Below, one piece after another: positions 1 to 64,000 of a stretch of DNA of 64,000 bases (within the stretch, counting starts at the first letter, position 1; each line of letters starts with the position of its first letter). Source of the DNA: a virus; IMG/VR virus record IMGVR_UViG_3300032271_000867, positions 24,413-88,412 of that record; one strand, written 5' to 3'. Under the pieces are notes generated by a model, which was not told the DNA's origin, did no database searches, and worked only from the letters and a program-made list of their open reading frames with translations. The translations under genes were made by a program, and so were the position numbers.

Positions 1-1987
1 CCCATTTATCCACAATGTGAATGTCAGCAATTAAAGGCACTGTAATTTCAGTAAGTTTAATTCCTTCCATTGAAATACGGATGGCTTCAGCTGTTTCTTC
101 TGCACGGTCTTCTGGAGTAATTGTCACAAGTTCATCGTGTACTGTAAGAATTACATTAATGTTAGGTTCATCTACAAAACATGAGTGAGCACGAACAATA
201 GCCAACTTCATTAAATCAGCTGCAGATCCTTGAATAACAGTATTAAATGCCTGACGTTCAGCTCTTGCAAGTAGTCCAACCTCTTTACTTAGAAGGTCCG
301 GAATGTAACGTCTACGTCCTAATACAGTCTCTACATAGGGAATAGCTCCACTACGTTTCGCATCACGAACAACTTGACCTTTATAACGATTAATTGAAGA
401 AAACTTTTGTTCAAAATCACTTAATAGTTTTTTAGCATCTTGAACACTGCACCCAATAGAAGCTGCAATTTTGTCAGGGCCAACGCCGTATGAAATAGCA
501 AGAACAAGAACTTTACCTGCTTTGCGATCTACTCCCATAGTATTACCAATAGTAGTGTAAATATCTCCGCCAGTAATATAGTTGTTTATTAAAACTTCAT
601 CTTTAGAAAAAGCAGCAATAATACGAGGCTCAATTTGAGAGTAATCAGCTACTACTAATTTATAACCTGGAGGAGCTACAAATAAATTACGTACTAATTT
701 TCCATAATCACCTGATGATGGAATATTTTGTAGGTTAGGTTCACTGGATGAAAAACGACCAGTTTCTGCGCCATGAGCTTTAAAATTAGTATGAACACGT
801 CCATTAATTAACAATGAGCGTTTATTATGAATTTTTTCAATACCTTTGCTAGTACGTTTTACTTCTCCACCAGTATAGGGAACTACGTAAGTAGTCATTA
901 ATTTATTTAAATCTTGATATTCCAAAATACTATCTACTAGCTCATCTTTATTTCTGTAAAACTCTAGGGCGTCTGCACTTACTGAAAAATGAGAAGCATT
1001 AAGTGGTTGTTTTGCTTTAAATGCTTCTGTACCTTTAGGAGTAAGTGCTACTTTAAGTCTAGTGTTTGGGGTAATCCTAGGTTTTTTTCCTTCTTCTGCA
1101 GTAAACAATAATTTTTGTTTTTCTGGAATTGAATTTATTGGAAATGCTTTGCCTGCAATTTTATACACCTTAGCTTCTGCTTTTAATTTATCGGCATTAA
1201 TTTGCTCTGCCAATACTTTAAGAGCGTTTTGATCCATATATGCACCAGTTAATTCCATATCACAAAGTGCAGACAAAACATCCATTTCTAATTTCCATAT
1301 TCGTTTTAAATTGCCTGTAATTTTGGCGTTTAAAACTTTATACAATTTCCAGGTGAGATCAGAATCAATTCCTGAGTAATTCGCTACATCAGAAAATGAA
1401 TGTAGTGCAACATTTTCTCCAATACCTTTTTCCATGTTAACGCCAAGCTCACGTTCAACACACGCTTTCAGATTTAACCCATTTTTATTTTGATTATTTA
1501 TTATAAATGCAGCTGTAAGAGTATCAAAATAAGGTTTACTTGGCACACGTCCTTTGTAATATTTTGCTACGGATTTAAGGTCAAATTTTGCGTTATGCGC
1601 TACTTTTAAAGCAGGTCCAAACATAATTGGTTCAATTGTTTTAAAAACTTCTGCTGGAGTTAATTGTGCAGGTGGTTCTGCAAAAATAGGCTCCCATTTT
1701 TTTTGATCTTTAGAAAAGTGAGACTCTAGAAGTTCTTTTCCCTCTGCAATGCGTTTTTTACCTGAAAGTAATACGGGTTTATTCCAATATTCAAATTCAC
1801 CATTAGGGTGTCCCATAGGAATAACATCTATTCGATTATCAGTAGCAAATGAAATCCAGCAAACATCATTAATGACTGGATATAAACGGTTTTCACCAAT
1901 GGTCTCTACGTCAAATGCAAATGCATCTACGTTTTTGTAATATTCTACAAATTCTTGTAGTTGTTCTTGTGTAGTAATAATATTCAT
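1..1987 (-). CDS. polA: Family A DNA polymerase with N-terminal 3'-5' exonuclease; C-terminus just outside the window
   Basis: Absent from the ORF track because its stop lies outside the window. Manual translation from ATG 1987: MNIITTQEQL..AFDVET (ExoI), VAHNAKFD (ExoII), TGRFSSSEPNLQNIP, ADYSQIEPR (motif A), RKAGKVLVLAISYG (motif B), TVHDELV (motif C), ending ..IVDKW at the edge. Confidence 0.97.
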   Translation of the reverse strand, partial: MNIITTQEQLQEFVEYYKNVDAFAFDVETIGENRLYPVINDVCWISFATDNRIDVIPMGHPNGEFEYWNKPVLLSGKKRIAEGKELLESHFSKDQKKWEPIFAEPPAQLTPAEVFKTIEPIMFGPALKVAHNAKFDLKSVAKYYKGRVPSKPYFDTLTAAFIINNQNKNGLNLKACVERELGVNMEKGIGENVALHSFSDVANYSGIDSDLTWKLYKVLNAKITGNLKRIWKLEMDVLSALCDMELTGAYMDQNALKVLAEQINADKLKAEAKVYKIAGKAFPINSIPEKQKLLFTAEEGKKPRITPNTRLKVALTPKGTEAFKAKQPLNASHFSVSADALEFYRNKDELVDSILEYQDLNKLMTTYVVPYTGGEVKRTSKGIEKIHNKRSLLINGRVHTNFKAHGAETGRFSSSEPNLQNIPSSGDYGKLVRNLFVAPPGYKLVVADYSQIEPRIIAAFSKDEVLINNYITGGDIYTTIGNTMGVDRKAGKVLVLAISYGVGPDKIAASIGCSVQDAKKLLSDFEQKFSSINRYKGQVVRDAKRSGAIPYVETVLGRRRYIPDLLSKEVGLLARAERQAFNTVIQGSAADLMKLAIVRAHSCFVDEPNINVILTVHDELVTITPEDRAEETAEAIRISMEGIKLTEITVPLIADIHIVDKW

Positions 1988-2009
1988 AATTCCCTCAAAG
2001 ATAAGTATA

Positions 2010-2047
2010 GGGGGCTAAGATACCAACCAAAAAATATCTTAGCCCCC
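2010..2047 (-). terminator. Perfect 13-bp hairpin between SSB and polA, probable terminator/attenuator
   Basis: GGGGGCTAAGATA (2010-2022) / TATCTTAGCCCCC (2035-2047), 12-nt loop; U-tract weak. Confidence 0.6.
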
Positions 2048-2069
2048 ATGGGGTGGAGTGAGAAGTAAG

Positions 2070-2720
2070 TTATGCTACAGCTTTAGCAACATCCATCAGC
2101 TCTTGACGAGTTGACATACGAACTACTGAGGAATCATACGGAATTGCGTTAGCAACCATTTCATTAACATCATCAATGTCAATGTCCCACTCTTCGGCAA
2201 GGTCGGTTGCACGGACACGTTCGAGGGTATACGTTGTCTGTGGGCCGGTACCTTGACGAGAAATTGACCAGCAGTGCTTTGTTAGCGGACCACGACGTGG
2301 GTCGTCATTTGCTGCACGAAGCTGACGGGCCAAAGTTGAAGAAGCAGTCAATACTTGTACAGTAGGAGTTTCATCCGAAATTACAATAATATTGAACGCA
2401 AACTTACCACGTGGTTTGAGGTAAGCTATGTGGCATAGAGGGCACTCTACGCCTAAACAAACAAATGATTTTTTACCCTCACGCTCTACCCAGTGCGACT
2501 CATACGACATAAATGGCGCATCTTCTAGGAAGCGGATAAGTTGAGTTTCCTCACTGATCTTAAAGTCAGTAGGATAATCACCTGATTGAGCCTTTGGTTT
2601 GAGAAGAGCATCAGCTGCTCCCCAACCTGCTTGAACGGTGGTTCCATGTTTTGGCGTTACGTCTGCATCATCGTCTACTAGGTAGTCGTTGACATTGACA
2701 GTTGGATTGGCAATTGCCAT
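2070..2720 (-). CDS. Single-stranded DNA-binding protein (gp32-like, Zn-binding)
   Basis: IRFLED..Y..HW, CLGVECPLC, SRQGTGPQTTY pattern of phage gp32-like SSBs; next to polA; ATG 2720 has an AAAGGA SD. Confidence 0.75.
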   Translation of the reverse strand: MAIANPTVNVNDYLVDDDADVTPKHGTTVQAGWGAADALLKPKAQSGDYPTDFKISEETQLIRFLEDAPFMSYESHWVEREGKKSFVCLGVECPLCHIAYLKPRGKFAFNIIVISDETPTVQVLTASSTLARQLRAANDDPRRGPLTKHCWSISRQGTGPQTTYTLERVRATDLAEEWDIDIDDVNEMVANAIPYDSSVVRMSTRQELMDVAKAVA

Positions 2721-2787
2721 TGTATCGTTTCCTTTTATATAGTCAGAGATTAACACTCTGTATTGGCATGAGGCTTTTCAGCTCTCG

Positions 2788-3267
2788 TTATTTATTATAC
2801 ACTACTTCTGACCATTGTTTTTCAATGGCTTTAGTCAGATCTTCGTGTTTTTTCCACTCTACACGAGCAGAACCTAATAAATTACGTTTTTCAAATTCTT
2901 CAATTGCAATTTCAATTAGTTCTCGTGTATAAACACGATTTCCACTAACTTTTTTTTCATTTAAAATTTTTGAACGTAATCTATAGGGAGAAGCAGGAAT
3001 ATAACCTTTTTTCTCCCATAAACGGATAGTAACTATTTGTTTTTCTAATGCTAATGCTAATGCACTAATTGTAAACATTTCGGTTTCTACACCATTTAGA
3101 ATTTTTTTGATTGGATTTTCATCCCAACCATTTGATTCATTTAGAATTTTAGCACGTCTTTTTTTAGATAAATCTGTTGGATCTTTGCGTTTTTGCTTAG
3201 ATCCTGGAACGTATTCTAAATCTTCAAATGCTTTTAAAATTTCTTCTTGACTTCTAATTCCAGTCAA
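2788..3267 (-). CDS. MerR-type HTH DNA-binding protein
   Basis: FTISALALALEKQIVTIRLWEKKGYIP...NRVYTRELI matches the MerR winged HTH. Confidence 0.75.
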   Translation of the reverse strand: MTGIRSQEEILKAFEDLEYVPGSKQKRKDPTDLSKKRRAKILNESNGWDENPIKKILNGVETEMFTISALALALEKQIVTIRLWEKKGYIPASPYRLRSKILNEKKVSGNRVYTRELIEIAIEEFEKRNLLGSARVEWKKHEDLTKAIEKQWSEVVYNK

Positions 3268-3268
3268 T

Positions 3269-3706
3269 TTATTTCTTCTTAGTTACTAGTGCCCAAGTTT
3301 CTTTAATAGGGAACATCCTATCAACTTCAGTTTCAGTGAGCTTATCTTCATATAATGCAGACATAATTGCTTGTTCGTCAATTACCCGGATTGTTTTGTA
3401 TAGAAGATCTTCTAATCCTTTTTCAGCAATTAATTCATCAGCAACAGTCTCATCAATTTTACGGCTAACTCTACGTTGCTTTTCAATACGAACAATTCCA
3501 GCTACTGCACTTGGAAGTTGATATTTCCAACCACTTAGATCTTCTTCGCCTTCATTTTCAATTTGTTCAATAATTTTATCACGAAGAAGTTTGGCCCTTT
3601 CTTCTAGGGCATCAATTGAAGTTTTCAATTTAGCAAATTCTGCAACTTGACTATTAAAATCATTTGGATTTGAAATGCGTGGTTCTTCATCGGCTATTCT
3701 TGCCAT
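3269..3706 (-). CDS. Hypothetical coiled-coil phage protein
   Basis: 145-aa ORF with GGAG SD, tightly packed; N-terminal heptad pattern. Confidence 0.6.
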   Translation of the reverse strand: MARIADEEPRISNPNDFNSQVAEFAKLKTSIDALEERAKLLRDKIIEQIENEGEEDLSGWKYQLPSAVAGIVRIEKQRRVSRKIDETVADELIAEKGLEDLLYKTIRVIDEQAIMSALYEDKLTETEVDRMFPIKETWALVTKKK

Positions 3707-3716
3707 TTTGTACTCC

Positions 3717-5291
3717 TTATTGTTGGTTTAAATTGTTGCTCAAAAAGTCTATCAGACTTCCTGCAGTAAAATCAATTCCGCCTTTGTCGTTAATTCCGAC
3801 TCCATCAAGTATTGCTCCTGCAACTATTTTCTTTTGATTAAGCATATCATATTGTCTTTGCTCTATTGAATTTTTGATCAGTATGTCTTGAATGGTAATT
3901 GTTGGCCATTCACTTGATGTTCTGTTAATCCTACCATTACGTTGAACAGCAAGTCCGGCAGACCAAGGTTGGTCATAATTTATTAAAAGGTTAGCTTGGG
4001 GTAGATCAACACCATATCCACCAGCATCACTACTAATAAGAACACGAGTATCAATATTAGATTGAAAATCAAGTTTTGCAACTTCTTTTTCTTTGGCATT
4101 CATTTCCCCTGTGTACATTACTGAACTAATACTACTGTCTTTAAACTCCATAAATAATTGAGTTACACTCCACAAATAAGAAGAAAAAATAACTACCTTA
4201 TATTTTGGATCAATGCTTAAATGATCTTTAACATATTGTACTACTGCATCTTGCTTTACTTTTTTAGTTATGTCTTCTAATTTATCACCTAAAGAAGAGA
4301 TATAGGCACTTCCTTTTCCCGTATGATTGTCAAACATTTTTTTACTAACTTGTAAAATTGCCGGGTTACTGCACAGCATCCGTAAGGCTGTAATTCTTGA
4401 CATTATTTGTCCCCGCATCTCGTTAGCCGGGTCATTTAGGTCTCTAGATTGGCCGTAATGGGCAGCAATGCTAAAGTTTGTTCCGAATGTATCTCTGGCT
4501 TCTATTAGCAGCTCTATAAGGTCAGAGACAATAAAGTTGTATAGTTTTTGACTCTTTGAATCTAATGAGATTAATAGTGGTTCACGATAAACTGCATCCG
4601 GTAAGTAAGGTTTTACATCTTCATCATTTTGAGATTTGCGTACTGAGTACGAAGAAACTTTAGAATGTAAAGTTGGAAGATTAACATATCTATCTACTCC
4701 TCCAAATTGATTACGAATAATAAATGCTTTATCAAATAGATCAAATCTACCTAAAATTTTTGGATCTACAAACTGCATGATTGAGTAGATTTCTTCAGGT
4801 CTGCCATTCTCAACTGGTGTGCCGGTCAGTGCAAATCTTACTGGAATCTTTTTAGAAAGTTCTTTTACTTTTTTAGCACGTTTGGCTTTGAATCCTTTAA
4901 TAGCAGTTGCTTCATCACAAATGATGGCATCAAAGTCATGTTGTTTAATTATGTCCCAATCATTTACTATCTGTTCGTAGTTCATGATTACATAATCATT
5001 TGATATAAGTTGTTGATATTGTTCTTTACGTTGCTTTGGATTTCCATCTATAACAATTGATGACGAATCACTGAATTTAACAATTTCTTTTTGCCATTGA
5101 TATTTAAGTGAAGAAAGGCATAGGACAAGGACCGTTTTGGTCATCTTGCCTATGCCTCTTAGTTCTTCAATAGCTGCAATTGTCATAGGTGTTTTACCTA
5201 AACCCATTTCATATGCAACCAAAATATTCTTTTGTTTTACCATTTTTTCAACGGCTTCAACTTGGTAAGGTTTCAACGTTCCTTTGAACAT
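3717..5291 (-). CDS. SNF2/SF2 helicase
   Basis: LKPYQ, EMGLGKT, ICDEAT, ALTGTPVEN, GGYGVDL, QRNGRINR; ATG 5291 follows a GGAG SD. Confidence 0.93.
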   Translation of the reverse strand: MFKGTLKPYQVEAVEKMVKQKNILVAYEMGLGKTPMTIAAIEELRGIGKMTKTVLVLCLSSLKYQWQKEIVKFSDSSSIVIDGNPKQRKEQYQQLISNDYVIMNYEQIVNDWDIIKQHDFDAIICDEATAIKGFKAKRAKKVKELSKKIPVRFALTGTPVENGRPEEIYSIMQFVDPKILGRFDLFDKAFIIRNQFGGVDRYVNLPTLHSKVSSYSVRKSQNDEDVKPYLPDAVYREPLLISLDSKSQKLYNFIVSDLIELLIEARDTFGTNFSIAAHYGQSRDLNDPANEMRGQIMSRITALRMLCSNPAILQVSKKMFDNHTGKGSAYISSLGDKLEDITKKVKQDAVVQYVKDHLSIDPKYKVVIFSSYLWSVTQLFMEFKDSSISSVMYTGEMNAKEKEVAKLDFQSNIDTRVLISSDAGGYGVDLPQANLLINYDQPWSAGLAVQRNGRINRTSSEWPTITIQDILIKNSIEQRQYDMLNQKKIVAGAILDGVGINDKGGIDFTAGSLIDFLSNNLNQQ

Positions 5292-6258
5292 AGGCAGGTT
5301 CTCCGAGTAGTGAGGATTGAGAGTTTTCAATGCCCCAACGGATCTCTTCACTTGTCATTTCGCCAGGGTCTTTTGCACTACTACTACCATAATTGAAAAA
5401 GAATAGATTTAAATTGTATTTACGTGCTAATTTTAGTATTTCTTTACTAGCTTTATTACCGGCTGCATCATTGTCAAAAGCTACGATTACTTTTTGTGAG
5501 TATCGGAGAAGTCTGATCTGTTCTTCACTAACACTACTGCCACAAATAGCAACAGCACCGACCACGCCGACAGAATACAAGCGAAGGCAATCCAAAGGGG
5601 ATTCCACGACAATAGTGCACAATTCATTTTGATTCTCGATTCCAAATAGTGTTTTTGATTTTTGTAGTCCAGCTGGGCGGTTCATAAAGGTACGGTTTAT
5701 TGTACCTTTTTCTTGCCAACCCATTAGGTTATTAAAGTGAGGTTCTCTAAGAGGTAGGATCCAATTTTTCTTTACTGAATCCCATAGTACTCCATAAACC
5801 TGTGCAGATTCTAAAGTTATGTTTCTTTTGTCTAGTTCATCTTGTGAAGGATCAACAAATATTGCAAGTCTAGCTTCTGACATAGGAACTGGTTTTGGTA
5901 ACTCATGTATGTACGTAGGAATGTTTGCTAATCTTTCAGCCAATACTTCCATAGAAACTTCTGCTACAGTTTTTAGCCATTCTTCCGCTGTCTTGTAATC
6001 ATAGTCGTAACTATCATTCCAAGATGGCAGATAAAATCCTTGTACATCACAAATTAAATGTAAAAGATTTCCCTTGTAACCACAAGAAAAACATATATGC
6101 ATTCCTGTATCAAGATTAATCCACCAGGATGGTGAATGGTCTTGTTTTCCTACATTTTTAATGTGTCCGGGACAGAGTGCATTTGCTTCATGGCCATTTG
6201 TTTGAAATAATACCCCTAATGCTTCAAGTACTAGTTCAATATCTGAGTCAAACATCAT
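5257..6258 (-). CDS. dnaG: DNA primase (CHC2 Zn finger + TOPRIM)
   Basis: CPGH..DHSPS..CFSCG Zn domain; VVESPLD, AFDNDAAG, KDPGE TOPRIM motifs. Confidence 0.9.
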   Translation of the reverse strand: MMFDSDIELVLEALGVLFQTNGHEANALCPGHIKNVGKQDHSPSWWINLDTGMHICFSCGYKGNLLHLICDVQGFYLPSWNDSYDYDYKTAEEWLKTVAEVSMEVLAERLANIPTYIHELPKPVPMSEARLAIFVDPSQDELDKRNITLESAQVYGVLWDSVKKNWILPLREPHFNNLMGWQEKGTINRTFMNRPAGLQKSKTLFGIENQNELCTIVVESPLDCLRLYSVGVVGAVAICGSSVSEEQIRLLRYSQKVIVAFDNDAAGNKASKEILKLARKYNLNLFFFNYGSSSAKDPGEMTSEEIRWGIENSQSSLLGEPAYVQRNVETLPS

Positions 6259-7502
6259 ACACTCCAGGGAGTGCAATATTTGCAAGAGTTACGCTCTGAA
6301 TCATCATGAAAACATCCTAGATCCCATCGCCAAGTAATTTGTGTTTCAGTTGGTTGACAGTTTCGTGATTGAACAATCTTTAGCACTCGTAATTGATCAT
6401 CTTCTTCAATTGGTTCTAGACCAAGAATTACATCAGAATCTTGGAAAAATGATGATGAATAACCAATAGAGTCTGCTGTTACTTTTCCACCTTTCATCTT
6501 CCACAAAAGAGTTTGGGTAGTAATAACGACAGGAATATTTAAGCGTTGTGCAACACGTTTTAGTCCACGAGTAATATTTGTAATAGCTTGTGGAGTATTA
6601 GCATCACCAGTTTGTTGGTCAATCATTAAATACACACCATCAATAAATAGTATGTCTGGTTTTAATTGGTCTGCTTTAGCTACTAATGCGTCAATTGTCA
6701 ATCCATTTACAGCATCTACAAAATGAAATGGTTTGCGTTCTTTTAATTTGTCAATAAATTCAAGAAGTCTATCTTCTTCTGTACCTTTTAATGTTCCTAG
6801 CCTAAGACGTTGTGCAGATAGATTAGCGCCCATAGACATAAAACGCTGGGTTTGTTCGTGGTTATTCATCTCAAATGACTGAAACATTGGAACTAATCCG
6901 GCTTCATGTACGTTAGCTGCAATTCGCAAAGCAATCTGTGATTTTCCAGTTTTAGGGGGAGCAATGAGAGTAATCAACTGACCACCTTGTAAACCTGCAG
7001 TTGCATCATCAATTACTTTAAATCCAGTAGGTACTCCTAGCAAAACTGAGTTTTGTCGTTGCTCGTACTCTACAAAAAATGCATCAGGATCTTTTGTAAT
7101 ATCAATGTGGGTAGTGCCAATTACACCTTGCTCATTTACTGTTGAAACTACTTTAGACATTTCAACTAGAGCAGATTCATGATCATTGTCAGTCATTAAT
7201 TTGACTACATCTTGTACACCGTTACGAGTAATTCGATTGCGGGTATACTCAACCATTTTATCAAGAAGATAATCAAGTGAATCTTCTACATTAATAATTT
7301 TAAAATTAGGAAAGTTATCTTTAACTGCCGCTGAAGATGGGACTTCTTGATATTTAATATTGTGTTCACGAATAAATTTCCAAACACGACGTAGATCATC
7401 ATCAATGATCCAGTCATCTTTGACACCTCGTTCAATTACGGTGTTAATGTTTTTGTCAGTAATTACTTTACTAACTAGTCTGTGTTCGTTATCGTAGGCC
7501 AT
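6255..7502 (-). CDS. dnaB: DnaB-like replicative helicase
   Basis: GVPTGFKVID..GLQGGQLITLIAPPKTGKS, FQSFEM, LFIDGVYLM, SIGYSSSFFQDSD. Confidence 0.92.
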   Translation of the reverse strand: MAYDNEHRLVSKVITDKNINTVIERGVKDDWIIDDDLRRVWKFIREHNIKYQEVPSSAAVKDNFPNFKIINVEDSLDYLLDKMVEYTRNRITRNGVQDVVKLMTDNDHESALVEMSKVVSTVNEQGVIGTTHIDITKDPDAFFVEYEQRQNSVLLGVPTGFKVIDDATAGLQGGQLITLIAPPKTGKSQIALRIAANVHEAGLVPMFQSFEMNNHEQTQRFMSMGANLSAQRLRLGTLKGTEEDRLLEFIDKLKERKPFHFVDAVNGLTIDALVAKADQLKPDILFIDGVYLMIDQQTGDANTPQAITNITRGLKRVAQRLNIPVVITTQTLLWKMKGGKVTADSIGYSSSFFQDSDVILGLEPIEEDDQLRVLKIVQSRNCQPTETQITWRWDLGCFHDDSERNSCKYCTPWSV

Positions 7503-7523
7503 TTGGTTTTCCTCTAATTTGGT

Positions 7524-7943
7524 TTAAAAGGTTGTGTGCAGTTCTTTTCCGTAAGAACCATATCTAGTAATTCTTTTTGGAGTATCTACTATACACAAAA
7601 GGTTTATTCTATATGGTAATTCAAAAACTAGATCATCTACACTATCGTATATTTCTGTGTAGTTAACAGGGTTTCCCCCTTTACGTTCTAGCTTGTCCAT
7701 TATTTCATCTAGTAATTCCTGCGTCCATTGATCATTTGCAAAAGCAACTAGTTCTACTGATAATCCAAATCGGTTTGCCTGTCTCCAAAGTTCAGAAATA
7801 GCAACACTATTTGGTGTTTTTAATTTTCTTTGTTCAGTTTTTTTAAATAAAGTTTTTTTTATTTCAATTTCAGAATTCCAGATAACATCTGCATGAATAA
7901 TTAATCTTCTTGGTGTTTCATTTGAAATATCTCCATTTTTCAT
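7524..7943 (-). CDS. Hypothetical phage protein
   Basis: 139-aa ORF, ATGA-coupled to the upstream gene. Confidence 0.6.
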   Translation of the reverse strand: MKNGDISNETPRRLIIHADVIWNSEIEIKKTLFKKTEQRKLKTPNSVAISELWRQANRFGLSVELVAFANDQWTQELLDEIMDKLERKGGNPVNYTEIYDSVDDLVFELPYRINLLCIVDTPKRITRYGSYGKELHTTF

Positions 7944-8233
7944 TCTATTACTTCTACAATTCCATATTTTAAAATTAATTGTCTAAATGCTTTTGAATTA
8001 GTTTGTGCTTGAAAAATTTCATCATTAGGAACATCTTCTGGTAAAATGACTGTCAAACTTCCATTTTGTCTTTTTATTTGATTTTTCATAAAAGTAATAT
8101 GAGAACAATTTCCTTCATTAGAAAATATTTTACAAGTACATCTCATATAACTTTTGTTTCCAGCATTTACCTCTATTTCTGAAACGCCTTTTGGTCCTAG
8201 AAAAAATTGAATGGTACGCCAATCATCCTCCAT
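7940..8233 (-). CDS. SWIM-type Zn-finger small protein
   Basis: CTC-x7-CSH motif; ATG 8233 has a GAAGGA SD. Confidence 0.6.
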   Translation of the reverse strand: MEDDWRTIQFFLGPKGVSEIEVNAGNKSYMRCTCKIFSNEGNCSHITFMKNQIKRQNGSLTVILPEDVPNDEIFQAQTNSKAFRQLILKYGIVEVIE

Positions 8234-8249
8234 AGTGAATCCTTCCATA

Positions 8250-8972
8250 TCAACGTTTTCTCAAATCGGCTGTATCTAATTGTACACGAGTAAATGCTTC
8301 ACGAACAAAACTTCCCATCGCATCTCCGTACTGTGCTGCCCAGCGATCTCTTGGAACGTTAGTTGTAACAATTGTGGGAAGTGCACGGTCATAACGAGCT
8401 CTTAGTAGTTCATCAAATGATGTGTCATCATACTTTGAACCATACTCTTTTCCTAGATCATCTAATATAAGAACACGAACATTTAGAGTATCATCTTTAG
8501 CACGTCCGTGTAACCCTTCAAGTTCATGATGTAGTCGATATCTTTCATCTCCATCGGCACTCATTAGTGCTTTTTTCTTAGAAAGAAAATCAGGAAATGT
8601 TTGATAATAAATTGGTCGAAAATGTGACCCAAAATCTTGTGCTTTAATTTTTAGAATATCACGAGTTTGCTCCACATCGTCAGGAAGCTGTCGAACAAAT
8701 TCCATAGCAGCTACTACTGCGTGAGTTGTTTTACCCCGTCCCGGTGCACCATCAAACAATAGCCCTACTCCGGTGTCTTTAAGTCCACCAATTCTTTTGA
8801 TGATTTTTCCATCAAGTGCATCAGCAATCCATTCACTAATTTCATCGGCCCATTCACCAATGTCATCAATAATGTCTTGTGGTTCATATCCCATAAATCT
8901 ACTAGGGATATTTGAGTTATGAAGTAGCCAGGTTCTCTTAATTGCGGAAAGTGTTTGGATGTTGTATGTCAT
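8250..8972 (-). CDS. DnaC/IstB-like AAA+ helicase loader
   Basis: GLLFDGAPGRGKT, LILDDLGKE, LLRARYD..PTIVTTN. Confidence 0.88.
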   Translation of the reverse strand: MTYNIQTLSAIKRTWLLHNSNIPSRFMGYEPQDIIDDIGEWADEISEWIADALDGKIIKRIGGLKDTGVGLLFDGAPGRGKTTHAVVAAMEFVRQLPDDVEQTRDILKIKAQDFGSHFRPIYYQTFPDFLSKKKALMSADGDERYRLHHELEGLHGRAKDDTLNVRVLILDDLGKEYGSKYDDTSFDELLRARYDRALPTIVTTNVPRDRWAAQYGDAMGSFVREAFTRVQLDTADLRKR

Positions 8973-9927
8973 TTTTTTCTCCGATTGATTTTTCATATAT
9001 CTTTAGTTTTTCACGGCCACGCATTGAGTTATCAAACTTTTTTCCATCTGATGCAAATACGTAATCCAGTGGGATTGATTCTTCTGAGCTTACATCATCA
9101 AGTTTTAGATCTTCAACAACTTGAGTAACATTCTCAGTGATTGCTCTAAGAAATATACCATGAGCTTTTAATGGCATTTTTCTGATGGCATTTAGGTTTC
9201 TTTCATCAGAAAAAAACTTATCCATGATCTCTACTTCAATCAAAGCAGTGATTCCAAACTTAGCTCTATTTGCAGCTAATGCACCTCTGAGGTTTTTGGT
9301 ATTAATTAACCCTGGAATGCCACGAATACGATCATAGGCTCTATAAGCAAACTCTGAGGCCGTGTCTGCTGCTGTCCATTCTTCGTGGGGCCGTTGATGT
9401 CTAGTTTTTGGGTCTCTTTTGCTTAGAGGTTTTTGTTTTTTAATTTTTTCTTCATCGAACAAACGTCCAAAACCACCCTCGTCCTCATCCTCAGACCATC
9501 GATTAACCATGTGTTTTTCCTCTCTCGGGGCGGTAGCCCCCAATAAATACGAAGTATTTATTGCTTTAGTACTAATAGTAATAACTGTAGTATCAGTAAT
9601 ATTAGTAACTATATCAGTAGTACTTAGTACTTGGTTACTAGTAGATACATAGTCATGTGTTGATCGCTCATTAGTAAGCGTAATTAAAACTTTGTAAATG
9701 TTGTAAGAATATTTTGCAAGATTGCGACGAGTACGGGTAGTTTGAAGATAGCCTTTTTGTTCTAGGCCCCTAAATCCTCTACGAAGAGAGGCAGTGCTAT
9801 ACCCAGTAAGTTTTGCTAATTCTTTGGTTGTAAGTTTTACGATGCCATTAGCATCCATTTTGCTCTGTAAAGCAAGAAGCGTCTTTAGCTCAACTGCAGC
9901 CAAAGACGCTAATATTGATTGATCCAT
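8938..9927 (-). CDS. Putative replication initiator with N-terminal winged HTH
   Basis: LTTKELAKLTGYSTASLRRGFRGLEQKGYL HTH, Thr-rich linker, directly upstream of the DnaC-like gene (lambda O/P-like layout). Confidence 0.7.
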   Translation of the reverse strand: MDQSILASLAAVELKTLLALQSKMDANGIVKLTTKELAKLTGYSTASLRRGFRGLEQKGYLQTTRTRRNLAKYSYNIYKVLITLTNERSTHDYVSTSNQVLSTTDIVTNITDTTVITISTKAINTSYLLGATAPREEKHMVNRWSEDEDEGGFGRLFDEEKIKKQKPLSKRDPKTRHQRPHEEWTAADTASEFAYRAYDRIRGIPGLINTKNLRGALAANRAKFGITALIEVEIMDKFFSDERNLNAIRKMPLKAHGIFLRAITENVTQVVEDLKLDDVSSEESIPLDYVFASDGKKFDNSMRGREKLKIYEKSIGEKNDIQHPNTFRN

Positions 9928-9935
9928 AAGTAGTC

Positions 9936-10205
9936 CTAATAATATCTACGCTCCCTCGGTGAGGGAGTTGTAACTGTGATTGGTTTATCCAATAGTAGCA
10001 TAAGTGCAAGAGCTACAAAAGAAGAGGCAAATGGCAAAACAAAATCTAGGTGATATAGTAGAAAAATGCCAAGAAAAGAAAGTGGAAGGGTAAAAATTAA
10101 TTTAACAATTTTTTTGCGAACAACTCTCTCTAATAAAGATACGAGTAACTCAGTAGTATACGCTACACCCATTCCAACTATGATTATATAAATAATTAAA
10201 TCCAT
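9936..10205 (-). CDS. Small membrane protein (2-3 TM)
   Basis: Three hydrophobic stretches in 89 aa. Confidence 0.6.
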   Translation of the reverse strand: MDLIIYIIIVGMGVAYTTELLVSLLERVVRKKIVKLIFTLPLSFLGIFLLYHLDFVLPFASSFVALALMLLLDKPITVTTPSPRERRYY

Positions 10206-10217
10206 AATTTAAGTATA

Positions 10218-12626
10218 TTACACTATGCCCTTGCTATATACTCCAGACACAAGTTTAATGACATACGGAGTATTTGCAGGAAGTTGATCTTTTAAATTAG
10301 CATTTAATCTAGAAAGTTTTATGTCCCTTGTTGTGTACAACATACTTGGAGAGTTTCCGGCAACTCCTGTAGTCCATACTCCGCCATAAGTAGACGCAAT
10401 TGTTCCATCAAAATAATCTGTAGGAAAATTGCCGTATTCCATTTGTGCCATATCCAAATACAGAACTTGAGAAGCAGAAGTAGGATTATTTAGTAAAGTA
10501 GATACTCCTACAGTAATTGTCGTATTTGCTGGGTCTATGTTTTCTGGAGTAGTAATTGACGAAAATTGTCTAGACCAAATATTGGTAAATTTTCTTGTTC
10601 CATTTAAAGTGTCAATTGTTGTCCAAGTAGCAGAAACAGTTCCGCCAGTAGTTGCTGCAATTGTGCTTGAAGCTGTATTGTCAACGTAAGTAAGTGAGTT
10701 AGAAGCTGCTGTTGCTACTGTTGCAGTAGTGCTATATCCTGATCCAAATGATTGTATAGATATATTATCTCCAATTTTAAATGGGTGAGGATTTAAAAAT
10801 CTAACAGTTACAATGTTATTTATTTTTTGTTTAGTTAAAACTGTAGATTGAGAACTTATACTAAAATAAATACTGTTATAGCTAACATTAGTTACTGATC
10901 TACCATAGATAGAAAATGTATAAGTCTGAGTAGGAAGTACGTTTGAAATGCTAGTTTGTACTCTTGTTGCATAAGTTGTAGGAGATGCATCACAAGTAAC
11001 TGTAAGCATTTTAGTTCCTGAAATTGCTTGACCTAAAGTGGTATCTACTGCAGCATTTGAGATAGATACTGAAGTAGTTGCACCAGAACTATTTATTTTA
11101 TAACCATTCCAACTATTTGTGTTTAGTTCAAATGAAGGATTATAAAGAAAATTATTTTTATTTCCAAGTAATGTAATTATGATACCATTTGCTTCATTAA
11201 AAGGCTGTAATGATGCTCCATTACTTACTTGAATCATATCTAAGTAAAATGTGCCAGTAACTAAAAATTTAAATCCTACTACGCAAAATACGGCATTAGA
11301 CGGAGAAGTAAAACTACTATTAGATCTGGTCCAACCAGTTGCTAATGAACTAACCGCAGTTCCTGTAACAGCACTTCCAATAATAACACCGTATTGGTCA
11401 TACCACTCTATAGATAATTGGATAGTATTTCCTGAAGGAGTGGTAGAATTTTTATGAAAAAAACTAAAATTATAAGCAGTACTTCCTGCAACAGGAATAC
11501 CTTTTGTTTTTGGGCTGCTAGCGCCATTTTTTATGTAAGTATTGCTAGTTTTTACTGTTACTTTTCCACAATATTGAAGATCAACAGCCAAAGAAACATC
11601 TGACGGAAAACTTACAATAGTTGGAGTTACTACTGAGTTTTCAATATTAATTCCAATGTTACCTATAGCTTCCCAAAAACCAATAGATTTGTTAAATGTA
11701 CTATCCTGATTAGTAAGCATTAAATTAGGGCTATCAGATAATGTGGTTAAATATCCAGTTAAAGACTCTATATATGTTTGTAAAGCTGTATATGTACCTT
11801 TACGTTGGTAAATATACACAGCTTCTCTAATTAACGCTTTTCTATTTTTAAAAGGAAGAGTATTTTCAACGGGTAAACCCAAGCTTAATTCAGCTGCATT
11901 AATTGAAAATGGATTAATATTTTTTTGTTCATAATTTGGAGCAATAAAATCCATATAAGTCATAAACTCGTCGTAAGTTAATGAAAATCCTTTAAGAAAT
12001 TTATATAGAGTTGACGTAGTATCAATTGGTTCTAAAGAACTTTGACCTGAAGTTGTAAATACTTTGGGAATACTCTCCATAAGTTTATCTTGAGTAGAGA
12101 TAGCTTGAATACCAGGTTGAACTCTATCAATAAGCCCGCTTAGTTCGTTTACACTTTGTGGAGTAGCTGATGCAGACACAGCATGACTTACCACAATGCT
12201 TTTATAATTTTTTGGAATTAATGTAAAAGTTTGTCCAGTAATTATCCAATTATTTGAAGAAGAACTTCTTGACCAAAGAGTGTAAAAAGCAAACTTACCA
12301 GGAATTAAAGAAACTTGATTAAAATCTGTAGGATATAAATAAAAGTTATCTAATCCATCTATAAACGAATTAATACTTGGTATTAAAGAATACTCTTCGT
12401 ATAAAATAACTCCATCATCCTGTGTTTCTGAAAAATATTCTTGATTTCTAACTAGTCTAAAAGCATTAGATGCACCAGATGGTATATTCCAAGTAATTTT
12501 AACAAGTTCATACTCAATACACTCTGAAGTAACGGGGTTAGAGTTAAGTGGGCTAACAGTTAATTGGCCGTATTGTTGGCCCCCATTAACTTGTGGGTTA
12601 TATTTAAAACTACTGTATATTGGCAC
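10218..12626 (-). CDS. Baseplate wedge / tail protein I-like with carbohydrate-binding-module-like domains
   Basis: REAVYIYQRKGTY.AL..YIESLTG tail-I motif; two NL..N.SFE/TF CBM-like repeats; GTG start at 12626 overlaps the upstream TAG and follows GGAG. Confidence 0.75.
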   Translation of the reverse strand: MPIYSSFKYNPQVNGGQQYGQLTVSPLNSNPVTSECIEYELVKITWNIPSGASNAFRLVRNQEYFSETQDDGVILYEEYSLIPSINSFIDGLDNFYLYPTDFNQVSLIPGKFAFYTLWSRSSSSNNWIITGQTFTLIPKNYKSIVVSHAVSASATPQSVNELSGLIDRVQPGIQAISTQDKLMESIPKVFTTSGQSSLEPIDTTSTLYKFLKGFSLTYDEFMTYMDFIAPNYEQKNINPFSINAAELSLGLPVENTLPFKNRKALIREAVYIYQRKGTYTALQTYIESLTGYLTTLSDSPNLMLTNQDSTFNKSIGFWEAIGNIGINIENSVVTPTIVSFPSDVSLAVDLQYCGKVTVKTSNTYIKNGASSPKTKGIPVAGSTAYNFSFFHKNSTTPSGNTIQLSIEWYDQYGVIIGSAVTGTAVSSLATGWTRSNSSFTSPSNAVFCVVGFKFLVTGTFYLDMIQVSNGASLQPFNEANGIIITLLGNKNNFLYNPSFELNTNSWNGYKINSSGATTSVSISNAAVDTTLGQAISGTKMLTVTCDASPTTYATRVQTSISNVLPTQTYTFSIYGRSVTNVSYNSIYFSISSQSTVLTKQKINNIVTVRFLNPHPFKIGDNISIQSFGSGYSTTATVATAASNSLTYVDNTASSTIAATTGGTVSATWTTIDTLNGTRKFTNIWSRQFSSITTPENIDPANTTITVGVSTLLNNPTSASQVLYLDMAQMEYGNFPTDYFDGTIASTYGGVWTTGVAGNSPSMLYTTRDIKLSRLNANLKDQLPANTPYVIKLVSGVYSKGIV

Positions 12627-12886
12627 TAAATAGCTCCGCCACAATCAATGATATAAATACCATTTTCTATATTTGTAATTCGATCACTTAAACTAGTCCA
12701 GGTAGTTGTAGCTGTACTAAAATTGCCCACATTCCATGCAGAAGTTCTGCTGTGAGGGTTAGTTCCAATGATTGATTGAATAGCATAAATTTCTGCAAAC
12801 AAAGCGTTTACATCATTAGCAATTACATAATCTACGTTGTCTACACGAGTAGCGTATGAAGCAAGTTGGTTTGGGTAATATGACAT
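12626..12886 (-). CDS. Small virion/baseplate-associated protein
   Basis: VD.VD.V.A.DVN.L..EI.AIQ..IG.NP motif common in phage tail genes. Confidence 0.6.
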   Translation of the reverse strand: MSYYPNQLASYATRVDNVDYVIANDVNALFAEIYAIQSIIGTNPHSRTSAWNVGNFSTATTTWTSLSDRITNIENGIYIIDCGGAI

Positions 12887-12944
12887 TAAATCTCCTATAA
12901 TCTATTACAATTTTTACTTATTAAGTAAGTTTTATCAAGGTAAG

Positions 12945-13211
12945 CTACGGAGTTCCACCGTCAATTGAGTTAGATGTTGTTAACCATACTGGAAAAGATG
13001 GGTCTCCACCTTCAAACATTGCCCACACGGTAGATCCAATAACTGGAATAAAAAATACTGAACTACCAGGCCAGGACCAACCAGTTATTTCTGTTAAAAA
13101 TATTTGAGGTATTTGTAACTTTAATCTTTTTTTATCTAAAGGATCTTTATTGTCAATTACAATAGCTCGATATACTCCATAAAACCTTTTGTAGTTAGTA
13201 GTTTCATGCAT
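12945..13211 (-). CDS. Baseplate spike OB-fold protein (gp5/gpV N-terminal domain)
   Basis: YGVYRAIVIDNKDPL..RLKLQIP, PVIGSTVWAMFEGGDPSFPVW. Confidence 0.88.
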   Translation of the reverse strand: MHETTNYKRFYGVYRAIVIDNKDPLDKKRLKLQIPQIFLTEITGWSWPGSSVFFIPVIGSTVWAMFEGGDPSFPVWLTTSNSIDGGTP

Positions 13212-13212
13212 T

Positions 13213-15111
13213 TTATCCTCTAGTAACTACTAAAGTGTATGTTTGTGAGTGAATTTTATCACTAGCAGTTACTTTAATAGAAATGCTATTAAATCCAGAA
13301 CTTAAACTAATAGCACTACTAGTAACACCAGAAGCAACAGTAAGTGGACTACCAGAAGGTGGAGTGATTACTATTGTGGCATTTATATCAGTACTAGTTG
13401 GTGTTAAAGTAATTGTAGATACACCACTAGCTACTGCTAGTCCATAGTTAACAATGTTGCTTGAAAGAGTAATAGAACCAGAAGAAGTAGTTAGCAAACT
13501 TAAAGTTGTGACTGATGATCGTTCAGTAACTGTAATAGCAGAATCTTGTAAAGTGAAAATTTCATTTACTGCACCATTTAAAATTTTTCTTGATGTGCCG
13601 GAGTTAGTGTCTAAAATAGTTACATATGCATTTGTCACACCAGGTGCAGCACGTAATGCAGCTTCAATTACTTCCGGAGTTACAATCGCATTAAAATCTG
13701 TGCCTTGGTAAGAAAATCCTGCTCGTAAAATAGTTTTTATATTATTACTTACTTGGTCATTTGTAAATCGTAAATCTCTAGTATATTCAACTGTTATTTT
13801 TACAGGTACATAGGTAGGAGGAAGAAGAGTTACAGCTACTCCTATTTGAGTGTAAGGTTGAATTACAGGGTAAACACTGCTTGTTAAAGTCGTCCATTTA
13901 TCTGTAAGTAATCCAATATTTCCGGAATCATATAGAGGATAAGGATCATAAGCAGATCCAGTAGAAATTGGTGCAATGTATAAGTTTACTGAATTCCATA
14001 CATCTGCAGATGCTTTTGCTTTTCCTACAAAAGATGAATTCATTACTAATTTTTCGTAATCCGAGAGTGTAATAGCTCTATAAAAAGGAGATAATGCATT
14101 TGCAGCATTTACTCTAATACTAGAGTTAGTTTCAGGATCACTGCCTCCGGTACCTAATCCAGTTACTGTTGCAGTTATAGTATTATTAATTGTTAAATTA
14201 GAATTAATAATGGCTAAATCAGAAGAAGAATAAGGAGTATATGTAGAGTCAAAACCATAATAAAGTGTGTTTAAAGTATTATTAGGAATATTGCCTATTA
14301 CTCCTCCTCCAATTGAGTATTGCACTTTAATTGCCGCATTAACTTGAGGAATACTTCCTGATAAACCATTTCCAAATTGAATATACAATTGGTCAAACTC
14401 ATCAAAATAAATTTGATAAACAGTAGAGTTTTGATTTGCATCGACAATGTGGTCAATTTTTGACCATTGCTCATACGTAGTACCATTTAGTACATATACA
14501 ACTACACTGTCCTCTAAAACATTGTCTGAGTTAATTGGAAAAATTTGATTTGAAGTTCCATCTGAATACCCGATAATTTTTCCAGCAATATCTGTAGAAT
14601 TTTGTGCAGGATAGTCAAGTATACTTGGTCGTCCATGAGTCGCAGTAACAGTTGTCGGTGTATTTGGAGCAAGCATTACTTGAGAATCTAAAGTAAAATA
14701 AATAGTAGAAAATACTCCATTATTATTTATTTCACCAGAAATTACTGATCCGTCAGATATAGTATACGTATTATTACTATTATTAGTAATTGTAATATCT
14801 ACAGAAGCTGCTTTATATCCTGTAGGAGAATATCCATAAATACGTGAAAGATTTAAAAGACTTTGCCGTTGATTAGCTGTGTAAATAAAACTTTCATTTG
14901 CAATTCTGTCAATATAATAATTTATAAGATCACCCATATACGCAAATGTTTCTACAAGAGCCACACCAAAGTCAGCAGGGTCAGTACCTTGCCATTCAGG
15001 AATAGATTGTTGAACTCTAGCTATAAGAGCACTTCTTAAAGAATTAAAATCTCTGTTAGTGTAATCAATTGATACAGGTAAAGTTGTATCTGTAGTATTT
15101 TTTATTGCCAT
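13213..15111 (-). CDS. Baseplate wedge protein (gp6/J-like) with C-terminal cadherin-like domain
   Basis: IDYTNRDF.SLR, DFGVALVETFAY.GD..NYYIDR.ANE, GGSDPET..SIR, RAITLSDYE; C-terminal KVTASD...TYTLVVTR. Confidence 0.9.
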   Translation of the reverse strand: MAIKNTTDTTLPVSIDYTNRDFNSLRSALIARVQQSIPEWQGTDPADFGVALVETFAYMGDLINYYIDRIANESFIYTANQRQSLLNLSRIYGYSPTGYKAASVDITITNNSNNTYTISDGSVISGEINNNGVFSTIYFTLDSQVMLAPNTPTTVTATHGRPSILDYPAQNSTDIAGKIIGYSDGTSNQIFPINSDNVLEDSVVVYVLNGTTYEQWSKIDHIVDANQNSTVYQIYFDEFDQLYIQFGNGLSGSIPQVNAAIKVQYSIGGGVIGNIPNNTLNTLYYGFDSTYTPYSSSDLAIINSNLTINNTITATVTGLGTGGSDPETNSSIRVNAANALSPFYRAITLSDYEKLVMNSSFVGKAKASADVWNSVNLYIAPISTGSAYDPYPLYDSGNIGLLTDKWTTLTSSVYPVIQPYTQIGVAVTLLPPTYVPVKITVEYTRDLRFTNDQVSNNIKTILRAGFSYQGTDFNAIVTPEVIEAALRAAPGVTNAYVTILDTNSGTSRKILNGAVNEIFTLQDSAITVTERSSVTTLSLLTTSSGSITLSSNIVNYGLAVASGVSTITLTPTSTDINATIVITPPSGSPLTVASGVTSSAISLSSGFNSISIKVTASDKIHSQTYTLVVTRG

Positions 15112-15524
15112 TAGTATCTCTTTTCAGAAATGATTCCAGAGTTATCTACTGTAGATAGTCCAACTATCAAAGAAGAAGTAGACTCATTAGGTAGGGTGTA
15201 GGTAACATTCACGTTGATAGTTGACCCATCTGCACTATAAGTTACATCTACGCTATTTAATCTCAATAATCTAAAATATAAAGAAAAAATTCTATTAATT
15301 TCTGTTTCAATAGTAGAACTTAAAGAGTCTCTTGTATCTAAAATAGTGAGACCAATTGTAGTCCCAAATGCGGGATACATAACACGTTCACCAAGATTAG
15401 TATTTATAGCTGATATAATTCTATCATTCCATATTTTTTTAGGGTCTGTAGTAACATTTATTTTTCCGTAACTATCTATAGAAAACGGTAAAGTAATTGT
15501 TTTTTCAGTTAATCTTTGAGCCAT
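15111..15524 (-). CDS. Baseplate wedge gp25-like protein
   Basis: TNLGERVMYPAFGT motif. Confidence 0.88.
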   Translation of the reverse strand: MAQRLTEKTITLPFSIDSYGKINVTTDPKKIWNDRIISAINTNLGERVMYPAFGTTIGLTILDTRDSLSSTIETEINRIFSLYFRLLRLNSVDVTYSADGSTINVNVTYTLPNESTSSLIVGLSTVDNSGIISEKRY

Positions 15525-15526
15525 AA

Positions 15527-16792
15527 TTATCTACTGTTCCATCTCATAGGAGTTCTTAAGTATCCTTGATTACCCATACTAATTAACATAGTCTGAGAAT
15601 CTAATACTGAGGTATTTTGTTTTACAGGTTTATTTAAATTATTAAGTAAATTTGCTTCAAGATCAACAGTTCCAATACGTCCAAAATTTGTATCTCTAAA
15701 AGCAGTAGATTTAGTTGAGTTTAACCCATCTGTTACTACATTCATTTCTACTTGATATTGCCCAAGTTTAAAAAATCTATGAGTTACTTGTTTGATAATC
15801 CAATGACCATCTGTACTGTTACCTGTTCCGTCTACATATATAACACCGTATGGTTTAAATCTAGGATCCCCTTGACAAAGAATTTTTGCAGGAATATTAA
15901 AACGAGACATGTGTGCATGTCCTTTAGTTACTGACTCTACATCTGTAATATTATGAGTTACTTGTGAATTAATAGGTTCATTAAATAATGAGTCACTAAC
16001 ACTAGACCTAAGTGATTCACCGATAGTTGTTGAAGACTGAGAAGTAGTAATAAGTTTTTCTGTATAAGGATTTATACCAGCAACTTGTTTATTTGTGTGA
16101 AGGTATTCAGTTCCTTCAATGTGTTCACCATTTAATACTTTAAAATAATCTAAAGTTCTATCAAAAAAATCTTGACCAGTAGGTCCTACACTAGTTCTTT
16201 GAGAAAGAACCGGAACATCAGAAAAATTAGAGTCAATAAGTTTGTCTATACTTCTAAAAATTAAATGAGTATTATCTATGACCATAGCAAACCCAATTCG
16301 TTTTGCTTGTTCCTGCAGCCACTCCCAGTATGAATGTCCTGCTATTGTTAACTGTTCAAATCTTCTTGAATCTGAATCACCAGTAAATTTAAAACCATTT
16401 TCTATAGCAATTATTTCTGCAATTTCAGGAATGGTTTTATTATTAAATACACGGGTTATTTTTTCTTTTAAAGGATAAGAAGCAGAAACACAATGTATTT
16501 GCATTAATTGTTGAGTAGCAGGAGTAAGTTCTTTAGAAATATAGGAAACATATCCTACCCATATTTTATTTTTATTTCCCTGTTTCCATTCAAATTTAAT
16601 TGGAATACCAGTTTTTATAATAGAAAAATATAAAGGACTAATTGTTGTGTATTCAATAATTAAAATATCATGTCGATATTGTTCTTGAATTAAATCAACT
16701 CTACTTGGTTGAACACTTATTCCAGGTAAAGAAGGCCATGAAATTCTATAATCTGTACCAAATCTATATTTTCTAAATGTTTGATCAGACAT
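15527..16792 (-). CDS. Baseplate hub protein (gp27/gpD-like)
   Basis: Position; SYWEWLQEQAKRIGF, GDPRFKPYG.I.V.G...DGHWIIKQVTH. Confidence 0.75.
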   Translation of the reverse strand: MSDQTFRKYRFGTDYRISWPSLPGISVQPSRVDLIQEQYRHDILIIEYTTISPLYFSIIKTGIPIKFEWKQGNKNKIWVGYVSYISKELTPATQQLMQIHCVSASYPLKEKITRVFNNKTIPEIAEIIAIENGFKFTGDSDSRRFEQLTIAGHSYWEWLQEQAKRIGFAMVIDNTHLIFRSIDKLIDSNFSDVPVLSQRTSVGPTGQDFFDRTLDYFKVLNGEHIEGTEYLHTNKQVAGINPYTEKLITTSQSSTTIGESLRSSVSDSLFNEPINSQVTHNITDVESVTKGHAHMSRFNIPAKILCQGDPRFKPYGVIYVDGTGNSTDGHWIIKQVTHRFFKLGQYQVEMNVVTDGLNSTKSTAFRDTNFGRIGTVDLEANLLNNLNKPVKQNTSVLDSQTMLISMGNQGYLRTPMRWNSR

Positions 16793-17060
16793 TAGGAATC
16801 CTAACTAATGTTCCTACAGGAATATTAAATGCATTACTTATTTCAGGATTTATATCCATAATTTTCCACCACATTTCTGGTGCTCCAAAATAATCATTTG
16901 CCACTGAATCAATTCGATCACTATCTGACCATGTGTAATAAAAGAAAGAGTTATTAGAGGGTAAAAATGTTCTTAGTACAGTAATAGGGTAGTTACCTGT
17001 CCTACTATCATTGGCTTTAAATATTCTGCCATTTGCATATCTACTATCAGAATAAATCAT
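16785..17060 (-). CDS. LysM-like baseplate/tail protein (gpX/gp53-like)
   Basis: DRIDSVANDYFG.PEMWWKIMDINP..IPVGTLVRIP. Confidence 0.85.
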   Translation of the reverse strand: MIYSDSRYANGRIFKANDSRTGNYPITVLRTFLPSNNSFFYYTWSDSDRIDSVANDYFGAPEMWWKIMDINPEISNAFNIPVGTLVRIPNV

Positions 17061-18446
17061 TTAAAATCCTGTATCTGGAATTCTATTGGCACTAAATGTT
17101 ACAGAAGAAAGTAATGGAACCATTCTGTGATCAAAAATAATGTGTTTAACTGTTATACCTGAAATTTGAACTAAGTAACGTAATGATTTTCCTAAATGAA
17201 GTTCTAGTGGTCTAACTTGAATAAACCCAATATCTGCAGTCAATCCATCTGCACTATTTCTTTCAACAAATTTACTTTTTAAACCAAAACCTAACAACGT
17301 TCTTAATAGCGACTCTAGATCATACATCGTGCCTTTATTAAAAATTTCTTTTTGCTCTGCAGCACTTGGAGGAATTGGGTAAATATCCTGAGCATTAATA
17401 CCCGTTAATACTTGTTGAGTTGTTGGATCATAGTAGGCAAAATCAGCCATCCTATTTAAAATTAAATCAAATTGGATAGTACTTTGAGATAAACTAGAAG
17501 AAATTGGATTGAAATAGTCTAAACCAGCAGTAAAAATTGATGGATCACTTTTTAAAACTCCTTGATAAGACATAGTAATAGTAGTTGGATTATACAAAAA
17601 TTGGTATGCATAACGTTCTGTTATCTCAGGAAAAAGTCCAGGATCATTAATTTGATTTTGAATATCATTAATACCATTTTTTACATTTGAAGGAGTTGAA
17701 CTTGTAGAATTAGGTTTTGGTATATATAGAACAATCATTCCTTTATGGCCAGCAGAATTTGACCAAAGATCATGCGCTTCTTTAATTTTTGCAGGTTCAG
17801 TAATCTTTTTACCGTAAATTTTACTAAACTCTCCAGAATAAGCAGCAGGAGAAAGATACGCATCATGAACCGCACTAGCATTAAATCTTAATGGTTTTTT
17901 AAAAAGTTGTGCTGCACTTGTTGAGGCAGGTGTAGGAGTTACAGAATTAGAAGAAGCTACGTACCCTTTATCTCCAGGTAAAAAACGGTGTGAGTTTACT
18001 TGAGGTATATAACCAGAATCTCCGGGTAAAAAGTGGTGTGATCCACCTCCAGTTAAATTAGCTATCTGTAGTAATAACGCTTTTTCTCTATCTTTGTATT
18101 GTTGCCAATGACTATGTTGTTGCTTATATTTAGCATAAATTACATCTCTTTGACTTTGTAAAGTACTGGGATCACTTAATGCAGCTATTCCTGCATCTAG
18201 TTCATTTAATTGGGCTTTAAGATTTTTCCAACCCTCTACACCAGCATTTGTGTCCCCATCTTTTTGTTGTTTTTCTAGTATTTTAAGATAACTTATTTCA
18301 GCTTGGCATTTAGCAATTGTCGTAGGCAAAATAGGTACACTATTAATTTTAGGATCTGCAGTTAAAAATCCACCAGAAATAGAGGCAACTGCATTTGACC
18401 CCCCATTTATTATACTATCTATAAAATCATAAAAAGGATCACTCAT
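17061..18446 (-). CDS. Tail tube initiator-like baseplate protein
   Basis: YQFLYNPTTITMSY and FDHRMVPLLSSV.FSANR motifs; lies between tape measure and LysM genes. Confidence 0.6.
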   Translation of the reverse strand: MSDPFYDFIDSIINGGSNAVASISGGFLTADPKINSVPILPTTIAKCQAEISYLKILEKQQKDGDTNAGVEGWKNLKAQLNELDAGIAALSDPSTLQSQRDVIYAKYKQQHSHWQQYKDREKALLLQIANLTGGGSHHFLPGDSGYIPQVNSHRFLPGDKGYVASSNSVTPTPASTSAAQLFKKPLRFNASAVHDAYLSPAAYSGEFSKIYGKKITEPAKIKEAHDLWSNSAGHKGMIVLYIPKPNSTSSTPSNVKNGINDIQNQINDPGLFPEITERYAYQFLYNPTTITMSYQGVLKSDPSIFTAGLDYFNPISSSLSQSTIQFDLILNRMADFAYYDPTTQQVLTGINAQDIYPIPPSAAEQKEIFNKGTMYDLESLLRTLLGFGLKSKFVERNSADGLTADIGFIQVRPLELHLGKSLRYLVQISGITVKHIIFDHRMVPLLSSVTFSANRIPDTGF

Positions 18447-18448
18447 TA

Positions 18449-20740
18449 TTAGAACCTTCCCATGCTAGACATTTGTAAATCTTGTTCTAAATAAGATTTA
18501 ACTAAACTTGCAAATTTACGTGCTTCAGACTCAGACGCATTAGCAATACTTAAATTAATTTCTACTTTAGGACTTCCAGAAGATCCAGAAGAGCCTGACC
18601 CATACCCACTAAACCCACCAAGAGTCATAGTACTAGCAGGACCACCAGAACCTGCGTCAGAACCCCCTGAAGAAGCATTAGAGGATGCAAAACTTAATCC
18701 TACGGAAGGAGAGGTAGCAGATACTCCCGTAGCTCCTACAGACAAAATAGAAGATGCAGCAGGAACATAAGCAGTAAATGCAGTAGGATCTAATTGAGTA
18801 ACTCCGGGAACAATATTGTTAATAGAGTGAGGGTCAGTTGTAATAGCTGAACTAGTTCCAGAACTAGACTTAGCATTTTTTGGGTTAATACCAATAGCGC
18901 CACTCATAAATGCTGAAGGATTAACTGCTGCACCATCTTTTTGAACTTCAAAGTGCAAGTGAGGCCCAGTCACATAACCTGAATGTCCGGATTTAGCAAT
19001 TTGTTGTCCAGCAGTTACTTTATCTCCAGGATAAACATTTGCTTGACTTAAGTGTGCGTATAAAGTTTTGTAACCATTACCGTGGTTAAGTACTACATAT
19101 TTACCATAAGAATAAGGACCACTACCAACAGTAGATGAGTCTACGACACCATCAGCTGCAGCAACAACGGATGTACCATCGGCAACTCCATAGTCTGTGC
19201 CATGGTGAACACCTTTGCCCCACGGACCACCTGTTGCACCGAAAGGCGCAGTAACCGCCCCTGAAGTTGGTACTACGTGCTTGTAATTACCCTGTAAACC
19301 ATTATCAGGCATGGTAGTTCCACCAATAGTACTAGTTGGTCCACCTATAACCTTTCCTGTATTTCCTGTAAATGGATTTAAATAATTGCCCATTTGATTT
19401 GCAGTATTGGCTGCCGGTGCAAGATTACTTACAAGAGCAGAAATACCCGAAACAGCTAATGCAGGCACTGCAACTTCAAATTGTCCAGCTAATGCAGCAG
19501 CTCCAGCAACAGCTAATGAACCTCCAGTAACTGCATTTGCTGTATCTTTAATAAAGTTATTAGTTCCTTGGACTTGCTGCAGTTTACCTTGAAAACCAGC
19601 ACTTGATCCTAACACTTGTAAGTAAGCGTTAGTTACCTTAAGAATGCTGCTCATATTAGCAAATTCATCATTGAGAGCTTTAATTTTTCCAATAGCACTG
19701 CTCATGCCTGAAATGTAGTCAGATTCTACCTTTGAGGCATTTTGAGCTTGATTACTATTTAAGTCGTACATCCCAGCCAATGGATTTGCATTTCCTCCAG
19801 CAGCAGATCCACCCAAAAGTTTATTCATAGCAGCATTATTTGAAAGATCCATTTTTGTACCTTTGGATCTTTCAATCATGTATTGTGCAAACATAGCTTG
19901 TTGAGCAGGATCTTGAAAAGCATCGTTAATTATTTGACCAAGGTAACCCTGACGTAATTGTTTTTGTGTTATAGCAAGGCTAGCTTTAGGATGACCTGCA
20001 GTAAGACGTTGTGCTAATTGTTCAAAAATTTGACCTTGTGTTAACGGATTTGCAGTTCTAGGGTCTGAAGTGCGAATACCAAATTGCGCCATTAAACTAG
20101 CAGAAGTAGAGCCAGAAGTAAGATTTTCAATTGCAGCGACTGCTTGCTGATTAGGCATGTTTAAATATTTAGCAGCATTAGCCACAGATCTAAGTGATTG
20201 TTGATATGTGCTATTAGGATCTTGGCTAAATGCCATACCTGCACCAGTTAAATACTGAGCAGTGTATGCATCGCTACCATTAGAAGTAATGCCACCTCGC
20301 ATTGTACCAAAAGTGGCGGCTTCCATTACACTACGGTTTACGCCACCCGCACTAATGCCCGCATTGTAATAAGTTGCCGCTCTATTTAATACGTCACCTA
20401 CACCAGGCATACCTGTAGCATTAGCAGAAAGTTGAGCTAATCCAAAATTAATTCCTGCTTGGCCTACTCTAATTCCCGTAGATATTGCTGCTCCAGCTAT
20501 TCCCGGAATAAAACCAGTAGCCATACTAGCCATACTAGATGCAGAACCAGTAACTGAAGATACTGCAGCTAACGCACCTGCCATAGAATTATTAGAGCCA
20601 GATGCCCCCATACCACTAGCAGCAGTGCTAGGCGCTCGCCAAGATTTAAAGCCACCAGAAATATCTTGGACTAAACTTTTAATGCTGACTAATTGGGATT
20701 TGACATTAGCCAAATCTCCAATAATGTTTTCATCAGTCAT
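18449..20740 (-). CDS. Tape measure protein with M23 peptidase domain
   Basis: Ala/Gly-rich helical N-terminus; HHGTDY, YAHLS, GPHLHFEV M23 motifs. Confidence 0.88.
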   Translation of the reverse strand: MTDENIIGDLANVKSQLVSIKSLVQDISGGFKSWRAPSTAASGMGASGSNNSMAGALAAVSSVTGSASSMASMATGFIPGIAGAAISTGIRVGQAGINFGLAQLSANATGMPGVGDVLNRAATYYNAGISAGGVNRSVMEAATFGTMRGGITSNGSDAYTAQYLTGAGMAFSQDPNSTYQQSLRSVANAAKYLNMPNQQAVAAIENLTSGSTSASLMAQFGIRTSDPRTANPLTQGQIFEQLAQRLTAGHPKASLAITQKQLRQGYLGQIINDAFQDPAQQAMFAQYMIERSKGTKMDLSNNAAMNKLLGGSAAGGNANPLAGMYDLNSNQAQNASKVESDYISGMSSAIGKIKALNDEFANMSSILKVTNAYLQVLGSSAGFQGKLQQVQGTNNFIKDTANAVTGGSLAVAGAAALAGQFEVAVPALAVSGISALVSNLAPAANTANQMGNYLNPFTGNTGKVIGGPTSTIGGTTMPDNGLQGNYKHVVPTSGAVTAPFGATGGPWGKGVHHGTDYGVADGTSVVAAADGVVDSSTVGSGPYSYGKYVVLNHGNGYKTLYAHLSQANVYPGDKVTAGQQIAKSGHSGYVTGPHLHFEVQKDGAAVNPSAFMSGAIGINPKNAKSSSGTSSAITTDPHSINNIVPGVTQLDPTAFTAYVPAASSILSVGATGVSATSPSVGLSFASSNASSGGSDAGSGGPASTMTLGGFSGYGSGSSGSSGSPKVEINLSIANASESEARKFASLVKSYLEQDLQMSSMGRF

Positions 20741-20933
20741 TCTTAATCACCACTTTGCCGTATTCTCTGGCTATCTCTAACCAATTCATTCGTTCTCTTG
20801 GAGTCAACTCTTTTATTTCTGTGAGTGTCCATCCAGGAAAACTAGATGTTAGTGCAACCCAGTGTGATAATAATTCTGGATAAGACACTTTTCTAGAACT
20901 GAAATAAAGCCCCAAGGTTAATTGGGACCACAA
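20733..20933 (-). CDS. Small tail assembly chaperone, possibly expressed by frameshift from the upstream gene
   Basis: GWTLTEIKELTPRER.NW motif; overlaps the 3' end of 20893..21705; no clear SD. Confidence 0.7.
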   Translation of the reverse strand: MWSQLTLGLYFSSRKVSYPELLSHWVALTSSFPGWTLTEIKELTPRERMNWLEIAREYGKVVIKND

Positions 20934-21705
20934 CCTCTCCTGTACAATCAGGACAGGTCACAGTTACTGAATCAAATAGTGGGCCAGGTGATCGTTTTGA
21001 TATTTCAAGTGTAATATTTTTTCTATCAACAATACCCATATTCTGCACTTGAAATTTTCCAAGTACTGGGGAATCATCAATCTGAATTACAGTTCTCTCT
21101 AAAAGAAGAGTGGTTAGTTCTGCGTATGTTTTATCTGCTTGAACTGCCATTTCTTTTTGAGTTTTGCCATTGGGCAATAAAACCTTATATTCTTTAGTTG
21201 TGCCTTTATAAGTAAAGCCACGATCATTAATTGGATCAACTAGCTCTTTAATATTGATATCTGTATCAATATCTACTTCTACTGTTTTAAATTCTTTACA
21301 TCCATTACAGTATGAAGGAATAGGAGCAGTATTACCAAATGTTGCTCTATAAATTCCCAGCATGAGAGCATCTCTGTCACCGGCAAGAAGTTCATCTAGA
21401 AGTTCTTCAGTAGCAGGAGTTTCTCCAATTTTTACTACTCCTCTGTTTAAAACAGTAGTAAAAACTTTACCCATATTATCGGCCTTAGAGATAAGTTCCT
21501 CATCTCTACCATTAAGTTCTCGAACTTCAGCTACTTTGATAACCTCCCCACTGGGTGTAATATACCCAGCAGGAAGGTTAACCAAAGTGTCATAAGGTTC
21601 TTTGATGTTTGCTTTTTCAATAGGTTGTTCTTCATTTAATACATTATCCAAGATGCTATTTGCAAGTGTTGGATTAGTAGTTGCTTTTACCGTATTATTT
21701 ACCAT
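20893..21705 (-). CDS. Tail/baseplate hub assembly chaperone (T4 gp26-like)
   Basis: VRELNGRDEE, LLAGDRDALML.IY.ATFG, two CxxC motifs; between tube and tape measure. Confidence 0.8.
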   Translation of the reverse strand: MVNNTVKATTNPTLANSILDNVLNEEQPIEKANIKEPYDTLVNLPAGYITPSGEVIKVAEVRELNGRDEELISKADNMGKVFTTVLNRGVVKIGETPATEELLDELLAGDRDALMLGIYRATFGNTAPIPSYCNGCKEFKTVEVDIDTDINIKELVDPINDRGFTYKGTTKEYKVLLPNGKTQKEMAVQADKTYAELTTLLLERTVIQIDDSPVLGKFQVQNMGIVDRKNITLEISKRSPGPLFDSVTVTCPDCTGEVVVPINLGALFQF

Positions 21706-21721
21706 TTATTATTCTTTCTAA

Positions 21722-22369
21722 TTAAAATGCTGCAGCCTGACCACCAGTTGCATAACTTGTACCTGACCAGTGAAGGTCAAACCCTTCGTGAACAAGAGTC
21801 ATCTGTTCAACAAAGATAGCGTTGTCACCAGCGTTTAGGTCTGAGTAAGCAAGAGAAGTAATCCAAGCATTGTAAACGTTAAAACGAAGAACTACAAAGT
21901 CACTAGTGTCCCCAGCAACACTTGGAATAATTCCTGTTCCTGTGGCACTTGCACCACTACCGGCAATTGGGTGAGCCAAAACTTGGATTTCAATATCGCA
22001 ACGGAAGTTGTCAGTAATTTTTCCAGTATTGGTGCCTTCTACCGTAGCGAATAGTTTTTTCATCCACTTCCAGTTTTGGTCGGTACCAAGAATTACACCA
22101 CGCTGTAAAGTTAGTGGAGCAAAAGTTGTTTGACCTGGAATCTGGTGAACAGTAGTGTTGTAACCACCTTCACGGTAAGGGATGCTGTCAGTAGTTACTG
22201 ACATACCTGATACTGAAGTAAACCCAAGAGTAGCTCCAGTATTTAGCCAATCAGATCCGCCACTTCCTGCAGTACCAGAAGAAGCTAGAGGCTTAAAGGT
22301 AACTAGGAACCTAAAGTTTCTTAATGGGTCAGTTTCTAGTGTTGAACGGTTATTAATAATAGTAGCCAT
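21722..22369 (-). CDS. Tail tube protein (T4 gp19-like)
   Basis: DPLRNFRFLV, GFTSVSGM, YREGG, LTLQRGV, NAW...YSDLNA..EQMTLVHEG. Confidence 0.93.
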   Translation of the reverse strand: MATIINNRSTLETDPLRNFRFLVTFKPLASSGTAGSGGSDWLNTGATLGFTSVSGMSVTTDSIPYREGGYNTTVHQIPGQTTFAPLTLQRGVILGTDQNWKWMKKLFATVEGTNTGKITDNFRCDIEIQVLAHPIAGSGASATGTGIIPSVAGDTSDFVVLRFNVYNAWITSLAYSDLNAGDNAIFVEQMTLVHEGFDLHWSGTSYATGGQAAAF

Positions 22370-22387
22370 TAGTCAAACTCTCCTTAA

Positions 22388-23929
22388 TTATTGTGAGACA
22401 AGCTGGTTGAGGTTAATAACAACAAACTCTGCAGGATACTCAAGAGCAACACCGACTTCGATGTGGACTTCACCACTTGCAATAGTTTGAGGAGTGTTGT
22501 TTTCAGCGTCAATCTTTACGTAAAAAGCGTCAGCAGGAGTAGCTCCAACTAGTCCACCTTGGTTACGATACTGATTTAGGAATACTGAAATAGAAGTACG
22601 AAGTCGTGACCATAGAACTGAGTCGTTGTTTTCAAACAAAGCTGAGTTACCAATGTCTTTAAGATTTTTCTTAATGTAGATCAAACTTCTACGCATTGAG
22701 ATGTAACGGTTAGCAGTACCATCCTGAAGAAGAGTACGTGCACCCATAACCACTACACCAGAACCAGGAATGCTACGAATAGCATTTACTGAAGAACCAT
22801 TAGTTCCTCCATTACCAGTGTTTAGGTTATCAAGATCAGTATTAGTAAACTGACGTTCAGTAGCTAATGCGCCCTTAATCTGGGTACGCAATCCTGCAGG
22901 AGATTTAAATGGACCATACTGCTTGTCATTAGCAATAAACAAACCAGCAATTGGACCAGCAGGACCAATCTTACGAAGGTTTCTGCTTAGTGGATCTTGA
23001 ATATAAATGTATGGGTAGTAAACTGCAGCTTGACTTGATTTGTAGTTAGTACTATTAGCATAAGTAATTGCATCTGACACTGACAAGTTAGCAGCAGTAT
23101 CAAGGACAACAAACACGTCTTTACCACTAGCCCAAGTAATCATGTTTAATTGAACAGCAGCAGGAATACTAGTAGTACTAAATGAATTAAATAGTTCTGG
23201 TGAAAATAGAACTAATGGTTGGTTGATAACTTCAAAATCAGATAGTGCAGTGTTATAGTCAGTAGCTGCAATTGCGCTTCCATCTAAACCACTTCCAGTA
23301 AATGGAAAAATAGTATTAAGAACAGGAGTTTTTCCTGGATTAGCAGTGCTTACTACTGTAATAAACCTAGAAGTACTGTTGATTACAGATTGAATATACG
23401 AAGGTGATGTAGGGTCAAAACTTACGTTGTAGTATTGCTCTACAATAACGTCATCTGAAGAACCGGCGGTAACTACTCCTGTAGTAATAGTATCTGCAAT
23501 GCCAGCTTCTTTAGTAAGTGTTACGTTATATTTACCTGCAATAGATCCAGTAGTAAAAGTAATTCTAAAATTAGTACCATCACTACCATAACTTAGTGAG
23601 TTAATAGTGGCCATTGTAACTGGGGTAGTATCAGTAGATGGAATTGTAATTGATGCTTGACCTGCACCTGAACCAAGTACTCGGCGCACGTAAAGGTCTC
23701 CACCACCATTTGCAAAGTACTGAGCTACACCAAAAGTTGCAGGGTATGATGGGTTGTATGAACCATACAAGTTAGTAAAGTCATACCATGAGTTAATTTT
23801 AGTTACTGTTAATGGGCCCTGAGCAAATTGAGCAATTACTGCACCAGTAGCATTAGCAGAAGATGTGTCCGCAATTGGAACACTAGAAAGAGTTTCATTA
23901 ATATAAACTCCCGGACGATTGTACGTCAT
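22388..23929 (-). CDS. Contractile tail sheath protein
   Basis: RPGVYINE, KSPAG, VMGARTL, YISMRR, FENND..LW, VALEYPAEFVVI. Confidence 0.95.
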   Translation of the reverse strand: MTYNRPGVYINETLSSVPIADTSSANATGAVIAQFAQGPLTVTKINSWYDFTNLYGSYNPSYPATFGVAQYFANGGGDLYVRRVLGSGAGQASITIPSTDTTPVTMATINSLSYGSDGTNFRITFTTGSIAGKYNVTLTKEAGIADTITTGVVTAGSSDDVIVEQYYNVSFDPTSPSYIQSVINSTSRFITVVSTANPGKTPVLNTIFPFTGSGLDGSAIAATDYNTALSDFEVINQPLVLFSPELFNSFSTTSIPAAVQLNMITWASGKDVFVVLDTAANLSVSDAITYANSTNYKSSQAAVYYPYIYIQDPLSRNLRKIGPAGPIAGLFIANDKQYGPFKSPAGLRTQIKGALATERQFTNTDLDNLNTGNGGTNGSSVNAIRSIPGSGVVVMGARTLLQDGTANRYISMRRSLIYIKKNLKDIGNSALFENNDSVLWSRLRTSISVFLNQYRNQGGLVGATPADAFYVKIDAENNTPQTIASGEVHIEVGVALEYPAEFVVINLNQLVSQ

Positions 23930-23970
23930 ATTTTCTCCTTAAATAGGTTTGTTATTCTGAAGGTTCCGTA

Positions 23971-24618
23971 TTATGCACTGAGGGTAAAAGAACCAATACT
24001 TGTGTATTTATTACTTACAAGTTGATCTAGTTTTACTTTATTTACTTTTTGAACAGCTATATAGGTTTCTACAGGAAGTTCGCTTGAAATTCTTACTGTA
24101 ATTGCATTTACAAATAAGCGCTTTGCCTGTTCTGTAATATCTCTTTTTGAGATAGCCATGACATCTAGTCTTCGCATAGTAGAAGTAACTAAAGTGTCTG
24201 AACCAGATACTGTAGTTTTTTCTACTACTTCTAGAGTGCCAAATCTAATTGGTAATTTATACCCCATTAATTGAGAAATAATTTCACGGTCATGTCTTGG
24301 ATGACGAGCGTATGAAGTTACTTGGTAATCAATAAATACTGGAATAGGTAGATGGTGGTTATAGTTTTGAGGAGATGCAAGGTTAGTGTATCCAGGAGCA
24401 GTTCCATAGCCACGCATCTCTCGTGTATTATCCCGTTGAATATCGATCATGTCGATTGTTATGTATGGATAATTTTGAGTTCTTAGTTCTTGGTCTGGTT
24501 GACCAAACCAAACACCTACTTGACGAGAAACTGAATCTGCATCTGATTTTTGATCAGTAACAATAATTCCTTGAAGTTGCTCACGAAGAGCTTTATCTTC
24601 TGACAATAAAAAAGTCAT
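23971..24618 (-). CDS. Putative tail completion/terminator protein
   Basis: Directly upstream of the sheath gene; YPYITID, YQVTSYARHPRHD. Confidence 0.6.
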   Translation of the reverse strand: MTFLLSEDKALREQLQGIIVTDQKSDADSVSRQVGVWFGQPDQELRTQNYPYITIDMIDIQRDNTREMRGYGTAPGYTNLASPQNYNHHLPIPVFIDYQVTSYARHPRHDREIISQLMGYKLPIRFGTLEVVEKTTVSGSDTLVTSTMRRLDVMAISKRDITEQAKRLFVNAITVRISSELPVETYIAVQKVNKVKLDQLVSNKYTSIGSFTLSA

Positions 24619-24917
24619 AAATGTCCTTTCATATGTCTAGAAATATTAGCTACAAAAACATTTCCTGCACTATGTGGGCTATTGTCATATTTACGAATAA
24701 CACCAGTAGGTTGAGATGTTTCGCTACCATACTCATGCTTAAATGCAGCAGAGCCATGCCTTGAAGGAACAGTGACTTTAAAGTCATCATTTACTGAAAT
24801 ATGCTGAACTACTTTTGGGTCCCAACCATGCAACAAAGCTTTGCCACGTAGATCATTAGTAATGAAATTTAACGTGTCATTGGTTGCGTGGTCTATGGCA
24901 TCAAGTAGTTTTTTCAC
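24615..24917 (-). CDS. Hypothetical neck-region protein
   Basis: 100-aa coupled ORF with HEYG motif. Confidence 0.55.
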   Translation of the reverse strand: MKKLLDAIDHATNDTLNFITNDLRGKALLHGWDPKVVQHISVNDDFKVTVPSRHGSAAFKHEYGSETSQPTGVIRKYDNSPHSAGNVFVANISRHMKGHL

Positions 24918-25129
24918 TGCGATTTCTTGCCTGTGTATGGGTTTACTTTTGCAAAATTGCTATTTACATATCCTGAGTTAATCATCGACATCATAATATT
25001 TTGTCTATTAGCAGGATTGTAAACTACTGCACCCTGAACAAAGTTTTGTTGTTCATTAAATAATAGGAACTCATTGGGTTTTTCCCACCAAGGTTTCCAG
25101 TCAGTATTTAGCATTTCGCAAATCCCCAT
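24914..25129 (-). CDS. Hypothetical protein (start may be 25114)
   Basis: ATGA-coupled to the downstream gene. Confidence 0.5.
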   Translation of the reverse strand: MGICEMLNTDWKPWWEKPNEFLLFNEQQNFVQGAVVYNPANRQNIMMSMINSGYVNSNFAKVNPYTGKKSQ

Positions 25130-25188
25130 TCGAGGCGGCAGTGTTTAGCAATAATGTAGGATCCGCACAGATGCCTACATCTATAGGG

Positions 25189-25216
25189 TAAAAGAAAAGG
25201 CAGCTAAAAGCTGCCT
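25189..25216 (-). terminator. Rho-independent terminator
   Basis: Minus strand AGGCAGCT-TTT-AGCTGCCT followed by TTTCTTTT. Confidence 0.75.
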
Positions 25217-25221
25217 AAACT

Positions 25222-25419
25222 TTACTTACCTTTTTTAACTTTTTTAGCTAATGCTTTGTCTTTCTTTATATCTTCAGATTTAGACATCTTTTTATTTTTG
25301 TCCATCTTGTCATCAGCTTTTTCAAACTTCTTTTTTTGAGCAGGGGTCATACCTTTTTCAAGTTTCTTATCTGCTTTTTCATCTGCCTTTGATCCAGGCC
25401 ATGGCTTTTTACTTGTCAT
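25222..25419 (-). CDS. Small Lys/Asp-rich protein
   Basis: 65 aa of KADKK-type repeats; coupled to the upstream ORF. Confidence 0.7.
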   Translation of the reverse strand: MTSKKPWPGSKADEKADKKLEKGMTPAQKKKFEKADDKMDKNKKMSKSEDIKKDKALAKKVKKGK

Positions 25420-25582
25420 TCTTTTTACCTTTATTCATTTTGGCTGCAGTAATAACATCGCCACGAGTAATTTTATTTTTGTCACCATACATCGCTGCAA
25501 GTTTTGCATTTTTTGGTGAAAGTTTTTTTGATCTAGACTTACACTCAGAACATTTGCCACATGTGCATTTTTTACTTGCCAT
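25409..25582 (-). CDS. Small basic protein with CxCxxCxxC (57 aa, not in track)
   Basis: MASKKCTCGKCSECKSRSKKLSPKNAKLAAMYGDKNKITRGDVITAAKMNKGKKNDK; AAGGAAG SD. Confidence 0.7.
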   Translation of the reverse strand: MASKKCTCGKCSECKSRSKKLSPKNAKLAAMYGDKNKITRGDVITAAKMNKGKKNDK

Positions 25583-25712
25583 TTTTACTTCCTTTTTTCT
25601 TTACTTTTTTAGGTAATGGTTTATTTTTGGGAGTATGTTCTTCCCATTTTGCAGCCATTTCTGGATCATTTGCATACATCCATTTACGTTGTTGTTTTGA
25701 TACAAAAGGCAT
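25572..25712 (-). CDS. Small basic protein (46 aa, not in track)
   Basis: MPFVSKQQRKWMYANDPEMAAKWEEHTPKNKPLPKKVKKKGSKNGK. Confidence 0.7.
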   Translation of the reverse strand: MPFVSKQQRKWMYANDPEMAAKWEEHTPKNKPLPKKVKKKGSKNGK

Positions 25713-25714
25713 TT

Positions 25715-26020
25715 TTACTTCTTTTTAGAATCAAGTCGTTTTGAAATAGCAGCTGCTTTTTTCCTAGCATCGGCTTTTGAGGAAGCTCCCCAAGCCTGTA
25801 ATGATAGTAGCAGACGAGTTGGCTCACCGTTGGGTTTACGCTCAGGACCTGGATTACCTGCCATACGAGCAAGAAATGAAGCACGGCGAGGGTTATCGCC
25901 AGATTTAACAGGTGGTTTTAGGTCATGACCTTGAGCCTTTGCAGAAGCACGACCTTTGGCATTTAGGCCACCTTTAGGATTCTTGCCTTCTTTACGCTCC
26001 CAAGCTGGAGTTTTAGCCAT
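25715..26020 (-). CDS. Conserved basic phage protein (DUF6321-like)
   Basis: AW.RKEGKNPKGGLNAKGRAS..LKPPVK...RRASFLARM..PTRL.LSL.AW signature. Confidence 0.75.
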   Translation of the reverse strand: MAKTPAWERKEGKNPKGGLNAKGRASAKAQGHDLKPPVKSGDNPRRASFLARMAGNPGPERKPNGEPTRLLLSLQAWGASSKADARKKAAAISKRLDSKKK

Positions 26021-26183
26021 TTTTCTTTTTCTTCTTTCTAGCAATTGCCATATTATCTACTAGATTAGGATAAGGACGACCGGCTGCTTGAGCACGTGCT
26101 TTAGCAGCAGATTCTTGTTTAGAAGTAAGATCTTTGTGTTTTTTCTTTGGGTTCTTTTTATCCCAAACTGGTTTATCTGCCAT
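26013..26183 (-). CDS. Small basic protein (56 aa, not in track)
   Basis: MADKPVWDKKNPKKKHKDLTSKQESAAKARAQAAGRPYPNLVDNMAIARKKKKKNG. Confidence 0.7.
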   Translation of the reverse strand: MADKPVWDKKNPKKKHKDLTSKQESAAKARAQAAGRPYPNLVDNMAIARKKKKKNG

Positions 26184-26412
26184 TATTTTTCTTTACTGGT
26201 TTAGGTGTTTCTATTTTTCTTTTTGATGGTTTTAAAGTTTTAGATTCAACATCTTTAGGTTTAAAACCGTCTCCCGTAATTCCATATTTATTATGAACAG
26301 TACGGGAGTTTTCTGGATTAGCACTTTTGTTTATTGTGCCAGAATGATATTCTTTAATTTTTTTACCAGCAGTTCCAGTACCTTTAATTTTTACTTTTTT
26401 ATGATTTTGCAT
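26173..26412 (-). CDS. Small Lys-rich protein
   Basis: 79 aa, AAGGA SD. Confidence 0.6.
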   Translation of the reverse strand: MQNHKKVKIKGTGTAGKKIKEYHSGTINKSANPENSRTVHNKYGITGDGFKPKDVESKTLKPSKRKIETPKPVKKNNGR

Positions 26413-26419
26413 TTTATCC

Positions 26420-26545
26420 TTACCAAGTAGACAAAGTAGTTCTTGCCCAAGTATTAGTTGCTACACATACATATAGAAACCCAGATACACCTGCTCGAAC
26501 TAGGCGTGGGTCTTTTTTACTTGCTGCTTTTTTCTTTTCAGTCAT
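26420..26545 (-). CDS. 41-aa chimeric mini-ORF, probable deletion fusion
   Basis: MTEKKKAASKKDPRLVRAGVSGF joined to LYVCVATNTWARTTLSTW; TAATG-coupled start. Confidence 0.55.
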   Translation of the reverse strand: MTEKKKAASKKDPRLVRAGVSGFLYVCVATNTWARTTLSTW

Positions 26546-27594
26546 TATGCGTTTCCTAACGTAGTTACTGTTCCTGATGAGCCTCGGTACTTGAGAGCAC
26601 CAGCCTCAACGAAAAGGATTCCTCCACCTGTTAAGTTAGCAGAAGGTGCTGTTCCATTTTGCATAAGAAGTCTATCTGCGTTTACATATTGGAAGTAGTC
26701 AACAGACCCTGTAGAACCACCAGTTCCTGATAGTGCTACTAGAGTTGAGTTTGGCTTATCGAACACGCAGTTAAATATTGAGTAAAAACCATTTAGTACA
26801 ACTGGGGCAACACCATTTAGTGTTGACGTCAAAAACTGGCAGTTTGCTAGTGTGATAATGCTAGAGGCAGCAGATGTAACGGCATTGGTAACGGTAGCAG
26901 CAACTACAGAGTCCACAAGGCTTAGTGTTCCAGCAGTTAGAACAGGGGCAACGGTGACAGCACTTTTTACAATTACATTGGCACTAGCGTTGTTGACGGT
27001 TATGAAGTTTGGGTTACCACCAAAGATAGCGACTAAACCAGACCCAGTGATGCTTGCAGCGTTAATGTCACATAGGCGAGCAACAACGTAAGTAGCATTG
27101 CTGGTTTTTGTAAAAGTTCCAGAGACCTCGCAGTTTAGGATGTTAACGTTTCCCGTACCAGTCGGCGTATTCACAGTTAAGTTTGTCATTTTTATGCCAG
27201 AAATAGTGCACCCAGTATTTGTGCTCAAAGTTCCATAAAGTACAATGTTTCCACCAATAAGACCAGGTCCAGTTATGGTCGTGTACTGAGTAGTTATTGA
27301 TGGGCTTTCAGTGTAACCTCCTGGGTGAACAATAATTGTTTTACGGCTTGAAGTAACTAAAGTCAACGCTTTAGTAATAGTAGCAACTGGCTTTAGAATG
27401 TCACCATTACCAGTAGTGTCATTTCCGTCTACTCCACTGACATGGATTTCTTGGTCATACCCGTTAAAGGTTGTTTGTTTTCCATTGACAGTTGTAGATA
27501 GGGCTGTAGTTGTCACATCTAAATAAGTTAACCAGTTATTTAAAGTTACATCCCAATTATTGTCGCCTTTAACGGGCAAATTTGGTGCAGTCAT
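26545..27594 (-). CDS. Virion fibre/spike protein with beta-helix-like region
   Basis: IHVSGVDGNDTTGNGD..KPVATITKA..IIVHPGGYTE; C-terminal GGGILFVEAGALKYRGSSGTVT. Confidence 0.65.
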   Translation of the reverse strand: MTAPNLPVKGDNNWDVTLNNWLTYLDVTTTALSTTVNGKQTTFNGYDQEIHVSGVDGNDTTGNGDILKPVATITKALTLVTSSRKTIIVHPGGYTESPSITTQYTTITGPGLIGGNIVLYGTLSTNTGCTISGIKMTNLTVNTPTGTGNVNILNCEVSGTFTKTSNATYVVARLCDINAASITGSGLVAIFGGNPNFITVNNASANVIVKSAVTVAPVLTAGTLSLVDSVVAATVTNAVTSAASSIITLANCQFLTSTLNGVAPVVLNGFYSIFNCVFDKPNSTLVALSGTGGSTGSVDYFQYVNADRLLMQNGTAPSANLTGGGILFVEAGALKYRGSSGTVTTLGNA

Positions 27595-28203
27595 TTAATC
27601 TCCGTAAGGTGTTGTGCCATAACCATTTAAGCCATAGCCATATTTGTCATTTCTAGGATCCCGCAATGCAGGACTAGCATATTTAGTAAATTGTGGATCA
27701 TTTACAAGTTCTTCTAGGTTTACCTGGTTGCAGTCAATAGTTACTACTGCATATCTAAGACCAAAAGCACCTCTAGGCAAAACTCTTGTAGGAGTAAAAA
27801 TTTCACCTTTATATAAAATTCTATCTTTAATATGCGAACTTGGATCGGCTAACATACTAGGAATTAATCGTTGTACATCACCAACATTTACAACTAGTCG
27901 TAGTGTATCTGTGGTATAAAAACCACGCTCATTCATAATGTTTGTTGATCGAATAAGTTGGGCCATCACCACAGGAAGTTTAAATGGCAAAACCCATCTA
28001 CGACCATTACCTTGTTCGTAGCTAGATACATCGTAAATTTCATCTACAATGTCCCTATATTTATCCTCTAGATAAGTTGTACTCCATTTAAACCAACTTA
28101 CATCAGTACCAACTGTAGCTCCAAGATCCTCGCCAATTCCTTCATAAATCGACTTAGCTTCATAATCAATATTAAATCTTCCTTGAAGTTTGGTACCACG
28201 CAT
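27595..28203 (-). CDS. Putative head-closure/neck protein
   Basis: 202-aa ORF in the structural operon; HIKDRILYKG.IF.P, VNLEELVNDPQF. Confidence 0.5.
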   Translation of the reverse strand: MRGTKLQGRFNIDYEAKSIYEGIGEDLGATVGTDVSWFKWSTTYLEDKYRDIVDEIYDVSSYEQGNGRRWVLPFKLPVVMAQLIRSTNIMNERGFYTTDTLRLVVNVGDVQRLIPSMLADPSSHIKDRILYKGEIFTPTRVLPRGAFGLRYAVVTIDCNQVNLEELVNDPQFTKYASPALRDPRNDKYGYGLNGYGTTPYGD

Positions 28204-29339
28204 TATTTAGCCTCTAAAATCTCAATACGTTTTAGAGCGTCCTGCAAAGCAGACACAAGGTAAGGAATAATTTTGCTTTGGTCTACCATTTGATAGTTAG
28301 GGTCACCATTTTCATTTACAGCGTCTTTATCTCCTGTAACTGCTTCTGGAACTACCGACTGTAGTTCGTGAGCAAGAAACCCATAAGAAAGTTCTTTAGA
28401 ATCACGCCAGTTAAACTCAACAGGATTCAACGCAAGGATTTGAGAAGAACCAGTTGTAAACTTTTTTACATTATTTTTTAATCGGTAGTCTGACAAGTTG
28501 CTAAACCCAGTTACAGGGTTACCACCGTTAGCGCTAACTGTAATAGCTCCACCGATACCGTACGAAGAACTAGAAAAAATCATTGCGTATCTAGCAGTAG
28601 CACTATTATTTGCAGTAGTAACAATTTCAATACCCGCATAATTAGAATTAGTGCCACTAGTTGCAGTTGCACTTGCTGGGATAGTTAAATATGCACTAGC
28701 CATTTTTGGACTGAGAGATAAGGTAAGTGTGTTTAAGTCAACGTAAGTAGCATACGTAGTACTACGTAAATAAGTAGTAGCAGCAATGTCTAAAGAGTTA
28801 AATGAAGCTAATCCCTGATAAGTCACTGCAGCTAAAATAGCATTACTTTGATCCACCCATGTAGTTAAATTAGTTGGTCCGCTACCTGTATACTTAAAAA
28901 TTACTGAAGGTTGACCAGAATTAGGATTTGTAAATGTTTTAGCATTTACAAATGTTTGGGTTCCTTCTAAGTATGCCACGGTACCACCAGTACCAAATGC
29001 CACTGAGGATGCATCAGTTCCACTAAAAGTTAATGTATTATTTAAAGTTAAAGCTTTGCCATCAATTCCATTAAATGTCAATGTATTATTTACAGTTAAA
29101 CTTTTTAAATTAGCAACAGTTAATGTAGAACCAGTTGCAGGGGCTGTAATCGTAACTTTGTTAAAAGTAGTAGTGTCACTTTTTAAAAAATAAGGCAAAC
29201 TTTGAAAAGCAGTTGAGTTATTACCCATTTTAATTTGGTTAAGAGTAGTATCATACCCAAATTCACCCGAACCAAGTACGACACCATTCCAGTTAGTAGT
29301 AGTATCTCGTCTTTGGTAAATACGGTGGTTGACTGTCAT
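28203..29339 (-). CDS. Tail fibre with C-terminal intramolecular chaperone (peptidase S74)
   Basis: SDYRLKNNV, LNPVEFNW, GFLAHELQSVVPEAVTG, YQMVDQSKIIPYLVSALQD; Mtd_N-like N-terminus. Confidence 0.9.
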   Translation of the reverse strand: MTVNHRIYQRRDTTTNWNGVVLGSGEFGYDTTLNQIKMGNNSTAFQSLPYFLKSDTTTFNKVTITAPATGSTLTVANLKSLTVNNTLTFNGIDGKALTLNNTLTFSGTDASSVAFGTGGTVAYLEGTQTFVNAKTFTNPNSGQPSVIFKYTGSGPTNLTTWVDQSNAILAAVTYQGLASFNSLDIAATTYLRSTTYATYVDLNTLTLSLSPKMASAYLTIPASATATSGTNSNYAGIEIVTTANNSATARYAMIFSSSSYGIGGAITVSANGGNPVTGFSNLSDYRLKNNVKKFTTGSSQILALNPVEFNWRDSKELSYGFLAHELQSVVPEAVTGDKDAVNENGDPNYQMVDQSKIIPYLVSALQDALKRIEILEAK

Positions 29340-29399
29340 TATGGCTCCTAGGATTATTTATCAACTTATAGTTTGCCTGATTTAGTTAAATTTTACAGG

Positions 29400-30527
29400 T
29401 TATGCAGTTAAGTAACTACCTGAAAGGTACATGTATCCTGCAGTAGTTAAAGTAACTGGATTTGTTCCAGTAAATGGATCATCATATACATAACTATTTG
29501 AACCATTAGTATTTTGAAAATGATATAAGTTTAAAGTGGTAGTTCCCGCAGCTGCATCTCCTGTTATGGCATAGTGAACACTTCCTTGATGCAGACCGCC
29601 ATCTCGAAAAACATAATCTCCATCAGGTGCCCAAGGAAGAGTTAAACGGTATTGTGCAGTACCAAAAGTATTTACAGTAGTAAATATAACTTTTATTTTA
29701 AAAAATACTAATTTACCAATTTTTACATAAGAACCTGTTGTAGGAGTTCCCGTATAACTAAGTCCTGTTCCTGACGAAGTAGACCATGTAGGAGTGTAAG
29801 AAGTAGGAGAGTTTACATTTGCTGCATCACCTGAGACAGAAAATGAAACGTTAATTGGAGAAGGAGCCCCATTAGCATCATTATATATATTTGGATTTGA
29901 AGCTATGTTTAAAGCAGCATCAGAAGCAACTAAAAATGTAACTGGAATTTCATAAACATTTGCACTATATCCGGGAGTCGGTGAAGATGGAGTATGTATA
30001 GTAGGTGCTCCAGTAATGGCTAATATAATCCAAAATTTTGGGTCAACTAAAGAAGTTATTTTTATATGACCTTTAATATTTGATGTAGAAGACGTTGCAT
30101 AATTTAAAATTTTTGTTACATCAACGATGCCTTCAACAGTTGATTGTTGAGGAAAATTATACAAAAAAGAACTGTAAGCATTTGCACTTACATAAACTTT
30201 TGAAACTGGAGTTAAATTAGTAAGAAAATCAGAAGGGTTGGGATTTATTCCCCAATCTCCATATAGAGAAAATGATCCATCAAGCATTCCCGCATCATAC
30301 GCATAAGGGCCACTTAATAAATCATTATAAGTTAATCCTTCTCCACCAAAAGCACCTTGCTCACCACTTTGGTATTTAAGCAAGTTCCAAGGAGTAACAC
30401 CATCGCCAATTTTAAATTTATTGGTATCAAGTTCAAATCCAGGTTCACCGGCATCAAGAATAGGATTTACTGAAATCCATTCCGTAGCTGTTCCTCTACG
30501 TAGTTGTATATCTGTTAATCTAGGCAT
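29400..30527 (-). CDS. Tail fibre with major-tropism-determinant N-terminal domain
   Basis: IQLRRGTATEW...NPILDAGEPGFELDTNKFKIGDGVTPWN.L; C-terminal YTPTW..GSYVKIGKLVF receptor-binding domain. Confidence 0.85.
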   Translation of the reverse strand: MPRLTDIQLRRGTATEWISVNPILDAGEPGFELDTNKFKIGDGVTPWNLLKYQSGEQGAFGGEGLTYNDLLSGPYAYDAGMLDGSFSLYGDWGINPNPSDFLTNLTPVSKVYVSANAYSSFLYNFPQQSTVEGIVDVTKILNYATSSTSNIKGHIKITSLVDPKFWIILAITGAPTIHTPSSPTPGYSANVYEIPVTFLVASDAALNIASNPNIYNDANGAPSPINVSFSVSGDAANVNSPTSYTPTWSTSSGTGLSYTGTPTTGSYVKIGKLVFFKIKVIFTTVNTFGTAQYRLTLPWAPDGDYVFRDGGLHQGSVHYAITGDAAAGTTTLNLYHFQNTNGSNSYVYDDPFTGTNPVTLTTAGYMYLSGSYLTA

Positions 30528-30642
30528 TGTTCTCTAACTGTTAAAAAAGTTTAATAATAACTAAGTATTACTGCGGGTTAACCATACCTTGTCGGGTATT
30601 TTTGTTCCTACCTACACTGCGAGGTAAGTTTTTATACTAGTT

Positions 30643-31152
30643 TTAGTATGGGGTTGCTCCAGAAACTACATAAACATCATCTATGTAAAAATTTCCACTA
30701 GATGTAAATCCTGCCATTTGAAAGTCTAAGTTTAAATAGTCAGCACCTCCAGGCAAAACATTGGAGTATGTAAATTTGTACCAAGTGTTTATTGAAGGCA
30801 GAGTCCAATAACCGCTGAACCCATTTCCACCTAAATCAACTGAATAGTTAATAGTGTTGTACGTAATGTTAGTAGTTAAAAACCAAACTGAAAATGAGAA
30901 TCTACCTCCAGAAACACCAGCTCCAGAATAGCCAGCAGACATTGTGCCGTTATATGCATCATACACAAATTTACCAGAATATGTGCCAGAATGAGCGTAA
31001 GAAGTGCTTCTAGTCATTGTAGTAGCGTCGCTCTGAGTATACCATTGATTCATTGTGGCTGACTCAAATGTGCCGTTAGTAATGTAGTTGGTAGGAAGAG
31101 CGACTCCTGCTTTTTTTACGCTTCCAACTAACCCTGCAAAACTACCAGTCAT
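30643..31152 (-). CDS. Carbohydrate-binding-module-like virion protein
   Basis: NYITNGTFES..W..AHSGTYSGK..FYIDDV CBM4/9-like pattern. Confidence 0.7.
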   Translation of the reverse strand: MTGSFAGLVGSVKKAGVALPTNYITNGTFESATMNQWYTQSDATTMTRSTSYAHSGTYSGKFVYDAYNGTMSAGYSGAGVSGGRFSFSVWFLTTNITYNTINYSVDLGGNGFSGYWTLPSINTWYKFTYSNVLPGGADYLNLDFQMAGFTSSGNFYIDDVYVVSGATPY

Positions 31153-33878
31153 TACGTTAACCCGTTTCCACTAATCATCCAAGATGTTGAAGTAATCTTT
31201 ACAGCTGTAGCCATACCGTAAGCAGCAAGTGTGCGAGAACCTGTTGTTCCTGCACCAGCTAAGTACAAAGTATCTGTATTAATTGAAATAGTCATAGTTG
31301 CGCCTGTACCAGCGATAAAAGTCAAAGTTGTTCCAATAGGAAACGCCACCGAGCTGTTAGCAGGGATTGTGACTGTGCGGGTAGCCGAAGCATAAACATG
31401 CGTTCCTGCATCACCAACAACAATTGTGTAAGCGCCTATGGTTGTTGCATTTTGTGGAAGTCCCATATAGCCAACACCAGTAGCAGCATTATTTGTATTT
31501 GCTGAATTTATAATGACAGTGTTACCTGAGTATAAAGTGGCAGAGCTTGGTATAGGAGTATTATTTACGCTACTTAAATTTGATAAAGAAGTAGTTGAAG
31601 TAGTTACTAAAGTGGCACTAGATGGAATAGTAGTTCCGTTAATAGTAGTGGCTGTTGCTATACCCAAAGAGAGCGTTCCATCAGCATTTACTAGTGTTCG
31701 AGCAGAACCTGAAGTCCCAATGTAGTTGAGCGCACCTGCTGAAACGTAAAGAACACCGCCACCTGTTGGGTTTGAGCTTGGGGCAACTGAAGCATTTGAA
31801 ATACCAATGACACCAGAACCGCCACCAAATGACGGGCTTGCAGAAGCAAACCCAACATTTCGACCAGTTTGTAAAGTTATACCAGTTAGACCGTCATTTA
31901 AAGCTTGGATACTTGCAATTCGCACACCACCAGTTGTGCCAAATGCAGCTAACAAACCGCCGCTTGAGTCTTGAATTTCAAACGGACTAGCGCTACCCGA
32001 TGTTGCTAGTTTGATTACTAAACCTTTTGTGCCTGCACTTCGTGCCGTGATGCTTGCCTGTGCAGGTGCAGTAACTGAAGCTGGAAGACTAGAAGCAGTA
32101 GTAGTTGCAGCAGTAACTGTTGCACCAACAAGAGCAAATTGAATGTAAGAAGCATTTGCAGTAGCACTGTTTAGCACTCCAGTAACTATGTAAGTTGCAG
32201 CAGGAATAATAGAAGTTCCAGAAGCAGCAGCTACAACAACTAAATCATTTACAGCAAGGTTTGTAGCAGAAACAAAGTTAATTTGTCCTTGAGTTGTCGT
32301 ATTAATTTGAACGCTATAAACAATTCCTACTGAAGAGTAGATAGGAGTTGTTGAGCCTGTGTAAGTTTGGCCAACAGCGTTAGTGCCAGAGTTGGCTGTA
32401 CCCGCTGAAGTTTGTGTTTGCAACAAGTCGGCAGTTTGAGAAGTTACGCCTTTGATAACTAATCCAGAAGTAGACAAGTTTCTAGGTGTAATGCTTGCTT
32501 GTGCAACTACTGCTACTTTTGCGCTAGCATATCCCGTAATTACTGGGTTAGTTGCAAGTTGGTATTGAATAAATAAAGTTCCAGAGTTAGATACGTTAGT
32601 GATAACAAACGTTCCATTGGGGTTTGTTCCTGTATACGTAAGACCAGAGACAGTAACACTGTCTCCAATTGCTAAGGCTGTAGCTTGTGAGAAGTTTACT
32701 TGAACAGTGTAGTATGAGGTGGTTACTGTAGGAGTGCCACCAAAATTACCTATGGCACCTCCAACGGTATACCCAATTGCATATGGAGACGTGTTGCTAA
32801 CGTAATTAACAAACCACTGTCCATTTGGATTAGTACCACTAGTATAGGTTAATCCTGAAACAGTAACCACAGTTCCAATTGCAATGTTTGGAGCATAAGT
32901 AAGGTTTATGGTTACCCTACCAATACCAGACGAATAAGTAGCTCCAGTTATAGGTGAACCTGGCACTGAGTTACTAGCGGTTACAGAAGTAAGCCCAGGT
33001 AATACAGTAGTTAGAGGAGTTCCAACATACATTTGTCCATAGGTTGTTACGCCAACAGCATTTCCTAAATAGTTAGTAGCTGTAAATAAGTCGGTAGTAG
33101 ATTGTAGTAATGAACCAGTAATGTTTAAATAGGCAGCTCCGTTGCTATTGCTCATACTCATGTTAGAAGCATTAAACCCACCACTGCTAGTAATTACGTT
33201 TTTTCCACCAATTGTTAAACCATCAGATGCTCTCCAATAACTTGTCGGGGTAGTTCCTGTATTGTTATACGCTCCTAAATAAAATCCATACCCAGAGGAT
33301 ACTCCAGAATAAGAGGTAGTACCTTTATATGCGTACCATTCTTGAGCTATATTTTGTACACCATAATTTGAATCAAAATAAGAAGGTTCATAAACTTTTA
33401 AAGAAGCATAATTCCAATTTTTAGCTGGAGCAATGCTAACGTTACTAACGTATCCATTAGTTTTTATTGAAAAAAGTGGATTTTCTGAAGAGTTATTTGT
33501 TATTGAATTTCCATTAGCAACTAAAAGTACGTTTCCAATTGCTCTAACAGTTCCCCCTGATACATAAGTTAAAGTACTATCAATTTGGTAAATAGTAATA
33601 GTAGTTGAGTCAACTCCACCTACTAACCATGTGCCATTAAATCCCGTTGGATTTACTCCAGCAATAGTTACGTATCCACCCCATTGAGCATTATGCCCAG
33701 GAGCAGTGATTACCCACTGGTCTGTAGACACAGAGCTAACAGAAATTCCTGTAATAGATACTGGAGAAGAAGTTCCATTTGAATTAGAAACTATTCTTAC
33801 AGCATCTAAATCTGGTCTATTTTGAAAAAGATTTATAGAACCATTTACTGCCACATCATCTAAAAAGTTTTTAGCCAT
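31152..33878 (-). CDS. Long tail fibre protein (908 aa)
   Basis: Thr/Gly/Ser-rich; repeated G..VTVSGLTY..TNPNG.F.(V/I) modules; C-terminal TIPANSSVAFPIGT..W.ISGNGLT. Confidence 0.8.
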   Translation of the reverse strand: MAKNFLDDVAVNGSINLFQNRPDLDAVRIVSNSNGTSSPVSITGISVSSVSTDQWVITAPGHNAQWGGYVTIAGVNPTGFNGTWLVGGVDSTTITIYQIDSTLTYVSGGTVRAIGNVLLVANGNSITNNSSENPLFSIKTNGYVSNVSIAPAKNWNYASLKVYEPSYFDSNYGVQNIAQEWYAYKGTTSYSGVSSGYGFYLGAYNNTGTTPTSYWRASDGLTIGGKNVITSSGGFNASNMSMSNSNGAAYLNITGSLLQSTTDLFTATNYLGNAVGVTTYGQMYVGTPLTTVLPGLTSVTASNSVPGSPITGATYSSGIGRVTINLTYAPNIAIGTVVTVSGLTYTSGTNPNGQWFVNYVSNTSPYAIGYTVGGAIGNFGGTPTVTTSYYTVQVNFSQATALAIGDSVTVSGLTYTGTNPNGTFVITNVSNSGTLFIQYQLATNPVITGYASAKVAVVAQASITPRNLSTSGLVIKGVTSQTADLLQTQTSAGTANSGTNAVGQTYTGSTTPIYSSVGIVYSVQINTTTQGQINFVSATNLAVNDLVVVAAASGTSIIPAATYIVTGVLNSATANASYIQFALVGATVTAATTTASSLPASVTAPAQASITARSAGTKGLVIKLATSGSASPFEIQDSSGGLLAAFGTTGGVRIASIQALNDGLTGITLQTGRNVGFASASPSFGGGSGVIGISNASVAPSSNPTGGGVLYVSAGALNYIGTSGSARTLVNADGTLSLGIATATTINGTTIPSSATLVTTSTTSLSNLSSVNNTPIPSSATLYSGNTVIINSANTNNAATGVGYMGLPQNATTIGAYTIVVGDAGTHVYASATRTVTIPANSSVAFPIGTTLTFIAGTGATMTISINTDTLYLAGAGTTGSRTLAAYGMATAVKITSTSWMISGNGLT

Positions 33879-36800
33879 TATCCAACCATCATTACTCTGT
33901 ATTTACCTGCTGCAACGGTAGTTGCAGCGTTCCAAGAAAGGGTAACGTTACCCGTAGTTTCATCAATTACAATATCTGTAACAACAATAGCAGCTGCAGT
34001 ATTTGTTGTTATATCTCTAACTTGAACTAAAAACAGACCAGCAGTTCCTAGACCATGGGTAGCAGCACTAATTGTCCAAGTTACTACACCTGATGTAGGC
34101 GTCAAAGAAGGGTTAGTAGCAGTGTATTTATTTACAGTGCTTGCAGACAAAGTTCCATCTGCAGTTACAGATAACCCAGTTCCTACTTTAATTCCACCTA
34201 ATGCAGAAGCAGTAGCAGCTGGAAGAACATACGTATTAGCGCCAGAAATAACACCAGAACCATTAATTGTAATAGTGGTTCCATCTACTTTTACACCACC
34301 AAGTGTTGTAGTAGAAGCAGTTGGCAATGTATAAGAATAAGTACCACTCAGTACTCCAGAGCCATCAATAACAAGGTTTGAACCAACTTTAACACCACCA
34401 AGAACTGTGCTAGAAGCTGTAGGTAAAGTGTAGGTATACGGTGCGCTAATTACTCCAGAGCCGTTAATAGTAACGGTAGTACCATCAATTTTTACACCAC
34501 CCAAAACTGTGGTAGAAGCAGTAGGCAAAGAGAACGATGGGCTACCACTAATTACGCCATTATTGATAGTAATGGTATTTCCATCAACAGTTAGTGTAGA
34601 ACCATTAGCAGCAAGAATTTGACTTGAAGTTCCGTCATTGATCTTAAATGAACCAGCAAGGAGCGTGTCGTAAGTTACCGAGGTTAAATCTACTGTTTGA
34701 CCAGCAGGCTCTACACCATTAGAAAACAGTGTCCAAACACCATTTGTATGATTTCTTACAAGACCAGCATGTTTGTGGTTTGAAACATCCCCACCAGTTG
34801 TGCCGTATGCACCATAGAACCCAATGTCCAAGGCATCAGTTGAATACTGGTTGTTAGACAAATAAATTACAGAGTCACTAACAGATAAGTTAGTGCTAGT
34901 GATTATGTTGTAAGTGCCGACTGTTAAAGTTCCAGAGACATTCATATCAGCAGCATTTACGGTACCTGTAAATGTAGGACTAGCTAGAGGAGCTTTTAAT
35001 GCTAAATCTGAAGTTAAGTTAGTTACTTGAGATTCTGCAATATTTGGAATATCACTAGCTAAAAGAGTTGTTCCAGAAGTAACACGTCCTTTAGAATCTG
35101 TGGTTACTTTTGTGTAAGTTCCAGCCGTACCAACTGCAGATAAAGTAGGGTTTGGGTAGTTACCCGTCAAGTCTCCACCAGCAGTGGCTGTAGCTGAAAG
35201 TCTTGAAGTATCAGTAGGGTGAGTATGGTCTTGACGAGCAAACCTAGTAGAAGTTCCTACAGATGCAGTACCGTCCATATTTGGAGTAGCAGTTCCAGCT
35301 TGACCTAAAACAAACGCTGTGCTTGCTGCTTGCGTAGTGTTTGTGTCGGCAGTTGCTGTTGGTACTGTTGGAGTACCTGTTAATGCAGGACTAGCTAGGG
35401 GGGCTCTAGTTGTGTCTGTAGGGTGAACGTGATCTGCCCTGGCGTATGAAATAGATGTTCCAACTGCAGCTGTTCCATCAACAGTAGGGGTAGTAGTAGA
35501 CGGAGTAGTTGTAGGAGTAAAAGCAATTGAATCAGTATTAATTTTTACAACGGTATTAGTGGCAGTTCCAGAAGAGGATAGCACCCAACTAGTGCCAGTG
35601 TTTACTGTTCCATTTGTAACTTGTACTCGTTTATTGGTAAACAGTTGACCAAAAGTCGAGTTATTAGCATCTGTCGCTCTAGTAAAGTAAAGATTTCCAG
35701 TAAAACCAGAGCAATAATAAATTCCGTTTTGTTTAGGGTCTGCCTGGTCTTTTATAAGAACTCTAGTGCCATTAGTTACATCAGTAGAGCTAAATGATTT
35801 GCCATCAATAACAGTGCCAGTTGAGGTATAGAAATAAGAACCTACTCCCGTACCACCATTAGCGTCTGAAAATACATAAGAACCCGATGCAGCAGCAGTT
35901 AAACTAGATGACAAAGTAACTGCATATGGGCTACTTCCAGATACAGCAGTAACAGTAGTTCCTGATGGTATTCCTGTACCAGTAACAGTTTGTCCTACAA
36001 TAGGTACAACACCTGTATACGTTACTGTTATTTGATTAGTTCCACTAGTTCCAGATACGTTAGTAGCGGTTCCCCCACCTGTAAAATAAGTAGCACTAAG
36101 TGGACCAGTAGTGGCATATGCCACTGTAATGTTAGTATTTGAAGGAGTAACTGGGCCTGTGACATTTCCAAAACCATTAATAACATTTGTTCCATTAATG
36201 GTTAATCCGTCAGAAATTCTCCAGTAGTTTGTGGGCGTAGCTGTTGAAGAGTATTCTCCTAAATAGTTTCCATAGATAGAAGAAACTCCCCCAATACTTT
36301 TACTAGAATAGTCGTACCAAATTTGAGCTGGACGTTGAAGTGGAGTTCCTGACTCATATACTGCTAAAGAAGTTAGCGAGTTAACTGCGGAGTCAACCGT
36401 AAATGGAGATATTCCTCCAGTTGTTGATATAGAAAAACTACTACCAGTATTAGAGCGGATGCTAACTGCGGTAGGAACTACTGTAACCGTTCCCCCAGAA
36501 ACATAAGTAAAATTAGAAACATAATAAATAGTGATTATATTAGTAACACTATTTACGGCACCAACTAAATATTTTCCATTAAACGAACTTGGAGTTACTC
36601 CATCAATAGTTATGTATTGTCCCTGTACAATGTTGTGCCCTGGAGCAGTAATTCTCCAATAACCAGTGCCAGTAGCACTAGAAATGTTAGTAATTGCAAA
36701 GGCATTTGGGCTAATGGCAGTATTTGATACAACGTTTAATGCTGAAAGGTCTGGTCTATTTTTATTAGTAATAGTCAACGTGCCATCAGAAGTAGCTGCT

Positions 36801-38473
36801 ACAGCCGTATTTCCAGAGGCGTCAATGACGTTAAAAATTGAGTTATTTTGATAAACAGATGCAGTTATAGTGCTTCCACTGTAGCTGAAGTATGACCTAA
36901 GCCCTACAGTAAAAGTGTAAGTAGTAACTGAAATAATCGGCAAAGGGGCACCAAAACCAGTTTGAAGACCATAAACACCACCACCCCCAGTAGGAAAAGT
37001 AACAAATTGACCTACAGAAAATGAGTGAGCAACGGAGCCCGTAGAAAATGTTGTGTCGTTAGTATTAGCCGTAGCGCTAACTACTGTAGCTGTTAAAACT
37101 TTTCCGTACACATTTACTGCAGAGCTAGTAATGTTTACTGGGTAAAACCTTTGAATGTTAGTCCAAGTATTATCTGTACTTAACAAGTCTGAAGTAAGCA
37201 GAGTACCACTAGTAGGAATGCTAGTTCCATTAATAGACGTAATATTACTTAATAGGGGATTTAAACCTAAAGTAATGCTAGAGGTTCCACCATCCCAAGT
37301 AGTCCCAGAACTAAATGTAAGGTTAGAGTTAGTTAACCCTAAAGTATAAGTAGTGCTAGATTTAACGGTAATAGCTGCAGAACCGTCAAAGTTAACTCCG
37401 TTTATAGCACGGGGAGTAGCTAGGGTAGTAGCGGTAGAGGCGTTTCCAGTAAGTGCTCCAGTAAAAGTAGTTGCAGTTACTGATGTTAATCCAGATAAAA
37501 AAGTGCTACTATTTCCTAAAGAAATTGGGGTAGTACCTATAGTAATAGCACTATTTGTCAATCCAGTATTAGGTATAGTGGCAACTGTGCCCAAAGTTCC
37601 ATTACTAGTGTTAGTTACATAACCAGAGGTAGTAAGGCCACTGTCTTTAATAATTGGAGCTGTAAGAGTTCCCGTAAAAGTAGGGTTATTAATTGGGGAA
37701 AAAGTGCTTGCTGCAGTTGAAGTAGTTAAATAACTACTACTATCTAATGAGCCATCTGCCTTTAAAAACTGTGTTGAAAGTCCACCATTAATTACTACAG
37801 AGCCAAGCTTAAGGGTATCGTAATTAACTGATGACAAATCTACTGTTTGGTCTGCTGGCTCTACTCCATTTGAAAATAGATACCAAGTGCCATTAATATG
37901 ATTACGAACAAGCCCAGTGTGCTTGTGGTTGCTGATTGTTCCACCAGTAGTTCCATAAGCACCATAGAATCCAATGTCTACAGCATCGAGAGCATACTGA
38001 TTTTGTGAAAGGTAAATTACTGAGTCATTAACTGCCAAGTTAGTGGTGTTAATGATTGTTTGAGTGCCACTAACAGTAAAGTTACCTGATACAGATAAAT
38101 CACCAGAAAAACTAGCAGTAGTTCCTGTAATTCCTCCAGTAAAAGCAGCTCCTGAAAGATTAGCTTTGGTAGCTAAAGCCGTGTTTAACCCAGTGACTTG
38201 GGAAGTAGTAATCTGCAATAAAGTTTGGTCAATTCCTAAAATGTATTGACCAATAGATGCATTACCTGCATTTGTAATTGGGGAAACTACAGTTAAAGAT
38301 GTTGGGTTAATCCAACTTCTAACTCCTGCAGTAGTTGACGATAAAACTTTACCAGAAGTATCGGGAACACCTAAGTCAGGCTCTACCTGGTCTAGGCTAA
38401 TAAAATTGTAACGGTCTGCAGAAACTTGAGTAGGTGGAGTTTTCTTGACCTTACCTGAAACAAGTTTAGCCAT
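33878..38473 (-). CDS. Very long modular tail fibre protein
   Basis: Internal duplicated domain, RVLIKDQ..QNGIY module, ARADHVHPTDT modules, YTLPTAS..LGGVK repeats; ATG 38473 after GGAG. Confidence 0.82.
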   Translation of the reverse strand: MAKLVSGKVKKTPPTQVSADRYNFISLDQVEPDLGVPDTSGKVLSSTTAGVRSWINPTSLTVVSPITNAGNASIGQYILGIDQTLLQITTSQVTGLNTALATKANLSGAAFTGGITGTTASFSGDLSVSGNFTVSGTQTIINTTNLAVNDSVIYLSQNQYALDAVDIGFYGAYGTTGGTISNHKHTGLVRNHINGTWYLFSNGVEPADQTVDLSSVNYDTLKLGSVVINGGLSTQFLKADGSLDSSSYLTTSTAASTFSPINNPTFTGTLTAPIIKDSGLTTSGYVTNTSNGTLGTVATIPNTGLTNSAITIGTTPISLGNSSTFLSGLTSVTATTFTGALTGNASTATTLATPRAINGVNFDGSAAITVKSSTTYTLGLTNSNLTFSSGTTWDGGTSSITLGLNPLLSNITSINGTSIPTSGTLLTSDLLSTDNTWTNIQRFYPVNITSSAVNVYGKVLTATVVSATANTNDTTFSTGSVAHSFSVGQFVTFPTGGGGVYGLQTGFGAPLPIISVTTYTFTVGLRSYFSYSGSTITASVYQNNSIFNVIDASGNTAVAATSDGTLTITNKNRPDLSALNVVSNTAISPNAFAITNISSATGTGYWRITAPGHNIVQGQYITIDGVTPSSFNGKYLVGAVNSVTNIITIYYVSNFTYVSGGTVTVVPTAVSIRSNTGSSFSISTTGGISPFTVDSAVNSLTSLAVYESGTPLQRPAQIWYDYSSKSIGGVSSIYGNYLGEYSSTATPTNYWRISDGLTINGTNVINGFGNVTGPVTPSNTNITVAYATTGPLSATYFTGGGTATNVSGTSGTNQITVTYTGVVPIVGQTVTGTGIPSGTTVTAVSGSSPYAVTLSSSLTAAASGSYVFSDANGGTGVGSYFYTSTGTVIDGKSFSSTDVTNGTRVLIKDQADPKQNGIYYCSGFTGNLYFTRATDANNSTFGQLFTNKRVQVTNGTVNTGTSWVLSSSGTATNTVVKINTDSIAFTPTTTPSTTTPTVDGTAAVGTSISYARADHVHPTDTTRAPLASPALTGTPTVPTATADTNTTQAASTAFVLGQAGTATPNMDGTASVGTSTRFARQDHTHPTDTSRLSATATAGGDLTGNYPNPTLSAVGTAGTYTKVTTDSKGRVTSGTTLLASDIPNIAESQVTNLTSDLALKAPLASPTFTGTVNAADMNVSGTLTVGTYNIITSTNLSVSDSVIYLSNNQYSTDALDIGFYGAYGTTGGDVSNHKHAGLVRNHTNGVWTLFSNGVEPAGQTVDLTSVTYDTLLAGSFKINDGTSSQILAANGSTLTVDGNTITINNGVISGSPSFSLPTASTTVLGGVKIDGTTVTINGSGVISAPYTYTLPTASSTVLGGVKVGSNLVIDGSGVLSGTYSYTLPTASTTTLGGVKVDGTTITINGSGVISGANTYVLPAATASALGGIKVGTGLSVTADGTLSASTVNKYTATNPSLTPTSGVVTWTISAATHGLGTAGLFLVQVRDITTNTAAAIVVTDIVIDETTGNVTLSWNAATTVAAGKYRVMMVG

Positions 38474-38795
38474 TAGCACTCTCCAAAATAGAAAGAGTTA
38501 GCTTCAAAGCATTATTAGTATCAGAAACAATTTGCAAAGAGTTGCCCGTCTCTAAAACCAGTTTACCTGTGGTAACAGACGAAGCGTCATTTGCTGGAAT
38601 TGAAAACCCGTTTACAAGTTCGGTAGCAACACCGTTTCTAAAAAGTGAGACAGTAGCTTTTGCAGTAGTAGCTCCTACATTAGAGATTTGAGCCATCAAA
38701 ACAATTCCAGTGTAACCATCAGGAGCAGTATAAACAGTTTGAGTAGTAGTAGTAATAACTAAAGTAACTGTTCTAAATATATTTAATGCAGCCAT
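38466..38795 (-). CDS. Small virion protein (fibre-associated)
   Basis: VYTAP.GYTGIVLMAQISN..GKLVLETG..LKLTLSILE motif typical of fibre-adjacent genes. Confidence 0.65.
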   Translation of the reverse strand: MAALNIFRTVTLVITTTTQTVYTAPDGYTGIVLMAQISNVGATTAKATVSLFRNGVATELVNGFSIPANDASSVTTGKLVLETGNSLQIVSDTNNALKLTLSILESANG

Positions 38796-39064
38796 TATTT
38801 AACCTCAAGTGCAAATAAAGTTTGGATAGCGTCATCAAACGCAGTGGGATTTGCTAGCGCAATTTTGTGGACTTCAGGATTACTATGAAAAATAGAAGTA
38901 GTTACAGAGCGCAAAGAATTTTTAACTACTTCAGCTACTTCTGCACCGTGAACTTCAGTAACTTTGTTTATTTCATCAATCATTAAATTTTCTACAAAAG
39001 CACGTAAAGTTTTAACAGTTAATGACGTGTTACCTGGCATAGTTGATGCATTAAATTTTTCCAT
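38795..39064 (-). CDS. Small helical protein resembling the glutamyl-tRNA reductase C-terminal dimerisation domain
   Basis: V.TLRAFVE.L..DEI.KV...HG.EVA..V..SLR.VT.SIFH.....A......F.DAI.TLF.LEV; ATG 39064 follows GAAGG. Confidence 0.6.
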   Translation of the reverse strand: MEKFNASTMPGNTSLTVKTLRAFVENLMIDEINKVTEVHGAEVAEVVKNSLRSVTTSIFHSNPEVHKIALANPTAFDDAIQTLFALEVK

Positions 39065-39065
39065 G

Positions 39066-40442
39066 TTAACCTTCAATGGCTAGTAGGTACGGGGTCATAA
39101 CTGCAAAAAGACTCTTATTAAAAGCATCGCCTTCAATAGTTCCAGAGGCACGGTTAATAGTTAGCCCGCTACCAATACGGAAGTCACCTCGTTGATCAGT
39201 ACTAGTATAGAAAACTTTGCCACCATTTAACTCCCTAACTTCCTTAGTTTGGTCAGGAATACCGCCAAGTTGTGGAAGTGCAGTAGCCAATTCTGTTCCA
39301 GCACCTGCATACTCAAAAGTATGTCCAGAAGCTGTAATAAGACTTCTTTGATAAAAGTTAACTGCTCCACTAGGAATATCATTTAATAATGGTTCAAGTA
39401 AAGTTACTGTGCAAGTATTGCTTATAGAAGAATAGTTAGTAACATTAGCAACAGTATAAAATTGACTTGATGGGTCATTTGAAAATCTAACAGTGTTATT
39501 AATTCGTGGTCTTGCAGTTAAATTAGTTAAAGAAATAGTGGTGCTTCTTTTGCTTAAACTTGCGGTAGATCCTGTGTAAAGCGATGGGCTAGTTCCATCA
39601 GCAACTAAACCATAATTACCAAAAGAAGTGTCTGAGCCAATCAAAGAACAAAATCCACCAGACTCGCACCAAACTCCATAGTTACAGGCAATTGTGTAAA
39701 TACTTACTAATTGAGCGTATCCCTGATTAATAATGTGGATACCGATTCCACCTTGATTTACTTGAGTAAACTGTCCGGCAACCATAGATTTACCGCCATA
39801 TGCCAAACTACCATCGATACGCATACCAGTACCCGTAGTAGTAATAGATGAGCAGTTATAAATATATGGGCTAGCAGTAATTACTCCAGCACCAGTGGGA
39901 GGAAATGCAATAGCAGCTGCCGGAGACACATGGTTTCTAAAAGTAACTTCTTTTACATAAGATCCATTATTTACATAAAAAATGTCTTGAGTAGGGTTAG
40001 CTGGCTGAATGTTTACTGAACGAAGACTATCACCAACAATAGAAGTTTTAGCTGGAATAGTTACTGGGTTTTGTTCTGTATAAGTTCCACTTTTAACAAA
40101 AATAGTTGTAAAGTCTGATGTTACAGCCGCACAAGCGGCTTTAATACTAGCAAATGAATTGTGGATAGTAGACCCGTCATTATTATCATCGCCTGTTTTT
40201 GAGACATACAAAACATTTGTTGTTGAATCTGCAGGTCCCACAGGTCCTCTTGGTCCAGTTGGACCACGTTGACTAGGAACCCCGGGAAGTAAAGCAATAT
40301 CTAGTTCTGGTTGGGGGCCATTAGGGTCTATAAAAGGAGGAGGAAATATTGCGTCTGGTTGTGGGTAATTATTAGGATTGTATGGTTCTTCTCTATAAGG
40401 AATTAAATTAATATCTTTTTCAGGTAATGGCACATTTGTCAT
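39066..40442 (-). CDS. Virion fibre/spike protein with collagen-like GxP triplets and pectin-lyase-like beta-helix
   Basis: GPTGPRGPVGP; LYVSKTGDDNNDG..FASIKAA; IVGDSLR; FYTSTDQRGDFRIG. Confidence 0.72.
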   Translation of the reverse strand: MTNVPLPEKDINLIPYREEPYNPNNYPQPDAIFPPPFIDPNGPQPELDIALLPGVPSQRGPTGPRGPVGPADSTTNVLYVSKTGDDNNDGSTIHNSFASIKAACAAVTSDFTTIFVKSGTYTEQNPVTIPAKTSIVGDSLRSVNIQPANPTQDIFYVNNGSYVKEVTFRNHVSPAAAIAFPPTGAGVITASPYIYNCSSITTTGTGMRIDGSLAYGGKSMVAGQFTQVNQGGIGIHIINQGYAQLVSIYTIACNYGVWCESGGFCSLIGSDTSFGNYGLVADGTSPSLYTGSTASLSKRSTTISLTNLTARPRINNTVRFSNDPSSQFYTVANVTNYSSISNTCTVTLLEPLLNDIPSGAVNFYQRSLITASGHTFEYAGAGTELATALPQLGGIPDQTKEVRELNGGKVFYTSTDQRGDFRIGSGLTINRASGTIEGDAFNKSLFAVMTPYLLAIEG

Positions 40443-41521
40443 AGAACTACATCGCTAACTCTTACAGTAAAGAAATTATCTCCCTTAATCTCAACAGGAA
40501 GAATAGACCCACTATTAGGGTTTGTGTTATTTGGATCAATAATCTGAAGAGACCAGTAAGTGCGTTCTGCTAATCTTAGTGTTTGATCTGATGTTAAAGA
40601 TAAAGTGGCAGTGTAGGTTCCGTTCGTTGGTCCCACTACAGACAAAGTAAAATTTTGAACGACCAAAACACTGCCACGCTGATTCAGGAGTTTTGCTACG
40701 TATGAGATTGAGTTGTCATACGATCCTGTAAACTGTACAGTCGTACTAAATGCACGACCTTGATATGCAGTAAGTTCTCCACCAGATGTAGGCCATGCAG
40801 CTGGTTTATCAGCATAACTAGGCATAGGAGAATGTACACGCTGTGGGTAAGAACGGTCGTCAACTTCTTGAGGCTTATACACAGGAACATAGCGACCTGT
40901 AGCCTTAGAAATACGGCGAAGTGAAGTGACATCGACCTTGTAAAGTCCAATACCTAATTGAACACAAAGATCCCGATACTGAGCCTGACGAGCCTGTACC
41001 ATGTCCATTAGCTGACGATATCGCTCAGATCGTGGAATGCTAACACCATCAGGCGCTGCAATATCAATGTCAAATGATGCATCTGTGGCCAAAGTATAAA
41101 GTGCAATTGTAACTGCATAAATAGCTACAGGATATTCTTCAATTTGTGGCAAAGATTCTACAGTTACTTTTCTGCCCATTGAATCTTGGTGACCAGCAGA
41201 GTGTTGATTTACAGAATCAGTAACAATAGTTCCTAATTCAGTAGGAGTAAAGTACCTGTAGTATTTTCCACTTACTGTCATCTCATCGCCATCAGCAGGA
41301 ACAGTGTCAATAATAAGAACACCCGTTTGCTCTTCAATTTCACAATGGCTAGAAATATCTACACCATTTTTAAAAATTAAAGTTGCCTCTGCATCTAAAG
41401 GAGCATAATCTAATTTAAAACGGTTAGTACTTCCATCTGCAACAAATTGAGAGACAAAAGTTTTTCCTAAATCTCCAAGTTCTAGTCGAACTCTATCAAT
41501 TAGTGTTGTTAATGAAGCCAC
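40439..41521 (-). CDS. Putative head-tail adaptor/neck protein
   Basis: Two genes after the capsid gene; L..LIDRVRLELGD, DGVSIPRSERYRQL; GTG with GGAGG SD. Confidence 0.6.
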   Translation of the reverse strand: MASLTTLIDRVRLELGDLGKTFVSQFVADGSTNRFKLDYAPLDAEATLIFKNGVDISSHCEIEEQTGVLIIDTVPADGDEMTVSGKYYRYFTPTELGTIVTDSVNQHSAGHQDSMGRKVTVESLPQIEEYPVAIYAVTIALYTLATDASFDIDIAAPDGVSIPRSERYRQLMDMVQARQAQYRDLCVQLGIGLYKVDVTSLRRISKATGRYVPVYKPQEVDDRSYPQRVHSPMPSYADKPAAWPTSGGELTAYQGRAFSTTVQFTGSYDNSISYVAKLLNQRGSVLVVQNFTLSVVGPTNGTYTATLSLTSDQTLRLAERTYWSLQIIDPNNTNPNSGSILPVEIKGDNFFTVRVSDVVL

Positions 41522-41585
41522 ATTTCCTCCGAAATTTTAATACTTTTATGGTCTCGCATATTTGCTAATAATTCAGCCCAAACGT

Positions 41586-41632
41586 AAAAGTCCGCCCTGC
41601 TGTGAGGATGTTGGCAGACCAGCAGGACGGAC
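41586..41632 (-). terminator. Rho-independent terminator with a large loop
   Basis: Minus GTCCGTCCTGCTG-17 nt-CAGCAGGGCGGAC then TTTT. Confidence 0.65.
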
Positions 41633-41650
41633 AGAATTTGAAGATAACTT

Positions 41651-42025
41651 TTAGTTAGGTCTCCAAATATAACCAAGGCGCTCTAGGTAATCAGCAAGGT
41701 CGACTGGAACCTCGTATTTGACACCGGCCTTGAAATCAAAGGTATTTCCAACACCATAAGTCATCTGCTCAATGTCAGTAATAGTACGGATAATAGTAGT
41801 TTTTTTAGAAGCAGTAGTAATGCCTACTGTTTCAATTTCATCAATAATGATAGGTTGATCTGGACGTTTTGGATCAAATACTGCAGTTTCTAAAAGTTCT
41901 TCTTCAGCAGCACGAGATATAGAAATCTCATCTTTTCGTCTTTTTAATTCTGCAGCATTCTTTTTTGCTGCATCTTCCACTGCACGGCCGGTAGCGTCTA
42001 GTGGGCTTGTTGGGTTATTTGCCAC
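41651..42025 (-). CDS. Hypothetical head-associated protein
   Basis: Directly after the capsid gene; AAGGAG SD with GTG start. Confidence 0.65.
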   Translation of the reverse strand: MANNPTSPLDATGRAVEDAAKKNAAELKRRKDEISISRAAEEELLETAVFDPKRPDQPIIIDEIETVGITTASKKTTIIRTITDIEQMTYGVGNTFDFKAGVKYEVPVDLADYLERLGYIWRPN

Positions 42026-42053
42026 GATGTTTTTTCTCCTTATTAGATGTGGT

Positions 42054-42090
42054 AAAAAGTAAGGGGACGGAGCGAACTCCGCCCCCTTAC
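42054..42090 (-). terminator. Rho-independent terminator after the major capsid gene
   Basis: Minus GTAAGGGGGCGGAG-TTCG-CTCCGTCCCCTTAC-TTTTT. Confidence 0.85.
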
Positions 42091-42100
42091 GCTAGCTTTG

Positions 42101-43216
42101 TTAGTTGGTGTAAACCTTAACAATAGCCTGGTCGGTGATCACACCAAGACCCCAGATTGAGTACCATGCTAGAGCATGCTCACGACCAAAGTCTAGAACA
42201 CCGCCATCACGAAGCTCAACTGGAAGGCTGATTGCGTGACCAAATGCGTTGTCACCAATCATGATTGACTCGTAGACATCTGCACCTGGAGTACCAGAAG
42301 TTGCAGTTGCACCTGAGTTCTCAGGGTTACCACCAAGACCTGGGCCAGTGTTAGCCTTTACAGGAACACCGGTCTGGTCAGCAACAGTACCAACTAGTGA
42401 GCTGTAGTCAACTGCTACACTGCTAGTTAGCTTGTTAACCTGAGTGGTCTCGATGAATACGACGTCATATAGACGGCCAATCTCACCTAGCATAAAGTTA
42501 CCTGGGGCAGCATACTTGGTAACTTCGATAAACTCTGGGTTTGAACGAAGGTCACGTGACTGCTTAGGGTGAATGAACTGGACGTAGGTCTCACCTAGAC
42601 GTGGAATGTTCTTACTAGCAAGAGTAAGAGCAGCATCCTTGATTGCACCAGTGGTTAGCTTAAACTGACCAGTTAGTGAAGCAAGCGAAGTACCTACAGT
42701 ACCTTCAGCATAAGTGTTGAAGGTAGTTGATGCTGAGAAACCTGAACGGTCATAACCATAGACAGCTGAGGTAGCAGCTGCAAGAGTGTTACGTGCCTGG
42801 AGGTCTAGGTACTGTGCCATGTGGCGACCTAGAAGACGTGAAGCCGAAGCCATGATGTCGTCAAACGAAGCGTTCAATAGAAGCTCCGAAACAGCGACAG
42901 CATAACCGTGCTCTGCAACAGTAATAGCAATCTGCTCTGCAGTCAAAGCGTTAGTGGTCATACGTACACCTTCAGTAAGTGGAGAAGCCACTACATCAAA
43001 GTTCTTGTAACGTAGGAAGTTAACACGAAGACCAGGAGCTACACCAAGTTCAGTTTTCTTAACAGCAAACTGCTCGAAGCGTAGAATTGGCATTGCCTGG
43101 AAAAGGATTTCCTTTGACCAGATGGTTTGAATAGCCTGCGATAGCTGACTATTAGAACCCGAATAAGCGGTAGGGGCTCCAGCAAGCTGGCCCGAACCTG
43201 TAATAGCTGACGCCAT
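42101..43216 (-). CDS. Major capsid protein (N4-gp56 family)
   Basis: WSKEILFQAMPILRFEQFA, LTEGV, EHGYAV, FIHPKQ..DL, GEIGRLYDVVFIET, DFGREH.LAWY. Confidence 0.93.
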   Translation of the reverse strand: MASAITGSGQLAGAPTAYSGSNSQLSQAIQTIWSKEILFQAMPILRFEQFAVKKTELGVAPGLRVNFLRYKNFDVVASPLTEGVRMTTNALTAEQIAITVAEHGYAVAVSELLLNASFDDIMASASRLLGRHMAQYLDLQARNTLAAATSAVYGYDRSGFSASTTFNTYAEGTVGTSLASLTGQFKLTTGAIKDAALTLASKNIPRLGETYVQFIHPKQSRDLRSNPEFIEVTKYAAPGNFMLGEIGRLYDVVFIETTQVNKLTSSVAVDYSSLVGTVADQTGVPVKANTGPGLGGNPENSGATATSGTPGADVYESIMIGDNAFGHAISLPVELRDGGVLDFGREHALAWYSIWGLGVITDQAIVKVYTN

Positions 43217-43251
43217 TTATTTGCTCCTTTCAAGAGCGTTGATAGGTTAGG

Positions 43252-44010
43252 TTAGTTACCGAACAATCCCTGTCCACGGTTATTACTGTTGCCCAAAAGT
43301 TTTGAGCGATTTTTGATGTATTCGTCCATTGGCATCTTAGAGATGTCTTCCGGTGTATATGATCGTTGGTCCATATTGTTGTCGAGGGGTCCAGACGCAG
43401 GAACTGTAATTCTAGTTCCTACTTGTTCCTTACGACTCTGCTGTGCCACTGACGCAACAGAGTCCAGGATTTTAGCAGAGCGATCTTTCATAACTAAGAC
43501 GCTCTGCTCTATCTCGTCTTTAGTTCCACCCTGAATTAAATCTAATAATTCAGGAAGTACATTGTCACGTTCTTGGTCAATACGCTGACGGCGGTATGTG
43601 TCTAGCTCTTGATACTCACGTTCACGCTGAAGAAGTGCAAATGTGCGCTCTCGCTCTTGGCGCTCTGCCTCAAGCTTTGCTGCCCATTCATCTTCTTTAG
43701 TTTTTAGAAGTTGTTTAAAAGACATTTCGTCTTCTTCTTGAGCCTTTTTTTCAGCAAGCCGCTGTGCTTCACGTTCATGGCGTTTAGCCTGTTTTTCCGC
43801 TTCTCTAGCAGCTTGTTCTTCACGCTCTTTGCGAAGAATAGAAATTTCTTCCTGTAACTTTTCTAGTTGAGGATATAACTTATCTTTTTCTTGTTTTCTA
43901 GCTTTTTGAATAGCCTCTGTAAGATCCGATTGATTTGGGATCTCTACTTCAGGGGTATTCGGCGTTGTTGGCTCTGATTCAGTTTCAAAACCATCTTCGT
44001 TATTTTCCAT
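43252..44010 (-). CDS. Capsid scaffolding protein
   Basis: Coiled-coil Glu/Lys/Arg-rich; between portal and capsid; C-terminal I..M.MDEY.K.R.KLL. Confidence 0.8.
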   Translation of the reverse strand: MENNEDGFETESEPTTPNTPEVEIPNQSDLTEAIQKARKQEKDKLYPQLEKLQEEISILRKEREEQAAREAEKQAKRHEREAQRLAEKKAQEEDEMSFKQLLKTKEDEWAAKLEAERQERERTFALLQREREYQELDTYRRQRIDQERDNVLPELLDLIQGGTKDEIEQSVLVMKDRSAKILDSVASVAQQSRKEQVGTRITVPASGPLDNNMDQRSYTPEDISKMPMDEYIKNRSKLLGNSNNRGQGLFGN

Positions 44011-44134
44011 AAATACATATTCTCTTTTCATTCACTTGGTCGTTTTCCGAATTAATAACACATGACCTATTACTTGTACAAAACTATTGCACCGCATTAT
44101 AGACAAATTGTCTCTATAAACTCAATAAAAATTA

Positions 44135-45878
44135 TTAATCTTTATCTACAGTTCTTCTTTGCGGTAGTTTAGTTCCATACGCTTCTGTTACAAGGGCATT
44201 CCTAATTGAAGCCTCACCCTGCAAAATCTCTTCTGCTGATTGCGTATTTTCAGGAGACTTTTCATTTTCTGGAGTTTGAGGTCCTAGAACACCATCTCCA
44301 AGAACATCGCCATCACCCATCATCATTGGGTCCATTGGAGTAGCAACTCCACCTTCAGGACCAGGCATCATGCCAGTTAGATCCATAATTTCTTTTTGAA
44401 TCTGAGTTCTGATGAGAGTTAGAGCACCATCTGCTTCAGCATCTGCAATAAGCTCTGCACGAATTTCTTGTAGTTTCTCTTCTGGGAATTCCTCACCAAG
44501 AGCACGAAGAGCGCCTTCTTTAGATTCAAGACCCAAAGACATTTTAGTCTGTAACTCATTAAGCAAGATAAGTTTATCTAGAGGAAGTGGGTTAGGAAAT
44601 TGTGCATAAGTTACATAGGTAAGAGGATCATTAGGATCAAGTTGAGCTACTTGACCTTCTTTAATAGGCCCATCTGTTTCTGGATTGTAACTAAAAGTTT
44701 CTGGTTCTTTTACAGCTAGGTTCAAAAGAATAAGCTGGTTAATTTCCTCTAGACCTCTGCCATACTGAGAAACTTTTTGTGACCAGCGATTCATAAGAGG
44801 CTGATATTGAATAGAAAGAGCAACACCAGAAGTGTTAGAAATTGGTTGAATTTGGCCAAGAGCAGCTTCTGGAATATTCATAAGTTCATGCATTGATGTT
44901 TTCAACATTTGCATATATTCCATAGCACCTGAAAGTCCGGCAGATCCACCTTCTAAGTTAAATACTTGTGCATCTTTAGGAAGGCCTCCCCAAACTTTCT
45001 TAGCGCCTTTTTCCATACCTTCAAGTTTTGCTCCAACAACAACAGTTACAGGAGCTGCGTGATAATTAACAATATCTGCAATGTCAGTTGCAATTTCGTT
45101 GTAAGAACGATTTATGGTAATAATGTCGTGAGCGTCTGAAAGACCCCAAGGCGAACCAGATACAGGAATGTTAGGGATGTGGACAACTGGAATTTGTCCC
45201 AAAGGGTTTGGTCTGCTGTCGATAAGTTCGTCATTTACATACTCCTCAATAATGTCGTCAGTAAGAATCTCAGTATAGGTATAGACCTGACGGGTACCTT
45301 CTAAGCTAGTACCCCAAAAACGATATTTTTGCTTAAAACGAAGAAGACGGCTACGATCGTGAGGGTGAAACTCTGGAAAACAAAACGCAGGGTTTAAAGG
45401 AAGAACACGAACACGGCCTGGGTGAAAACGTCCGATGCTATCTTCCCAAGCTTCTTCATAAGCAATTTTAACAAAACAATCCCCTGTAATACCGCCAGTT
45501 TGTGCCATTTCAAGTAGAACACGCTGTTTGTTATTGTCAATTTCCCAAACTCGTTCTAGACGATCTGGAACAATAGCTTCAGTAGCTTTAGGAGAACGGA
45601 AGTGGATACCTTTACCAAAAGTAAACCTAGCAAGATAGTCTAGGAATGCACGGTAGTAGTTAAGCGAAATTTGCATTTCGCCTTGTTCTCTACGGTAGCC
45701 CCAATGGTGTCCCAAGTACATGGCCCAGTTGAGTGAGTAACGATTTAGGCGAGGACCATGGACCTCACTATTCAAATTCCTCGTCTGCTAATTCAACTAA
45801 TCCAAGTGGAGAAATGGAAATAGTTAAGTCAGAAGACGCCGCACGATAAGATGGCGGTGAAAAATCAAGGAATGACAT
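44135..45878 (-). CDS. Portal protein (SPP1 gp6-like), reading frame interrupted by a 7-nt insert at 45764-45773
   Basis: Strong SD AAGGAGGTGA, ATG 45878, 36 codons MSFLDF..ELADEEFE, then TAG; resumes in the +1 frame VHGPRLNRYS..; portal motifs NYYRAFLD, GITGDCFV, IPVVHIPN..WGLSD, NTSGVAL. Confidence 0.9.
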
Positions 45879-46204
45879 CAGGCATCACCTCCTTAGAATT
45901 CTGGAGGTTTCGTACCTCATTGGCAATACGCTTTTTGATTTCATCTGTAAAAGGAAAAATTGCATTTTTACGGATGTTACAAGGAGAACAAGCTGGGCGT
46001 AAATTATCCACAGTATGTGCTCCTCCTTTTGAAAGTGGTTGAACATGGTCCCAATGAATATCTGTCAAAGGTTGTTTACAAATCCAACATAGATTGTTAA
46101 ATTCTTCTAAAATACTTTCATATTCTTTATCAGAAATCTTAGTAAACTTAGTATTAGCTTTTTGTGCTCTACGTTCACGTTCTTTTCTAGCTACTACTTA
46201 ATCA
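45865..46204 (-). pseudogene. HNH endonuclease that has lost an in-frame start
   Basis: Open frame 45865-46197 with CWIC..HWDHVQPLSKGGAHTVDNLRPACSPCNIRK; the only coupled start reads ATG ATT AAG TAG in another frame. Confidence 0.65.
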
Positions 46205-46488
46205 TCTTTTTTGTCGTGCTTAGAATCTTTTTTGTGAAGTTTCTTTTTTAACTCAGCTTTTTTAGCTTTTAATTCTTGAATTCGTTCTTCACGTTTTGAG
46301 CTAAATTGACGACTCATAATTTTCTTGCGTCTAGTTTCTTCTGAAGTATCTTCAAATTTTCCACCATTTTTAATATATTGCTGGTGGACCCAGTGAGATG
46401 CCCCCGGATTAGGATAGTTAGTATACTTAGCTTTAGCTTGGGTAATAATCATTGCCCAAAGCCTTGTGTTTGTAGGTACCTGTGCCAT
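46198..46488 (-). CDS. Basic hypothetical phage protein
   Basis: N..LW....QAKAKY..YP...AS.W...Y...GG.F motif; AAGGA SD. Confidence 0.7.
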   Translation of the reverse strand: MAQVPTNTRLWAMIITQAKAKYTNYPNPGASHWVHQQYIKNGGKFEDTSEETRRKKIMSRQFSSKREERIQELKAKKAELKKKLHKKDSKHDKKDD

Positions 46489-46509
46489 AACTGTCCTTAA
46501 CGATTAATA

Positions 46510-46534
46510 TACCCCCTGCTATTAACAGGGGGTA
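46510..46534 (-). terminator. Probable terminator hairpin
   Basis: TACCCCCTG / CAGGGGGTA 9-bp stem just after the 46546 stop. Confidence 0.6.
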
Positions 46535-46545
46535 ATAAGCAATTA

Positions 46546-46941
46546 TTAGTCGTTTACAACCGTTGGATTCATGCGCATGGTACGGCCACCAGAAACAAAC
46601 TTCTCTTCAATTTTCTGTTCTGCATAGTCAGTAAATGAACCATGTGCAAATTCTCCAAGGAAAGTTGGTGCTTCGATCCATGCAGCTGAACCTACGTGTG
46701 CTCGCTCTGAAAGAGTCTCAGCAGCTGGCTTCTGCCATACTGGTGCATTACGGTTTGGACGACCTGGTGCGGCTGCAAAGCCGTTCATAATACCAGTCTG
46801 AAAATCAGTAGGTACGTCAGTGTCGGTTGCGATGCCTTCTTCAAAACGAAGTGGGCCCCGGCGCTCTGGATTGCCGGTTAGTTTACGCTCATAAATCTGT
46901 GGTGAACGCTCAGGGAACTGAGGTGCTGGACCAATGCCCAT
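46546..46941 (-). CDS. Hypothetical protein between terminase and portal
   Basis: 131 aa, AAGGAG SD, high-expression-type codon use. Confidence 0.7.
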   Translation of the reverse strand: MGIGPAPQFPERSPQIYERKLTGNPERRGPLRFEEGIATDTDVPTDFQTGIMNGFAAAPGRPNRNAPVWQKPAAETLSERAHVGSAAWIEAPTFLGEFAHGSFTDYAEQKIEEKFVSGGRTMRMNPTVVND

Positions 46942-47038
46942 GTTGACTCCTTAAAGGTAGATAGGGAAAACTGCAGTATTTCCAATTATCAGTTTCTCTA
47001 ATTTTTGTGTATTTATCTTAGTTAACTCAAATTTTATT

Positions 47039-48640
47039 TTAAAAAAACGGATTAGCAGAAACTTGAACTGTAGGCATTACAAGTTCTTGAGTTAATGAAC
47101 AAGCAATAGCTAGTGAATCTACAAAGTCATCGTGAGCGTAGTTTTCATCAGGAGCTGCTACTGTAAAGTTTGGTCCTTTATATTGTACTTCAGCATCTGT
47201 CATTTGTTGATAGAAACGTTTCCATATTCTTAATCTTTTTGTTTTAGCATGGCCTGGAAAACCAATGGCTTGACGCTGAATAAGTGCCTGTAAATGTTTA
47301 AACCTTTTTGATTGCTCTGATTGACTTGACGTTAGCGGAATAACTTCAGATCTTGGAAGCAAGATTTTAAGACGTTGTGCAACAGCATCACCTACACCAT
47401 TAGCATCTACGCCTACTGCCAATACATCATAATTAGCTAAAAATGATTGAATTTTAAAGTATTGTTCTTCCCAGTCATCGCCTTGAATTTCAAGCCAATT
47501 TAACACACGATGATCAAAATACCCAAATTCATCTGGTCTATCCCAGTCAACCCAAACAACTGTAACAACAGTAGAGTCCATTTTACGAGCAGGGTCAATT
47601 CCAACTACCACTGGAGTTTTGTGCCACATAGGCTGAATTGGTTGAGAAGTATCGCACAAAGCATCTAATGCAGATGAAGTAACAAACATACCCCGTTCAA
47701 GCAACCATTTACAGTTGTAAGACATTTGAAACTCATCTGAGTCTTCACCAATACGAAGCATTTCTTTTTTTATAAACTTTAGATAATTTTCGTTATATTT
47801 AGCGACATCCCTCCAGTCCCATTGAAAATGATTTTGTTTACCATTACGGCCAGTTTGACGTCGTTTATTAAGTTGAATAGCTCTATAAAAGTTATTTTTA
47901 CTAGTAGTAGGAGTTCCCGTTTTAACCATAGTACCTGCATAGTATGCAAGCATAGGGCTAATAGATTTTGAAACTACAAAATCATCAGCTTCTTGACATT
48001 CATCAATGACAATAAGATGAAATGATTTAGACTCAATTTTTGCTCTTGGGTTTGCAGTCATCATGGTAATTGATGACCCTAACTTTTTTAGTCTAATTTG
48101 ACGAGTAACGCCACCTACACGAGCAGCAGAGTCATCAATTTCTGGATCTGCAAATACACTATTAGCATGTTCTGAGGTAAGTCGGGTTACTACACGACTA
48201 AATAATGTTTCAGCCTGACTTTCAGTAGGAGCAAATAACCCTACCCAAATACCATTTTTAAATTTACTAAGAAGATCCGGATAAATATCAGAAAGAAGAG
48301 GAAGAAGGATCATTAAAGTAGCAACAGTATCCGCCACAGTTTCCGATTTTCCTGACTGACGAGAAGCTAATGCAGTAACTTCTTCGCCATCATTAATCAA
48401 CACAGATTCAATGATTCTTCTTGCAAGTGGCTTTTGATAAGGATGCAAATCATGCCCAACAAGTACTACAAGAAACTGCATAATTTTGTCTATTAATTTG
48501 ACAACAAATTCTTTGCTTAATTCATCGAGCTCATCATCGGCATCATCTTCAAAAAACTCATCTTGTTTAAAATTTTCTGGATTAATTTCCTCAAATTTAT
48601 CATCACCAATGTAAATTTCTTCTGCGGAATTAAAATCCAT
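47039..48640 (-). CDS. terL: Terminase large subunit
   Basis: LHPYQ, ASRQSGKS (Walker A), LIVIDECQ (Walker B), GTP, VGIDPARKMDST, HDDFVDSLA nuclease motifs. Confidence 0.95.
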   Translation of the reverse strand: MDFNSAEEIYIGDDKFEEINPENFKQDEFFEDDADDELDELSKEFVVKLIDKIMQFLVVLVGHDLHPYQKPLARRIIESVLINDGEEVTALASRQSGKSETVADTVATLMILLPLLSDIYPDLLSKFKNGIWVGLFAPTESQAETLFSRVVTRLTSEHANSVFADPEIDDSAARVGGVTRQIRLKKLGSSITMMTANPRAKIESKSFHLIVIDECQEADDFVVSKSISPMLAYYAGTMVKTGTPTTSKNNFYRAIQLNKRRQTGRNGKQNHFQWDWRDVAKYNENYLKFIKKEMLRIGEDSDEFQMSYNCKWLLERGMFVTSSALDALCDTSQPIQPMWHKTPVVVGIDPARKMDSTVVTVVWVDWDRPDEFGYFDHRVLNWLEIQGDDWEEQYFKIQSFLANYDVLAVGVDANGVGDAVAQRLKILLPRSEVIPLTSSQSEQSKRFKHLQALIQRQAIGFPGHAKTKRLRIWKRFYQQMTDAEVQYKGPNFTVAAPDENYAHDDFVDSLAIACSLTQELVMPTVQVSANPFF

Positions 48641-48860
48641 TTGCTGACCTTTTTTTAAGTTCTTTAACTATTGCCAATAATGCTTCAGCACCCATTTCTG
48701 CTTCCTCTAAAGCGTAATCATCTTTACGATTAGTTACATTTTTACCAATAGTAAATAATGCATTTTCTGCCCAAACAACCAGTTCATGCGTCCCAATCCC
48801 AGAGATCCGTTTCTCCAGTTTCGTAAGCTGGTGGGATCCAGCCTTCTTGAAAATCTTCAT
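48630..48860 (-). CDS. Hypothetical protein
   Basis: 76-aa ORF overlapping the terL start. Confidence 0.55.
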   Translation of the reverse strand: MKIFKKAGSHQLTKLEKRISGIGTHELVVWAENALFTIGKNVTNRKDDYALEEAEMGAEALLAIVKELKKRSANGF

Positions 48861-49104
48861 CTTTTAGTATCCGTCCTTGTGTCGCATTATTAAGTGCCGA
48901 TTCTTCACTATTTTGTTTACCAGTCCATTTTCCTAAAACTAATGCTCTATAAAAAGGAAGTTTTAAAATATAAGGAGTAGCAGTTCTAAATGGCTCTTCA
49001 ATTTCTTGAGTCCATCCTTTTACTACAATTTTATTTTCCCAATTAACCGGGAACTTGATAAATTGAAAAAATCTTTTTGATCCGATGTTGTATACCTTGG
49101 GCAT
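48784..49104 (-). CDS. Hypothetical protein
   Basis: 106-aa ORF in the operon. Confidence 0.55.
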   Translation of the reverse strand: MPKVYNIGSKRFFQFIKFPVNWENKIVVKGWTQEIEEPFRTATPYILKLPFYRALVLGKWTGKQNSEESALNNATQGRILKDEDFQEGWIPPAYETGETDLWDWDA

Positions 49105-49106
49105 TA

Positions 49107-50000
49107 TTACTTTCTTTTTGCTTTTTTATTTGCCGTAACTGGAGCTTGGTTTCCGTTTCGTTTAGCAGCTCTTGCTGCTTTTTTAGCAGCTGCTGCTTTT
49201 GCCGCATTTTTAGCGGCAACTCTTTCAGCTCGTTCTGTAATTGTTAATCGTCTTTCAAGACTAGGTTGACGTCTACTTTCCCACATTTCATTTTGTGAGA
49301 CACCTTTAGCTCTAATTTGATTAGTACGAGCAATTTTATACCTAAGAAGCTGCGCATTTGCATCAATATATGAAATGTCTGCATAGCCACGAGGTTTTGA
49401 ATCTAAATATTGACGAATAAAAACGCCCTTAGATTTTGCAAATTTAAATTGCAACCATAGATCTCTACTTACTTCATAGTAATTATAGTAAGTACCATCT
49501 CTAAAAATTACTGTAATAATTCCTAATCTTTGACCTTTATCTCTTTTATAGCCAGCAGCTACAGTTCTAGGTCTTTTAGGATTAGTAGTTTGAGTAGGAA
49601 GAACTGTAATAGGTGCAGGAGTTTCATCATGATTTCTAGGATCATCAGCAAGATTAGGGTAGTAAATTGGATTGTAAAGTGCTTCAGCAGATTGTGTAAA
49701 TCCAAACTGTGTCATTAAAGCTTCATCACCAGTAAACAAAGCTTTAGATTCTATACCTGCACCCGATTTAGCAAAATCTCCACGAGATGAAGCTACAGGC
49801 AAAGCTTCAAGAGAACTTTGATTTGGGTTATTTAGTACCGCACCTTGTTCTTGCCAAGTAGCATATTGCAAAGCTAAAGCAGCTTCATCTTGAATTCCAT
49901 AAAATCCTAATCTAGGATCCATACGTTGAAGAGCTTGAAGCTTTACCTCTTCTGGCGATAAACTACTAGGATTCCATGGCTGAAAGGTTCTTCGTGCCAT
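49107..50000 (-). CDS. KTSC-domain protein with Lys/Ala-rich tail
   Basis: AAGY..ITVIFRDGTYYNYYEV....W..F..AKSKG.FIR KTSC signature; AGGAGG SD. Confidence 0.8.
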   Translation of the reverse strand: MARRTFQPWNPSSLSPEEVKLQALQRMDPRLGFYGIQDEAALALQYATWQEQGAVLNNPNQSSLEALPVASSRGDFAKSGAGIESKALFTGDEALMTQFGFTQSAEALYNPIYYPNLADDPRNHDETPAPITVLPTQTTNPKRPRTVAAGYKRDKGQRLGIITVIFRDGTYYNYYEVSRDLWLQFKFAKSKGVFIRQYLDSKPRGYADISYIDANAQLLRYKIARTNQIRAKGVSQNEMWESRRQPSLERRLTITERAERVAAKNAAKAAAAKKAARAAKRNGNQAPVTANKKAKRK

Positions 50001-50012
50001 TAAAACCTCCTA

Positions 50013-50062
50013 ATAAATAAATAAACCGTGCTACCAGTTTATCGGCAGCACGGTTTATTTAT
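50013..50062 (-). terminator. Bidirectional-type terminator
   Basis: ATAAATAAACCGTGCT-ACC..GGC-AGCACGGTTTATTTAT long inverted repeat. Confidence 0.8.
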
Positions 50063-50074
50063 AGGGTTAAAATA

Positions 50075-50893
50075 TTAAGCAAACTTGGTAATAGTAATGT
50101 CAGCTGAACCAGTAATGGAGTTAGCTGCAGGAGCTACGCTCTGTGAGAACACAGTTCCTGATACACCTACAACTGAACCAGTCAAAGTTGACTGTGAAAC
50201 AGCGGTAGAGTTTAGCGAAGTAATTGAGAAGCTGTTAGTAGCGTTAGCAGTAACAACCCAAGTACCATTAAACTCGGTGTTTGGTGAAACGAGCGCTGAA
50301 ACAGTCACTTTGGTACCTACTGGGTACTGAGCACCTGCACCAGTAGCAGTCAAAACTGCAGTGGTTGAACCAGCAGTGCGAGCAATAGCAGTCACTGTGA
50401 TAGCGGTGTTAGTCTGGCTAGTACCGTTTACCTTGATATTTGCGTTCTGATAGCCTGCATCACGAAGACCGTCCTGAGCTGCATAAGCATACAAGGTAGT
50501 GCTTACACCAGAAAGGGTGACAGTTGTATCAGTAGTAGCTGCGTTCAACCCTAAAACGTTAGGTACAACGATGTATGGGGTGTAGTTGTAGGCACTTCCT
50601 GTAAACTCACCTAAGTCATTTGGAGTGTATAGAGGGTAACCGTTCCATCCACCAAGAATGATGTCATGGTTGTCCTTACCTGGAACAAGTCGTTTGCTAC
50701 CACCAGTTACTGGATCAGTAGTGGTAGTTGAAGTAGCAGTGTCAGTAAGGGAAGTGCGAAGGTCGTTAGGTTGAGCTGCCATGTTTCCCCATACAAAATC
50801 AATCTGAACGTTACCGCCAGTGTCAAGTGCGTGACCGCTATTTGTAGTTTTAACTCCTAGACCACTAACAGTGGTTCCATTTCCTAGGCTCAT
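50075..50893 (-). CDS. Thr-rich putative virion protein (PASTA-like elements)
   Basis: VVPNVLGL and GTV.SQSVAP..ITITKFA flanking an Ig-like insert; followed by a terminator. Confidence 0.6.
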   Translation of the reverse strand: MSLGNGTTVSGLGVKTTNSGHALDTGGNVQIDFVWGNMAAQPNDLRTSLTDTATSTTTTDPVTGGSKRLVPGKDNHDIILGGWNGYPLYTPNDLGEFTGSAYNYTPYIVVPNVLGLNAATTDTTVTLSGVSTTLYAYAAQDGLRDAGYQNANIKVNGTSQTNTAITVTAIARTAGSTTAVLTATGAGAQYPVGTKVTVSALVSPNTEFNGTWVVTANATNSFSITSLNSTAVSQSTLTGSVVGVSGTVFSQSVAPAANSITGSADITITKFA

Positions 50894-50950
50894 AATTTTT
50901 TTTCTTTCTCTAGAGTTTTTTTTGTTACTTTCCCTCGTCAGGGAAATCTT

Positions 50951-51190
50951 TTAAATTATAAATTGCTCTTCACAAAGATGTTCATTTAATTCATCTTCAA
51001 ATAGAAATTCTTTACAATCTCTACATCTAAACATTTTCGTGTCTTGTTCTTCTACGTCTTGTTGAGCCGGAGAATGATCATATACAACTTTTGTTTGCAT
51101 ATATATTTCACGTGGAAATGGGCCTAATGCTGGACGATATCCATTTGGAACAGCATGAGCTTGAATAGCTTGTTTACGGATTAGTGTCAT
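50951..51190 (-). CDS. Small Zn-finger protein
   Basis: FRCRDC...NEHLC. Confidence 0.55.
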   Translation of the reverse strand: MTLIRKQAIQAHAVPNGYRPALGPFPREIYMQTKVVYDHSPAQQDVEEQDTKMFRCRDCKEFLFEDELNEHLCEEQFII

Positions 51191-51371
51191 TGGTAGTAGT
51201 TTTAGTTGATTTCTTGCTTACTGAAGTATCTTCTATAGGAGTAGTCTCAATAATAGTTACTTTGTTTACAAGACTTCTAGGTAAATGATACGCACAATAC
51301 TTAATTGAAAAATCATTGGTAATAGCGTAATCATAAAACGCATCGGCATTGCAGTTGGCACATGTTGGCAT
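51174..51371 (-). CDS. Small Zn-binding protein
   Basis: CANC...YCAYHLP; AAGGAG SD. Confidence 0.6.
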   Translation of the reverse strand: MPTCANCNADAFYDYAITNDFSIKYCAYHLPRSLVNKVTIIETTPIEDTSVSKKSTKTTTNDTNP

Positions 51372-51430
51372 AGTTACTCCTTATCTTAAATAAGGTTGCC
51401 AAACTTTTATAGTTTTGTCAGTATGAACCA

Positions 51431-51775
51431 TTATTCATCTGAAATGTTATTTGTTTGATTTTTAGCTTTTTTTAAAAGAGGATAAATTGAATTTACTCTA
51501 AATTTGGGGTCTATTAACTTTTCTCTCCTTTTTTGTTCTTGTAGATTTGCTTTTTCTGCAGTCGTAAATTTTTTACGAAGAACTTGCTCAGTTTCATCTG
51601 TCCGTTTATGCCATGCATTTAAAGCATTGCCATATTCGGGGTCTGAAAATAACCTAATAAATTTAGTAGTATGATTAGCATGTTTTTCTAGCAACTCATC
51701 AGACCATGTAGATGGGTCATTAGGGTCAGTGTCTTTAGTGACCCCTAATTTTTTAAGAAATTCAGGAAGTTCCAT
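51431..51775 (-). CDS. Hypothetical protein, TDPNDPSTWS paralog family
   Basis: N-terminus MELPEFLKKLGVTKDTDPNDPSTWSDELLEKHANH shared with two neighbours. Confidence 0.7.
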   Translation of the reverse strand: MELPEFLKKLGVTKDTDPNDPSTWSDELLEKHANHTTKFIRLFSDPEYGNALNAWHKRTDETEQVLRKKFTTAEKANLQEQKRREKLIDPKFRVNSIYPLLKKAKNQTNNISDE

Positions 51776-52462
51776 TTAATCGTATTTATTTTCTTGTCTG
51801 GGAAGAACTTTTAGATTATTGCCGACAGCTAAATAGTGTTCATTAAATTGGCTATTTCTTTTAGCAATACCTTGGACAAGGTTATCCAAATGTGTTTCAA
51901 AAGAATCGTTCATAGACAGTTGAATTGGATCAGTATGATGTCCAAAATGTCCAGATATATGATGAAAACTACCAATTTTTCCAAAAGAGTTATATTCTAA
52001 AGCATTTTGTTTAGGTTTACCATTTTCAAAAAATTTACTTTGAATTTCATCTTTTGACCAACTTCCATCAGGATTAGCATATATTGGAGCAACTTTTGCT
52101 CGAAGTTTATCAATAGGAAGTCCCTCTACTAATGGTTTTGGACTAGTGTAATTAGCTATTTTATGGCCAAATTCATTAGTTTTAATTTTAAATAAACTTC
52201 TAATTTTTTCAGGATCAGTTTCATATGGACCAGTAATTAATCCATTATTACTTTTGTTTTTTATTTGAGTAATGTTTTCGGCACGACTTGTAAATTTAGG
52301 ACCAATTTTTGCATAAAGTGCTGGATTGTTTTGACGCATTTTTTCAAGATGTTTTGCGTGGTTTAATGTCAACTCTGCAGACCAAGTACTAGGATCATTA
52401 GGGTCAGTGTCATCCCTAACTCCTAATCTAGATAATCTATAAACATCAAAATTATATGCCAT
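51776..52462 (-). CDS. Hypothetical protein, TDPNDPSTWS paralog family
   Basis: LSRLGVRDDTDPNDPSTWSAELTLNHAKH. Confidence 0.7.
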   Translation of the reverse strand: MAYNFDVYRLSRLGVRDDTDPNDPSTWSAELTLNHAKHLEKMRQNNPALYAKIGPKFTSRAENITQIKNKSNNGLITGPYETDPEKIRSLFKIKTNEFGHKIANYTSPKPLVEGLPIDKLRAKVAPIYANPDGSWSKDEIQSKFFENGKPKQNALEYNSFGKIGSFHHISGHFGHHTDPIQLSMNDSFETHLDNLVQGIAKRNSQFNEHYLAVGNNLKVLPRQENKYD

Positions 52463-53100
52463 TAGTCTTTCTTTTCAGTAGACTGTCTATTGCCTTCTGC
52501 CATCTGAGATAAAATAATTGCATCTTGCATATTTTTAAAACGAGCACTTGCAGATGACATTGGCGTTCTAGGCGATGTTGGAAATTTTCTTTCAAATGAC
52601 TCAATATCACTAGGAAACTCTTCAATAGGTTGACCGTTATCCATAGTAATCTTAAAGGTAGAAGTAGGAGCACTATCAAATAAGTCTTTTCTTATAGAAG
52701 TTTTTCTTAAAGTAGACTTAAAATCTTTTTTAGGTTTATCTGAAGTAGGTGGAGTCCAATTTGGGTCATCTTTAGCCCAAAAAGGGTTACTTCCACCAAA
52801 AGTTGGGGAAGTTGGTGTGTCAGTGATGGGCTCTTCTGCAGTAGATTTTTCTACAGTAACTGGTTCTTCTACGATGGACTCTTTTGTTGGAGTTGCCGGC
52901 CCTGTTACTTCAGGCGTAGTTGATTCTGTTAAAGGGGTTTTACTAGCTGCCACGTTAACATAGGCTTCAGGATTACTTTCTTTTAAAACTTCTAGATGAC
53001 TTGCATGCTTTGATTTTAAAGTGTCAGACCAAGTATTTGGGTTATTAGGATCAGTATACTCATCAATTCCTAATTTTTTAAGAAATTCAGGAAGTTCCAT
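52462..53100 (-). CDS. Hypothetical protein, TDPNDPSTWS paralog family, Pro/Thr-rich
   Basis: MELPEFLKKLGIDEYTDPNNPNTWSDTLKSKHASH. Confidence 0.7.
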   Translation of the reverse strand: MELPEFLKKLGIDEYTDPNNPNTWSDTLKSKHASHLEVLKESNPEAYVNVAASKTPLTESTTPEVTGPATPTKESIVEEPVTVEKSTAEEPITDTPTSPTFGGSNPFWAKDDPNWTPPTSDKPKKDFKSTLRKTSIRKDLFDSAPTSTFKITMDNGQPIEEFPSDIESFERKFPTSPRTPMSSASARFKNMQDAIILSQMAEGNRQSTEKKD

Positions 53101-54173
53101 TAGCTATTCTTTACCTCGTTGAATACGTTGAGCGAATGCTGGCACCAACCATTTGGTTGAATAGCGTGTTTAGCGTGAATATCTTCAGGAGTATTTTCGT
53201 AATTACCACACCAAGTACACTGAACTTGGTTACCTGCAGGTTCATACGACCCGGCACCTTTAGTGTGACGGAATGCGGGGCCAGAAACTGCTGCAGTGGG
53301 GGCTTGTGGAATTGGAGCAGGTTCTCTAGAAGCTGAAGAAACAGGTGCAGGAGAACTTTCTTCATGCTCTTCTTCATCATGGTCTTCGTGATCAGGCTCA
53401 TTATAATCATTGTGAACAGCAGAGTATGACTCATGCATAGGGCCATTTCCCATAGGTGCTTGTTCTGAAGAACTGCGTGATGTTCTAGCTAATTCATCTG
53501 CATCTTTATCAGCTTGAAGCTTACGAGCCCAATCATAAGCGTCCTGACGCTGCAATCGTTCAAATCCAAACTCAGAGTTACGACTTCTTCTTTCTGCAGC
53601 TTCTTTGTCCGTTTGTTCAAGAAGAGAACTATTACGATCAAATCGGGCATCTCTAGCTTTATTAGCGTATTCTTCATCCGCAGTCTTAGGCATAACAGCA
53701 TTTTGATTGCGAATAGTCTCAGCTTTAGCCATTTCAGTTGGAGCAAATCGTTCAATAGATGAAGAACCAGCAGTATTTTTTTCAGTATCAACGTTAAAAG
53801 TTTTAAAGTCTGAATTTGCAGCCATAGCAGCAGCATGAGCTTTAAGAGTGCTTCTAGTTTGACGTCCCTGAGCAGTTAACTCATTAACTCGGTTAATGCC
53901 CTCTTGCTCAGATTTACCTAATGCTACAGCACCATTTACTAGTGAATCGTGTTTTCTAGCTTCTAATTCAGCATCAATAGCAGCAAGTTTTACTTTTAGG
54001 TCTTTTTGGTGGCCCATAGCTTGTGCAACAGCGCCAATATTTCCCCCAGCACCATTGTTACGGCCCGCTTGCCATTTGTTTACCATGTCTAACATACTGC
54101 CAATTGATCCTTTGTTTACAAGATCATTAGCATCTGGACCTTGGCTACGCCAATTCTTAAAATCTCCAGCCAT
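53100..54173 (-). CDS. Hypothetical low-complexity protein with His/Glu tract and C-terminal CxxC
   Basis: 357 aa; DHEDHDEEEHEE; CTWC..H..C. Confidence 0.65.
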   Translation of the reverse strand: MAGDFKNWRSQGPDANDLVNKGSIGSMLDMVNKWQAGRNNGAGGNIGAVAQAMGHQKDLKVKLAAIDAELEARKHDSLVNGAVALGKSEQEGINRVNELTAQGRQTRSTLKAHAAAMAANSDFKTFNVDTEKNTAGSSSIERFAPTEMAKAETIRNQNAVMPKTADEEYANKARDARFDRNSSLLEQTDKEAAERRSRNSEFGFERLQRQDAYDWARKLQADKDADELARTSRSSSEQAPMGNGPMHESYSAVHNDYNEPDHEDHDEEEHEESSPAPVSSASREPAPIPQAPTAAVSGPAFRHTKGAGSYEPAGNQVQCTWCGNYENTPEDIHAKHAIQPNGWCQHSLNVFNEVKNS

Positions 54174-54182
54174 TGTTTATAC

Positions 54183-54557
54183 CTATCTTTTAAAATTTGT
54201 CATACTTGATTCTAGCTTTTCAATACGTTTTTCGTTCTGTAAAAAACGGTCATTACCCTCATCAAGTCTAAATTTAACTTCTTTTATATCTTTATGCATT
54301 TCATCCATAGAATCTTTCATAGATGATCCGCCATTATTTTTAAATTGACCATCTATAGCATTAAGTCTTTCCATTACCCCAGGAACTGCAACTCTACCAG
54401 GAGTAGCTTCTTCTCCAAACCAATCTCTAGTAAATAAATCTAAAGAGTTTATTAAAGTTTTAAGTCTTTTAAACACAGGAGTTATTACTTTCCAAATAAC
54501 TCCCAAAGCTCCACCAACAGCAATTATTGTGGCAGACCACCAAAGAACCTGGTCCAT
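54183..54557 (-). CDS. Membrane protein with C-terminal coiled coil (lysis-cassette neighbour)
   Basis: One N-terminal TM; NNGGSSMKD motif common in actinophage membrane proteins. Confidence 0.7.
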   Translation of the reverse strand: MDQVLWWSATIIAVGGALGVIWKVITPVFKRLKTLINSLDLFTRDWFGEEATPGRVAVPGVMERLNAIDGQFKNNGGSSMKDSMDEMHKDIKEVKFRLDEGNDRFLQNEKRIEKLESSMTNFKR

Positions 54558-54746
54558 TTACTTTCCTACTACTCGTCCACCACCAAAACCTTCTGAGTTT
54601 TGACGGCCTTGCCTAGCCCATAATCTAATTGAAGGTTTTTCTTTAGATTTAGGGTATTTAATGTAGAGAACCTCTGACGACCTAAATTCTTGTATTAAGC
54701 TATTAGCTGTACGGTTATTAGGCGCCAGAGGTTTTCTATCTAACAT
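54558..54746 (-). CDS. Hypothetical protein
   Basis: 62 aa; fills the operon gap with a TAATG-coupled start. Confidence 0.5.
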   Translation of the reverse strand: MLDRKPLAPNNRTANSLIQEFRSSEVLYIKYPKSKEKPSIRLWARQGRQNSEGFGGGRVVGK

Positions 54747-55093
54747 TACTTAGTTGGTGCGTATGGATCTGGTTGAACACCAGGAGTAACTGGTGCAGTT
54801 GCAGCAACTGAAGGTTGGTCTACTGCCTGAATAGCAACTGACGCTGGATCAGAAGCTCCTTTTAGCTGTAGCGTCTGAGTAAATGCAGCGTTAATTTCTG
54901 CAGAGCTCAACTTTCCATCCTCTAGGAAAGCAATTGACAAAAGACGAATAACTTCAGCTACGGCTAAAATACCGCCTAATGATGCAGAGATAACTGGATT
55001 AACTCCGCTAATGGCTCCAGCACCAATAACGCCGAGAGCATTAGCAACGAAGGTAGCAATAATGCGAAGAAAGACATTACCAAAAATTTTCAT
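54746..55093 (-). CDS. Putative holin
   Basis: Two TM segments, AFLEDGKLS..EINAAF; directly after the endolysin; AAGGAG SD. Confidence 0.65.
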   Translation of the reverse strand: MKIFGNVFLRIIATFVANALGVIGAGAISGVNPVISASLGGILAVAEVIRLLSIAFLEDGKLSSAEINAAFTQTLQLKGASDPASVAIQAVDQPSVAATAPVTPGVQPDPYAPTK

Positions 55094-55101
55094 GATTCTC
55101 C

Positions 55102-55653
55102 TTACGCAGTTGGGGTTTCAGCAGTTGCAACGCCTGGGTGGGCGTGTGCAGTTTGTTGATCAGCGTGAACAACAGGGGTGTGAAGAACAGGTTCTGCAAA
55201 TTTTACAGGGCGACCAAAACCAGTAATCCATTGAGCACCAACAGTATTTACAGTTACGATACCTGGAATAACTTTGCCAGTGTCAGCAGAAACATAGGTT
55301 ACGGTTTTCTTGTGTGGATTAACCGAAATAACCATACCAATGTGGTCAGTGTTGGTGTTACGACCAATACCCTTACCAGATTCCCAGTCAAAAATAACTG
55401 CGTCACCAGGAAGTACGTGGTTAAAATCGGTGTGCCAGGTTTTGTTGTGCAAGCACAAATCACGCATAACGTGGCACGATACAACTACAGGACGAAGACC
55501 TGAGAAGTACGAATAAGCAAGGGCACAGTCATAAAAACCGTGAACACGGTTAGGAAAACCGTGAGTAGTTCCATTTAACCAAGGAAGTTCAGTACGAGGT
55601 TTTCCAAGGAATGATTTGAAATGCTCAATAGCATCGTGTGCAGTAATCGACAT
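55102..55653 (-). CDS. CHAP/NlpC-P60-type endolysin
   Basis: YDCALAYS (Cys), PGDAVIFDW, TDHIGMV (His), ITGFGRP. Confidence 0.8.
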   Translation of the reverse strand: MSITAHDAIEHFKSFLGKPRTELPWLNGTTHGFPNRVHGFYDCALAYSYFSGLRPVVVSCHVMRDLCLHNKTWHTDFNHVLPGDAVIFDWESGKGIGRNTNTDHIGMVISVNPHKKTVTYVSADTGKVIPGIVTVNTVGAQWITGFGRPVKFAEPVLHTPVVHADQQTAHAHPGVATAETPTA

Positions 55654-55687
55654 TTGTATCCTTTCAAGACATTACTATTGTCGGGTA

Positions 55688-55852
55688 TTATTCATCTTTT
55701 CGCAGTGGAAACGTAATCACCCAAATAAACATGGTGATAACAATTCCCCATCCCACAATTACTTGGGGAGTTCCATCAAGAACAAGCCAAGCAGCACCCA
55801 TACCTAGCAATGTCCAAACCTGGTTAATAATGTCGTTAAAAAATTTTTTCAT
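55688..55852 (-). CDS. Small 2-TM membrane protein (54 aa, not in track)
   Basis: MKKFFNDIINQVWTLLGMGAAWLVLDGTPQVIVGWGIVITMFIWVITFPLRKDE; TAATG coupling. Confidence 0.7.
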   Translation of the reverse strand: MKKFFNDIINQVWTLLGMGAAWLVLDGTPQVIVGWGIVITMFIWVITFPLRKDE

Positions 55853-56571
55853 TATTTTCGCTTTCTAATCATTGATGCGGTAGTAGCGATTTGAGAAACA
55901 ATAACTGTTGCAACTATTACTTTTTGACCTTTTTTACGAGCTTCTGGACTTATTTCTTTCCATCCTATAGAATTAGAGGATGAAAGTTTATGAAATTTTG
56001 GTTCCTGTGACGGTGTTGGTGTTGTTGTCGGCTCTACTAGTGTTGGCGATGGGCTTGGTGTTTGTACTAACTCAGGGGTGGGTGTTCCTACTGTTGCCAC
56101 TGGTGTGGGCATTATTTTTGTGGGTATTTGGGAAGGTGTTGGATTACTTTTGGGAGTTGGGGAGATTAAGGTAGCCTGAATAGTGTAAGCAAGTACTTGG
56201 GAGTATTCAGGACAAGGATTTCCGTAAATAGCAGGATCAGCTGAAATAACTACTGAAGTTTTGCCGTTAATTAAATTAAACAATTTATACATGGTACTAA
56301 ATGACGTTGTACATGTAGGATCTATGTTTAAATTAAAATTATTATCAAAATATGGTTTACCAAAATCTGCCCAAACAACATTTGAAAAAACATATCCTTC
56401 TGGAGCGTCAACTTGCATTGAAATTCCCTCAGTATACATATAAGTAAATTTAGCTGGAGGGTAATAATTAGGGCCAGTATCTTGGCCAAAGGCTGGTATT
56501 ACAGCTAGTAAAGGTGCAAAAGCAAAAAATAGTATAACGATTATTACTGCGATTTTACGCAGTTTATTCAA
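55852..56571 (-). CDS. Exported/membrane-anchored protein with SUEL-type lectin-like domain and Pro/Thr stalk
   Basis: Signal peptide; VVWADFGKP..C..GKTSVVISADPAIYGNPCP; PT-rich linker; C-terminal hydrophobic segment and basic tail. Confidence 0.65.
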   Translation of the reverse strand: MNKLRKIAVIIVILFFAFAPLLAVIPAFGQDTGPNYYPPAKFTYMYTEGISMQVDAPEGYVFSNVVWADFGKPYFDNNFNLNIDPTCTTSFSTMYKLFNLINGKTSVVISADPAIYGNPCPEYSQVLAYTIQATLISPTPKSNPTPSQIPTKIMPTPVATVGTPTPELVQTPSPSPTLVEPTTTPTPSQEPKFHKLSSSNSIGWKEISPEARKKGQKVIVATVIVSQIATTASMIRKRK

Positions 56572-56580
56572 TCAGTCTCC

Positions 56581-56835
56581 TTAAAAAGTAACTCCACCAT
56601 CAGGATAAGGTATAGCAGCTCCTGCTCCTCCACCAACTTTAGAAAATGCCATTTCTTTGACAGCATCTAAATTTGACCCAGTTTCAGTCGCAATATTTGG
56701 TAATCCTACTACTCCTGAAATATACGCAGGATACCCTTTCCAGTACTCTCCAATACCACTATATGGACCTGCTGAATATACTTCGGTATTCATGGCTTGT
56801 CTATAAGGGTCTAATTGACTTGGTTTTGGTATCAT
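56581..56835 (-). CDS. Hypothetical protein
   Basis: 84 aa, ATGA-coupled. Confidence 0.5.
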   Translation of the reverse strand: MIPKPSQLDPYRQAMNTEVYSAGPYSGIGEYWKGYPAYISGVVGLPNIATETGSNLDAVKEMAFSKVGGGAGAAIPYPDGGVTF

Positions 56836-56903
56836 TCGTCTTCGTCATCTTCGTCAATGAAAATAAAGTCTTCATCGCCCTCGTCTTCAAGTTCATTCCA
56901 CAT
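56832..56903 (-). CDS. 23-aa acidic micro-ORF (not in track)
   Basis: MWNELEDEGDEDFIFIDEDDEDE; TAATG-coupled start and ATGA-coupled stop. Confidence 0.5.
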   Translation of the reverse strand: MWNELEDEGDEDFIFIDEDDEDE

Positions 56904-57253
56904 TAAAAACCACCAAATGATCCAAAAGTATTGTTTGGATTATTCCCAAATTGACTACGAGATAAATTTTTTGATACTGCATTAGCCATACCTAATGCCA
57001 CACCTACTTTTGCAGTCCTTACAACATTTCTAAAAGGTTTATCTAATTGGCCAGCTCTAGCAGCAGTATCAAAACTTTGTCCTGCTTGTTTAATTACATT
57101 TCCAACTTGCTCAGTAATTGGGTGGTTTAAAAACCCACCAACTTTACCTCCACCAGTTTTGATGGCATTAAAACTTGGTTTAGCAGCTTGAAAAGCAGGT
57201 TTAACAGCATCTGCTGCACCTTTATAAATTGCACTAAATGGTAGACTTGCCAT
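56903..57253 (-). CDS. Hypothetical Ala/Gly-rich protein with NLSRSQF near the C-terminus
   Basis: 116 aa; AGGA SD. Confidence 0.6.
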   Translation of the reverse strand: MASLPFSAIYKGAADAVKPAFQAAKPSFNAIKTGGGKVGGFLNHPITEQVGNVIKQAGQSFDTAARAGQLDKPFRNVVRTAKVGVALGMANAVSKNLSRSQFGNNPNNTFGSFGGF

Positions 57254-57354
57254 TATCGATTCCTAATTCCTGAAGTATTGTTATTTGGAATATAAATTCC
57301 TAAGTTAGTTCTAGGGCCACCAAACATGCCGGTTACTTGTGACATAGAGATCAT
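57253..57354 (-). CDS. 33-aa micro-ORF (not in track)
   Basis: MISMSQVTGMFGGPRTNLGIYIPNNNTSGIRNR; TAATG-coupled at both ends. Confidence 0.45.
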   Translation of the reverse strand: MISMSQVTGMFGGPRTNLGIYIPNNNTSGIRNR

Positions 57355-57566
57355 TAGCCTTCTCCAATAAACGCTTGCTTACCAGCAGTGTAGCCGGCAA
57401 AAGAATTACTATCTGCTTGATTGCTTGGGTCTTTTAAACCATTTCCATCAAATTTGTTTGACATTGGAGTAGCAGATTTTAAACCGGAAGAACCTGTGCC
57501 GGTACAGCCTTCTCTAAGAGGATCACAAGCATAAGCGCCTGTTCTCATTTCATCATTACAAGACAT
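57354..57566 (-). CDS. Hypothetical protein
   Basis: ATG 57566 preferred over the TTG in the track. Confidence 0.5.
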   Translation of the reverse strand: MSCNDEMRTGAYACDPLREGCTGTGSSGLKSATPMSNKFDGNGLKDPSNQADSNSFAGYTAGKQAFIGEG

Positions 57567-57606
57567 ACTAGTTCTTTCAATAAGTTTATATCTATAGTAT
57601 GACAAT

Positions 57607-57648
57607 AAAAAAAGACCCTTGCAGCGTAATCTACAAGGGTTCTTTTTT
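57607..57648 (-). terminator. Rho-independent terminator after tRNA-Leu
   Basis: Minus ACCCTTGTAG-ATTACG-CTGCAAGGGT-CTTTTTTT. Confidence 0.85.
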
Positions 57649-57677
57649 ATTTATTGTTTAGTTTAGCAATAATGCAG

Positions 57678-57758
57678 TACTCGAAACGGGACTTGAACCC
57701 GTATGCCCAGGGCGGTTGATTTTAAGTCAACTGTGTATACCGATTCCACCATTCGAGC
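57678..57758 (-). tRNA. tRNA-Leu (UAA), CCA not encoded
   Basis: GCTCGAA/TTCGAGT acceptor, D arm TGGTGGAATCGGTATACAC, GTTGA-CTTAAAA-TCAAC, variable arm, ACGGG-TTCAAGT-CCCGT, A73. Confidence 0.95.
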
Positions 57759-57764
57759 TTAAAA

Positions 57765-58211
57765 CTAGTCTAGCTCATCAATATAAAGCTCTGTAACATC
57801 TAGACCTTCACTGATAGCTACTCTTCTAAAAAAACTTCGATTAGCATGACAATTAGCACATACTAATTCGCATTTAGCCATTTCAGAAATTACAACATCT
57901 ATATCTTTTGTGTAAGATTTAAAATTTGCTATATTAAATAGTTTAGTTACACCAGGTAAATGATCAAACTGCATTATCCAATAACTGTATTTATTTCCAC
58001 AATCTGCACAAGGATTATTTTCTTTATACTCTCTTACCATTTCTCTAATGGCAGTTTCTAAAGTTTTAGTTCTGACCTTAGTTTTATCAGGTTGATCTTC
58101 TCCTAAATAATAAGAAATAGTACTTTTAGAACAACCTAATTTTGCTTTTATTTGACTATAAGTTAACCCTTGTTCTCTGAGTTCTCTAATTGACTTTTCT
58201 AGTTCAGTCAT
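57765..58211 (-). CDS. HTH + HNH homing-type endonuclease
   Basis: GLTYSQIKAKLGCSKSTISYY HTH; CADC..QFDH..KCELVCANCHANR. Confidence 0.85.
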   Translation of the reverse strand: MTELEKSIRELREQGLTYSQIKAKLGCSKSTISYYLGEDQPDKTKVRTKTLETAIREMVREYKENNPCADCGNKYSYWIMQFDHLPGVTKLFNIANFKSYTKDIDVVISEMAKCELVCANCHANRSFFRRVAISEGLDVTELYIDELD

Positions 58212-58213
58212 TA

Positions 58214-58315
58214 TTAAACTCTGACTAGCCTGCGCTTTGCTGGATCAAACATCTTTGGATGTTTTTTACTTGCCTTACCATTATTACGGTCTGAATTACG
58301 GGCACCTTTTGCCAT
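58214..58315 (-). CDS. 33-aa basic peptide (not in track)
   Basis: MAKGARNSDRNNGKASKKHPKMFDPAKRRLVRV; AAGGAG SD, upstream TATACT -10 and 5' hairpin. Confidence 0.65.
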   Translation of the reverse strand: MAKGARNSDRNNGKASKKHPKMFDPAKRRLVRV

Positions 58316-58377
58316 GTTTATTTCTCCTTAATGTTGCAGGAATACACCTGCTACATATAAGTATACAGTAAAAATTG

Positions 58378-58450
58378 CTGACCTACCTGGATTCGAACCA
58401 GGAACCTTAGAGTTAACAGCTCTCTGCGATGCCAATTTCGCCATAGGTCA
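58378..58450 (-). tRNA. tRNA-Asn (GUU), CCA not encoded
   Basis: TGACCTA/TAGGTCA acceptor, G73, AGAG-CTGTTAA-CTCT, CCTGG-TTCGAAT-CCAGG. Confidence 0.93.
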
Positions 58451-58458
58451 ATATTAAG

Positions 58459-58890
58459 TTATGAGATATATTCTAGTAGGTTTTTTATGTTTTGTGTACT
58501 ATCTTTTAAAATACCTAACGCAACATTGCATGGAAAACATAGCACACCACGAACACAACTTCCACAAGAAAAACGTTTATTACAGCAAGAATGATCATGA
58601 TCAATGTTAACTGCTTCATTTACTTTACAGGCATGGCAGTTACCCTCGTATAAAGCTAATAACTCATTGTACTTTTCTTCAGTTAGTTTATGTCGTTTCC
58701 AGTTAGTTCTGTAAGTAGAACTCATTTGTACTTTTTCAGCGTATTTTTCAGGATTATCTTTATAATACTGAGAAACATAAGTTGAATGACATTTTTTACA
58801 AATGTTTCTTCGTCCATCTACATATTTTGCACCTTTGGCAAACAATTCTAGATCTTTATCTTCGTTGCATTTATTACACGTTTTTATCAT
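58459..58890 (-). CDS. Endonuclease VII-like (His-Me finger) homing-type endonuclease
   Basis: KTCNKC..CKKC N-terminal; CHAC..IDHDH..VRGVLCFPCNVALG. Confidence 0.88.
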   Translation of the reverse strand: MIKTCNKCNEDKDLELFAKGAKYVDGRRNICKKCHSTYVSQYYKDNPEKYAEKVQMSSTYRTNWKRHKLTEEKYNELLALYEGNCHACKVNEAVNIDHDHSCCNKRFSCGSCVRGVLCFPCNVALGILKDSTQNIKNLLEYIS

Positions 58891-58909
58891 AAAAACAGTA
58901 TAGCATTAG

Positions 58910-58989
58910 TGGACCTGGGGCGAATTGAACGCCCGTCTTACTTCCTCCGACATGCGGCTTTAAAAAGCAATCGACACCATTTCAGGCCC
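58910..58989 (-). ncRNA. 80-nt tmRNA-like RNA consisting of the tRNA-like domain only
   Basis: GGGCCTG AAATGGTGTCGA TTGCTTTT..GGAAGTAA GAC GGGCG TTCAATT CGCCC CAGGTCC A: G3.U70, A73, stemless D-loop, helix 2a, GAC linker, T arm; no room for a tag ORF. Confidence 0.8.
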
Positions 58990-58996
58990 TAGACAT

Positions 58997-59020
58997 CCTG
59001 GGCACTGTTAAGCACCCAGG
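58997..59020 (-). other. Hairpin just 5' of the tmRNA-like RNA
   Basis: Minus CCTGGGTGCT-TAAC-AGTGCCCAGG; needs G.U pairs, so it forms only on the minus strand. Confidence 0.55.
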
Positions 59021-59047
59021 TGTTTATTTGTCTAGTCTACACCAAAG

Positions 59048-59140
59048 TTAATTGATTTTAATGACTTTTGGGCGTTTTTCAATAGGTAGTTCTCGGTTGA
59101 ACTGAACAGTCAACATACCGTTCTCAAGCAGGGCATTGGT
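59048..59140 (-). pseudogene. Start-less diverged duplicate of the last 30 codons of hsp20
   Basis: TNALLENGMLTVQFNRELPIEKRPKVIKIN* versus TNALLENGMLTVQFNKNLPEEKKPKVIDIH* at 59228-59320. Confidence 0.85.
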
Positions 59141-59227
59141 TGTGGGACTTCCACCCACCGTCTAAACTTTCCAACTCCCAAGATGTAAGTTGCAAAACTT
59201 AGTCAGTAAACTATTGAATCACACTTT

Positions 59228-59752
59228 TTAGTGAATGTCAATAACCTTCGGCTTTTTTTCTTCAGGAAGGTTTTTGTTGAACTGAACTGTAAGCATGCCG
59301 TTTTCAAGCAGGGCATTGGTGACTTCCCAATACTCAGCTACAGCAAGTTCTAGTTTAAAATCACGAGTAGCAATTCCTTGGTAAACAACTTCGCCAAGTT
59401 GCTTATCTTTTTTCTTACCTTCAATAGTAAGAACAGAATCTTGAACAGTTACAGTGATTTCTTTTTTGTAAAAACCAGCCACAGCTACATTAAGTAGGTT
59501 AGTACCATCTTCCAACGACACAATGTCGTATGGAGGATAAGAGGGGCGATTGTTAGTTACTTCTTTGAGTTGTTCAAGAAGGGGAAACCAGCCAATAGAT
59601 AGGCGGTCTAGGCGGGGAAACAAGTCAGCAATAGTGACTGGTCTCGGCACAGATGGGGTTTTCCACTGGTCATAGTAATCCAAACCATGTGGATTCTTTT
59701 TCTTTTGGGTTTTTGACCAAGGGTTTTGTGGGTCAAATGGTTGTTCGTGCAT
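59228..59752 (-). CDS. hsp20: Small heat-shock protein (Hsp20/IbpA family)
   Basis: SYPPYDI, VAVAGF, LTIEG, YQGIATRDF, A.LENGML.V, PEEKKPKVI.I. Confidence 0.93.
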   Translation of the reverse strand: MHEQPFDPQNPWSKTQKKKNPHGLDYYDQWKTPSVPRPVTIADLFPRLDRLSIGWFPLLEQLKEVTNNRPSYPPYDIVSLEDGTNLLNVAVAGFYKKEITVTVQDSVLTIEGKKKDKQLGEVVYQGIATRDFKLELAVAEYWEVTNALLENGMLTVQFNKNLPEEKKPKVIDIH

Positions 59753-59779
59753 ATTGTCTCCTTAGACGACAACTGTGCT

Positions 59780-59824
59780 ATGAGAACGAACGGTTACAAT
59801 CTCAAATGAGAACGAACGGTTACA
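59780..59824. repeat. 19-bp direct repeat, two copies, inside an inverted repeat in the hsp20 leader
   Basis: ATGAGAACGAACGGTTACA at 59780-59798 and 59806-59824; enclosed by ACTGTGCTA (59772-59780) / TAGCACAGT (59835-59843). Confidence 0.9.
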
Positions 59825-59879
59825 TTACTGCCCGTAGCACAGTATTAGTTATAGACACCCGATTGGCATGTCTAAAAAG

Positions 59880-59888
59880 ATTATAACA
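59880..59888 (-). promoter_or_regulatory. Extended -10 promoter for hsp20
   Basis: TGTTATAAT on the minus strand about 130 nt upstream of the ATG. Confidence 0.6.
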
Positions 59889-59890
59889 GA

Positions 59891-59992
59891 TTATTTAAAT
59901 GTTACAGGAATATGAGTCATACCAAGCTGTCTTGCAGCCATAACTCGGTGGTGTCCTTCAAATTGCTGGCCCATATTTTCTTTACTTGTCAC
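59891..59992 (-). CDS. 33-aa mini-ORF: QF tag fused to a ParB-like C-terminal fragment (not in track)
   Basis: MTSKENMGQQF + EGHHRVMAARQLGMTHIPVTFK; GTG start. Confidence 0.55.
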   Translation of the reverse strand: MTSKENMGQQFEGHHRVMAARQLGMTHIPVTFK

Positions 59993-60007
59993 TAGTATTG
60001 CCCGATC

Positions 60008-60481
60008 TTAATTGTAATCATTTTTAAATGCGTTAAAATCGTCAATATGTTGTAAAAACTCATGAGGAGTAAATAACCCTTTTTCATAAGGAGCATCTCC
60101 ATAACCTCCAATATTCTTAGAATCAATACTGGTTGCATCTACTAACCCATGTTTTGGGTGATGATGCTCAATGTAGGGGCCTCCATACCAAGTATGCTTC
60201 CAACCATCCGGTTCAGTATGGCTGACATGAAATTGGCTATTTTCATCTGATTTGATCATAGAATTAGGAAAATGAGTAGCACGATTCATAAATGTATAAT
60301 TACGATGAGTAACTAACTCGTCTTCAGAAGCATCAGACTTAGGGCCACCAAAAATAGCTGCAATTCCATCCATTAAATTTAAAGCAATTGCTTTAGCATG
60401 CATTTCTTTTTGTTCATTTTTAGAAACATTACGACCAATAATACCATCAAATTGGGAACCAAGGTTTTCTTCACTTGTCAT
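60008..60481 (-). CDS. Hypothetical protein with N-terminal QF tag
   Basis: Probable start ATG 60481 (MTSEENLGSQF), overlapping the upstream stop; the track start 60598 overlaps another gene by over 100 nt. Confidence 0.65.
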   Translation of the reverse strand: MTSEENLGSQFDGIIGRNVSKNEQKEMHAKAIALNLMDGIAAIFGGPKSDASEDELVTHRNYTFMNRATHFPNSMIKSDENSQFHVSHTEPDGWKHTWYGGPYIEHHHPKHGLVDATSIDSKNIGGYGDAPYEKGLFTPHEFLQHIDDFNAFKNDYN

Positions 60482-60944
60482 TATTGTTTTTACCCCAATC
60501 ATGGCCATTTGTATCATCTTTTTTACTATTTTTATTATTTTTCCAAACATCATCCCCATAAGCATAATTACCAGATAATTTAGAATAATTAAACGCACTA
60601 GAATTCATACTGTTAGCTCTAGTGCTTAAACTAAGTGCTAATGGAGTATCCGGATATTTTGTGCTAAATTCTTTAGCTGCCTTTGCCCAATGGCTTGCTG
60701 CGTTAGTTAAATGATTTGAAGCTTCTAAATAATTACGATTAACATGCTCTTTAATTGCTGCTTCAAAATGAGGGTTAGCATTAGAAATGTGATTAGCTAC
60801 TGCATCTAATGCACCTTGCATATCTGAAGTACCAAAAGCATCTACATCTTTCAACAATCCATCAGTATTTTTACGCATACTGACTAAATATAGAGTTAGT
60901 TTATCATGCAAAAATTGCTTGCCAAAATTATTCTCATGAGCCAT
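60471..60944 (-). CDS. Helical hypothetical protein with N-terminal QF tag
   Basis: MAHENNFGKQF..; helical core with similarity to 62014..62523 (NY.EAS.....A..H). Confidence 0.65.
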   Translation of the reverse strand: MAHENNFGKQFLHDKLTLYLVSMRKNTDGLLKDVDAFGTSDMQGALDAVANHISNANPHFEAAIKEHVNRNYLEASNHLTNAASHWAKAAKEFSTKYPDTPLALSLSTRANSMNSSAFNYSKLSGNYAYGDDVWKNNKNSKKDDTNGHDWGKNNNDK

Positions 60945-61257
60945 TTGGGTCTTTTGCCTCTCCTATGACTTTGAAACCACGTCTATCATTGATCTCTTTA
61001 CCCTCAAATCTATTATTAGTTAATTCTTCTGCAGGACTCAATGGCTCTACTTCCCAAACTTTAGGGGTATAACCAGCTTCACGTTGACTTTGTACAACAA
61101 GTCTTCCATTTGCATAACTTTTAGCAAAATCATAATCTGGTGTGGCTGATGCACCAAATTTTCTTCGTGAGGGAATTATATCTCCAGGTTTATAAGGACG
61201 AGAAGATCCATGGTACAAAGTACCAAATTGATGGGCACTATTATTTTGTTCACTCAT
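60934..61257 (-). CDS. Putative ADP-ribosyltransferase (Arr-like) with N-terminal QF tag
   Basis: MSEQNNSAHQF then LYHGS..YKPGDII..ASATPD...A..YA..KVWEVEP..E. Confidence 0.65.
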   Translation of the reverse strand: MSEQNNSAHQFGTLYHGSSRPYKPGDIIPSRRKFGASATPDYDFAKSYANGRLVVQSQREAGYTPKVWEVEPLSPAEELTNNRFEGKEINDRRGFKVIGEAKDPNGS

Positions 61258-61549
61258 TTGGGTGTACCTCTGCATTGTGGGCTAATAGATTTGTGTAACC
61301 ATGAGGAATAATTTGGCCACAACCTCTTGTACAAAGAAATCCTTCTTCAGGTGTTTCTTTTTTAAACCCAAAACCACTGTCATTACGCTCCATGCCTTCT
61401 GGTATTGGAGTTTGTTGTGCGGCACTCATCGAAGATCCGGCTCTAGGAGGTTGTGCCTTCTTTTTTCTTTTTTTAGGTTTTTTTGGTTGAGGCCCAAAAT
61501 CATCATCACCAGAAAGCCACTCACCTTCATTACTCCACATTCTTCCCAT
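61250..61549 (-). CDS. Hypothetical protein with Lys tract and C2H2-like end
   Basis: CTRGC..H....H; AAGGAG SD. Confidence 0.6.
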   Translation of the reverse strand: MGRMWSNEGEWLSGDDDFGPQPKKPKKRKKKAQPPRAGSSMSAAQQTPIPEGMERNDSGFGFKKETPEEGFLCTRGCGQIIPHGYTNLLAHNAEVHPNE

Positions 61550-62014
61550 TTATTTCTCCTTTCCACCATTGTGCTCTGGATCATGATCCCAGTGGTCTTC
61601 TAAGCCCCATCTGCTTTCTGCAACATAATCGCAAGGTTTACCAGTCATATCATTAGTTTGACCACAGTAATGCAACCCGTAATCTTTAGATCGGTAATTA
61701 CTTTCATTCCAAAACTCATGTGGTTTATCAGAAAAAATAGGTTTATCAGGTTTAGGATATGAAGAATGTCCAACACCGGCATCTTCCAAAGTTGACCAAC
61801 AAGAGTCACATTCTGGGCTATCTGTACCACCCTCTACACCAGAATAAGCGTGTTTTTTACACATAGAGCAAGTAAATGGCTTACCAAAAGTATTTTGGTA
61901 CTCTTGCTCAGACATACGCAAATTATTAACTCTATGGTTATAGCTAATATCTGTAAGGTTTAAAGGTTGATTACCTTCGTAATACCCGCTTTTATCTTCT
62001 GGCAATTGTGCCAT
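61550..62014 (-). CDS. Hypothetical Zn-binding protein
   Basis: CSMC, CDSC, C..C..H...H motifs. Confidence 0.6.
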   Translation of the reverse strand: MAQLPEDKSGYYEGNQPLNLTDISYNHRVNNLRMSEQEYQNTFGKPFTCSMCKKHAYSGVEGGTDSPECDSCWSTLEDAGVGHSSYPKPDKPIFSDKPHEFWNESNYRSKDYGLHYCGQTNDMTGKPCDYVAESRWGLEDHWDHDPEHNGGKEK

Positions 62015-62523
62015 TATTCACTCATCATTCTTTTATAAGAGTTTGCAGTTTCTTTACTTAGTTCAATATGTTTATCAATTACATCATTGATTGGGTGGTT
62101 ACCAAACGAAGCTTTAGCATAATTAGCAGCAAATGACAGTTGGTGATGGGCCATAAGCATATTTTGTGAAGCTTCATTGTAATCACCAAGTTTGTGATTG
62201 TCATATGACTGGCGCAAATATTGTTGTGCTAAATCTACGTGATCTAATGATTTTGGCAAAAATTCTGGTGCATTTTTGTGAGCAAGTAATTCCGGATTCA
62301 TACGAATATGGTTACCAATATTTACGGCAAAACTATCGCCAATTTGGTTCATAGTTTTTAAATGCTCTAGACCTTTTAAATGATTAAGTACTGGGTCAAA
62401 TTGACTACCATTTAAATTTCTAGCTCTTTCTTGATCCCATTTGTTAGTTTGCTCTTCTTTAATAAGGCGTTGATGTGCTGCCTCTAAATCATCGTCACTT
62501 GGCATTTCAAAGTTATTAGCCAT
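62014..62523 (-). CDS. Helical His-rich hypothetical protein with internal NLNGSQF
   Basis: 169 aa, TAATG-coupled. Confidence 0.65.
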   Translation of the reverse strand: MANNFEMPSDDDLEAAHQRLIKEEQTNKWDQERARNLNGSQFDPVLNHLKGLEHLKTMNQIGDSFAVNIGNHIRMNPELLAHKNAPEFLPKSLDHVDLAQQYLRQSYDNHKLGDYNEASQNMLMAHHQLSFAANYAKASFGNHPINDVIDKHIELSKETANSYKRMMSE

Positions 62524-62990
62524 TATTTTACCTTCTTTGCTTCAATACCAAGTTTCTCAAACATTTTAATATTTTTCTTTTTATCGTCATACGCTTTTTT
62601 GACATCAAACTTAGGAAGTATATCTTCTTCTAAAAGTTCTTTTTTTACTTTTTTGTCTTTTTCTGTCAAATCATCCGTAGGACGCATTATGAGAGCATCA
62701 TATGGTATATGGTTCTTATGTAACCATTTCTTAGTTTCAGGGCGATAGTAAGCACTTCTAGCCGTTAATATAACAATATTTTCGCCATTGGCTTTAGCTT
62801 TGTGCATTTTTTCTACAATGTCTTCTTTTACAGGCACATCGAGAGCTTCTTTAGCAAAATCCTCATTACGGTGTTTGTGATGTTTTTCATACTTCATGTC
62901 ATCGGCAATTGTGCCATCTAGATCAAACAACACAGTTTTAGCTCTTTTGTGAAGAGGTTTTTGTAATTCAAAGTCGTTATTCTTTGACAT
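62523..62990 (-). CDS. HAD-family phosphatase (like the phosphatase domain of T4 polynucleotide kinase)
   Basis: LFDLDGTIAD, ILTAR, YDALIMRP, K, AYDD. Confidence 0.88.
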   Translation of the reverse strand: MSKNNDFELQKPLHKRAKTVLFDLDGTIADDMKYEKHHKHRNEDFAKEALDVPVKEDIVEKMHKAKANGENIVILTARSAYYRPETKKWLHKNHIPYDALIMRPTDDLTEKDKKVKKELLEEDILPKFDVKKAYDDKKKNIKMFEKLGIEAKKVK

Positions 62991-63475
62991 TATTCTTCAT
63001 CTATTCTCTTAGGGATGCCATCTGATCCTAATCTGTATTTTTTATCATAAACAACTGCAGGGGTATACCCTTTCATACTTACTCTTTTTACAAACTTTTC
63101 ATACGGCTCTACTAAAGGAAATTTAGCATTGTCATTAAATTGTTTATGAGTAAAGTCAACTACATGCAATCCTTCAGTAGTATGGACAACATTTACGTAA
63201 TGGTTTTCTTTAGTAATAGGATGCTTAAACTCTAGTTGTCCTGATCTATAATCTGGTAAATAAGGCTCAACTGCATCTGCCGCTTTGTCACATTCTCCAG
63301 TAGCACCCCATTTATTTCCGTAAGAATACTGTAGATAGTTTTCTCCAGGTTCACCAGTATTACGATCTATGCCATTTTCCCCAAATCCTGGATGATCAAC
63401 ACTAATAAGTCCTTTAGCAATTGCTTTTAATTCTTTTGGAGTAACAAGTTTTGCTTGGTCAAATTCCATTCGCAT
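62990..63475 (-). CDS. Putative papain/transglutaminase-fold protein
   Basis: GECDKAA..NHYVNVV..VVDFTHKQF suggests a Cys-His-Asp triad. Confidence 0.5.
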   Translation of the reverse strand: MRMEFDQAKLVTPKELKAIAKGLISVDHPGFGENGIDRNTGEPGENYLQYSYGNKWGATGECDKAADAVEPYLPDYRSGQLEFKHPITKENHYVNVVHTTEGLHVVDFTHKQFNDNAKFPLVEPYEKFVKRVSMKGYTPAVVYDKKYRLGSDGIPKRIDEE

Positions 63476-63744
63476 TACTTTTTACCTCTAAGTTCCCACA
63501 TACGTTTACTGATGTTACCTACGCCACTGCCGGTAATGCGGTTAATGTCATTAAAAGTTTGATTTTTGTATGCTTCTTCATTATCTGCTAATTCTTGTTT
63601 TGCAGCTAAATGTTGCTCCAAAGAATGAGAAGGAATAATTTGATGAGTGTTTAGTGCACTTCTAATGTGCTGCCAAGTAGACCCTGTACCTGGCTCAATA
63701 ATACCGCCACATTCATAACAAGTTGGAGATATAGGACTAGTCAT
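63475..63744 (-). CDS. Hypothetical protein with CxxC
   Basis: ATG 63744 after a GAGGA SD; CYEC..WQH..H. Confidence 0.6.
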   Translation of the reverse strand: MTSPISPTCYECGGIIEPGTGSTWQHIRSALNTHQIIPSHSLEQHLAAKQELADNEEAYKNQTFNDINRITGSGVGNISKRMWELRGKK

Positions 63745-63829
63745 TGTGCTTCCTCTCACAGTCCCTAGCTAAGGAAGGCACTGCGTGTTGTTTCTTGCAA
63801 ACTGTACAGGTGTACTTTGAAGTTTTCAT
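63737..63829 (-). CDS. 30-aa Zn-finger micro-protein (not in track)
   Basis: MKTSKYTCTVCKKQHAVPSLARDCERKHND; TAAACT -10 lies 7 nt upstream (leaderless). Confidence 0.55.
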   Translation of the reverse strand: MKTSKYTCTVCKKQHAVPSLARDCERKHND

Positions 63830-63872
63830 TACTGCAAGTTTACTGGCAACTACTTACTTTTTTCTGCTTATT

Positions 63873-64000
63873 TTAGTCGACTTCTCCACTAGAACGCTTA
63901 GGTAATCTAGATTTAGTAGATTTTGCCCAAAGTTCTCCAAGATCAGTTCTTTGATCTGAATGTACGGGATTTAAACCTTGCTGCTTGGCGTAGTTAAACA
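63873..64000 (-). CDS. C-terminal fragment of a probable GNAT-like protein (starts outside the window)
   Basis: ..FNYAKQQGLNPVHSDQRTDLGELWAKS.. resembles the HS..RT..G..W ending of phage GNAT-fold proteins. Confidence 0.45.
   Translation of the reverse strand, partial: FNYAKQQGLNPVHSDQRTDLGELWAKSTKSRLPKRSSGEVD

What the first reader, a model, noticed from the sequence alone, without database searches (positions are those of the whole stretch)
45746..45878. Essential portal gene split by GAA-UAG-U-GAG: candidate programmed ribosome hop
Seen: a strong SD (AAGGAGGUGA) and ATG 45878 give 36 codons ending ELADEEFE, then UAG. The portal continues in the +1 frame 7 nt later: UUU GAA UAG U GAG GUC CAU. 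A P-site tRNA-Glu leaving GAA and re-pairing on GAG yields a seamless EEFE-VHGPRLNRY. The stop lies at the base of a possible stem-loop UAGUGAGG-UCCAUGGU-CCUCG(C)CUA (45746-45770), and an SD-like GAGGA sits just upstream. The in-frame TTG at 45775 is only ~2 nt from that GAGGA, a poor restart. Known: T4 gene 60 bypassing uses matched take-off and landing codons, a UAG and a stem-loop. Inference: a mini bypass could limit portal (12 copies) relative to capsid protein. Alternatives are a collapsed intron remnant, a two-piece portal, a defective genome or an assembly error.
Basis: partly seen in the sequence, partly recalled or inferred. Interest (0 to 1): 0.8.

Follow-up and report, generated by a model that had tools for sequence, protein, structure and literature searches.

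The report
Stop-hop gap in phage portal gene
The essential portal gene of this uncultured freshwater phage carries seven real extra bases that begin with a stop codon; they are the mark left by a selfish nuclease gene (here decayed) next door, and ribosomes most likely hop over them, a miniature counterpart of the phage T4 gene 60 bypass.

Summary
On the minus strand ATG 45878 opens 36 codons ending GAA. TAG and TGA follow, and the portal frame resumes 7 nt later at GTC 45763. Full-length relatives read straight through, EEFE then VHGPR.

The 7 nt are not an error. A Logan contig of the probable source run and a 151-nt contig from another study both bridge them. A relative with 76% mean column identity carries the same 7 nt.

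Across 177 related loci I found 21 gap types of 4-9 nt, after codons 35/36 or 52/54:
- 20 of 21 start with a stop codon.
- 13 of 21 end in a codon cognate to the one before the gap.
- 6 are in frame, 12 are +1 and 3 are +2.

The gaps travel with an HNH endonuclease gene just upstream of the portal. Among 135 distinct alleles the counts were gap+HNH 28, gap without HNH 2, gapless+HNH 0 and gapless without HNH 105. HNH clade predicts gap site. One contig shows a roughly 180-nt conversion patch carrying the gap. In this window the HNH gene is a 5'-truncated remnant.

Best reading: an endonuclease-immunity insert decoded by a GAA-to-GAG hop. The stem-loop and the dosage role are not supported. Translation was not tested. 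The scan found this before on other DNA.

The parts
45885..45894 (-). Shine-Dalgarno AAGGAGGTGA of the portal gene. It lies inside the 3' end of the HNH remnant ORF.
   Evidence: Read. The same ...GGAGGTGATGCC ATG context is seen in HNH-bearing relatives.
45771..45878 (-). Portal coding part 1: ATG plus 35 codons, ending at the take-off codon GAA (45773-45771).
   Evidence: It matches residues 1-36 of the full-length relatives I aligned, with one residue different in some.
45764..45770 (-). 7-nt coding gap TAGTGAG. It holds stop TAG (45770-45768), an overlapping second zero-frame stop TGA (45767-45765), and landing codon GAG (45766-45764).
   Evidence: Absent from at least 120 gapless relatives. 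Present in L001. Bridged by contigs from two studies. Listed in the type table.
44135..45763 (-). Portal coding part 2: resumes at GTC (Val37) and runs 542 codons plus the stop. SPP1 Gp6-like portal.
   Evidence: PF05133 at 3e-22. 79-85% identical to relatives of 571-580 aa. This is the only portal locus in the 88,412-bp record.
45865..46197 (-). 5'-truncated HNH homing-endonuclease remnant: 110 codons plus the stop. It has no ATG or GTG start and begins directly after the TAA of the upstream gene, in the same frame. Its 3' end overlaps the portal start.
   Evidence: PF01844 at 1e-10 and PF14279. Full-length homologues of about 207-218 aa with an ATG occur in relatives.
46198..46488 (-). Upstream 96-aa gene of unknown function, the left neighbour of the cassette. 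Its TAA stop (46200-46198) abuts the HNH remnant.
   Evidence: Homologues were hit in 115 of the 138 loci searched. No PHROG match.
45773..45775 (-). TTG in the portal frame: the candidate restart codon, judged not used.
   Evidence: Replaced by TCG in most gap-bearing alleles, which have TTC at Phe35.

Best explanation
The 7 nt TAGTGAG (45770-45764) are a coding gap that entered the portal gene together with a free-standing HNH homing-endonuclease gene inserted just upstream of the portal start.

Inferred from co-occurrence and from the T4 MobA precedent: the endonuclease cuts gapless portal alleles near codons 35-37 during mixed infection. Repair copies the donor's sequence. The gap breaks the recognition site, so the carrier is immune.

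Shown: in this window the endonuclease gene has since decayed to a start-less C-terminal half, and the gap remains.

Inferred, not observed: to make the portal, a ribosome with peptidyl-tRNA-Glu on GAA (codon 36) meets UAG in its A site. The tRNA unpairs, the mRNA slides 7 nt, and the tRNA re-pairs on GAG. Decoding then resumes at GUC. The product would be the same ...EEFE-VHGPR... protein as in gapless relatives.

Efficiency is unknown. A portal is needed at only 12 copies per capsid (established knowledge), so a modest yield may be enough.
For: 1. The gap is real and old.
- The same 7 nt sit in L001, a 95,920-bp contig with 76% mean column identity to the window over the aligned stretch.
- Contigs from two studies bridge the gap.

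2. Recurrent design. 57 of 177 related loci carry gaps, in 21 types of 4-9 nt, after codons 35/36 or 52/54.
- 20 of 21 begin with TAG, TGA or TAA directly after the last sense codon.
- 13 of 21 end in a codon cognate to the take-off codon. In all 13 it is the first cognate triplet in any register.
- 7 more match at 2 of 3 positions.

3. Gap lengths mod 3 are 12 (+1), 6 (in frame, each with a stop) and 3 (+2). TAAGTAG also closes the +1 frame. Only bypassing gives one uniform product.

4. Both flanks stay under purifying selection among gap alleles.
- Residues 5-52 are invariant in 13 of the 14 gap alleles compared; L108 has one change.
- L001 against L007: codons 1-52 give dN 0 and dS 0.53; codons 53-360 give dN 0.04 and dS 1.37.

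5. Linkage to HNH.
- tblastn with the window's HNH hit 18 loci, all gap-bearing.
- On 135 distinct alleles with at least 400 nt upstream: gap+HNH 28, gap without HNH 2, gapless+HNH 0, gapless without HNH 105.
- The two exceptions, L001 and L003, keep the last codons of the HNH ORF.

6. HNH clade predicts gap site. All 15 rows of one clade (support 100) have a gap at codon 52 or 54. The other 13 rows have a gap at 35/36, except L161 at 52.

7. Mobility.
- Gap alleles need at least 8-9 changes on the portal tree.
- L003 and gapless L107 match at 58-60 of 60 positions in every filled 60-nt window over the ~3.3 kb compared, except in the windows from about -136 to +43 around the gap.
- In those windows L003 matches HNH-bearing L007 at 173 of 180 positions.

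8. Precedent. The MobA/gene 60 cassette shows the same logic: the bypass insert protects against MobA, and the endonuclease is pseudogenised or lost while the bypass stays (bioRxiv 10.1101/2022.08.31.505936, passages read). For the short gaps in the phiHau3 terminase, a junction peptide was found by mass spectrometry in E. coli (PMC10732093, passages read).
Against: - No protein, RNA or reporter evidence exists. No RNA run is listed for this DNA.
- 8 of 21 gap types lack a cognate landing codon. TAGTGTT matches at 1 of 3 positions, and TAGTGTA mismatches the middle base. Matched hopping therefore cannot be the whole rule. Some alleles may use +1 shifting or be dead.
- One gap allele (L011/L017/L147, TAATAA) also has a 1-nt frameshift near codon 84. 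At least some carriers may be defective or mis-assembled.
- No conserved RNA structure or other stimulator was found. Unaided hops over stops are inefficient in E. coli (recalled).
- Conversion patches can move the gap between genomes. Divergence outside the patch therefore need not postdate the gap, which weakens the dN/dS argument for codons 53-360.
- Allele counts are not phylogenetically independent.
- The host is unknown.
- Endonuclease cleavage and immunity are inferred from co-occurrence only.
Confidence: 0.72

Rival explanations
1. A +1 ribosomal frameshift at the 'shifty stop' GAA-UAG. The ribosome slips or reads out of frame by one base. It decodes AGU and GAG, then GUC, giving a portal with two extra residues (..EEFE-SE-VHGPR..).
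For: - The +1 frame across the window's gap is open and reads S-E.
- 12 of 21 gap types have length 1 mod 3.
- TAGTGTT and TAGTGTA have no cognate landing codon but do have an open +1 frame.
- A GAGG run lies 5-6 nt upstream of the take-off codon.
Against: - GAA cannot re-pair at +1 (AAU).
- 9 of 21 types are in frame or +2, and TAAGTAG has a stop in the +1 frame.
- Residues 5-52 are invariant in nearly all relatives compared, so a 2-residue insertion is likely harmful.
- The GAGG run is ordinary D-E-E coding and is also present in gapless alleles.
Confidence: 0.12
2. A non-functional portal allele. The gap simply kills the gene, and such genomes persist for a while by complementation in mixed infections, carried along by the selfish endonuclease's drive.
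For: - The cassette is selfish and could spread at a cost.
- One carrier (L011/L017/L147) has a further frameshift.
- In run X1 gapless relatives co-occur at similar or higher contig depth (10.6 and 37.7 against 11.1).
Against: - Gap-bearing alleles are diverged. The window and L001 share the same 7 nt at 76% mean column identity.
- Both flanks keep dN/dS near 0, and the other 542 codons are intact.
- 20 of 21 types start with a stop and 13 of 21 have a matched landing codon. Decay would not produce that pattern.
- L001 and L003 have lost the driving endonuclease yet keep the gap.
- There is no second portal copy in the record.
Confidence: 0.08
3. A two-piece portal. A 36-residue N-terminal peptide terminates at UAG, and the rest is started separately at TTG 45775 or downstream. 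The pieces then assemble non-covalently, as T4 gp39 and gp60 do.
For: - TTG 45775 is in the portal frame with GAGGA nearby.
- Homing-endonuclease insertions are known to split genes into working pieces (passages read).
Against: - The TTG is TCG in most gap alleles, including L001, which has the same gap.
- Gaps at codon 52 have no start codon nearby.
- In double-gap alleles (L004, L008, L168) the 16-codon middle segment has no usable start yet keeps its protein sequence. Divergence there is small, so this point is weak.
- The GAGGA-to-TTG spacing is about 2 nt.
Confidence: 0.04
4. A sequencing or assembly error in this contig.
For: None found.
Against: - An independent Logan assembly of run X1 matches with 0 differences, and a contig from another study bridges the gap.
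- The same insert is in L001.
- 57 of 177 loci, from many metagenome datasets, carry stop-led gaps at the same codons.
Confidence: 0.01

Closest known systems
Phage T4 gene 60 translational bypass within the MobA (HNH) homing-endonuclease element (Manning & Atkins, bioRxiv 10.1101/2022.08.31.505936, passages read; Bonocora et al. 2011 only as cited there)
   Same: - An HNH homing-endonuclease gene sits next to a non-coding insert in an essential phage gene.
- The insert occurs in every genome that has the endonuclease and in some that have lost it. Here that is 28 of 28 and 2.
- The endonuclease is often pseudogenised; the window has a remnant.
- Take-off and landing codons are matched, with a stop directly after take-off.
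- There are multiple independent insertions across the host-gene tree.
   Different: - The target is the portal gene, not topoisomerase.
- The gap is 4-9 nt, not 50.
- The endonuclease gene lies upstream of an unsplit gene, rather than splitting it with added tails.
- At least three or four alternative gap sites exist, each tied to an HNH clade.
- No conserved stem-loop was found, and a nascent-peptide signal was not tested.
- Homology of this HNH to MobA was not tested.
- Bypassing and cleavage immunity are experimentally shown for T4 and only inferred here.
UUA-led short coding gaps in the large terminase of Streptomyces phage phiHau3 and two prophages (Antonov et al. 2023, RNA Biol, PMC10732093, passages read)
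   Same: - Very short inserts (10 nt, and 7 nt in prophages) lie in an essential packaging or head gene.
- The flanks match uninterrupted homologues, and conservation at the junction argues against simple frameshifting.
- A slow-to-decode codon opens the gap.
- One relative here, L161, has a TTA-led 4-nt gap.
   Different: - Here the A-site codon is a true stop in 20 of 21 types, not a rare sense codon.
- No link to host tRNA regulation is implied.
- The gaps are tied to a homing endonuclease, which the passages I read do not report for phiHau3.
- phiHau3 has junction-peptide mass-spectrometry evidence from E. coli; this case has none.
Spontaneous short hops over stop codons in E. coli (Weiss et al. 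1987 and later work; seen only as references, content recalled)
   Same: Peptidyl-tRNA leaves its codon when a stop occupies the A site and re-pairs on a nearby similar codon a few bases downstream.
   Different: Those are low-level laboratory events in reporter constructs. Here the arrangement is fixed in a natural essential gene and recurs in many lineages.
Byps: mobile 27-55 nt bypassed inserts in Magnusiomyces capitatus mitochondria (Lang et al. 2014; seen only as described)
   Same: Many short non-coding inserts in essential genes, several per gene, presumed to be bypassed by ribosomes and spread as mobile DNA.
   Different: Those inserts are mitochondrial, longer and derived from GC clusters, and the text read describes no endonuclease partner.

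Membership tests
SPP1 Gp6-like portal protein (PF05133) | Match to the Pfam profile above the gathering score | tested here: met
   79.6 bits against a cut-off of 25.5, profile positions 11-410 of 416.
Programmed translational bypassing (hop) | Two ORF parts separated by non-coding bases that together equal an uninterrupted homologue | tested here: met
   The relatives fetched read EEFE then VHGPR without a break, and at least 120 loci are gapless. The window has 7 extra nt.
Programmed translational bypassing (hop) | Take-off and landing codons readable by the same peptidyl-tRNA, with the landing codon directly 5' of the resume codon | tested here: met
   In the window GAA goes to GAG, followed by GTC. 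Across the family 13 of 21 types are cognate, and the landing codon is then always the first cognate triplet. 8 of 21 are not cognate.
Programmed translational bypassing (hop) | A stop or slow-to-decode codon in the A site at take-off | tested here: met
   UAG in the window. 20 of 21 types start with a stop and 1 with TTA.
Programmed translational bypassing (hop) | Stimulatory mRNA structure at the take-off site, as in gene 60 | tested here: not met
   z = -0.37 for the window. No shared fold among 11 gap alleles.
Programmed translational bypassing (hop) | Junction peptide or full-length product demonstrated | not testable with these tools
   No proteome or RNA data. The only runs holding this DNA are on record as DNA contigs.
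Homing-endonuclease plus bypass cassette (T4 MobA/gene 60 kind) | HNH endonuclease gene adjacent to the gap | tested here: met
   Remnant at 46197-45865 with PF01844 at 1e-10. Full-length ORFs are present in relatives.
Homing-endonuclease plus bypass cassette (T4 MobA/gene 60 kind) | Gap present wherever the endonuclease is present, and absent from alleles without any trace of it | tested here: met
   Counts of 28, 2, 0 and 105 on 135 distinct alleles. The 2 exceptions keep HNH 3' remnants.
Homing-endonuclease plus bypass cassette (T4 MobA/gene 60 kind) | Horizontal spread with co-conversion of flanking DNA | tested here: met
   The L003, L107 and L007 comparison shows a conversion patch of roughly 180 nt. 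At least 8-9 changes are needed on the portal tree.
Homing-endonuclease plus bypass cassette (T4 MobA/gene 60 kind) | Endonuclease cuts the gapless allele and is blocked by the gap | not testable with these tools
   Inferred only from the match between HNH clade and gap site.
Homing-endonuclease plus bypass cassette (T4 MobA/gene 60 kind) | Homology to the MobA element itself: Topo2L target, 50-nt gap, GGA take-off and landing | tested here: not met
   The target is the portal gene, the gap is 7 nt, and the codons are GAA and GAG. MobA protein similarity was not compared. This works like the MobA element but is not a member of it.
phiHau3-type UUA-led gaps | Gap opens with the rare Leu codon UUA | tested here: not met
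   The window's gap opens with UAG. Only L161, 1 of 21 types, is TTA-led.
RF2-type +1 programmed frameshift | P-site codon that can re-pair in the +1 frame before a stop, with an SD-like element 3 nt upstream | tested here: not met
   GAA would have to re-pair on AAU, which is not possible. GAGG lies 5-6 nt upstream and is ordinary coding also present in gapless alleles.

The most novel reading that the evidence does not exclude
Free-standing homing endonucleases in a large group of freshwater (and some GC-richer) phages routinely protect their own carriers. They do so by planting 4-9 nt stop-led 'mini coding gaps' in the most conserved stretch of the essential portal gene.

On this reading the host's ordinary ribosomes hop over the gaps without any elaborate RNA or peptide signal, and well enough to supply portal. 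Short stop-hops would then be a general, evolvable way for selfish DNA to mark essential genes. T4 gene 60 would be the extreme end of a continuum rather than a singularity.
Probability: 0.55. Interest if true: 0.88.

Novelty: new variant of a known kind. Interest (0 to 1): 0.82.

Why it matters
Efficient natural translational bypassing has rested on very few systems: T4 gene 60 and its homologues, yeast mitochondrial byps, and the candidate phiHau3 gaps.

This case offers a second, unrelated pairing of a homing endonuclease with a coding gap. It comes with a natural allelic series of 21 gap designs at three or four positions in one gene. That is effectively a ready-made mutagenesis table for asking what a minimal hop needs: the kind of stop, the spacer length, and the quality of the landing match.

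It also bears on annotation. Gene callers truncate such portal genes; the window's own call starts at Met66 (P0001). Quality pipelines may therefore flag these genomes as broken.

Finally, it suggests how selfish nucleases can gain immunity inside invariant protein-coding DNA without changing the protein.

Tried and rejected
- Stem-loop signal. I folded 131 nt of the window (z = -0.37) and 90-99 nt of 11 gap alleles against 113 gapless alleles. Mean MFE per nt was -0.252 against -0.216, sd 0.037. There is no shared structure, so I rejected it as a conserved signal.
- A possible CGAGG/CCUCG pairing across the gap appears in some alleles but is broken in L001, L004, L008 and L018 (read by eye).
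- Phage-encoded helper tRNA. The window has only tRNA-Leu(TAA) and tRNA-Asn(GTT). There is no Glu, Tyr or suppressor tRNA. The first 24 kb of the record were not scanned.
- Other genes with gaps. tblastn of 10 neighbouring proteins against 138 loci found no comparable breaks. The exception is one in-frame TGA in a terminase (L120). The remaining hits were end-of-gene artefacts.
- 'Site 3' in L011/L017/L147 turned out to be a 1-nt-deletion-like frameshift without a stop, not a gap of this kind.
- Conversion patch for the window itself. No near-identical gapless relative was found (best 75-88% per 60 nt), so the patch boundaries could not be mapped here.
- Close annotated phages. blastn against the phage collection gave only 19-27% coverage, to Streptomyces phage portal genes.
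- RNA evidence. No RNA holder is listed for this stretch. All runs laid were contigs, so read-level polymorphism could not be judged.
- My first frame-aware alignment script was faulty, and the first greedy version placed gaps too early. I discarded both in favour.
- A single-protein HNH search found only near-identical loci, so I repeated it with an alignment.
- Literature. Three searches returned no paper describing an HNH-linked coding gap in a portal gene. I saw listings and abstracts only, apart from the two papers read in passages. Supplementary files were not opened and might hold related cases, for example the metagenomic tables of the Manning & Atkins preprint.
- Structure prediction, complex prediction, the protein atlas and the search of protein representatives were not used.
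Full report
**What is in the sequence**

The window is part of an 88,412-bp virus record. All its large ORFs lie on the minus strand. The local gene order is large terminase (48640-47039), two small ORFs, the region in question, the portal, a scaffold-like gene and the major capsid protein.

- On the minus strand a strong SD (AAGGAGGTGA, 45894-45885) precedes ATG 45878.
- 36 codons follow, ending GAA (45773-45771).
- Two zero-frame stops come next: TAG (45770-45768) and TGA (45767-45765).
- The PF05133 portal frame is the +1 frame. It resumes at GTC 45763 and runs to 44135.

The description in the finding is accurate. It missed only the second stop and the HNH gene upstream.

**The gene is one gene with 7 extra bases**

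A protein search returned 3387 relatives at E <= 0.001 among 8000 scored candidates. Of the 120 listed, all but three are 571-580 aa. The three exceptions are the window's own truncated call (P0001, 513 aa, starting at Met66) and two calls with shortened 5' ends.

The 8 full-length proteins I fetched read ...ELADEEFE followed directly by VHGPRLNRY.... The window therefore carries exactly 7 extra nt, TAGTGAG. The record holds no second portal copy.

**It is real**

- A 2045-nt Logan contig from run X1, which may be the source sample, matches 45500-46100 with 0 differences.
- A 151-nt contig from run X2, a different study, spans 45652-45802 with 2 other letters and no gap.
- Contigs of gapless relatives in the same runs stop aligning exactly at the gap. 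These are contigs, not reads, so within-strain polymorphism could not be assessed.
- The exact gap with its flanks also occurs in L001, a 95,920-bp IMG/VR contig.
- L001 has only 76% mean column identity to the window over the aligned stretch. The many differences within the portal leave the first 52 residues the same apart from residues 3-4.

**It is one of many**

| Scan | Result |
|---|---|
| Conserved flanks with a 1-30 nt gap, IMG/VR | 11 contigs |
| Same pattern, JGI metagenomes | 6 contigs, two of them the same contigs as IMG/VR hits |
| Search from the HNH side | 80 loci |

In all, 177 loci hold the portal N-terminal segment, and 57 of them carry at least one gap. There are 21 gap types of 4-9 nt:

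| Gap follows | Types |
|---|---|
| Phe35 | 3 |
| Glu36 | 11 |
| Tyr52 | 6 |
| Gly54 | 1 |

- 20 of 21 begin with a stop: TAG 10, TGA 6, TAA 4. One begins with TTA.
- 13 of 21 end in a codon cognate to the codon before the gap (GAA to GAA or GAG, TAT to TAC, TTC to TTT, GGT to GGT). In all 13 it is the first cognate triplet in any register.
- 7 more match at 2 of 3 positions. Six of those match at codon positions 2-3.
- One type, TAGTGTT, matches at only 1 position.
- Lengths mod 3 are 12 (+1), 6 (in frame, each containing a stop) and 3 (+2).
- TAAGTAG has a stop in the +1 frame.
- Several alleles (L004, L008/L012/L013, L168) carry two gaps, 16-17 codons apart.

tblastn of ten neighbouring proteins found no comparable gaps in the terminase, capsid, scaffold and other genes tested in 138 loci.

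**The gaps belong to a homing-endonuclease cassette**

Immediately upstream of the window's portal start lies a stop-to-stop ORF, 46197-45868, with a complete HNH motif (PF01844 at 1e-10).

- It has no ATG or GTG start.
- It begins right after the TAA of the upstream 96-aa gene, in the same frame.
- Relatives have full-length versions, mostly 207-218 aa with an ATG. Their stop overlaps the portal ATG.
- The window's copy lacks the N-terminal half. It is a decayed remnant.

tblastn with this ORF against the 138 pattern-derived loci hit 18, all gap-bearing. On distinct alleles with at least 400 nt of upstream DNA (n = 135) the counts were as follows:

| | HNH present | HNH absent |
|---|---|---|
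| Gap | 28 | 2 |
| Gapless | 0 | 105 |

These alleles are related, so the counts are not independent events. The two exceptions, L001 and L003, retain the last codons of the HNH ORF. They have therefore lost the gene and kept the gap.

An HNH tree of 28 distinct sequences splits into two parts:

- One clade (15 rows, support 100) in which every member has a gap at codon 52 or 54. Four of them also have a gap at 35/36.
- The remaining 13 rows, which have a gap at 35/36. The one exception is the long-branched L161, with TTAC at codon 52.

Endonuclease lineage thus predicts which site is interrupted. That is what one expects if each gap disrupts its own enzyme's recognition site.

**Mobility**

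- On a FastTree of 132 portal rows, with the gaps removed, gap alleles are scattered. At least 8-9 changes are needed; starred branches force 8.
- L003 (gap TAGTGAA, no HNH) and gapless L107 match at 58-60 of 60 positions in every filled 60-nt window over the ~3.3 kb compared, outside one stretch.
- That stretch is the three 60-nt windows from about -136 to +43 around the gap. There L003 matches HNH-bearing L007 at 173 of 180 positions, while L107 does not.
- This is the footprint of break repair with short co-conversion, centred on the gap.

**Is the interrupted gene still used?**

- Residues 5-52 are invariant in 13 of the 14 gap alleles compared; L108 has one change. Synonymous sites are heavily diverged.
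- L001 against L007: codons 1-52 give dN 0 and dS 0.53; codons 53-360 give dN 0.04 and dS 1.37.
- Both reading frames on either side of the gap are therefore maintained.

Caveat: because patches move, divergence outside the patch need not postdate the gap. The argument within the patch is the cleaner one.

A restart at TTG 45775 is unlikely. Most gap alleles, including L001, have TTC at Phe35 and hence TCG at that position. Gaps at codon 52 have no start codon nearby.

**Mechanism**

The one reading that accounts for stop-led gaps of all three length classes, with matched flanking codons and an unchanged protein, is translational bypassing:

1. Peptidyl-tRNA-Glu sits on GAA with UAG in the A site.
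2. The tRNA unpairs and the mRNA slides 7 nt.
3. The tRNA re-pairs on GAG.
4. Decoding resumes at GUC.

This step is inferred. No product was observed.

Evidence that bypassing is not the whole story: 8 of 21 types lack a cognate landing codon, two types (TAGTGTA, TAGTGTT) fit a +1 shift better, and one carrier has an extra frameshift.

The GAGGA run is ordinary D-E-E coding shared with gapless alleles. No phage tRNA-Glu, tRNA-Tyr or suppressor tRNA is in the window.

**Comparison with known systems**

The logic mirrors the T4 MobA/gene 60 element. There an HNH homing endonuclease and a bypassed insert form one mobile cassette, the insert protects against the nuclease, and the nuclease is often pseudogenised or lost while the bypass persists (bioRxiv 10.1101/2022.08.31.505936, passages read).

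This case is not a member of that element:

- The target gene is different.
- The gap is 7 nt, not 50.
- The codons are different.
- No conserved structure was found.
- The host gene is not split.

The short length resembles the UUA-led 7-10 nt gaps in the phiHau3 terminase, for which a junction peptide was found in E. coli (PMC10732093, passages read). Here, though, the gaps start with true stops and are tied to an endonuclease.

Three literature searches returned no description of such a cassette in portal genes. Supplements were not seen.

Earlier agents of this scan reported the same phenomenon on other genomes. I reached the reading before opening those notes and re-derived the evidence here.

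**Verdict**

| Claim | My confidence |
|---|---|
| The 7-nt insert is real | about 0.99 |
| It is part of an HNH homing cassette | about 0.95 |
| It is decoded into full-length portal by recoding | about 0.85 |
| It is decoded by a GAA-to-GAG hop in this window | about 0.7 |

I class it as a new variant of a known kind, of high interest, and in need of a reporter or mass-spectrometry test.

Noticed in passing
window 46197-45865 (minus strand), with the upstream stop at 46200-46198: The HNH remnant ORF starts directly after the TAA of the 96-aa upstream gene, in the same frame, with no ATG or GTG before TTG 46068. A deletion seems to have fused the end of the upstream gene to the middle of the HNH gene. 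The remnant could be expressed only by read-through.
   Followed up: partly
L120 (IMG/VR relative), terminase gene: An in-frame TGA replaces the Ala codon in ..QQMTD*ETKF.. of an otherwise intact large terminase. It was the only such case among 114 loci with a terminase hit. It may be an error, a read-through site or another recoding site.
   Followed up: no
L011 = L017 = L147, portal codon ~84: Besides the TAATAA gap, this allele has a 1-nt-deletion-like frameshift (5 nt where relatives have the 6 nt of Thr-Phe) with no stop nearby. It is a possible pseudogene or assembly error.
   Followed up: partly
L161, portal codon 52: A GC-richer relative has a 4-nt gap TAC-TTAC that opens with TTA rather than a stop, with matched Tyr codons. 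This recalls the UUA-led gaps of phiHau3.
   Followed up: partly
window 57677-57758 and 58377-58450 (minus strand): Phage-encoded tRNA-Leu(TAA) and tRNA-Asn(GTT). A weak second HNH-like match (E 1.6e-4) lies beside them at about window 58480-58707.
   Followed up: no
Phe35 codon, window 45776-45774 and relatives: Gap-36 alleles mostly have TTC, which makes a GAATTC site, whereas 108 of 120 gapless alleles have TTT. This may be shared ancestry of the converted patch or a functional preference.
   Followed up: no
L181-L183: These three loci have a more distant HNH homologue (41% identity) in the locus, but a gapless portal N-terminus and no HNH within 900 nt upstream of the portal. The homologue presumably targets something else.
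   Followed up: no
window 44135-45676, protein P0001: The public gene call for this portal starts at Met66 (513 aa). It thereby drops 65 conserved residues because of the gap.
   Followed up: yes

What the first reader, a model, noticed from the sequence alone, without database searches (positions are those of the whole stretch)
58910..58989. Minimal tmRNA: complete alanyl-accepting tRNA-like domain with no mRNA-like domain or pseudoknots
Seen: the 80-nt minus-strand RNA has acceptor GGGCCUG/CAGGUCC with G3.U70 and A73, an unpaired D-loop AAAUGGUGUCGA, helix UUGCUUUU/GGAAGUAA closed by only ~17 nt, the GAC linker and a perfect T arm. Known: G3.U70/A73 is the AlaRS identity; a stemless D-loop ending UCGA plus a GAC linker is the SmpB-binding elbow of tmRNA; bacterial tmRNAs are ~350 nt with a tag ORF, and tag-less forms are known from some protist mitochondria. 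Inference: a phage tag-less tmRNA could titrate host SmpB and block tagging and degradation of phage proteins, add Ala to stalled ribosomes without a tag, or decoy tmRNA/tRNA-cleaving defence nucleases. The neatly re-closed helix argues for selection over a random deletion.
Basis: partly seen in the sequence, partly recalled or inferred. Interest (0 to 1): 0.85.

Follow-up and report, generated by a model that had tools for sequence, protein, structure and literature searches.

The report
Phage tmRNA reduced to tRNA-like domain
This phage carries an 80-base gene for only the alanine-accepting, tRNA-shaped end of the bacterial ribosome-rescue RNA (tmRNA), a little-known kind of phage RNA that turns out to be common and probably interferes with the host's rescue-and-tagging system.

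Summary
Window 58910-58989 (minus strand) encodes an 80-nt RNA. It has a 7-bp acceptor stem with G3.U70 and A73, a stemless D-loop, an 8-bp helix capped by 17 nt, a GAC linker and a 5-bp T arm.

ARAGORN and default Rfam scans miss it. Targeted runs align it end to end with Rfam tmRNA, with 302 consensus positions replaced by 11 nt (51.3 and 42.8 bits).

It is a conserved gene. Motif scans plus my covariance model found over 130 viral contigs with 75-81-nt homologues and 97 distinct sequences. All four helices covary, and position 3 is G in 93 of 97.

No holder encodes a full tmRNA or SmpB (0 of 27 records).

The kind is already published: mycobacteriophage DS6A has a "TLD only" tmRNA reported to inhibit tmRNA in E. 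coli (PMC4131195, PMC11915505). DS6A matches my model at 59 bits. So do unannotated loci in Pontimonas phage phiPsal1 and five BRock-like Streptomyces phages.

This is a new member of a known kind. I found no paper describing its breadth. The most likely function is an alanine-chargeable competitor for host SmpB that blocks tagging. This scan noted the same RNA earlier on other DNA (e1-5844305).

The parts
58910..58989 (-). TLD-only tmRNA gene (80 nt, G1 to the discriminator A73)
   Evidence: Sequence and fold. Rfam RF00023 matches end to end at 51.3 bits and 42.8 bits. My model R1 scores it 94.2 bits, but it is one of the training sequences.
58983..58989 (-). Acceptor stem, 5' strand GGGCCUG (G3 at 58987)
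   Evidence: Pairs with 58911-58917. Four of the seven pairs show double changes in relatives. G1-C72 and G2-C71 do not vary, and G3.U70 holds in 21 of 23 and 73 of 74 sequences.
58971..58982 (-). Stemless D-loop AAAUGGUGUCGA
   Evidence: Aligns to the D-loop of the Rfam tmRNA consensus. Its invariance in my sets is partly by construction, because the patterns fixed it.
58963..58970 (-). Helix P2, 5' strand UUGCUUUU
   Evidence: Pairs with 58938-58945. Seven of the eight pairs show double changes.
58946..58962 (-). 17-nt cap UAAAGCCGCAUGUCGGA, with inner hairpin CCG/CGG at 58947-58957. It stands where the mRNA-like domain and pseudoknots of a full tmRNA would be.
   Evidence: 302 consensus positions are replaced by 11 nt. 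Inner hairpin pairs covary. The motif AA[AG]NCC is present in 69 of 95 distinct family members. The Streptomyces phage copies have a similar cap, GAAAGCCGCA(C/U)GCGGA, and DS6A has ...AAAACCGCACGCGG....
58938..58945 (-). Helix P2, 3' strand GGAAGUAA
58935..58937 (-). GAC linker between P2 and the T arm
   Evidence: Aligns to GGAC of the tmRNA consensus. Fixed by the search patterns.
58918..58934 (-). T arm GGGCG-UUCAAUU-CGCCC
   Evidence: 100% of cells pair, and four of the five pairs show double changes.
58911..58917 (-). Acceptor stem, 3' strand CAGGUCC (U70 at 58913)
58907..58910 (-). Discriminator A73 (58910) and trailer CUA. CCA is not encoded.
   Evidence: Across the family, 25 of 97 distinct sequences encode CCA and 90 of 97 have C at position 74.
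58997..59020 (-). Upstream hairpin CCUGGGUGC-UUAACA-GUGCCCAGG, 7 nt before G1
   Evidence: A CCUGGG...CCCAGG hairpin stands in the same place after hsp20 in relatives L006, L009, L015, L018 and L019. Its role (5' leader or terminator) is not established.
59034..59061 (-). Promoter-like TTAAAA-16-TAGACT over the relic hsp20 stop codon
   Evidence: Read. The homologous site in relatives is TTGACA-16-TATACT (L006 and L007). The scan tool picked an overlapping site instead, TTGAAA-16-TAAAAT at 59082-59055. Promoter-like sites are not enriched in the region: 5 found against 7.3 expected.
59228..59752 (-). hsp20 gene upstream. Hsp20 is a recurrent left-hand neighbour of this RNA.
   Evidence: PF00011, E 9.6e-15. 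An Hsp20 cluster lies upstream of the RNA in 17 of 133 family loci.
57615..58890 (-). Co-oriented downstream block: EndoVII-type nuclease gene (58459-58890), tRNA-Asn (58377-58450), HNH gene (57765-58211), tRNA-Leu (57677-57758), terminator-like hairpin plus U run (57615-57640)
   Evidence: No terminator lies between the RNA and these genes, so co-transcription followed by tRNA-type processing is inferred, not shown.

Best explanation
The locus is a functional phage gene for a tmRNA reduced to its tRNA-like domain (TLD). It belongs to the same family as the published 'TLD only' tmRNA of mycobacteriophage DS6A.

Proposed mechanism:
1. The RNA is transcribed with the downstream nuclease and tRNA genes. 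RNase P and 3' trimming cut it out like a tRNA, and the host enzyme adds CCA. (Inferred.)
2. Its G3.U70 pair and A73 let host AlaRS charge it with alanine. (Inferred from strong conservation.)
3. Its D-loop/T-loop elbow binds host SmpB. The phage has no SmpB of its own. (Absence shown, binding inferred.)
4. It has no resume codon, tag frame or stop codon. It therefore competes with host tmRNA for SmpB, AlaRS, EF-Tu and the empty A site of stalled ribosomes, and it cannot add the degradation tag.

The net effect would be that host trans-translation tagging is blocked or diverted during infection. This could spare phage proteins made from truncated messages, or disable a host quality-control pathway.
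For: Identity:
- Rfam tmRNA aligns end to end and beats the tRNA-clan models.
- DS6A's published TLD-only RNA (JN698994 28478-28557) matches the model built from this family at 59.0 bits, E about 1e-15. It has the same layout.

The gene is under selection:
- Homologues occur in 29 of 29 strict-pattern viral hits and 102 of 105 new relaxed-pattern loci.
- All four helices covary.
- The helix-plus-cap length is held to 28-34 nt in 95 sequences, although the patterns allowed 22-52 and 25-55 nt.
- The RNA sits in unrelated phage backgrounds: after hsp20 in about 90-kb myoviruses, between prohead protease and major capsid gene, and at the head of a 24-tRNA cluster in a 208-kb contig.

Charging matters:
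- Position 3 is G in 93 of 97 distinct sequences, and position 74 is C in 90 of 97.
- U70 pairs with G3 in 73 of 74.
- A73 is present in 23 of 23 where the pattern left it free.
- G3.U70 plus A73 is the AlaRS identity set (passage in PMC3968760).

Dependence on host factors:
- SmpB (PF01668) is absent from this phage record and from 0 of 27 other records holding the RNA, 7 of which are at least 90% complete.
- No full-length tmRNA occurs in those 27 records.

Published precedent:
- A DS6A-like TLD strongly inhibits tmRNA in E. coli, 'perhaps acting by titrating SmpB' (passages in PMC4131195, and PMC11915505).
- All known tmRNA partners except S1 bind the TLD (PMC3968760).
Against: - Nothing here shows that the RNA is made, processed, charged or bound by SmpB.
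- The inhibition experiment is known to me only through two citing papers. The primary paper, Mao et al. 2009, is not held. The experiment was done in E. coli by overexpression.
- That report says inhibition did not need charging. Yet the family conserves the alanine identity elements very strongly, which fits an RNA that must act on the ribosome better than a passive SmpB sponge.
- CDS-less tmRNAs of mitochondria and some plastids coexist with SmpB as the only tmRNA (PMC11915505). TLD-only RNAs are therefore not necessarily inhibitors.
- Some phages carry complete tmRNAs, so boosting rescue can also pay for a phage.
- The host is unknown.
Confidence: 0.55

Rival explanations
1. Productive tag-less rescue. 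Ala-TLD with host SmpB and EF-Tu enters stalled ribosomes and accepts the nascent chain. The ribosome is then freed by a hydrolase or release factor, by drop-off, or by further rounds. The phage gains extra ribosome-rescue capacity without marking proteins for degradation, and truncated proteins would end in one or more untemplated alanines.
For: - The AlaRS identity elements and C74 are very strongly conserved.
[quoted passage not shown] This is the work of Shimizu and Ueda 2006 as described in a passage of PMC3895274.
- Organelles keep CDS-less tmRNAs together with SmpB as their only tmRNA (PMC11915505).
- In 25 of 133 family loci the gene sits directly before the major capsid gene. That placement suits a factor needed during peak translation.
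Against: - No known step releases a peptidyl-TLD without a stop codon.
- No Pfam release-factor, ArfB or peptidyl-tRNA hydrolase domain appeared among the ten commonest neighbour clusters I annotated. Only 10 of the top 20 clusters were scanned.
- The one experimental report describes inhibition, not rescue.
Confidence: 0.25
2. Decoy or sponge for something other than SmpB. Candidates are host nucleases or defence proteins that recognise or cleave tmRNA or tRNA-like structures, RNase R, or defence proteins with SmpB-like domains.
For: - All tmRNA partners except S1 bind the TLD, including RNase R (PMC3968760).
- A phage anti-CRISPR protein works through tRNA and tmRNA fragments that bind RNase R (passages in PMC11662646).
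- SmpB-like domains occur in CoCoNuT restriction systems (passage in PMC10542128).
Against: - No such defence gene or partner is linked to the locus.
- Neighbourhoods differ widely between phage groups.
- Conservation of the exact AlaRS identity set is not needed for a nuclease decoy.
Confidence: 0.08
3. Half of a split tmRNA. A separately encoded tag-coding RNA elsewhere in the phage pairs with this TLD to rebuild a two-piece tmRNA.
For: Earlier notes of this scan (e1-5796428 and others) describe phages with separate TLD-like and tag-like RNA genes. Two-piece tmRNAs exist in bacteria and marine phages (PMC9004378).
Against: - Helix P2 is closed on itself by a conserved hairpin, which leaves no free strand to pair with a coding piece.
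- Rfam at E<=1 finds no other tmRNA-type match in the window.
- In the whole 88-kb record, RF00023 finds no second match and RF04321 gives only 13.6 bits or less.
- The record has no non-coding gap above 337 nt, and the largest gap is the one holding this RNA.
- The few short frames ending in AA or AV in gaps all lie on the strand opposite the local genes.
- The gene order is standard, not permuted.
- The record is only about 92% complete, so absence is not proven.
Confidence: 0.04
4. Non-functional relic: a decayed tRNA-Ala, a deleted ssrA copy picked up from a host, or an attP core for integration into ssrA.
For: Phages often integrate into tmRNA genes and carry their 3' ends (passages in PMC10865867, and PMC9004378). 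ARAGORN and default Rfam scans do not call the locus.
Against: - Compensatory changes occur on both strands of all four helices across 97 distinct sequences.
- An attP core needs only the 3' part of ssrA, whereas both halves are kept here.
- The commonest neighbours are capsid, protease, portal and Hsp20 genes, not integrases.
- In 596 Gb of bacterial and archaeal genomes the strict pattern gave only 2 real copies, both on MAG contigs under 5 kb, against 29 in the viral set.
Confidence: 0.02

Closest known systems
'TLD only' tmRNA of mycobacteriophage DS6A (tmRNA Website tmID 11587, Phage__Mycobacterium.9; JN698994 28478-28560)
   Same: - Phage-encoded and about 80 nt.
- Same order of parts: 7-bp acceptor with G3.U70, stemless D-loop ...AAUGGUGGUCGA, short P2 helix capped by an A-rich stretch plus a small hairpin, T arm, A73, and no encoded CCA.
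- It matches the model built from this family over its full length at 59 bits.
- It scores like the window RNA on Rfam tmRNA: 43.2 against 51.3 bits with the same tool.
   Different: - DS6A's linker is CAC, not GAC, its D-loop is one base longer, and its G+C is 70% against 54%.
- It infects Mycobacterium and lies in a different genome context.
- It was reported as a single oddity. Here the RNA is one of more than 130 viral-contig copies.
Standard one-piece tmRNA (SsrA, Rfam RF00023)
   Same: Acceptor stem with the alanine identity set, D-loop, base of P2a, GAC linker and T arm align to model positions 1-31 and 334-374. The acceptor stem is letter for letter that of the full-length tmRNA of Gordonia phage PatrickStar.
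   Different: It lacks the resume codon, tag reading frame, stop codon and all pseudoknots: 302 consensus positions are replaced by 11 nt. It therefore cannot perform the messenger half of trans-translation.
CDS-less organellar tmRNAs (jakobid and oomycete mitochondria, Rfam RF02544; Mallomonadaceae plastids of about 65 bp)
   Same: Natural tmRNAs without a tag frame that still coexist with SmpB (passage in PMC11915505).
   Different: - RF02544 gives no match in this record at E<=10.
- The organellar forms are the only tmRNA in their compartment.
- The phage RNA would meet a complete host tmRNA, so competition is built in.
Laboratory TLD constructs (truncated tmRNA used for SmpB co-crystals and kinetics)
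   Same: Same idea, a TLD with P2 closed by a short loop. Such a construct accepts the peptide on the ribosome in vitro (passage in PMC3895274). SmpB binds the TLD elbow (PMC3968760).
   Different: Those constructs are engineered. Here evolution has arrived at the same minimal unit and kept a conserved cap motif of unknown role.
Complete phage tmRNAs (mycobacteriophage Bxz1 group, Gordonia phage Orchid group, two-piece tmRNAs of marine myophages)
   Same: Phage-borne members of the tmRNA family, often beside tRNA genes.
   Different: They keep the tag frame. One example is the 415-nt annotated gene in Gordonia phage PatrickStar. They get no significant full-length match to my model: 16.9 bits and none at E<=0.001.

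Membership tests
tmRNA (SsrA, Rfam RF00023) | 7-bp acceptor stem with G3.U70 and discriminator A73 (alanine identity) | tested here: met
   Conserved in the family.
tmRNA (SsrA, Rfam RF00023) | Stemless D-loop plus a tRNA-like T arm, joined to helix P2 in place of an anticodon arm | tested here: met
   Alignment to the family consensus. The T arm and P2 covary.
tmRNA (SsrA, Rfam RF00023) | mRNA-like domain: resume codon, tag reading frame, stop codon | tested here: not met
   Only 17 nt lie between the P2 strands. 302 model positions are replaced by 11 nt.
tmRNA (SsrA, Rfam RF00023) | Pseudoknots PK1-PK4 | tested here: not met
   There is no room for them.
tmRNA (SsrA, Rfam RF00023) | Score at or above the curated gathering threshold (47 bits) | tested here: inconclusive
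   51.3 bits with the genome search. 42.8 bits with cmscan on the 89-nt slice. 13.8 bits on a 301-nt slice. Not reported in whole-window scans.
tmRNA (SsrA, Rfam RF00023) | Charged by AlaRS and bound by SmpB | not testable with these tools
   Needs biochemistry.
Phage TLD-only tmRNA (DS6A type) | [quoted passage not shown] | tested here: met
   The record is a virus record of 88,412 bases with terminase, portal, capsid and sheath genes.
Phage TLD-only tmRNA (DS6A type) | Homology to the DS6A RNA in sequence and structure | tested here: met
   DS6A matches model R1, built without it, at 59.0 bits over positions 1-79.
Phage TLD-only tmRNA (DS6A type) | Inhibits endogenous tmRNA when expressed | not testable with these tools
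   Reported for a DS6A-like molecule (passages in PMC4131195 and PMC11915505). The primary paper is not held.
tRNA-Ala (Rfam RF00005) | D stem, anticodon arm with an alanine anticodon | tested here: not met
   ARAGORN calls only tRNA-Leu and tRNA-Asn. RF00005 at E<=10 finds only those two in the record. A true tRNA-Ala scores 20.8 bits on R1, against 94.2 for this RNA.
Mitochondrial tmRNA (Rfam RF02544) | Match to the family model | tested here: not met
   No match at E<=10 in the record, with 25 candidates scored.
Two-piece (permuted) tmRNA (Rfam RF04321) | Permuted gene order with the acceptor piece before the coding piece | tested here: not met
   The 5' and 3' TLD halves are in standard order. 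Only a partial match covering the T arm and 3' end was found, at 22.4 and 9 bits against a cut-off of 47.

The most novel reading that the evidence does not exclude
TLD-only tmRNAs are a widespread phage device, not a curiosity. They occur in more than 130 viral contigs in several unrelated phage types, and in cultured phages of Mycobacterium, Streptomyces and Pontimonas. They would act catalytically on the ribosome: charged with alanine and carried by host SmpB and EF-Tu, they take over stalled ribosomes and convert host 'rescue and destroy' into 'rescue without tag', possibly by alanine-tailing. This would reprogramme bacterial translational quality control during infection. The conserved cap motif (AAAGCC...GGA) would be a functional contact rather than a mere closure.
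Probability: 0.3. Interest if true: 0.8.

Novelty: new member of a known kind. Interest (0 to 1): 0.55.

Why it matters
Trans-translation by tmRNA-SmpB is the main ribosome-rescue and quality-control pathway of bacteria, and it is a drug target. A natural RNA of about 80 nt that phages have spread across many lineages, and that keeps exactly the parts of tmRNA that bind SmpB, AlaRS and EF-Tu, points to manipulation of this pathway as a common phage strategy.

The 2025 tmRNA database counts only 9 'standard, no CDS' sequences among 97,179, and names one phage case. The breadth seen here, and the unannotated copies in cultured phages, would be new to the field. Those phages are phiPsal1 and the BRock-like Streptomyces phages Alone3, LuckySocke, GiJojo, BRock and pSt2308. 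They make the function directly testable in non-pathogenic hosts.

There is also a practical point. Standard annotation (ARAGORN, default Rfam) misses these genes, and in GiJojo a 'hypothetical protein' is drawn over one.

Tried and rejected
- **Standard finders.** ARAGORN on the window, on the whole record and on 31 family loci never called the RNA as tRNA or tmRNA. Rfam at gathering threshold and at E<=1 on the whole window listed only the two tRNAs. These are filter and length effects, because targeted runs do align it.
- **Mitochondrial model.** RF02544 gave no match.
- **Close relatives by DNA.** Megablast of 3 kb against the phage collection gave nothing. An exact 28-mer in viral contigs gave nothing. 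Blastn of the 91-nt stretch against cultured phages gave only partial T-arm matches to tmRNA and tRNA genes, and did not find DS6A. Blastn is therefore too weak for this family.
- **attP or integrase idea.** The commonest downstream neighbour was about 400 aa, and I suspected an integrase. Pfam shows it is the major capsid protein, so I rejected the idea.
- **Decayed tRNA-Ala or random deletion.** Rejected on covariation.
- **Split tmRNA.** I looked for a tag-coding partner in the whole record and found none. The record is about 92% complete.
- **Expression.** No RNA holder was listed for window 57600-60000.
- **Host.** Not identified. The actinobacterial link is inference. The capsid protein is 62-63% identical to BRock-like Streptomyces phages. 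The cultured holders found infect Mycobacterium, Streptomyces and Pontimonas.
- **Literature on a widespread family.** Searches found only the DS6A mentions. Mao et al. 2009 is not held.
- **Complex prediction and structure tools.** Not used, because they take no RNA.
Full report
**What is there.** The minus strand of window 58910-58989 reads, 5' to 3': GGGCCUG, AAAUGGUGUCGA, UUGCUUUU, UAAAGCCGCAUGUCGGA, GGAAGUAA, GAC, GGGCG-UUCAAUU-CGCCC, CAGGUCC, A, followed by CUA. This is a 7-bp acceptor stem with G3.U70, a 12-nt D-loop with no stem, an 8-bp helix capped by 17 nt (with a small inner hairpin CCG/CGG), a GAC linker, a 5-bp T stem with a 7-nt loop, and discriminator A73. CCA is not encoded. 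The MFE fold gives these helices at -29.5 kcal/mol, but 5 of 200 shuffles fold as well (z = -2.27). The single-sequence fold is therefore weak evidence on its own.

**Standard tools.** ARAGORN finds only tRNA-Leu (57677-57758) and tRNA-Asn (58377-58450). Whole-window Rfam scans list only these two. Targeted runs do recognise the RNA.
- The whole-record search with RF00023 (tmRNA) gives one match at window 58907-58989, covering model positions 1-374, at 51.3 bits (cut-off 47) and E 8.5e-21.
- cmscan on the 89-nt slice gives 42.8 bits. Its alignment matches the acceptor, D-loop, base of P2, GAC, T arm and 3' end, and 302 consensus positions are replaced by 11 nt.
- In that run tmRNA outscored the overlapping models of the tRNA clan.
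- RF02544 (mitochondrial tmRNA) finds nothing.
- RF00005 finds only the two real tRNAs.

**Setting.** The window is part of an 88,412-base IMG/VR virus record, about 92% complete. It is a myovirus with terminase, portal, HK97-type capsid, sheath and baseplate genes.

On the minus strand the order is:
1. hsp20 (59228-59752)
2. a relic copy of the hsp20 3' end
3. a promoter-like site
4. a hairpin (59020-58997)
5. the RNA
6. an EndoVII-type nuclease gene starting 20 nt after A73
7. tRNA-Asn
8. an HNH gene
9. tRNA-Leu
10. a terminator-like hairpin with a U run (57640-57615)

Co-transcription and tRNA-type processing are inferred. Promoter-like sites are not enriched over shuffles.

**Relatives by synteny.** Twenty viral contigs encode a close Hsp20 relative. 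Three of the 20 (L008, L012, L018) have a homologous 80-nt RNA right after hsp20. These copies show compensatory changes:
- U6-A67 becomes A-U.
- T stem GGGCG/CGCCC becomes CGCAG/CUGCG.
- P2 UUGCUUUU/GGAAGUAA becomes UUGCAGA/UCUGUAA.
- The inner hairpin CCG/CGG becomes CCU/AGG in L008.

In the other 17 loci the slot holds tRNA genes, another structured RNA or a protein gene. The site is therefore a variable RNA-gene slot.

**Relatives by motif.** A strict pattern (D-loop core, a 25-55-nt gap, GAC, T-loop) found 29 viral contigs. All 29 carry both stems and score 70-99 bits on the covariance model R1 that I built from them.

As a control, the same pattern in 596 Gb of bacterial and archaeal genomes gave 8 hits. 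Six have no stems and are chance matches. Two are real copies on MAG contigs of 4.3 and 4.6 kb, probably phage DNA.

Of the 105 new loci, 102 have full-length R1 matches. One of these, L164, is cut by a contig end. L123 has no match, and L147 and L173 have only weak ones. Together this gives 97 distinct sequences of 71-81 nt.

**Covariation.**
- On the MAFFT alignment of 23 distinct sequences (not fitted to a structure), 93.6% of cells pair, 17 of 23 pairs have double changes, 0 of 500 shuffles reach the observed values, and slid controls give 30-50%. RNAalifold independently recovers the acceptor, T arm and lower P2.
- On the model-fitted alignment of 75 distinct sequences, 94.1% of cells pair. 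This alignment leans towards the structure. The acceptor is 99.4% paired and the T arm 100%.
- Limits: the D-loop core, GAC/RAC, T-loop letters and (in the second scan) the terminal CCA were fixed by the patterns.
- Free positions tell more. G1-C72 and G2-C71 never vary. G3.U70 holds in 21 of 23 and 73 of 74. A73 holds in 23 of 23 in the first set.
- Over all 97 sequences, position 3 is G in 93 and A in 4. Position 74 is C in 90, and CCA is encoded in 25.
- The helix-plus-cap segment is 28-34 nt in 95 sequences, although the patterns allowed 22-52 and 25-55 nt. 69 of 95 carry AA[AG]NCC in the cap.

**No partner genes.**
- In 27 records that hold the RNA, 7 of them at least 90% complete, RF00023 finds no long tmRNA. 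Its 11 matches that span the model at 42.7 bits or more are copies of about 80 nt. Many other copies were missed by the tool's first filter.
- SmpB (PF01668) is found in 0 of 27 and not in this record.
- In this record I found no candidate tag-coding RNA. There are no other tmRNA-type Rfam matches. No non-coding gap is longer than 337 nt. The only short frames ending in AA or AV in gaps lie on the strand opposite the local genes.

**Contexts.** Among 133 family loci the commonest neighbours are:
- an HK97-type major capsid gene immediately downstream (25 loci)
- a portal gene (20 loci) and a prohead protease gene (15 loci) upstream
- Hsp20 upstream (17 loci, including the window)
- an NlpC/P60 gene downstream (17 loci)

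In a 208-kb contig the RNA heads a cluster of 24 tRNA genes that includes a true tRNA-Ala. One locus, L111, has two copies. The RNA has therefore moved between unrelated phages and into different modules.

**Known precedent.** Hudson, Lau and Williams 2014 list 'Mycobacterium phage DS6A (TLD only)'. [quoted passage not shown]

The 2025 tmRNA database paper repeats this. It counts 79 phage sequences and 9 'standard, no CDS' sequences among 97,179, and adds plastid genes of about 65 bp without CDS (passages).

I located the DS6A RNA at JN698994 28478-28560 (RF00023, 43.2 bits) and read it. It has the same layout. It matches R1, which was built without it, at 59.0 bits over the full model. The window RNA and the DS6A RNA are therefore one family.

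**Cultured holders found here.**
- Pontimonas phage phiPsal1 carries an unannotated copy at MG835450.1 5569-5647, in the gap before its major capsid gene. It scores 52.7 bits, and its D-loop does not fit my patterns, so it is an independent hit.
- The six cultured records closest to this phage by capsid protein (62-63% identity) are five BRock-like Streptomyces phages. All five carry a copy of about 78 nt after tRNA-Val, at 38-59 bits. It is unannotated, or lies under a 'hypothetical protein' in GiJojo.
- Their caps read GAAAGCCGCA(C/U)GCGGA, close to the window's UAAAGCCGCAUGUCGGA.
- The holders I found infect Actinomycetota. This hints at the host range but does not prove it for this 37% G+C phage.

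**Mechanism.** From the literature:
- SmpB binds the TLD elbow and D-loop.
- G3.U70 plus A73 is the AlaRS identity set.
- All tmRNA partners except S1 bind the TLD (passages in PMC3968760).
- A TLD-only truncated tmRNA takes part in peptidyl transfer in vitro (passage in PMC3895274).

From the data here, the RNA keeps all these elements under selection, has no message part, and comes without SmpB.

I infer that it uses host SmpB and AlaRS and so competes with host tmRNA. Whether the outcome is inhibition (my best reading, 0.55) or productive tag-less rescue (0.25) cannot be decided by computation. The strong conservation of the charging elements argues that it acts on the ribosome rather than as a passive sponge. 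The four A3-U70 variants would fit the reported charge-independent inhibition.

**Novelty and score.** The kind is in print, including an experiment, so this is a new member of a known kind. Three things appear not to be in print, according to the searches. These covered open-access papers and preprints only, with supplements closed:
- the size of the family
- its placement before capsid genes
- its unannotated presence in cultured Streptomyces and Pontimonas phages

This scan had already noted and followed up the same RNA after hsp20 in another phage (e1-5844305). My results agree with that note. Interest is 0.55.

Noticed in passing
window 59048-59320 (minus strand): The last 30 or so codons and the stop of hsp20 occur twice, at 59228-59320 and 59048-59140, separated by an 87-nt spacer (59141-59227). 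The spacer folds into a long hairpin followed by a T-arm-like GGUGGG-UGGAAGU-CCCAC. The downstream (relic) copy is the one followed by the promoter-like motif seen in relatives. This looks like a recombination scar that brought in another phage's hsp20 end plus part of an RNA gene. The spacer has no look-alike in any locus held. It was also noted earlier as e1-6117298.
   Followed up: partly
L014 about 4504-4720; L018 about 4632-4760: Downstream of hsp20 (L014) or of the TLD RNA (L018, and also L037, L038, L050, L052) lie further structured RNAs. They end in ...CAGUCCACG with a matching GGACUG upstream, so they are tRNA-shaped but not called by ARAGORN. These companions are absent from the window, where a nuclease gene follows the RNA.
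   Followed up: no
L083 5382-5462 and 24 similar loci; MG835450.1 5569-5647: In 25 of 133 family loci the TLD-only RNA sits directly upstream of the major capsid gene, after portal and prohead protease genes. This holds in the cultured Pontimonas phage phiPsal1 too. An RNA gene inside the late structural operon is unusual and unexplained.
   Followed up: partly
PP725410.1 17023-17265 (L177 300-542): In Streptomyces phage GiJojo the annotated 'hypothetical protein' gene 44 starts on top of the TLD-only RNA (R1 match at L177 302-379, 57.6 bits). This is probably a mis-annotation.
   Followed up: partly
L032 424-502, L043 1039-1117 and two others: Four of 97 distinct family members have A3-U70 instead of G3.U70, which should abolish alanine charging. 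L049 has an A1-C72 mismatch. These copies may be uncharged variants or may be decaying.
   Followed up: no
L111 5-81 and 1317-1392: One viral contig carries two copies of the TLD-only RNA about 1.3 kb apart.
   Followed up: no
L055 120-197; L059 2336-2413: The only two real copies in the genome collection lie on contigs of 4.3 and 4.6 kb, binned as a Thermoclostridium MAG and a Methanomethylophilaceae (archaeal) MAG. These are probably mis-binned phage DNA. That bears on published reports of 'archaeal tmRNA' from MAGs.
   Followed up: no
OR725492.1 11147-12733 (L062): Streptomyces phage Alone3 encodes an annotated 'Ro-like RNA binding protein' at the head of its tRNA cluster. The same cluster holds the TLD-only RNA.
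   Followed up: no
window 57765-58890: Two free-standing nuclease genes, one EndoVII-type and one HNH with an N-terminal HTH, are interleaved with the RNA genes. This is typical of homing endonucleases in phage tRNA regions and may explain the turnover of this slot.
   Followed up: no

Follow-up and report, generated by a model that had tools for sequence, protein, structure and literature searches.

A shared terminal peptide on unrelated small proteins of uncultured freshwater phages resembles an address label

Four adjacent genes of an uncultured phage begin with the same eleven-residue pattern, and the proteins behind it are unrelated. Why would such proteins share a start, and what might read it? 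We analysed the window, the whole stretch of 64,000 nucleotides taken from IMG/VR record IMGVR_UViG_3300032271_000867 (positions 24,413 to 88,412), together with related loci. Our analysis suggests that a portable peptide tag is used by a group of related uncultured freshwater phages on dozens of unrelated small enzymes.

Four tagged genes and their neighbours

The first-pass annotation had claimed an M-x4-N-x3-QF start for four adjacent genes, and the translations of all four agree with it. The spacing is exact, with Asn at residue 6 and QF at residues 10-11 in 4/4 tags, and Gly occupies residue 8 in three tags as claimed, with Ala there in gene 1. The corrected starts of genes 1-3 held up against gene calls, homologues and first ATGs. 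Start 61257 is the gene call on record and the database holds the exact 107-aa protein, database homologues 143-158 aa long and beginning with the same tag back 60481, and 60944 is the earliest ATG in the gene 2 ORF. The starts of genes 1-3 overlap the preceding stop by 8, 11 and 11 nt, and a 15 nt gap lies between the gene 3 stop and the gene 4 start.

Features of the tagged array and its surroundings in the window; tags are given as translated.
Feature	Position	Strand	Content
Gene 1, 107 aa	60934..61257	-	tag MSEQNNSAHQF at 61225-61257 (ATG at 61257), then Arr-like mini ADP-ribosyltransferase (predicted)
Gene 2, 157 aa	60471..60944	-	tag MAHENNFGKQF at 60912-60944 (ATG at 60944), then orphan body
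Gene 3, 157 aa	60008..60481	-	tag MTSEENLGSQF at 60449-60481 (ATG at 60481), then uncharacterised domain
Gene 4, 33 aa	59891..59992	-	tag V/MTSKENMGQQF at 59960-59992 (GTG at 59992) and ParB_N end
PNK-type phosphatase, 155 aa	62523..62990	-	starts MSKNNDFELQ, short tag form
169-aa protein	62014..62523	-	starts MANNFEM, internal NLNGSQFD
hsp20 (small heat-shock protein)	59228..59752	-	PF00011 9.6e-15, phrog_432 3.4e-31
116-aa Gly-rich protein	56903..57253	-	NLSRSQFG 19 residues before C-terminus

Translated in six frames, the genome of 88,412 bases contains N...QF 14 times. Six of these 14 contexts are free of stop codons and four of those six are the four tags, in each of which N...QF lies five codons past a start. 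When every ATG, GTG or TTG with at least 30 codons downstream was scanned, tag-like coding-strand starts lying close behind a stop were confined to 59992 to 62990. Between pairs of tags 17-24 of 33 nt are identical, vs 8-11 of the following 33 nt, so the tag DNA is related but diverged and, as had been supposed, no recent repeat. Related motifs had also been pointed out in two further genes. Both NLNGSQF and NLSRSQF are present, but their Asn-to-QF spacing is unlike that of the tags. The 169-aa protein has no family match; positional counterparts of the 116-aa protein in three other loci (L006, L010, L028), matched by position alone, are 61-68 aa long and end ..HLS(G/N)QFN..N*. The PNK-type phosphatase matches phrog_505 at 1.2e-28 from residue 10 on, and its orthologues keep the start MSKNN(D/E/Q)FE(L/I)Q.

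The Arr-like fold proposed for gene 1 was borne out by profile, AlphaFold2 model and Foldseek alike. Its family profile matches Arr 2HW2 at E=3.8e-4, and the model (pLDDT 78.7, with residues 1-8 below 50) returned Arr structures as all of its top 3 Foldseek matches, at probability 1.00 and TM 0.54-0.59. Within the family the HG(T/S) motif is invariant at H16 and G17. Pfam PF12120 gave no match to gene 1 at E up to 0.1, a relative scored 19.7 bits, below the gathering cut-off of 25, and the ART-PolyVal and Arr-ms Pfam matches are also under their cut-offs. Gene 1 is predicted to have the Arr fold with its H-G-(T/S) motif, without reaching the PF12120 gathering score.

Gene 2 has no Pfam or PHROG match and no relative among the fetched loci, and an Atlas search by features returned nothing usable. 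Gene 3 also lacks a Pfam or PHROG match; a library of 1.84 billion proteins held 22 relatives, whose alignment (A5) has M1, Q10, F11 and E23 as its only invariant columns. Distant large relatives of gene 3 are multidomain. Gene 4 had been called a ParB fragment, and PHROG ParB-like matches at E about 1e-3 and a full-length orthologue of 108 aa (L036:8722-9048, ending EGHHRVMAARELGMTHIPVVFK) agree with this. Against PF02195 its ParB_N domain is incomplete, the 33 aa holding only the GHHR..IPV end. Gene 4 is a deletion remnant, in which the tag runs straight into the final 22 residues of a ParB_N protein. Genes 1, 3 and 4 and the scanned tagged relatives have one recognised domain each, and gene 2 has none.

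Searches at the level of the whole genes returned little. Genes 1-3 as protein queries found no relatives among viral contigs, bar a 12-residue match in one locus (L001) that was set aside. Word-index searches gave the self-match only, both for gene 1 and for the first 40 residues of a tagged protein, and blastn of 59200-62600 found no match in a phage collection. Among sequencing runs, one DNA run contains the stretch and may be where it came from, and no RNA run was listed with it.

The wider tag and its cargo

Across 47 related IMG/VR loci the commonest tag is M-(G/T/A)-R-N-N-A-D-F-x-G. Orthologues exchange an MGRNNADF-type start for ..(L/I/M)-G-x-Q-F, and one family is headed by MGANNADFHEG, MGRNIGDFHDG and MDIGKQFAS alike. 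Further forms are MGRNNADFHGG, MTSEENLGSQFDG and a C-terminal ..NLGRQFE. By these exchanges the M-x4-N-x3-QF of the window is a local, longer form of a wider tag. The first reading of the window had met this local variant only, MGRNNADF being the commonest across the group.

The proposal had been staked on enrichment over shuffled starts, which we found for both forms. The MGRNNADF-type pattern heads 54 of 1127 ORFs, vs a mean of 1.03 and a maximum of 4 in shuffles, and it was seen at 1/648 starts in the outgroup and at 3/2224 internal Met residues. Similarly, the LGxQF type heads 16 of the 1127 vs 0.52 in shuffles. The L-G-x-Q-F core occurs 8 times at C-termini vs 0.6 in shuffles, and only 11 times in 114,111 interior positions. 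Enrichment of the core at both ends suggests that the tag is placed terminally, at the N- or the C-terminus. A degenerate tag DNA pattern gave 55 exact matches in IMG/VR; 52 of them lie at most 26 codons after an upstream in-frame stop and most sit at TAATG overlaps. Their free second codon always encodes G, T, A or P.

The strict tag pattern had 2 matches among prokaryote genomes (596 Gb), both within long ORFs, and none as a gene start. A profile of the tag matched 36 proteins, all from metagenome sources. Tag arrays were not found in Streptomyces phage BRock, the nearest cultured relative. In these searches the tag is virus-only. The first-pass annotation had supposed that it was undescribed, and we likewise found it in no paper; the string RNNADF returned none in a search of article full texts.

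The claim that one tag heads unrelated cargo was supported across the related loci. Once the tag was removed, 121 tagged proteins fell into 38 BLASTP groups, among them Arr-like ADP-ribosyltransferases, GNATs, ParB_N proteins and the PNK-type phosphatase. Domain matches begin past the tag, and the linker between tag and HGT motif runs from 0 to about 25 residues. In AlphaFold2 models of two different folds the tag has pLDDT below 50 (residues 1-17 in gene 3), and it is predicted to be unstructured. Taken over the related loci, genes are gained, lost and fused at the tag.

What may read the tag

The first-pass annotation had proposed a capsid-packaging tag. The parts of this claim that stood are that the peptide is portable, is selected as protein and is no recent DNA repeat; packaging itself fared less well, no S78 or S49 protease and no cleavage motif having been found. 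Loading of accessory enzymes into the forming head is nevertheless our leading reading, held tentatively and at somewhat less than an even chance. The tag would be a portable address peptide at a flexible terminus of many small accessory enzymes that are unrelated to one another, with M-(small)-R-N-N-A-(D/Q/E)-F-x-G as its consensus across the phage group and ..N-(L/M/F)-G-x-Q-F locally. We infer that a single common partner would read it and that this partner would belong to the head. ADP-ribosyltransferases, ParB-like proteins, acetyltransferases and the phosphatase would be loaded into the forming head and would enter the next cell together with the DNA, with the tag apparently left uncut.

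The hsp20, lysis and head genes follow the array immediately downstream, all on the same strand. No terminator-like site is listed on the minus strand in 58800-64000, where the promoter and terminator scan was not above shuffles. The kinds of cargo resemble known packaged effectors and were counted for head loading on that account: the ADP-ribosyltransferase Alt is packaged by T4, and a ParB domain occurs in DdrB of P1, as described within Iyer et al. 2017 (PMC5512222).

Other observations weigh against loading into the head. A search of this genome, which is 92% complete, found neither of the prohead protease families S78 and S49 (Pfam); in the S77 search the control was also silent, thus the protease negative covers S78 and S49. 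The tag consensus has no (L/I)-x-E and no other evident cleavage site, so that the T4 'address and cut' scheme is not matched. On other contigs single tagged genes stand amid nucleotide-metabolism genes and not beside head genes, and the tight linkage to hsp20 fits a partner other than the capsid equally well. The phage's capsid protein has phrog_1357 as its match and is 62-63% identical to that of BRock and its relatives; among cultured phages the closest are the Streptomyces phages LuckySocke, Alone3, BRock and kin. A single complex prediction of the capsid protein (A4) with residues 1-40 of the gene 3 family (A5) gave a score of 0.01 against a mark of 0.32, and counts neither way. Gene presence and absence in this genome (G000) vs two related genomes (G004, G009) and BRock left too many candidates to pick one reader.

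Two head-region proteins were considered as tag carriers and rejected. The scaffold begins MDENLEV.. or similar, and the Phe is missing in 5/5 relatives. The conserved 131-aa terminase-portal protein (MGIGPAPQFPER) does not carry the tag, having no Asn, with V for F in BRock. The conserved scaffold C-terminus, ..N.GQGLFG(N)*, only loosely recalls the tag. The head module also has small conserved proteins at 46546-46941 and 46198-46488.

The tag might instead dock the enzymes on a hub other than the capsid, with the phage Hsp20 as first candidate and a host protein as the alternative. We consider this less probable than head loading, at roughly one chance in four in our judgement. Of 43 loci retrieved with nothing but the tag DNA pattern, 24 contain an hsp20 match, mostly on the same strand and 0.2-5 kb from the tag, and the linked lineages include diverged Hsp20 proteins at only E 1e-22 to 1e-43 vs the clade profile. 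Both this hsp20 family and tag arrays are missing from BRock, and in the complete genome G009 a single canonical tag goes with a lack of hsp20. Motifs at either terminus are typical of docking peptides, and I-x-I-type peptides fit the groove of small heat-shock proteins. However, the one tag of G009 is a perfect MGRNNADF start kept without any hsp20, which weakens Hsp20 as an obligate partner. The linkage may also reflect a variable region beside a conserved gene in related genomes, and the tag is not an I-x-I motif. The hsp20 gene next to the array is, from its position, a candidate partner or else an anchor gene. A 19-nt direct repeat, in two copies with 7 nt between, lies 5' of hsp20. The beta-clamp motif, the SSB tail, proteasome GQYL/HbYX, ClpP LGF loops and ClpX/ClpS degrons were considered as other hubs and rejected, the residue order or position being a misfit.

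The hub and head-loading readings might be combined if the phage's own Hsp20 read the tag, as an adaptor or holdase that would gather exchangeable tagged effectors and keep them fit for head loading and tail passage. This we regard as unlikely, at about one chance in eight.

Slightly less unlikely than that combination is a shared start that has no reader, a favoured translation-start or coupling sequence copied whenever a new gene body is swapped in. Tagged starts overlap preceding stops (TAATG, ATGA) and gene 4 is fused exactly at the tag. Tag codons are richer in A than those of other gene starts (AGA 81% vs 47%, GCA 86% vs 55%), beyond the usual 5' bias, so the resemblance owes something to RNA-level pressure or to recent shared descent as well. 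A shared C-terminal ..IKGENK* elsewhere in these phages has a DNA-level cause. However, codons change while amino acids stay: the L, G, Q and F codons vary synonymously, and 22 of 23 tag DNAs are distinct. Phe is the most conserved residue, yet neither of its codons is A-rich, and TTT and TTC both occur (52% and 48%). In the gene 3 family Q10 and F11 are invariant at 29-46% identity (one closer member 70%) and a mean column identity of 42%, and in the Arr-like family the tag Phe is at least 90% kept, beside seven invariant columns including H16 and G17. The sequence 5' of the tag ATG is not conserved, and the core is enriched at C-termini as well. These patterns show that the tag is kept by selection at the protein level.

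Could the tag instead be a timing signal, such as a degron or pro-degron that would give the accessory enzymes one short life? Bacterial protease tags occur at either terminus, and 82 of 91 tags have a small second residue, with which the Met would be removed; the tag nevertheless resembles no degron that we could name, and we hold this improbable. That the tag residues are the first structural element of each domain is most improbable: ..DDDFGISKREQ does open a domain inside the large multidomain relatives of gene 3 and the Arr profile alignment starts at the tag Phe, but two models give the tag low confidence and no packing, the same peptide stands on at least 38 unrelated groups, and the linker varies in length.

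Known systems and what the tag may mean

The closest parallel to head loading is the capsid-targeting sequence (CTS) of T4. In T-even phages this sequence is the only common part of the internal proteins, and in IPI-III and Alt it is likewise an N-terminal leader of about 10 residues on diverse, fast-changing accessory proteins from variable loci, as set out in PMC3012670; an ADP-ribosyltransferase is among the cargo there too (PMC5512222). However, the tag of this phage differs in sequence, the head genes are not T4-like (the capsid protein being of phrog_1357 and BRock-related), and no prohead protease family (S78, S49) or cleavage motif was found. In this phage group the tag is found at C-termini too. 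Packaging is established for T4, whereas the tag described here is known from sequence.

Polyvalent proteins and P1 Dar-DdrB similarly bring together ART, ParB/Srx-type and other enzymes directed against host nucleic acids or proteins, and for the effector domains of these systems carriage in the virion is predicted or known, according to Iyer et al. 2017 (PMC5512222). A polyvalent protein unites such domains in a single giant chain; in this phage group they are in separate small tagged genes.

In encapsulins a short N- or C-terminal peptide directs unrelated cargo into an HK97-type shell. The tag is likewise a terminal peptide on unrelated cargo, enriched at the N-terminus (16 vs 0.5) and the C-terminus (8 vs 0.6). 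However, its motif is another, encapsulins are not viruses, and capsid binding is putative here. The groove of small heat-shock proteins docks partner motifs such as I-x-I/V tails and the IPV motifs of BAG3. These too are short terminal motifs with a key hydrophobic residue, and here an hsp20 gene adjoins, but the tag is not I-x-I and the possible link to Hsp20 comes from gene neighbourhood. An L-X-I/L/V anchoring motif is named for small heat-shock proteins in the abstract of PMC5028025.

Our data suggest that the shared peptide resembles an address label, perhaps for virion loading. If it is one, sequence alone would reveal which accessory proteins make up the 'weapon set' in a large group of uncultured freshwater phages, and the marked set would cover ADP-ribosyltransferases, acetyltransferases and ParB-like enzymes and offer a handle on their effects on the host. 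Such a label could also serve to load foreign proteins. An uncut tag without T4-like head machinery would, if true, add a further mode to the protein sorting already known from phages. The link to hsp20 could yield a first function for phage small heat-shock proteins and, if Hsp20 were the reader, would point to chaperone-assisted, cassette-based protein delivery in actinobacterial phages.

An N-terminal tag in the window and in related phages

The first-pass annotation reported four adjacent minus-strand genes with a common 11-residue N-terminus, M-x4-N-x3-QF, and proposed this tag as a capsid-packaging signal for injected effectors. Translation bore out the four tagged genes (see table). In genes 1, 2 and 3 the overlap between start and upstream stop is 8, 11 and 11 nt, respectively; the start of gene 1 is the gene call on record, and that of gene 3 is backed by homologues of 143-158 aa with the same initial peptide. 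When the whole 88,412-base genome was scanned, coding-strand starts that are tag-like and lie beside an upstream stop were found only at window positions 59992-62990. The DNA under the tags is diverged, as had been noted, with 17-24 of 33 nt identical between pairs vs 8-11 of 33 directly downstream. The copies are related but old.

Coordinates of the features discussed
Feature	Sequence	Position	Strand	Detail
Gene 1	window	ATG 61257	minus	tag MSEQNNSAHQF
Gene 2	window	ATG 60944	minus	tag MAHENNFGKQF
Gene 3	window	ATG 60481	minus	tag MTSEENLGSQF
Gene 4	window	GTG 59992	minus	tag (V/M)TSKENMGQQF
19-nt direct repeat	window	59780-59824	minus	between gene 4 and hsp20
hsp20	window	59228-59752
36-aa ORF	window	59048-59158	minus	downstream of hsp20
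Terminase to capsid protein	window	42101-48640
Candidate scaffold	window	43252-44031	minus	259 aa, charged coiled-coil, between portal and capsid protein
Second recurrent N-terminus	L097	767-4124
Second recurrent N-terminus	L111	2184-2642
Second recurrent N-terminus	L090	3226-4043
..(A)LIKGENK* ends	L002	6703-7634
..(A)LIKGENK* ends	L044	11247-11629
..(A)LIKGENK* ends	L048	11889-12530
ParB_N protein	L036	8722-9048		108 aa

Using hsp20, the small heat-shock protein gene adjoining the tag array, as a search handle we collected 80 IMG/VR loci, 47 close (Hsp20 at least 59% identical) and 33 outgroup. Genes were called on the hsp20 strand by a simple rule blind to the motif; the close set yielded 1127 non-redundant ORF starts. 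We found that ^M[GATS]x0-3 N x0-2 [AGVSDE] x0-1 [DEQ]F matched 54 of the 1127 starts, a conservative fraction because many of these starts are spurious, vs a mean of 1.03 (maximum 4) in shuffles of residues 2-16, 1/648 in the outgroup and 3/2224 at internal Met. Similarly, the (L/M/I/F)(G/S/A)xQF form was found at 16/1127 starts vs 0.52 in shuffles, 1/648 in the outgroup and 0/2224 at internal Met. Both patterns are thus enriched over shuffled N-termini.

The consensus of 91 Phe-aligned tags is M-(G/T/A)-(R/A)-N-N-A-(D/Q/E)-F-(H/E/Q)-G-G, and in 52 of them the Phe is residue 8. Members of a 183-aa ParB-like family begin MGANNADFHEG, MGRNIGDFHDG or MDIGKQFAS, those of another family MGANNGDF or MTSPENIGQQF, and orthologues of gene 1 MGAENNLGPMF, MGRNAEF.. 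or MARNNADF... Since orthologues exchange tag forms, the M-x4-N-x3-QF and MGRNNADF-type starts are a single tag family. The tag first described is real in the window but is only the longer form of a much wider tag.

Independently, a degenerate DNA pattern for the tag, ATGNNNMGNAAYAAYGCNGAYTTY, gave 55 matches across 43 IMG/VR stretches. An in-frame upstream stop lies at most 26 codons away in 52 of them, and most have a TAATG stop/start overlap; the remaining three are L100, L103 and a single match of L124, of which two look coincidental and lie within longer ORFs and the third looks like a decayed gene. At the free second codon, 33 matches have G, 11 T, 6 P and 5 A. A stricter pattern matched 13 times in the same loci and only twice in 596 Gb of prokaryote genomes, both within long bacterial ORFs and neither at a gene start. 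Long ORFs of L144 and L145 (an Opitutae and a Rhizomicrobium MAG) contain an internal MGRNNADF(E/F)G..FA.GID.D, 296 and 169 codons past the upstream stop, a bacterial protein motif that matches the tag pattern by coincidence. With a profile of 32 tag-bearing N-termini, 36 proteins were found at E<=10 (8000 candidates scored), all from metagenome sources.

Peptide conservation and cargo

Selection acts at the peptide level. The Leu, Gly, Gln and Phe codons differ between tag instances, and 22 of the 23 DNA sequences of canonical tags are distinct. An alignment of 12 representatives of the gene-3 family, with a mean column identity of 42%, has no invariant columns other than M1, Q10, F11 and E23; in the Arr-like family the tag Phe is nearly invariant and seven columns are invariant, among them the HG(T/S)-motif residues H16 and G17. 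Tag codons are A-richer than other gene starts (AGA 81% vs 47%, AAT at position 4 91% vs 59%, GCA 86% vs 55%), so RNA-level pressure or shared descent may explain part of the likeness. A useful contrast is provided by consecutive small genes 3' of hsp20 ending in ..(A)LIKGENK*, whose coding DNA reads as a Shine-Dalgarno sequence and an ATGA stop/start overlap; this shared terminal peptide therefore has a DNA-level cause. A second recurrent N-terminus, MP(K/R)DRA(N/R)D..R or MAAPRRE.., is shared by several small genes that are neighbours in related contigs.

Stripped of the tag, 121 distinct tagged proteins fell into 38 BLASTP groups, the largest having 22, 17, 10, 8 and 7 members. Scanned members of the three largest are GNAT, Arr-like and ParB_N proteins: GNAT is above the Pfam cut-off in 2 of 4 members scanned, Arr-like is below, and a ParB_N relative (L125) is at its cut-off, 26.3 bits. 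A tagged PNK-type phosphatase matches PHROGs alone. The domain match begins downstream of the tag in all these cases. The Arr-like fold suggested earlier for gene 1 is supported by a profile match to 2HW2 (E=3.8e-4) and by Arr structures as the top three Foldseek hits. AlphaFold2 pLDDT is <50 for residues 1-8 of gene 1 and 1-17 of gene 3, and the tag and the HGT motif are 0 to about 25 residues apart. The tag is both modular and flexible.

The (L/M/I/F)(G/S/A/N)xQF core is also enriched in the last 13 residues of proteins, with 8 cases from about 5 independent families (shuffles 0.62), and at only 11 of 114,111 interior positions. In five gene 3 relatives of 428-653 aa (P0011, P0019, P0022, P0025, P0027) the gene-3 domain is internal, the parts are set apart by ..SSKWY(L/E/H)(A/E)S.. 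and HGT..GY..GCRC..C repeats are many; Pfam found almost nothing in these five.

Candidate roles in head loading and with Hsp20

We tentatively regard the tag as a candidate signal for loading enzymes into the phage head, a reading we consider possible rather than probable. The cargo consists of the same kinds of proteins as known packaged effectors (PMC5512222, PMC3012670), the array lies directly upstream of the hsp20, lysis and head genes and shares their strand, and placement at either terminus would fit a docking peptide. However, S78 and S49 prohead protease families were not found in this 92%-complete genome, the consensus of the 91 tags has no cleavage motif, the scaffold has no tag, and some contigs have single tagged genes among nucleotide-metabolism genes. 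The closest known system is the T4 capsid-targeting sequence, a short N-terminal leader of internal proteins. Their resemblance is one of function and is conjectural; two defining features of that system, a prohead-protease site with its protease and T4-like head genes, were not found here.

The head module comprises terminase, portal, the scaffold candidate and capsid protein. The scaffold C-terminus, ..KNRSKLLG..N.GQGLFG(N)*, is kept in 5/5 relatives. The capsid protein shares 62-63% identity with those of the Streptomyces phages LuckySocke, Alone3, BRock and relatives, myoviruses that have TGT, SpoVS and RuvC genes in common with this genome; these likenesses make an actinobacterial host likely. 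The BRock genome has no tag array (loose single matches only) and no hsp20 of the window's family.

As a second lead, the phage Hsp20 could be the reader of the tag, a possibility suggested by a gene-neighbourhood correlation among related genomes. An hsp20 match is present in 24 of the 43 stretches fetched by tag DNA pattern alone; by our estimate, a gene present once in a 90-kb genome would fall in a given 10-kb stretch about 1 time in 9. Most are on the same strand as the tag, 0.2-5 kb off, including lineages with only distantly related Hsp20. The complete related genome G009, whose capsid protein is 70% identical to the window's, has no hsp20 even at E<=10 and keeps a single canonical tag, on a 50-aa protein.

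Two copies of a 19-nt direct repeat, TGTAACCGTTCGTTCTCAT, are separated by 7 nt and lie ~30 nt ahead of the hsp20 start; the repeat may serve hsp20 as an operator or promoter element. The N-terminal arms of the phage Hsp20s (the window's and L002-L021) have 2-3 repeats of (D/N)-P-(W/Y)-(D/G)-K, e.g. PWDKHKNPYDPWDK, and their alpha-crystallin core and C-terminal ..KVIDIK are conserved. The 36-aa ORF duplicates the C-terminal end of the full hsp20 (..ENGMLTVQFNRELPIEKRPKVIKIN).

Gene 4 and the making and breaking of tagged genes

The ParB-like fragment first noticed in gene 4 matches the end of the ParB_N protein of L036, whose C-terminus is EGHHRVMAARELGMTHIPVVFK. Gene 4 consists of the tag followed, with no spacer, by the corresponding 22 C-terminal residues (EGHHRVMAARQLGMTHIPVTFK); the join is at the shared (D/E)-G, and the gene is a remnant of a ParB_N gene. 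Since gene 4 is joined exactly at the tag, genes are both made and broken there.
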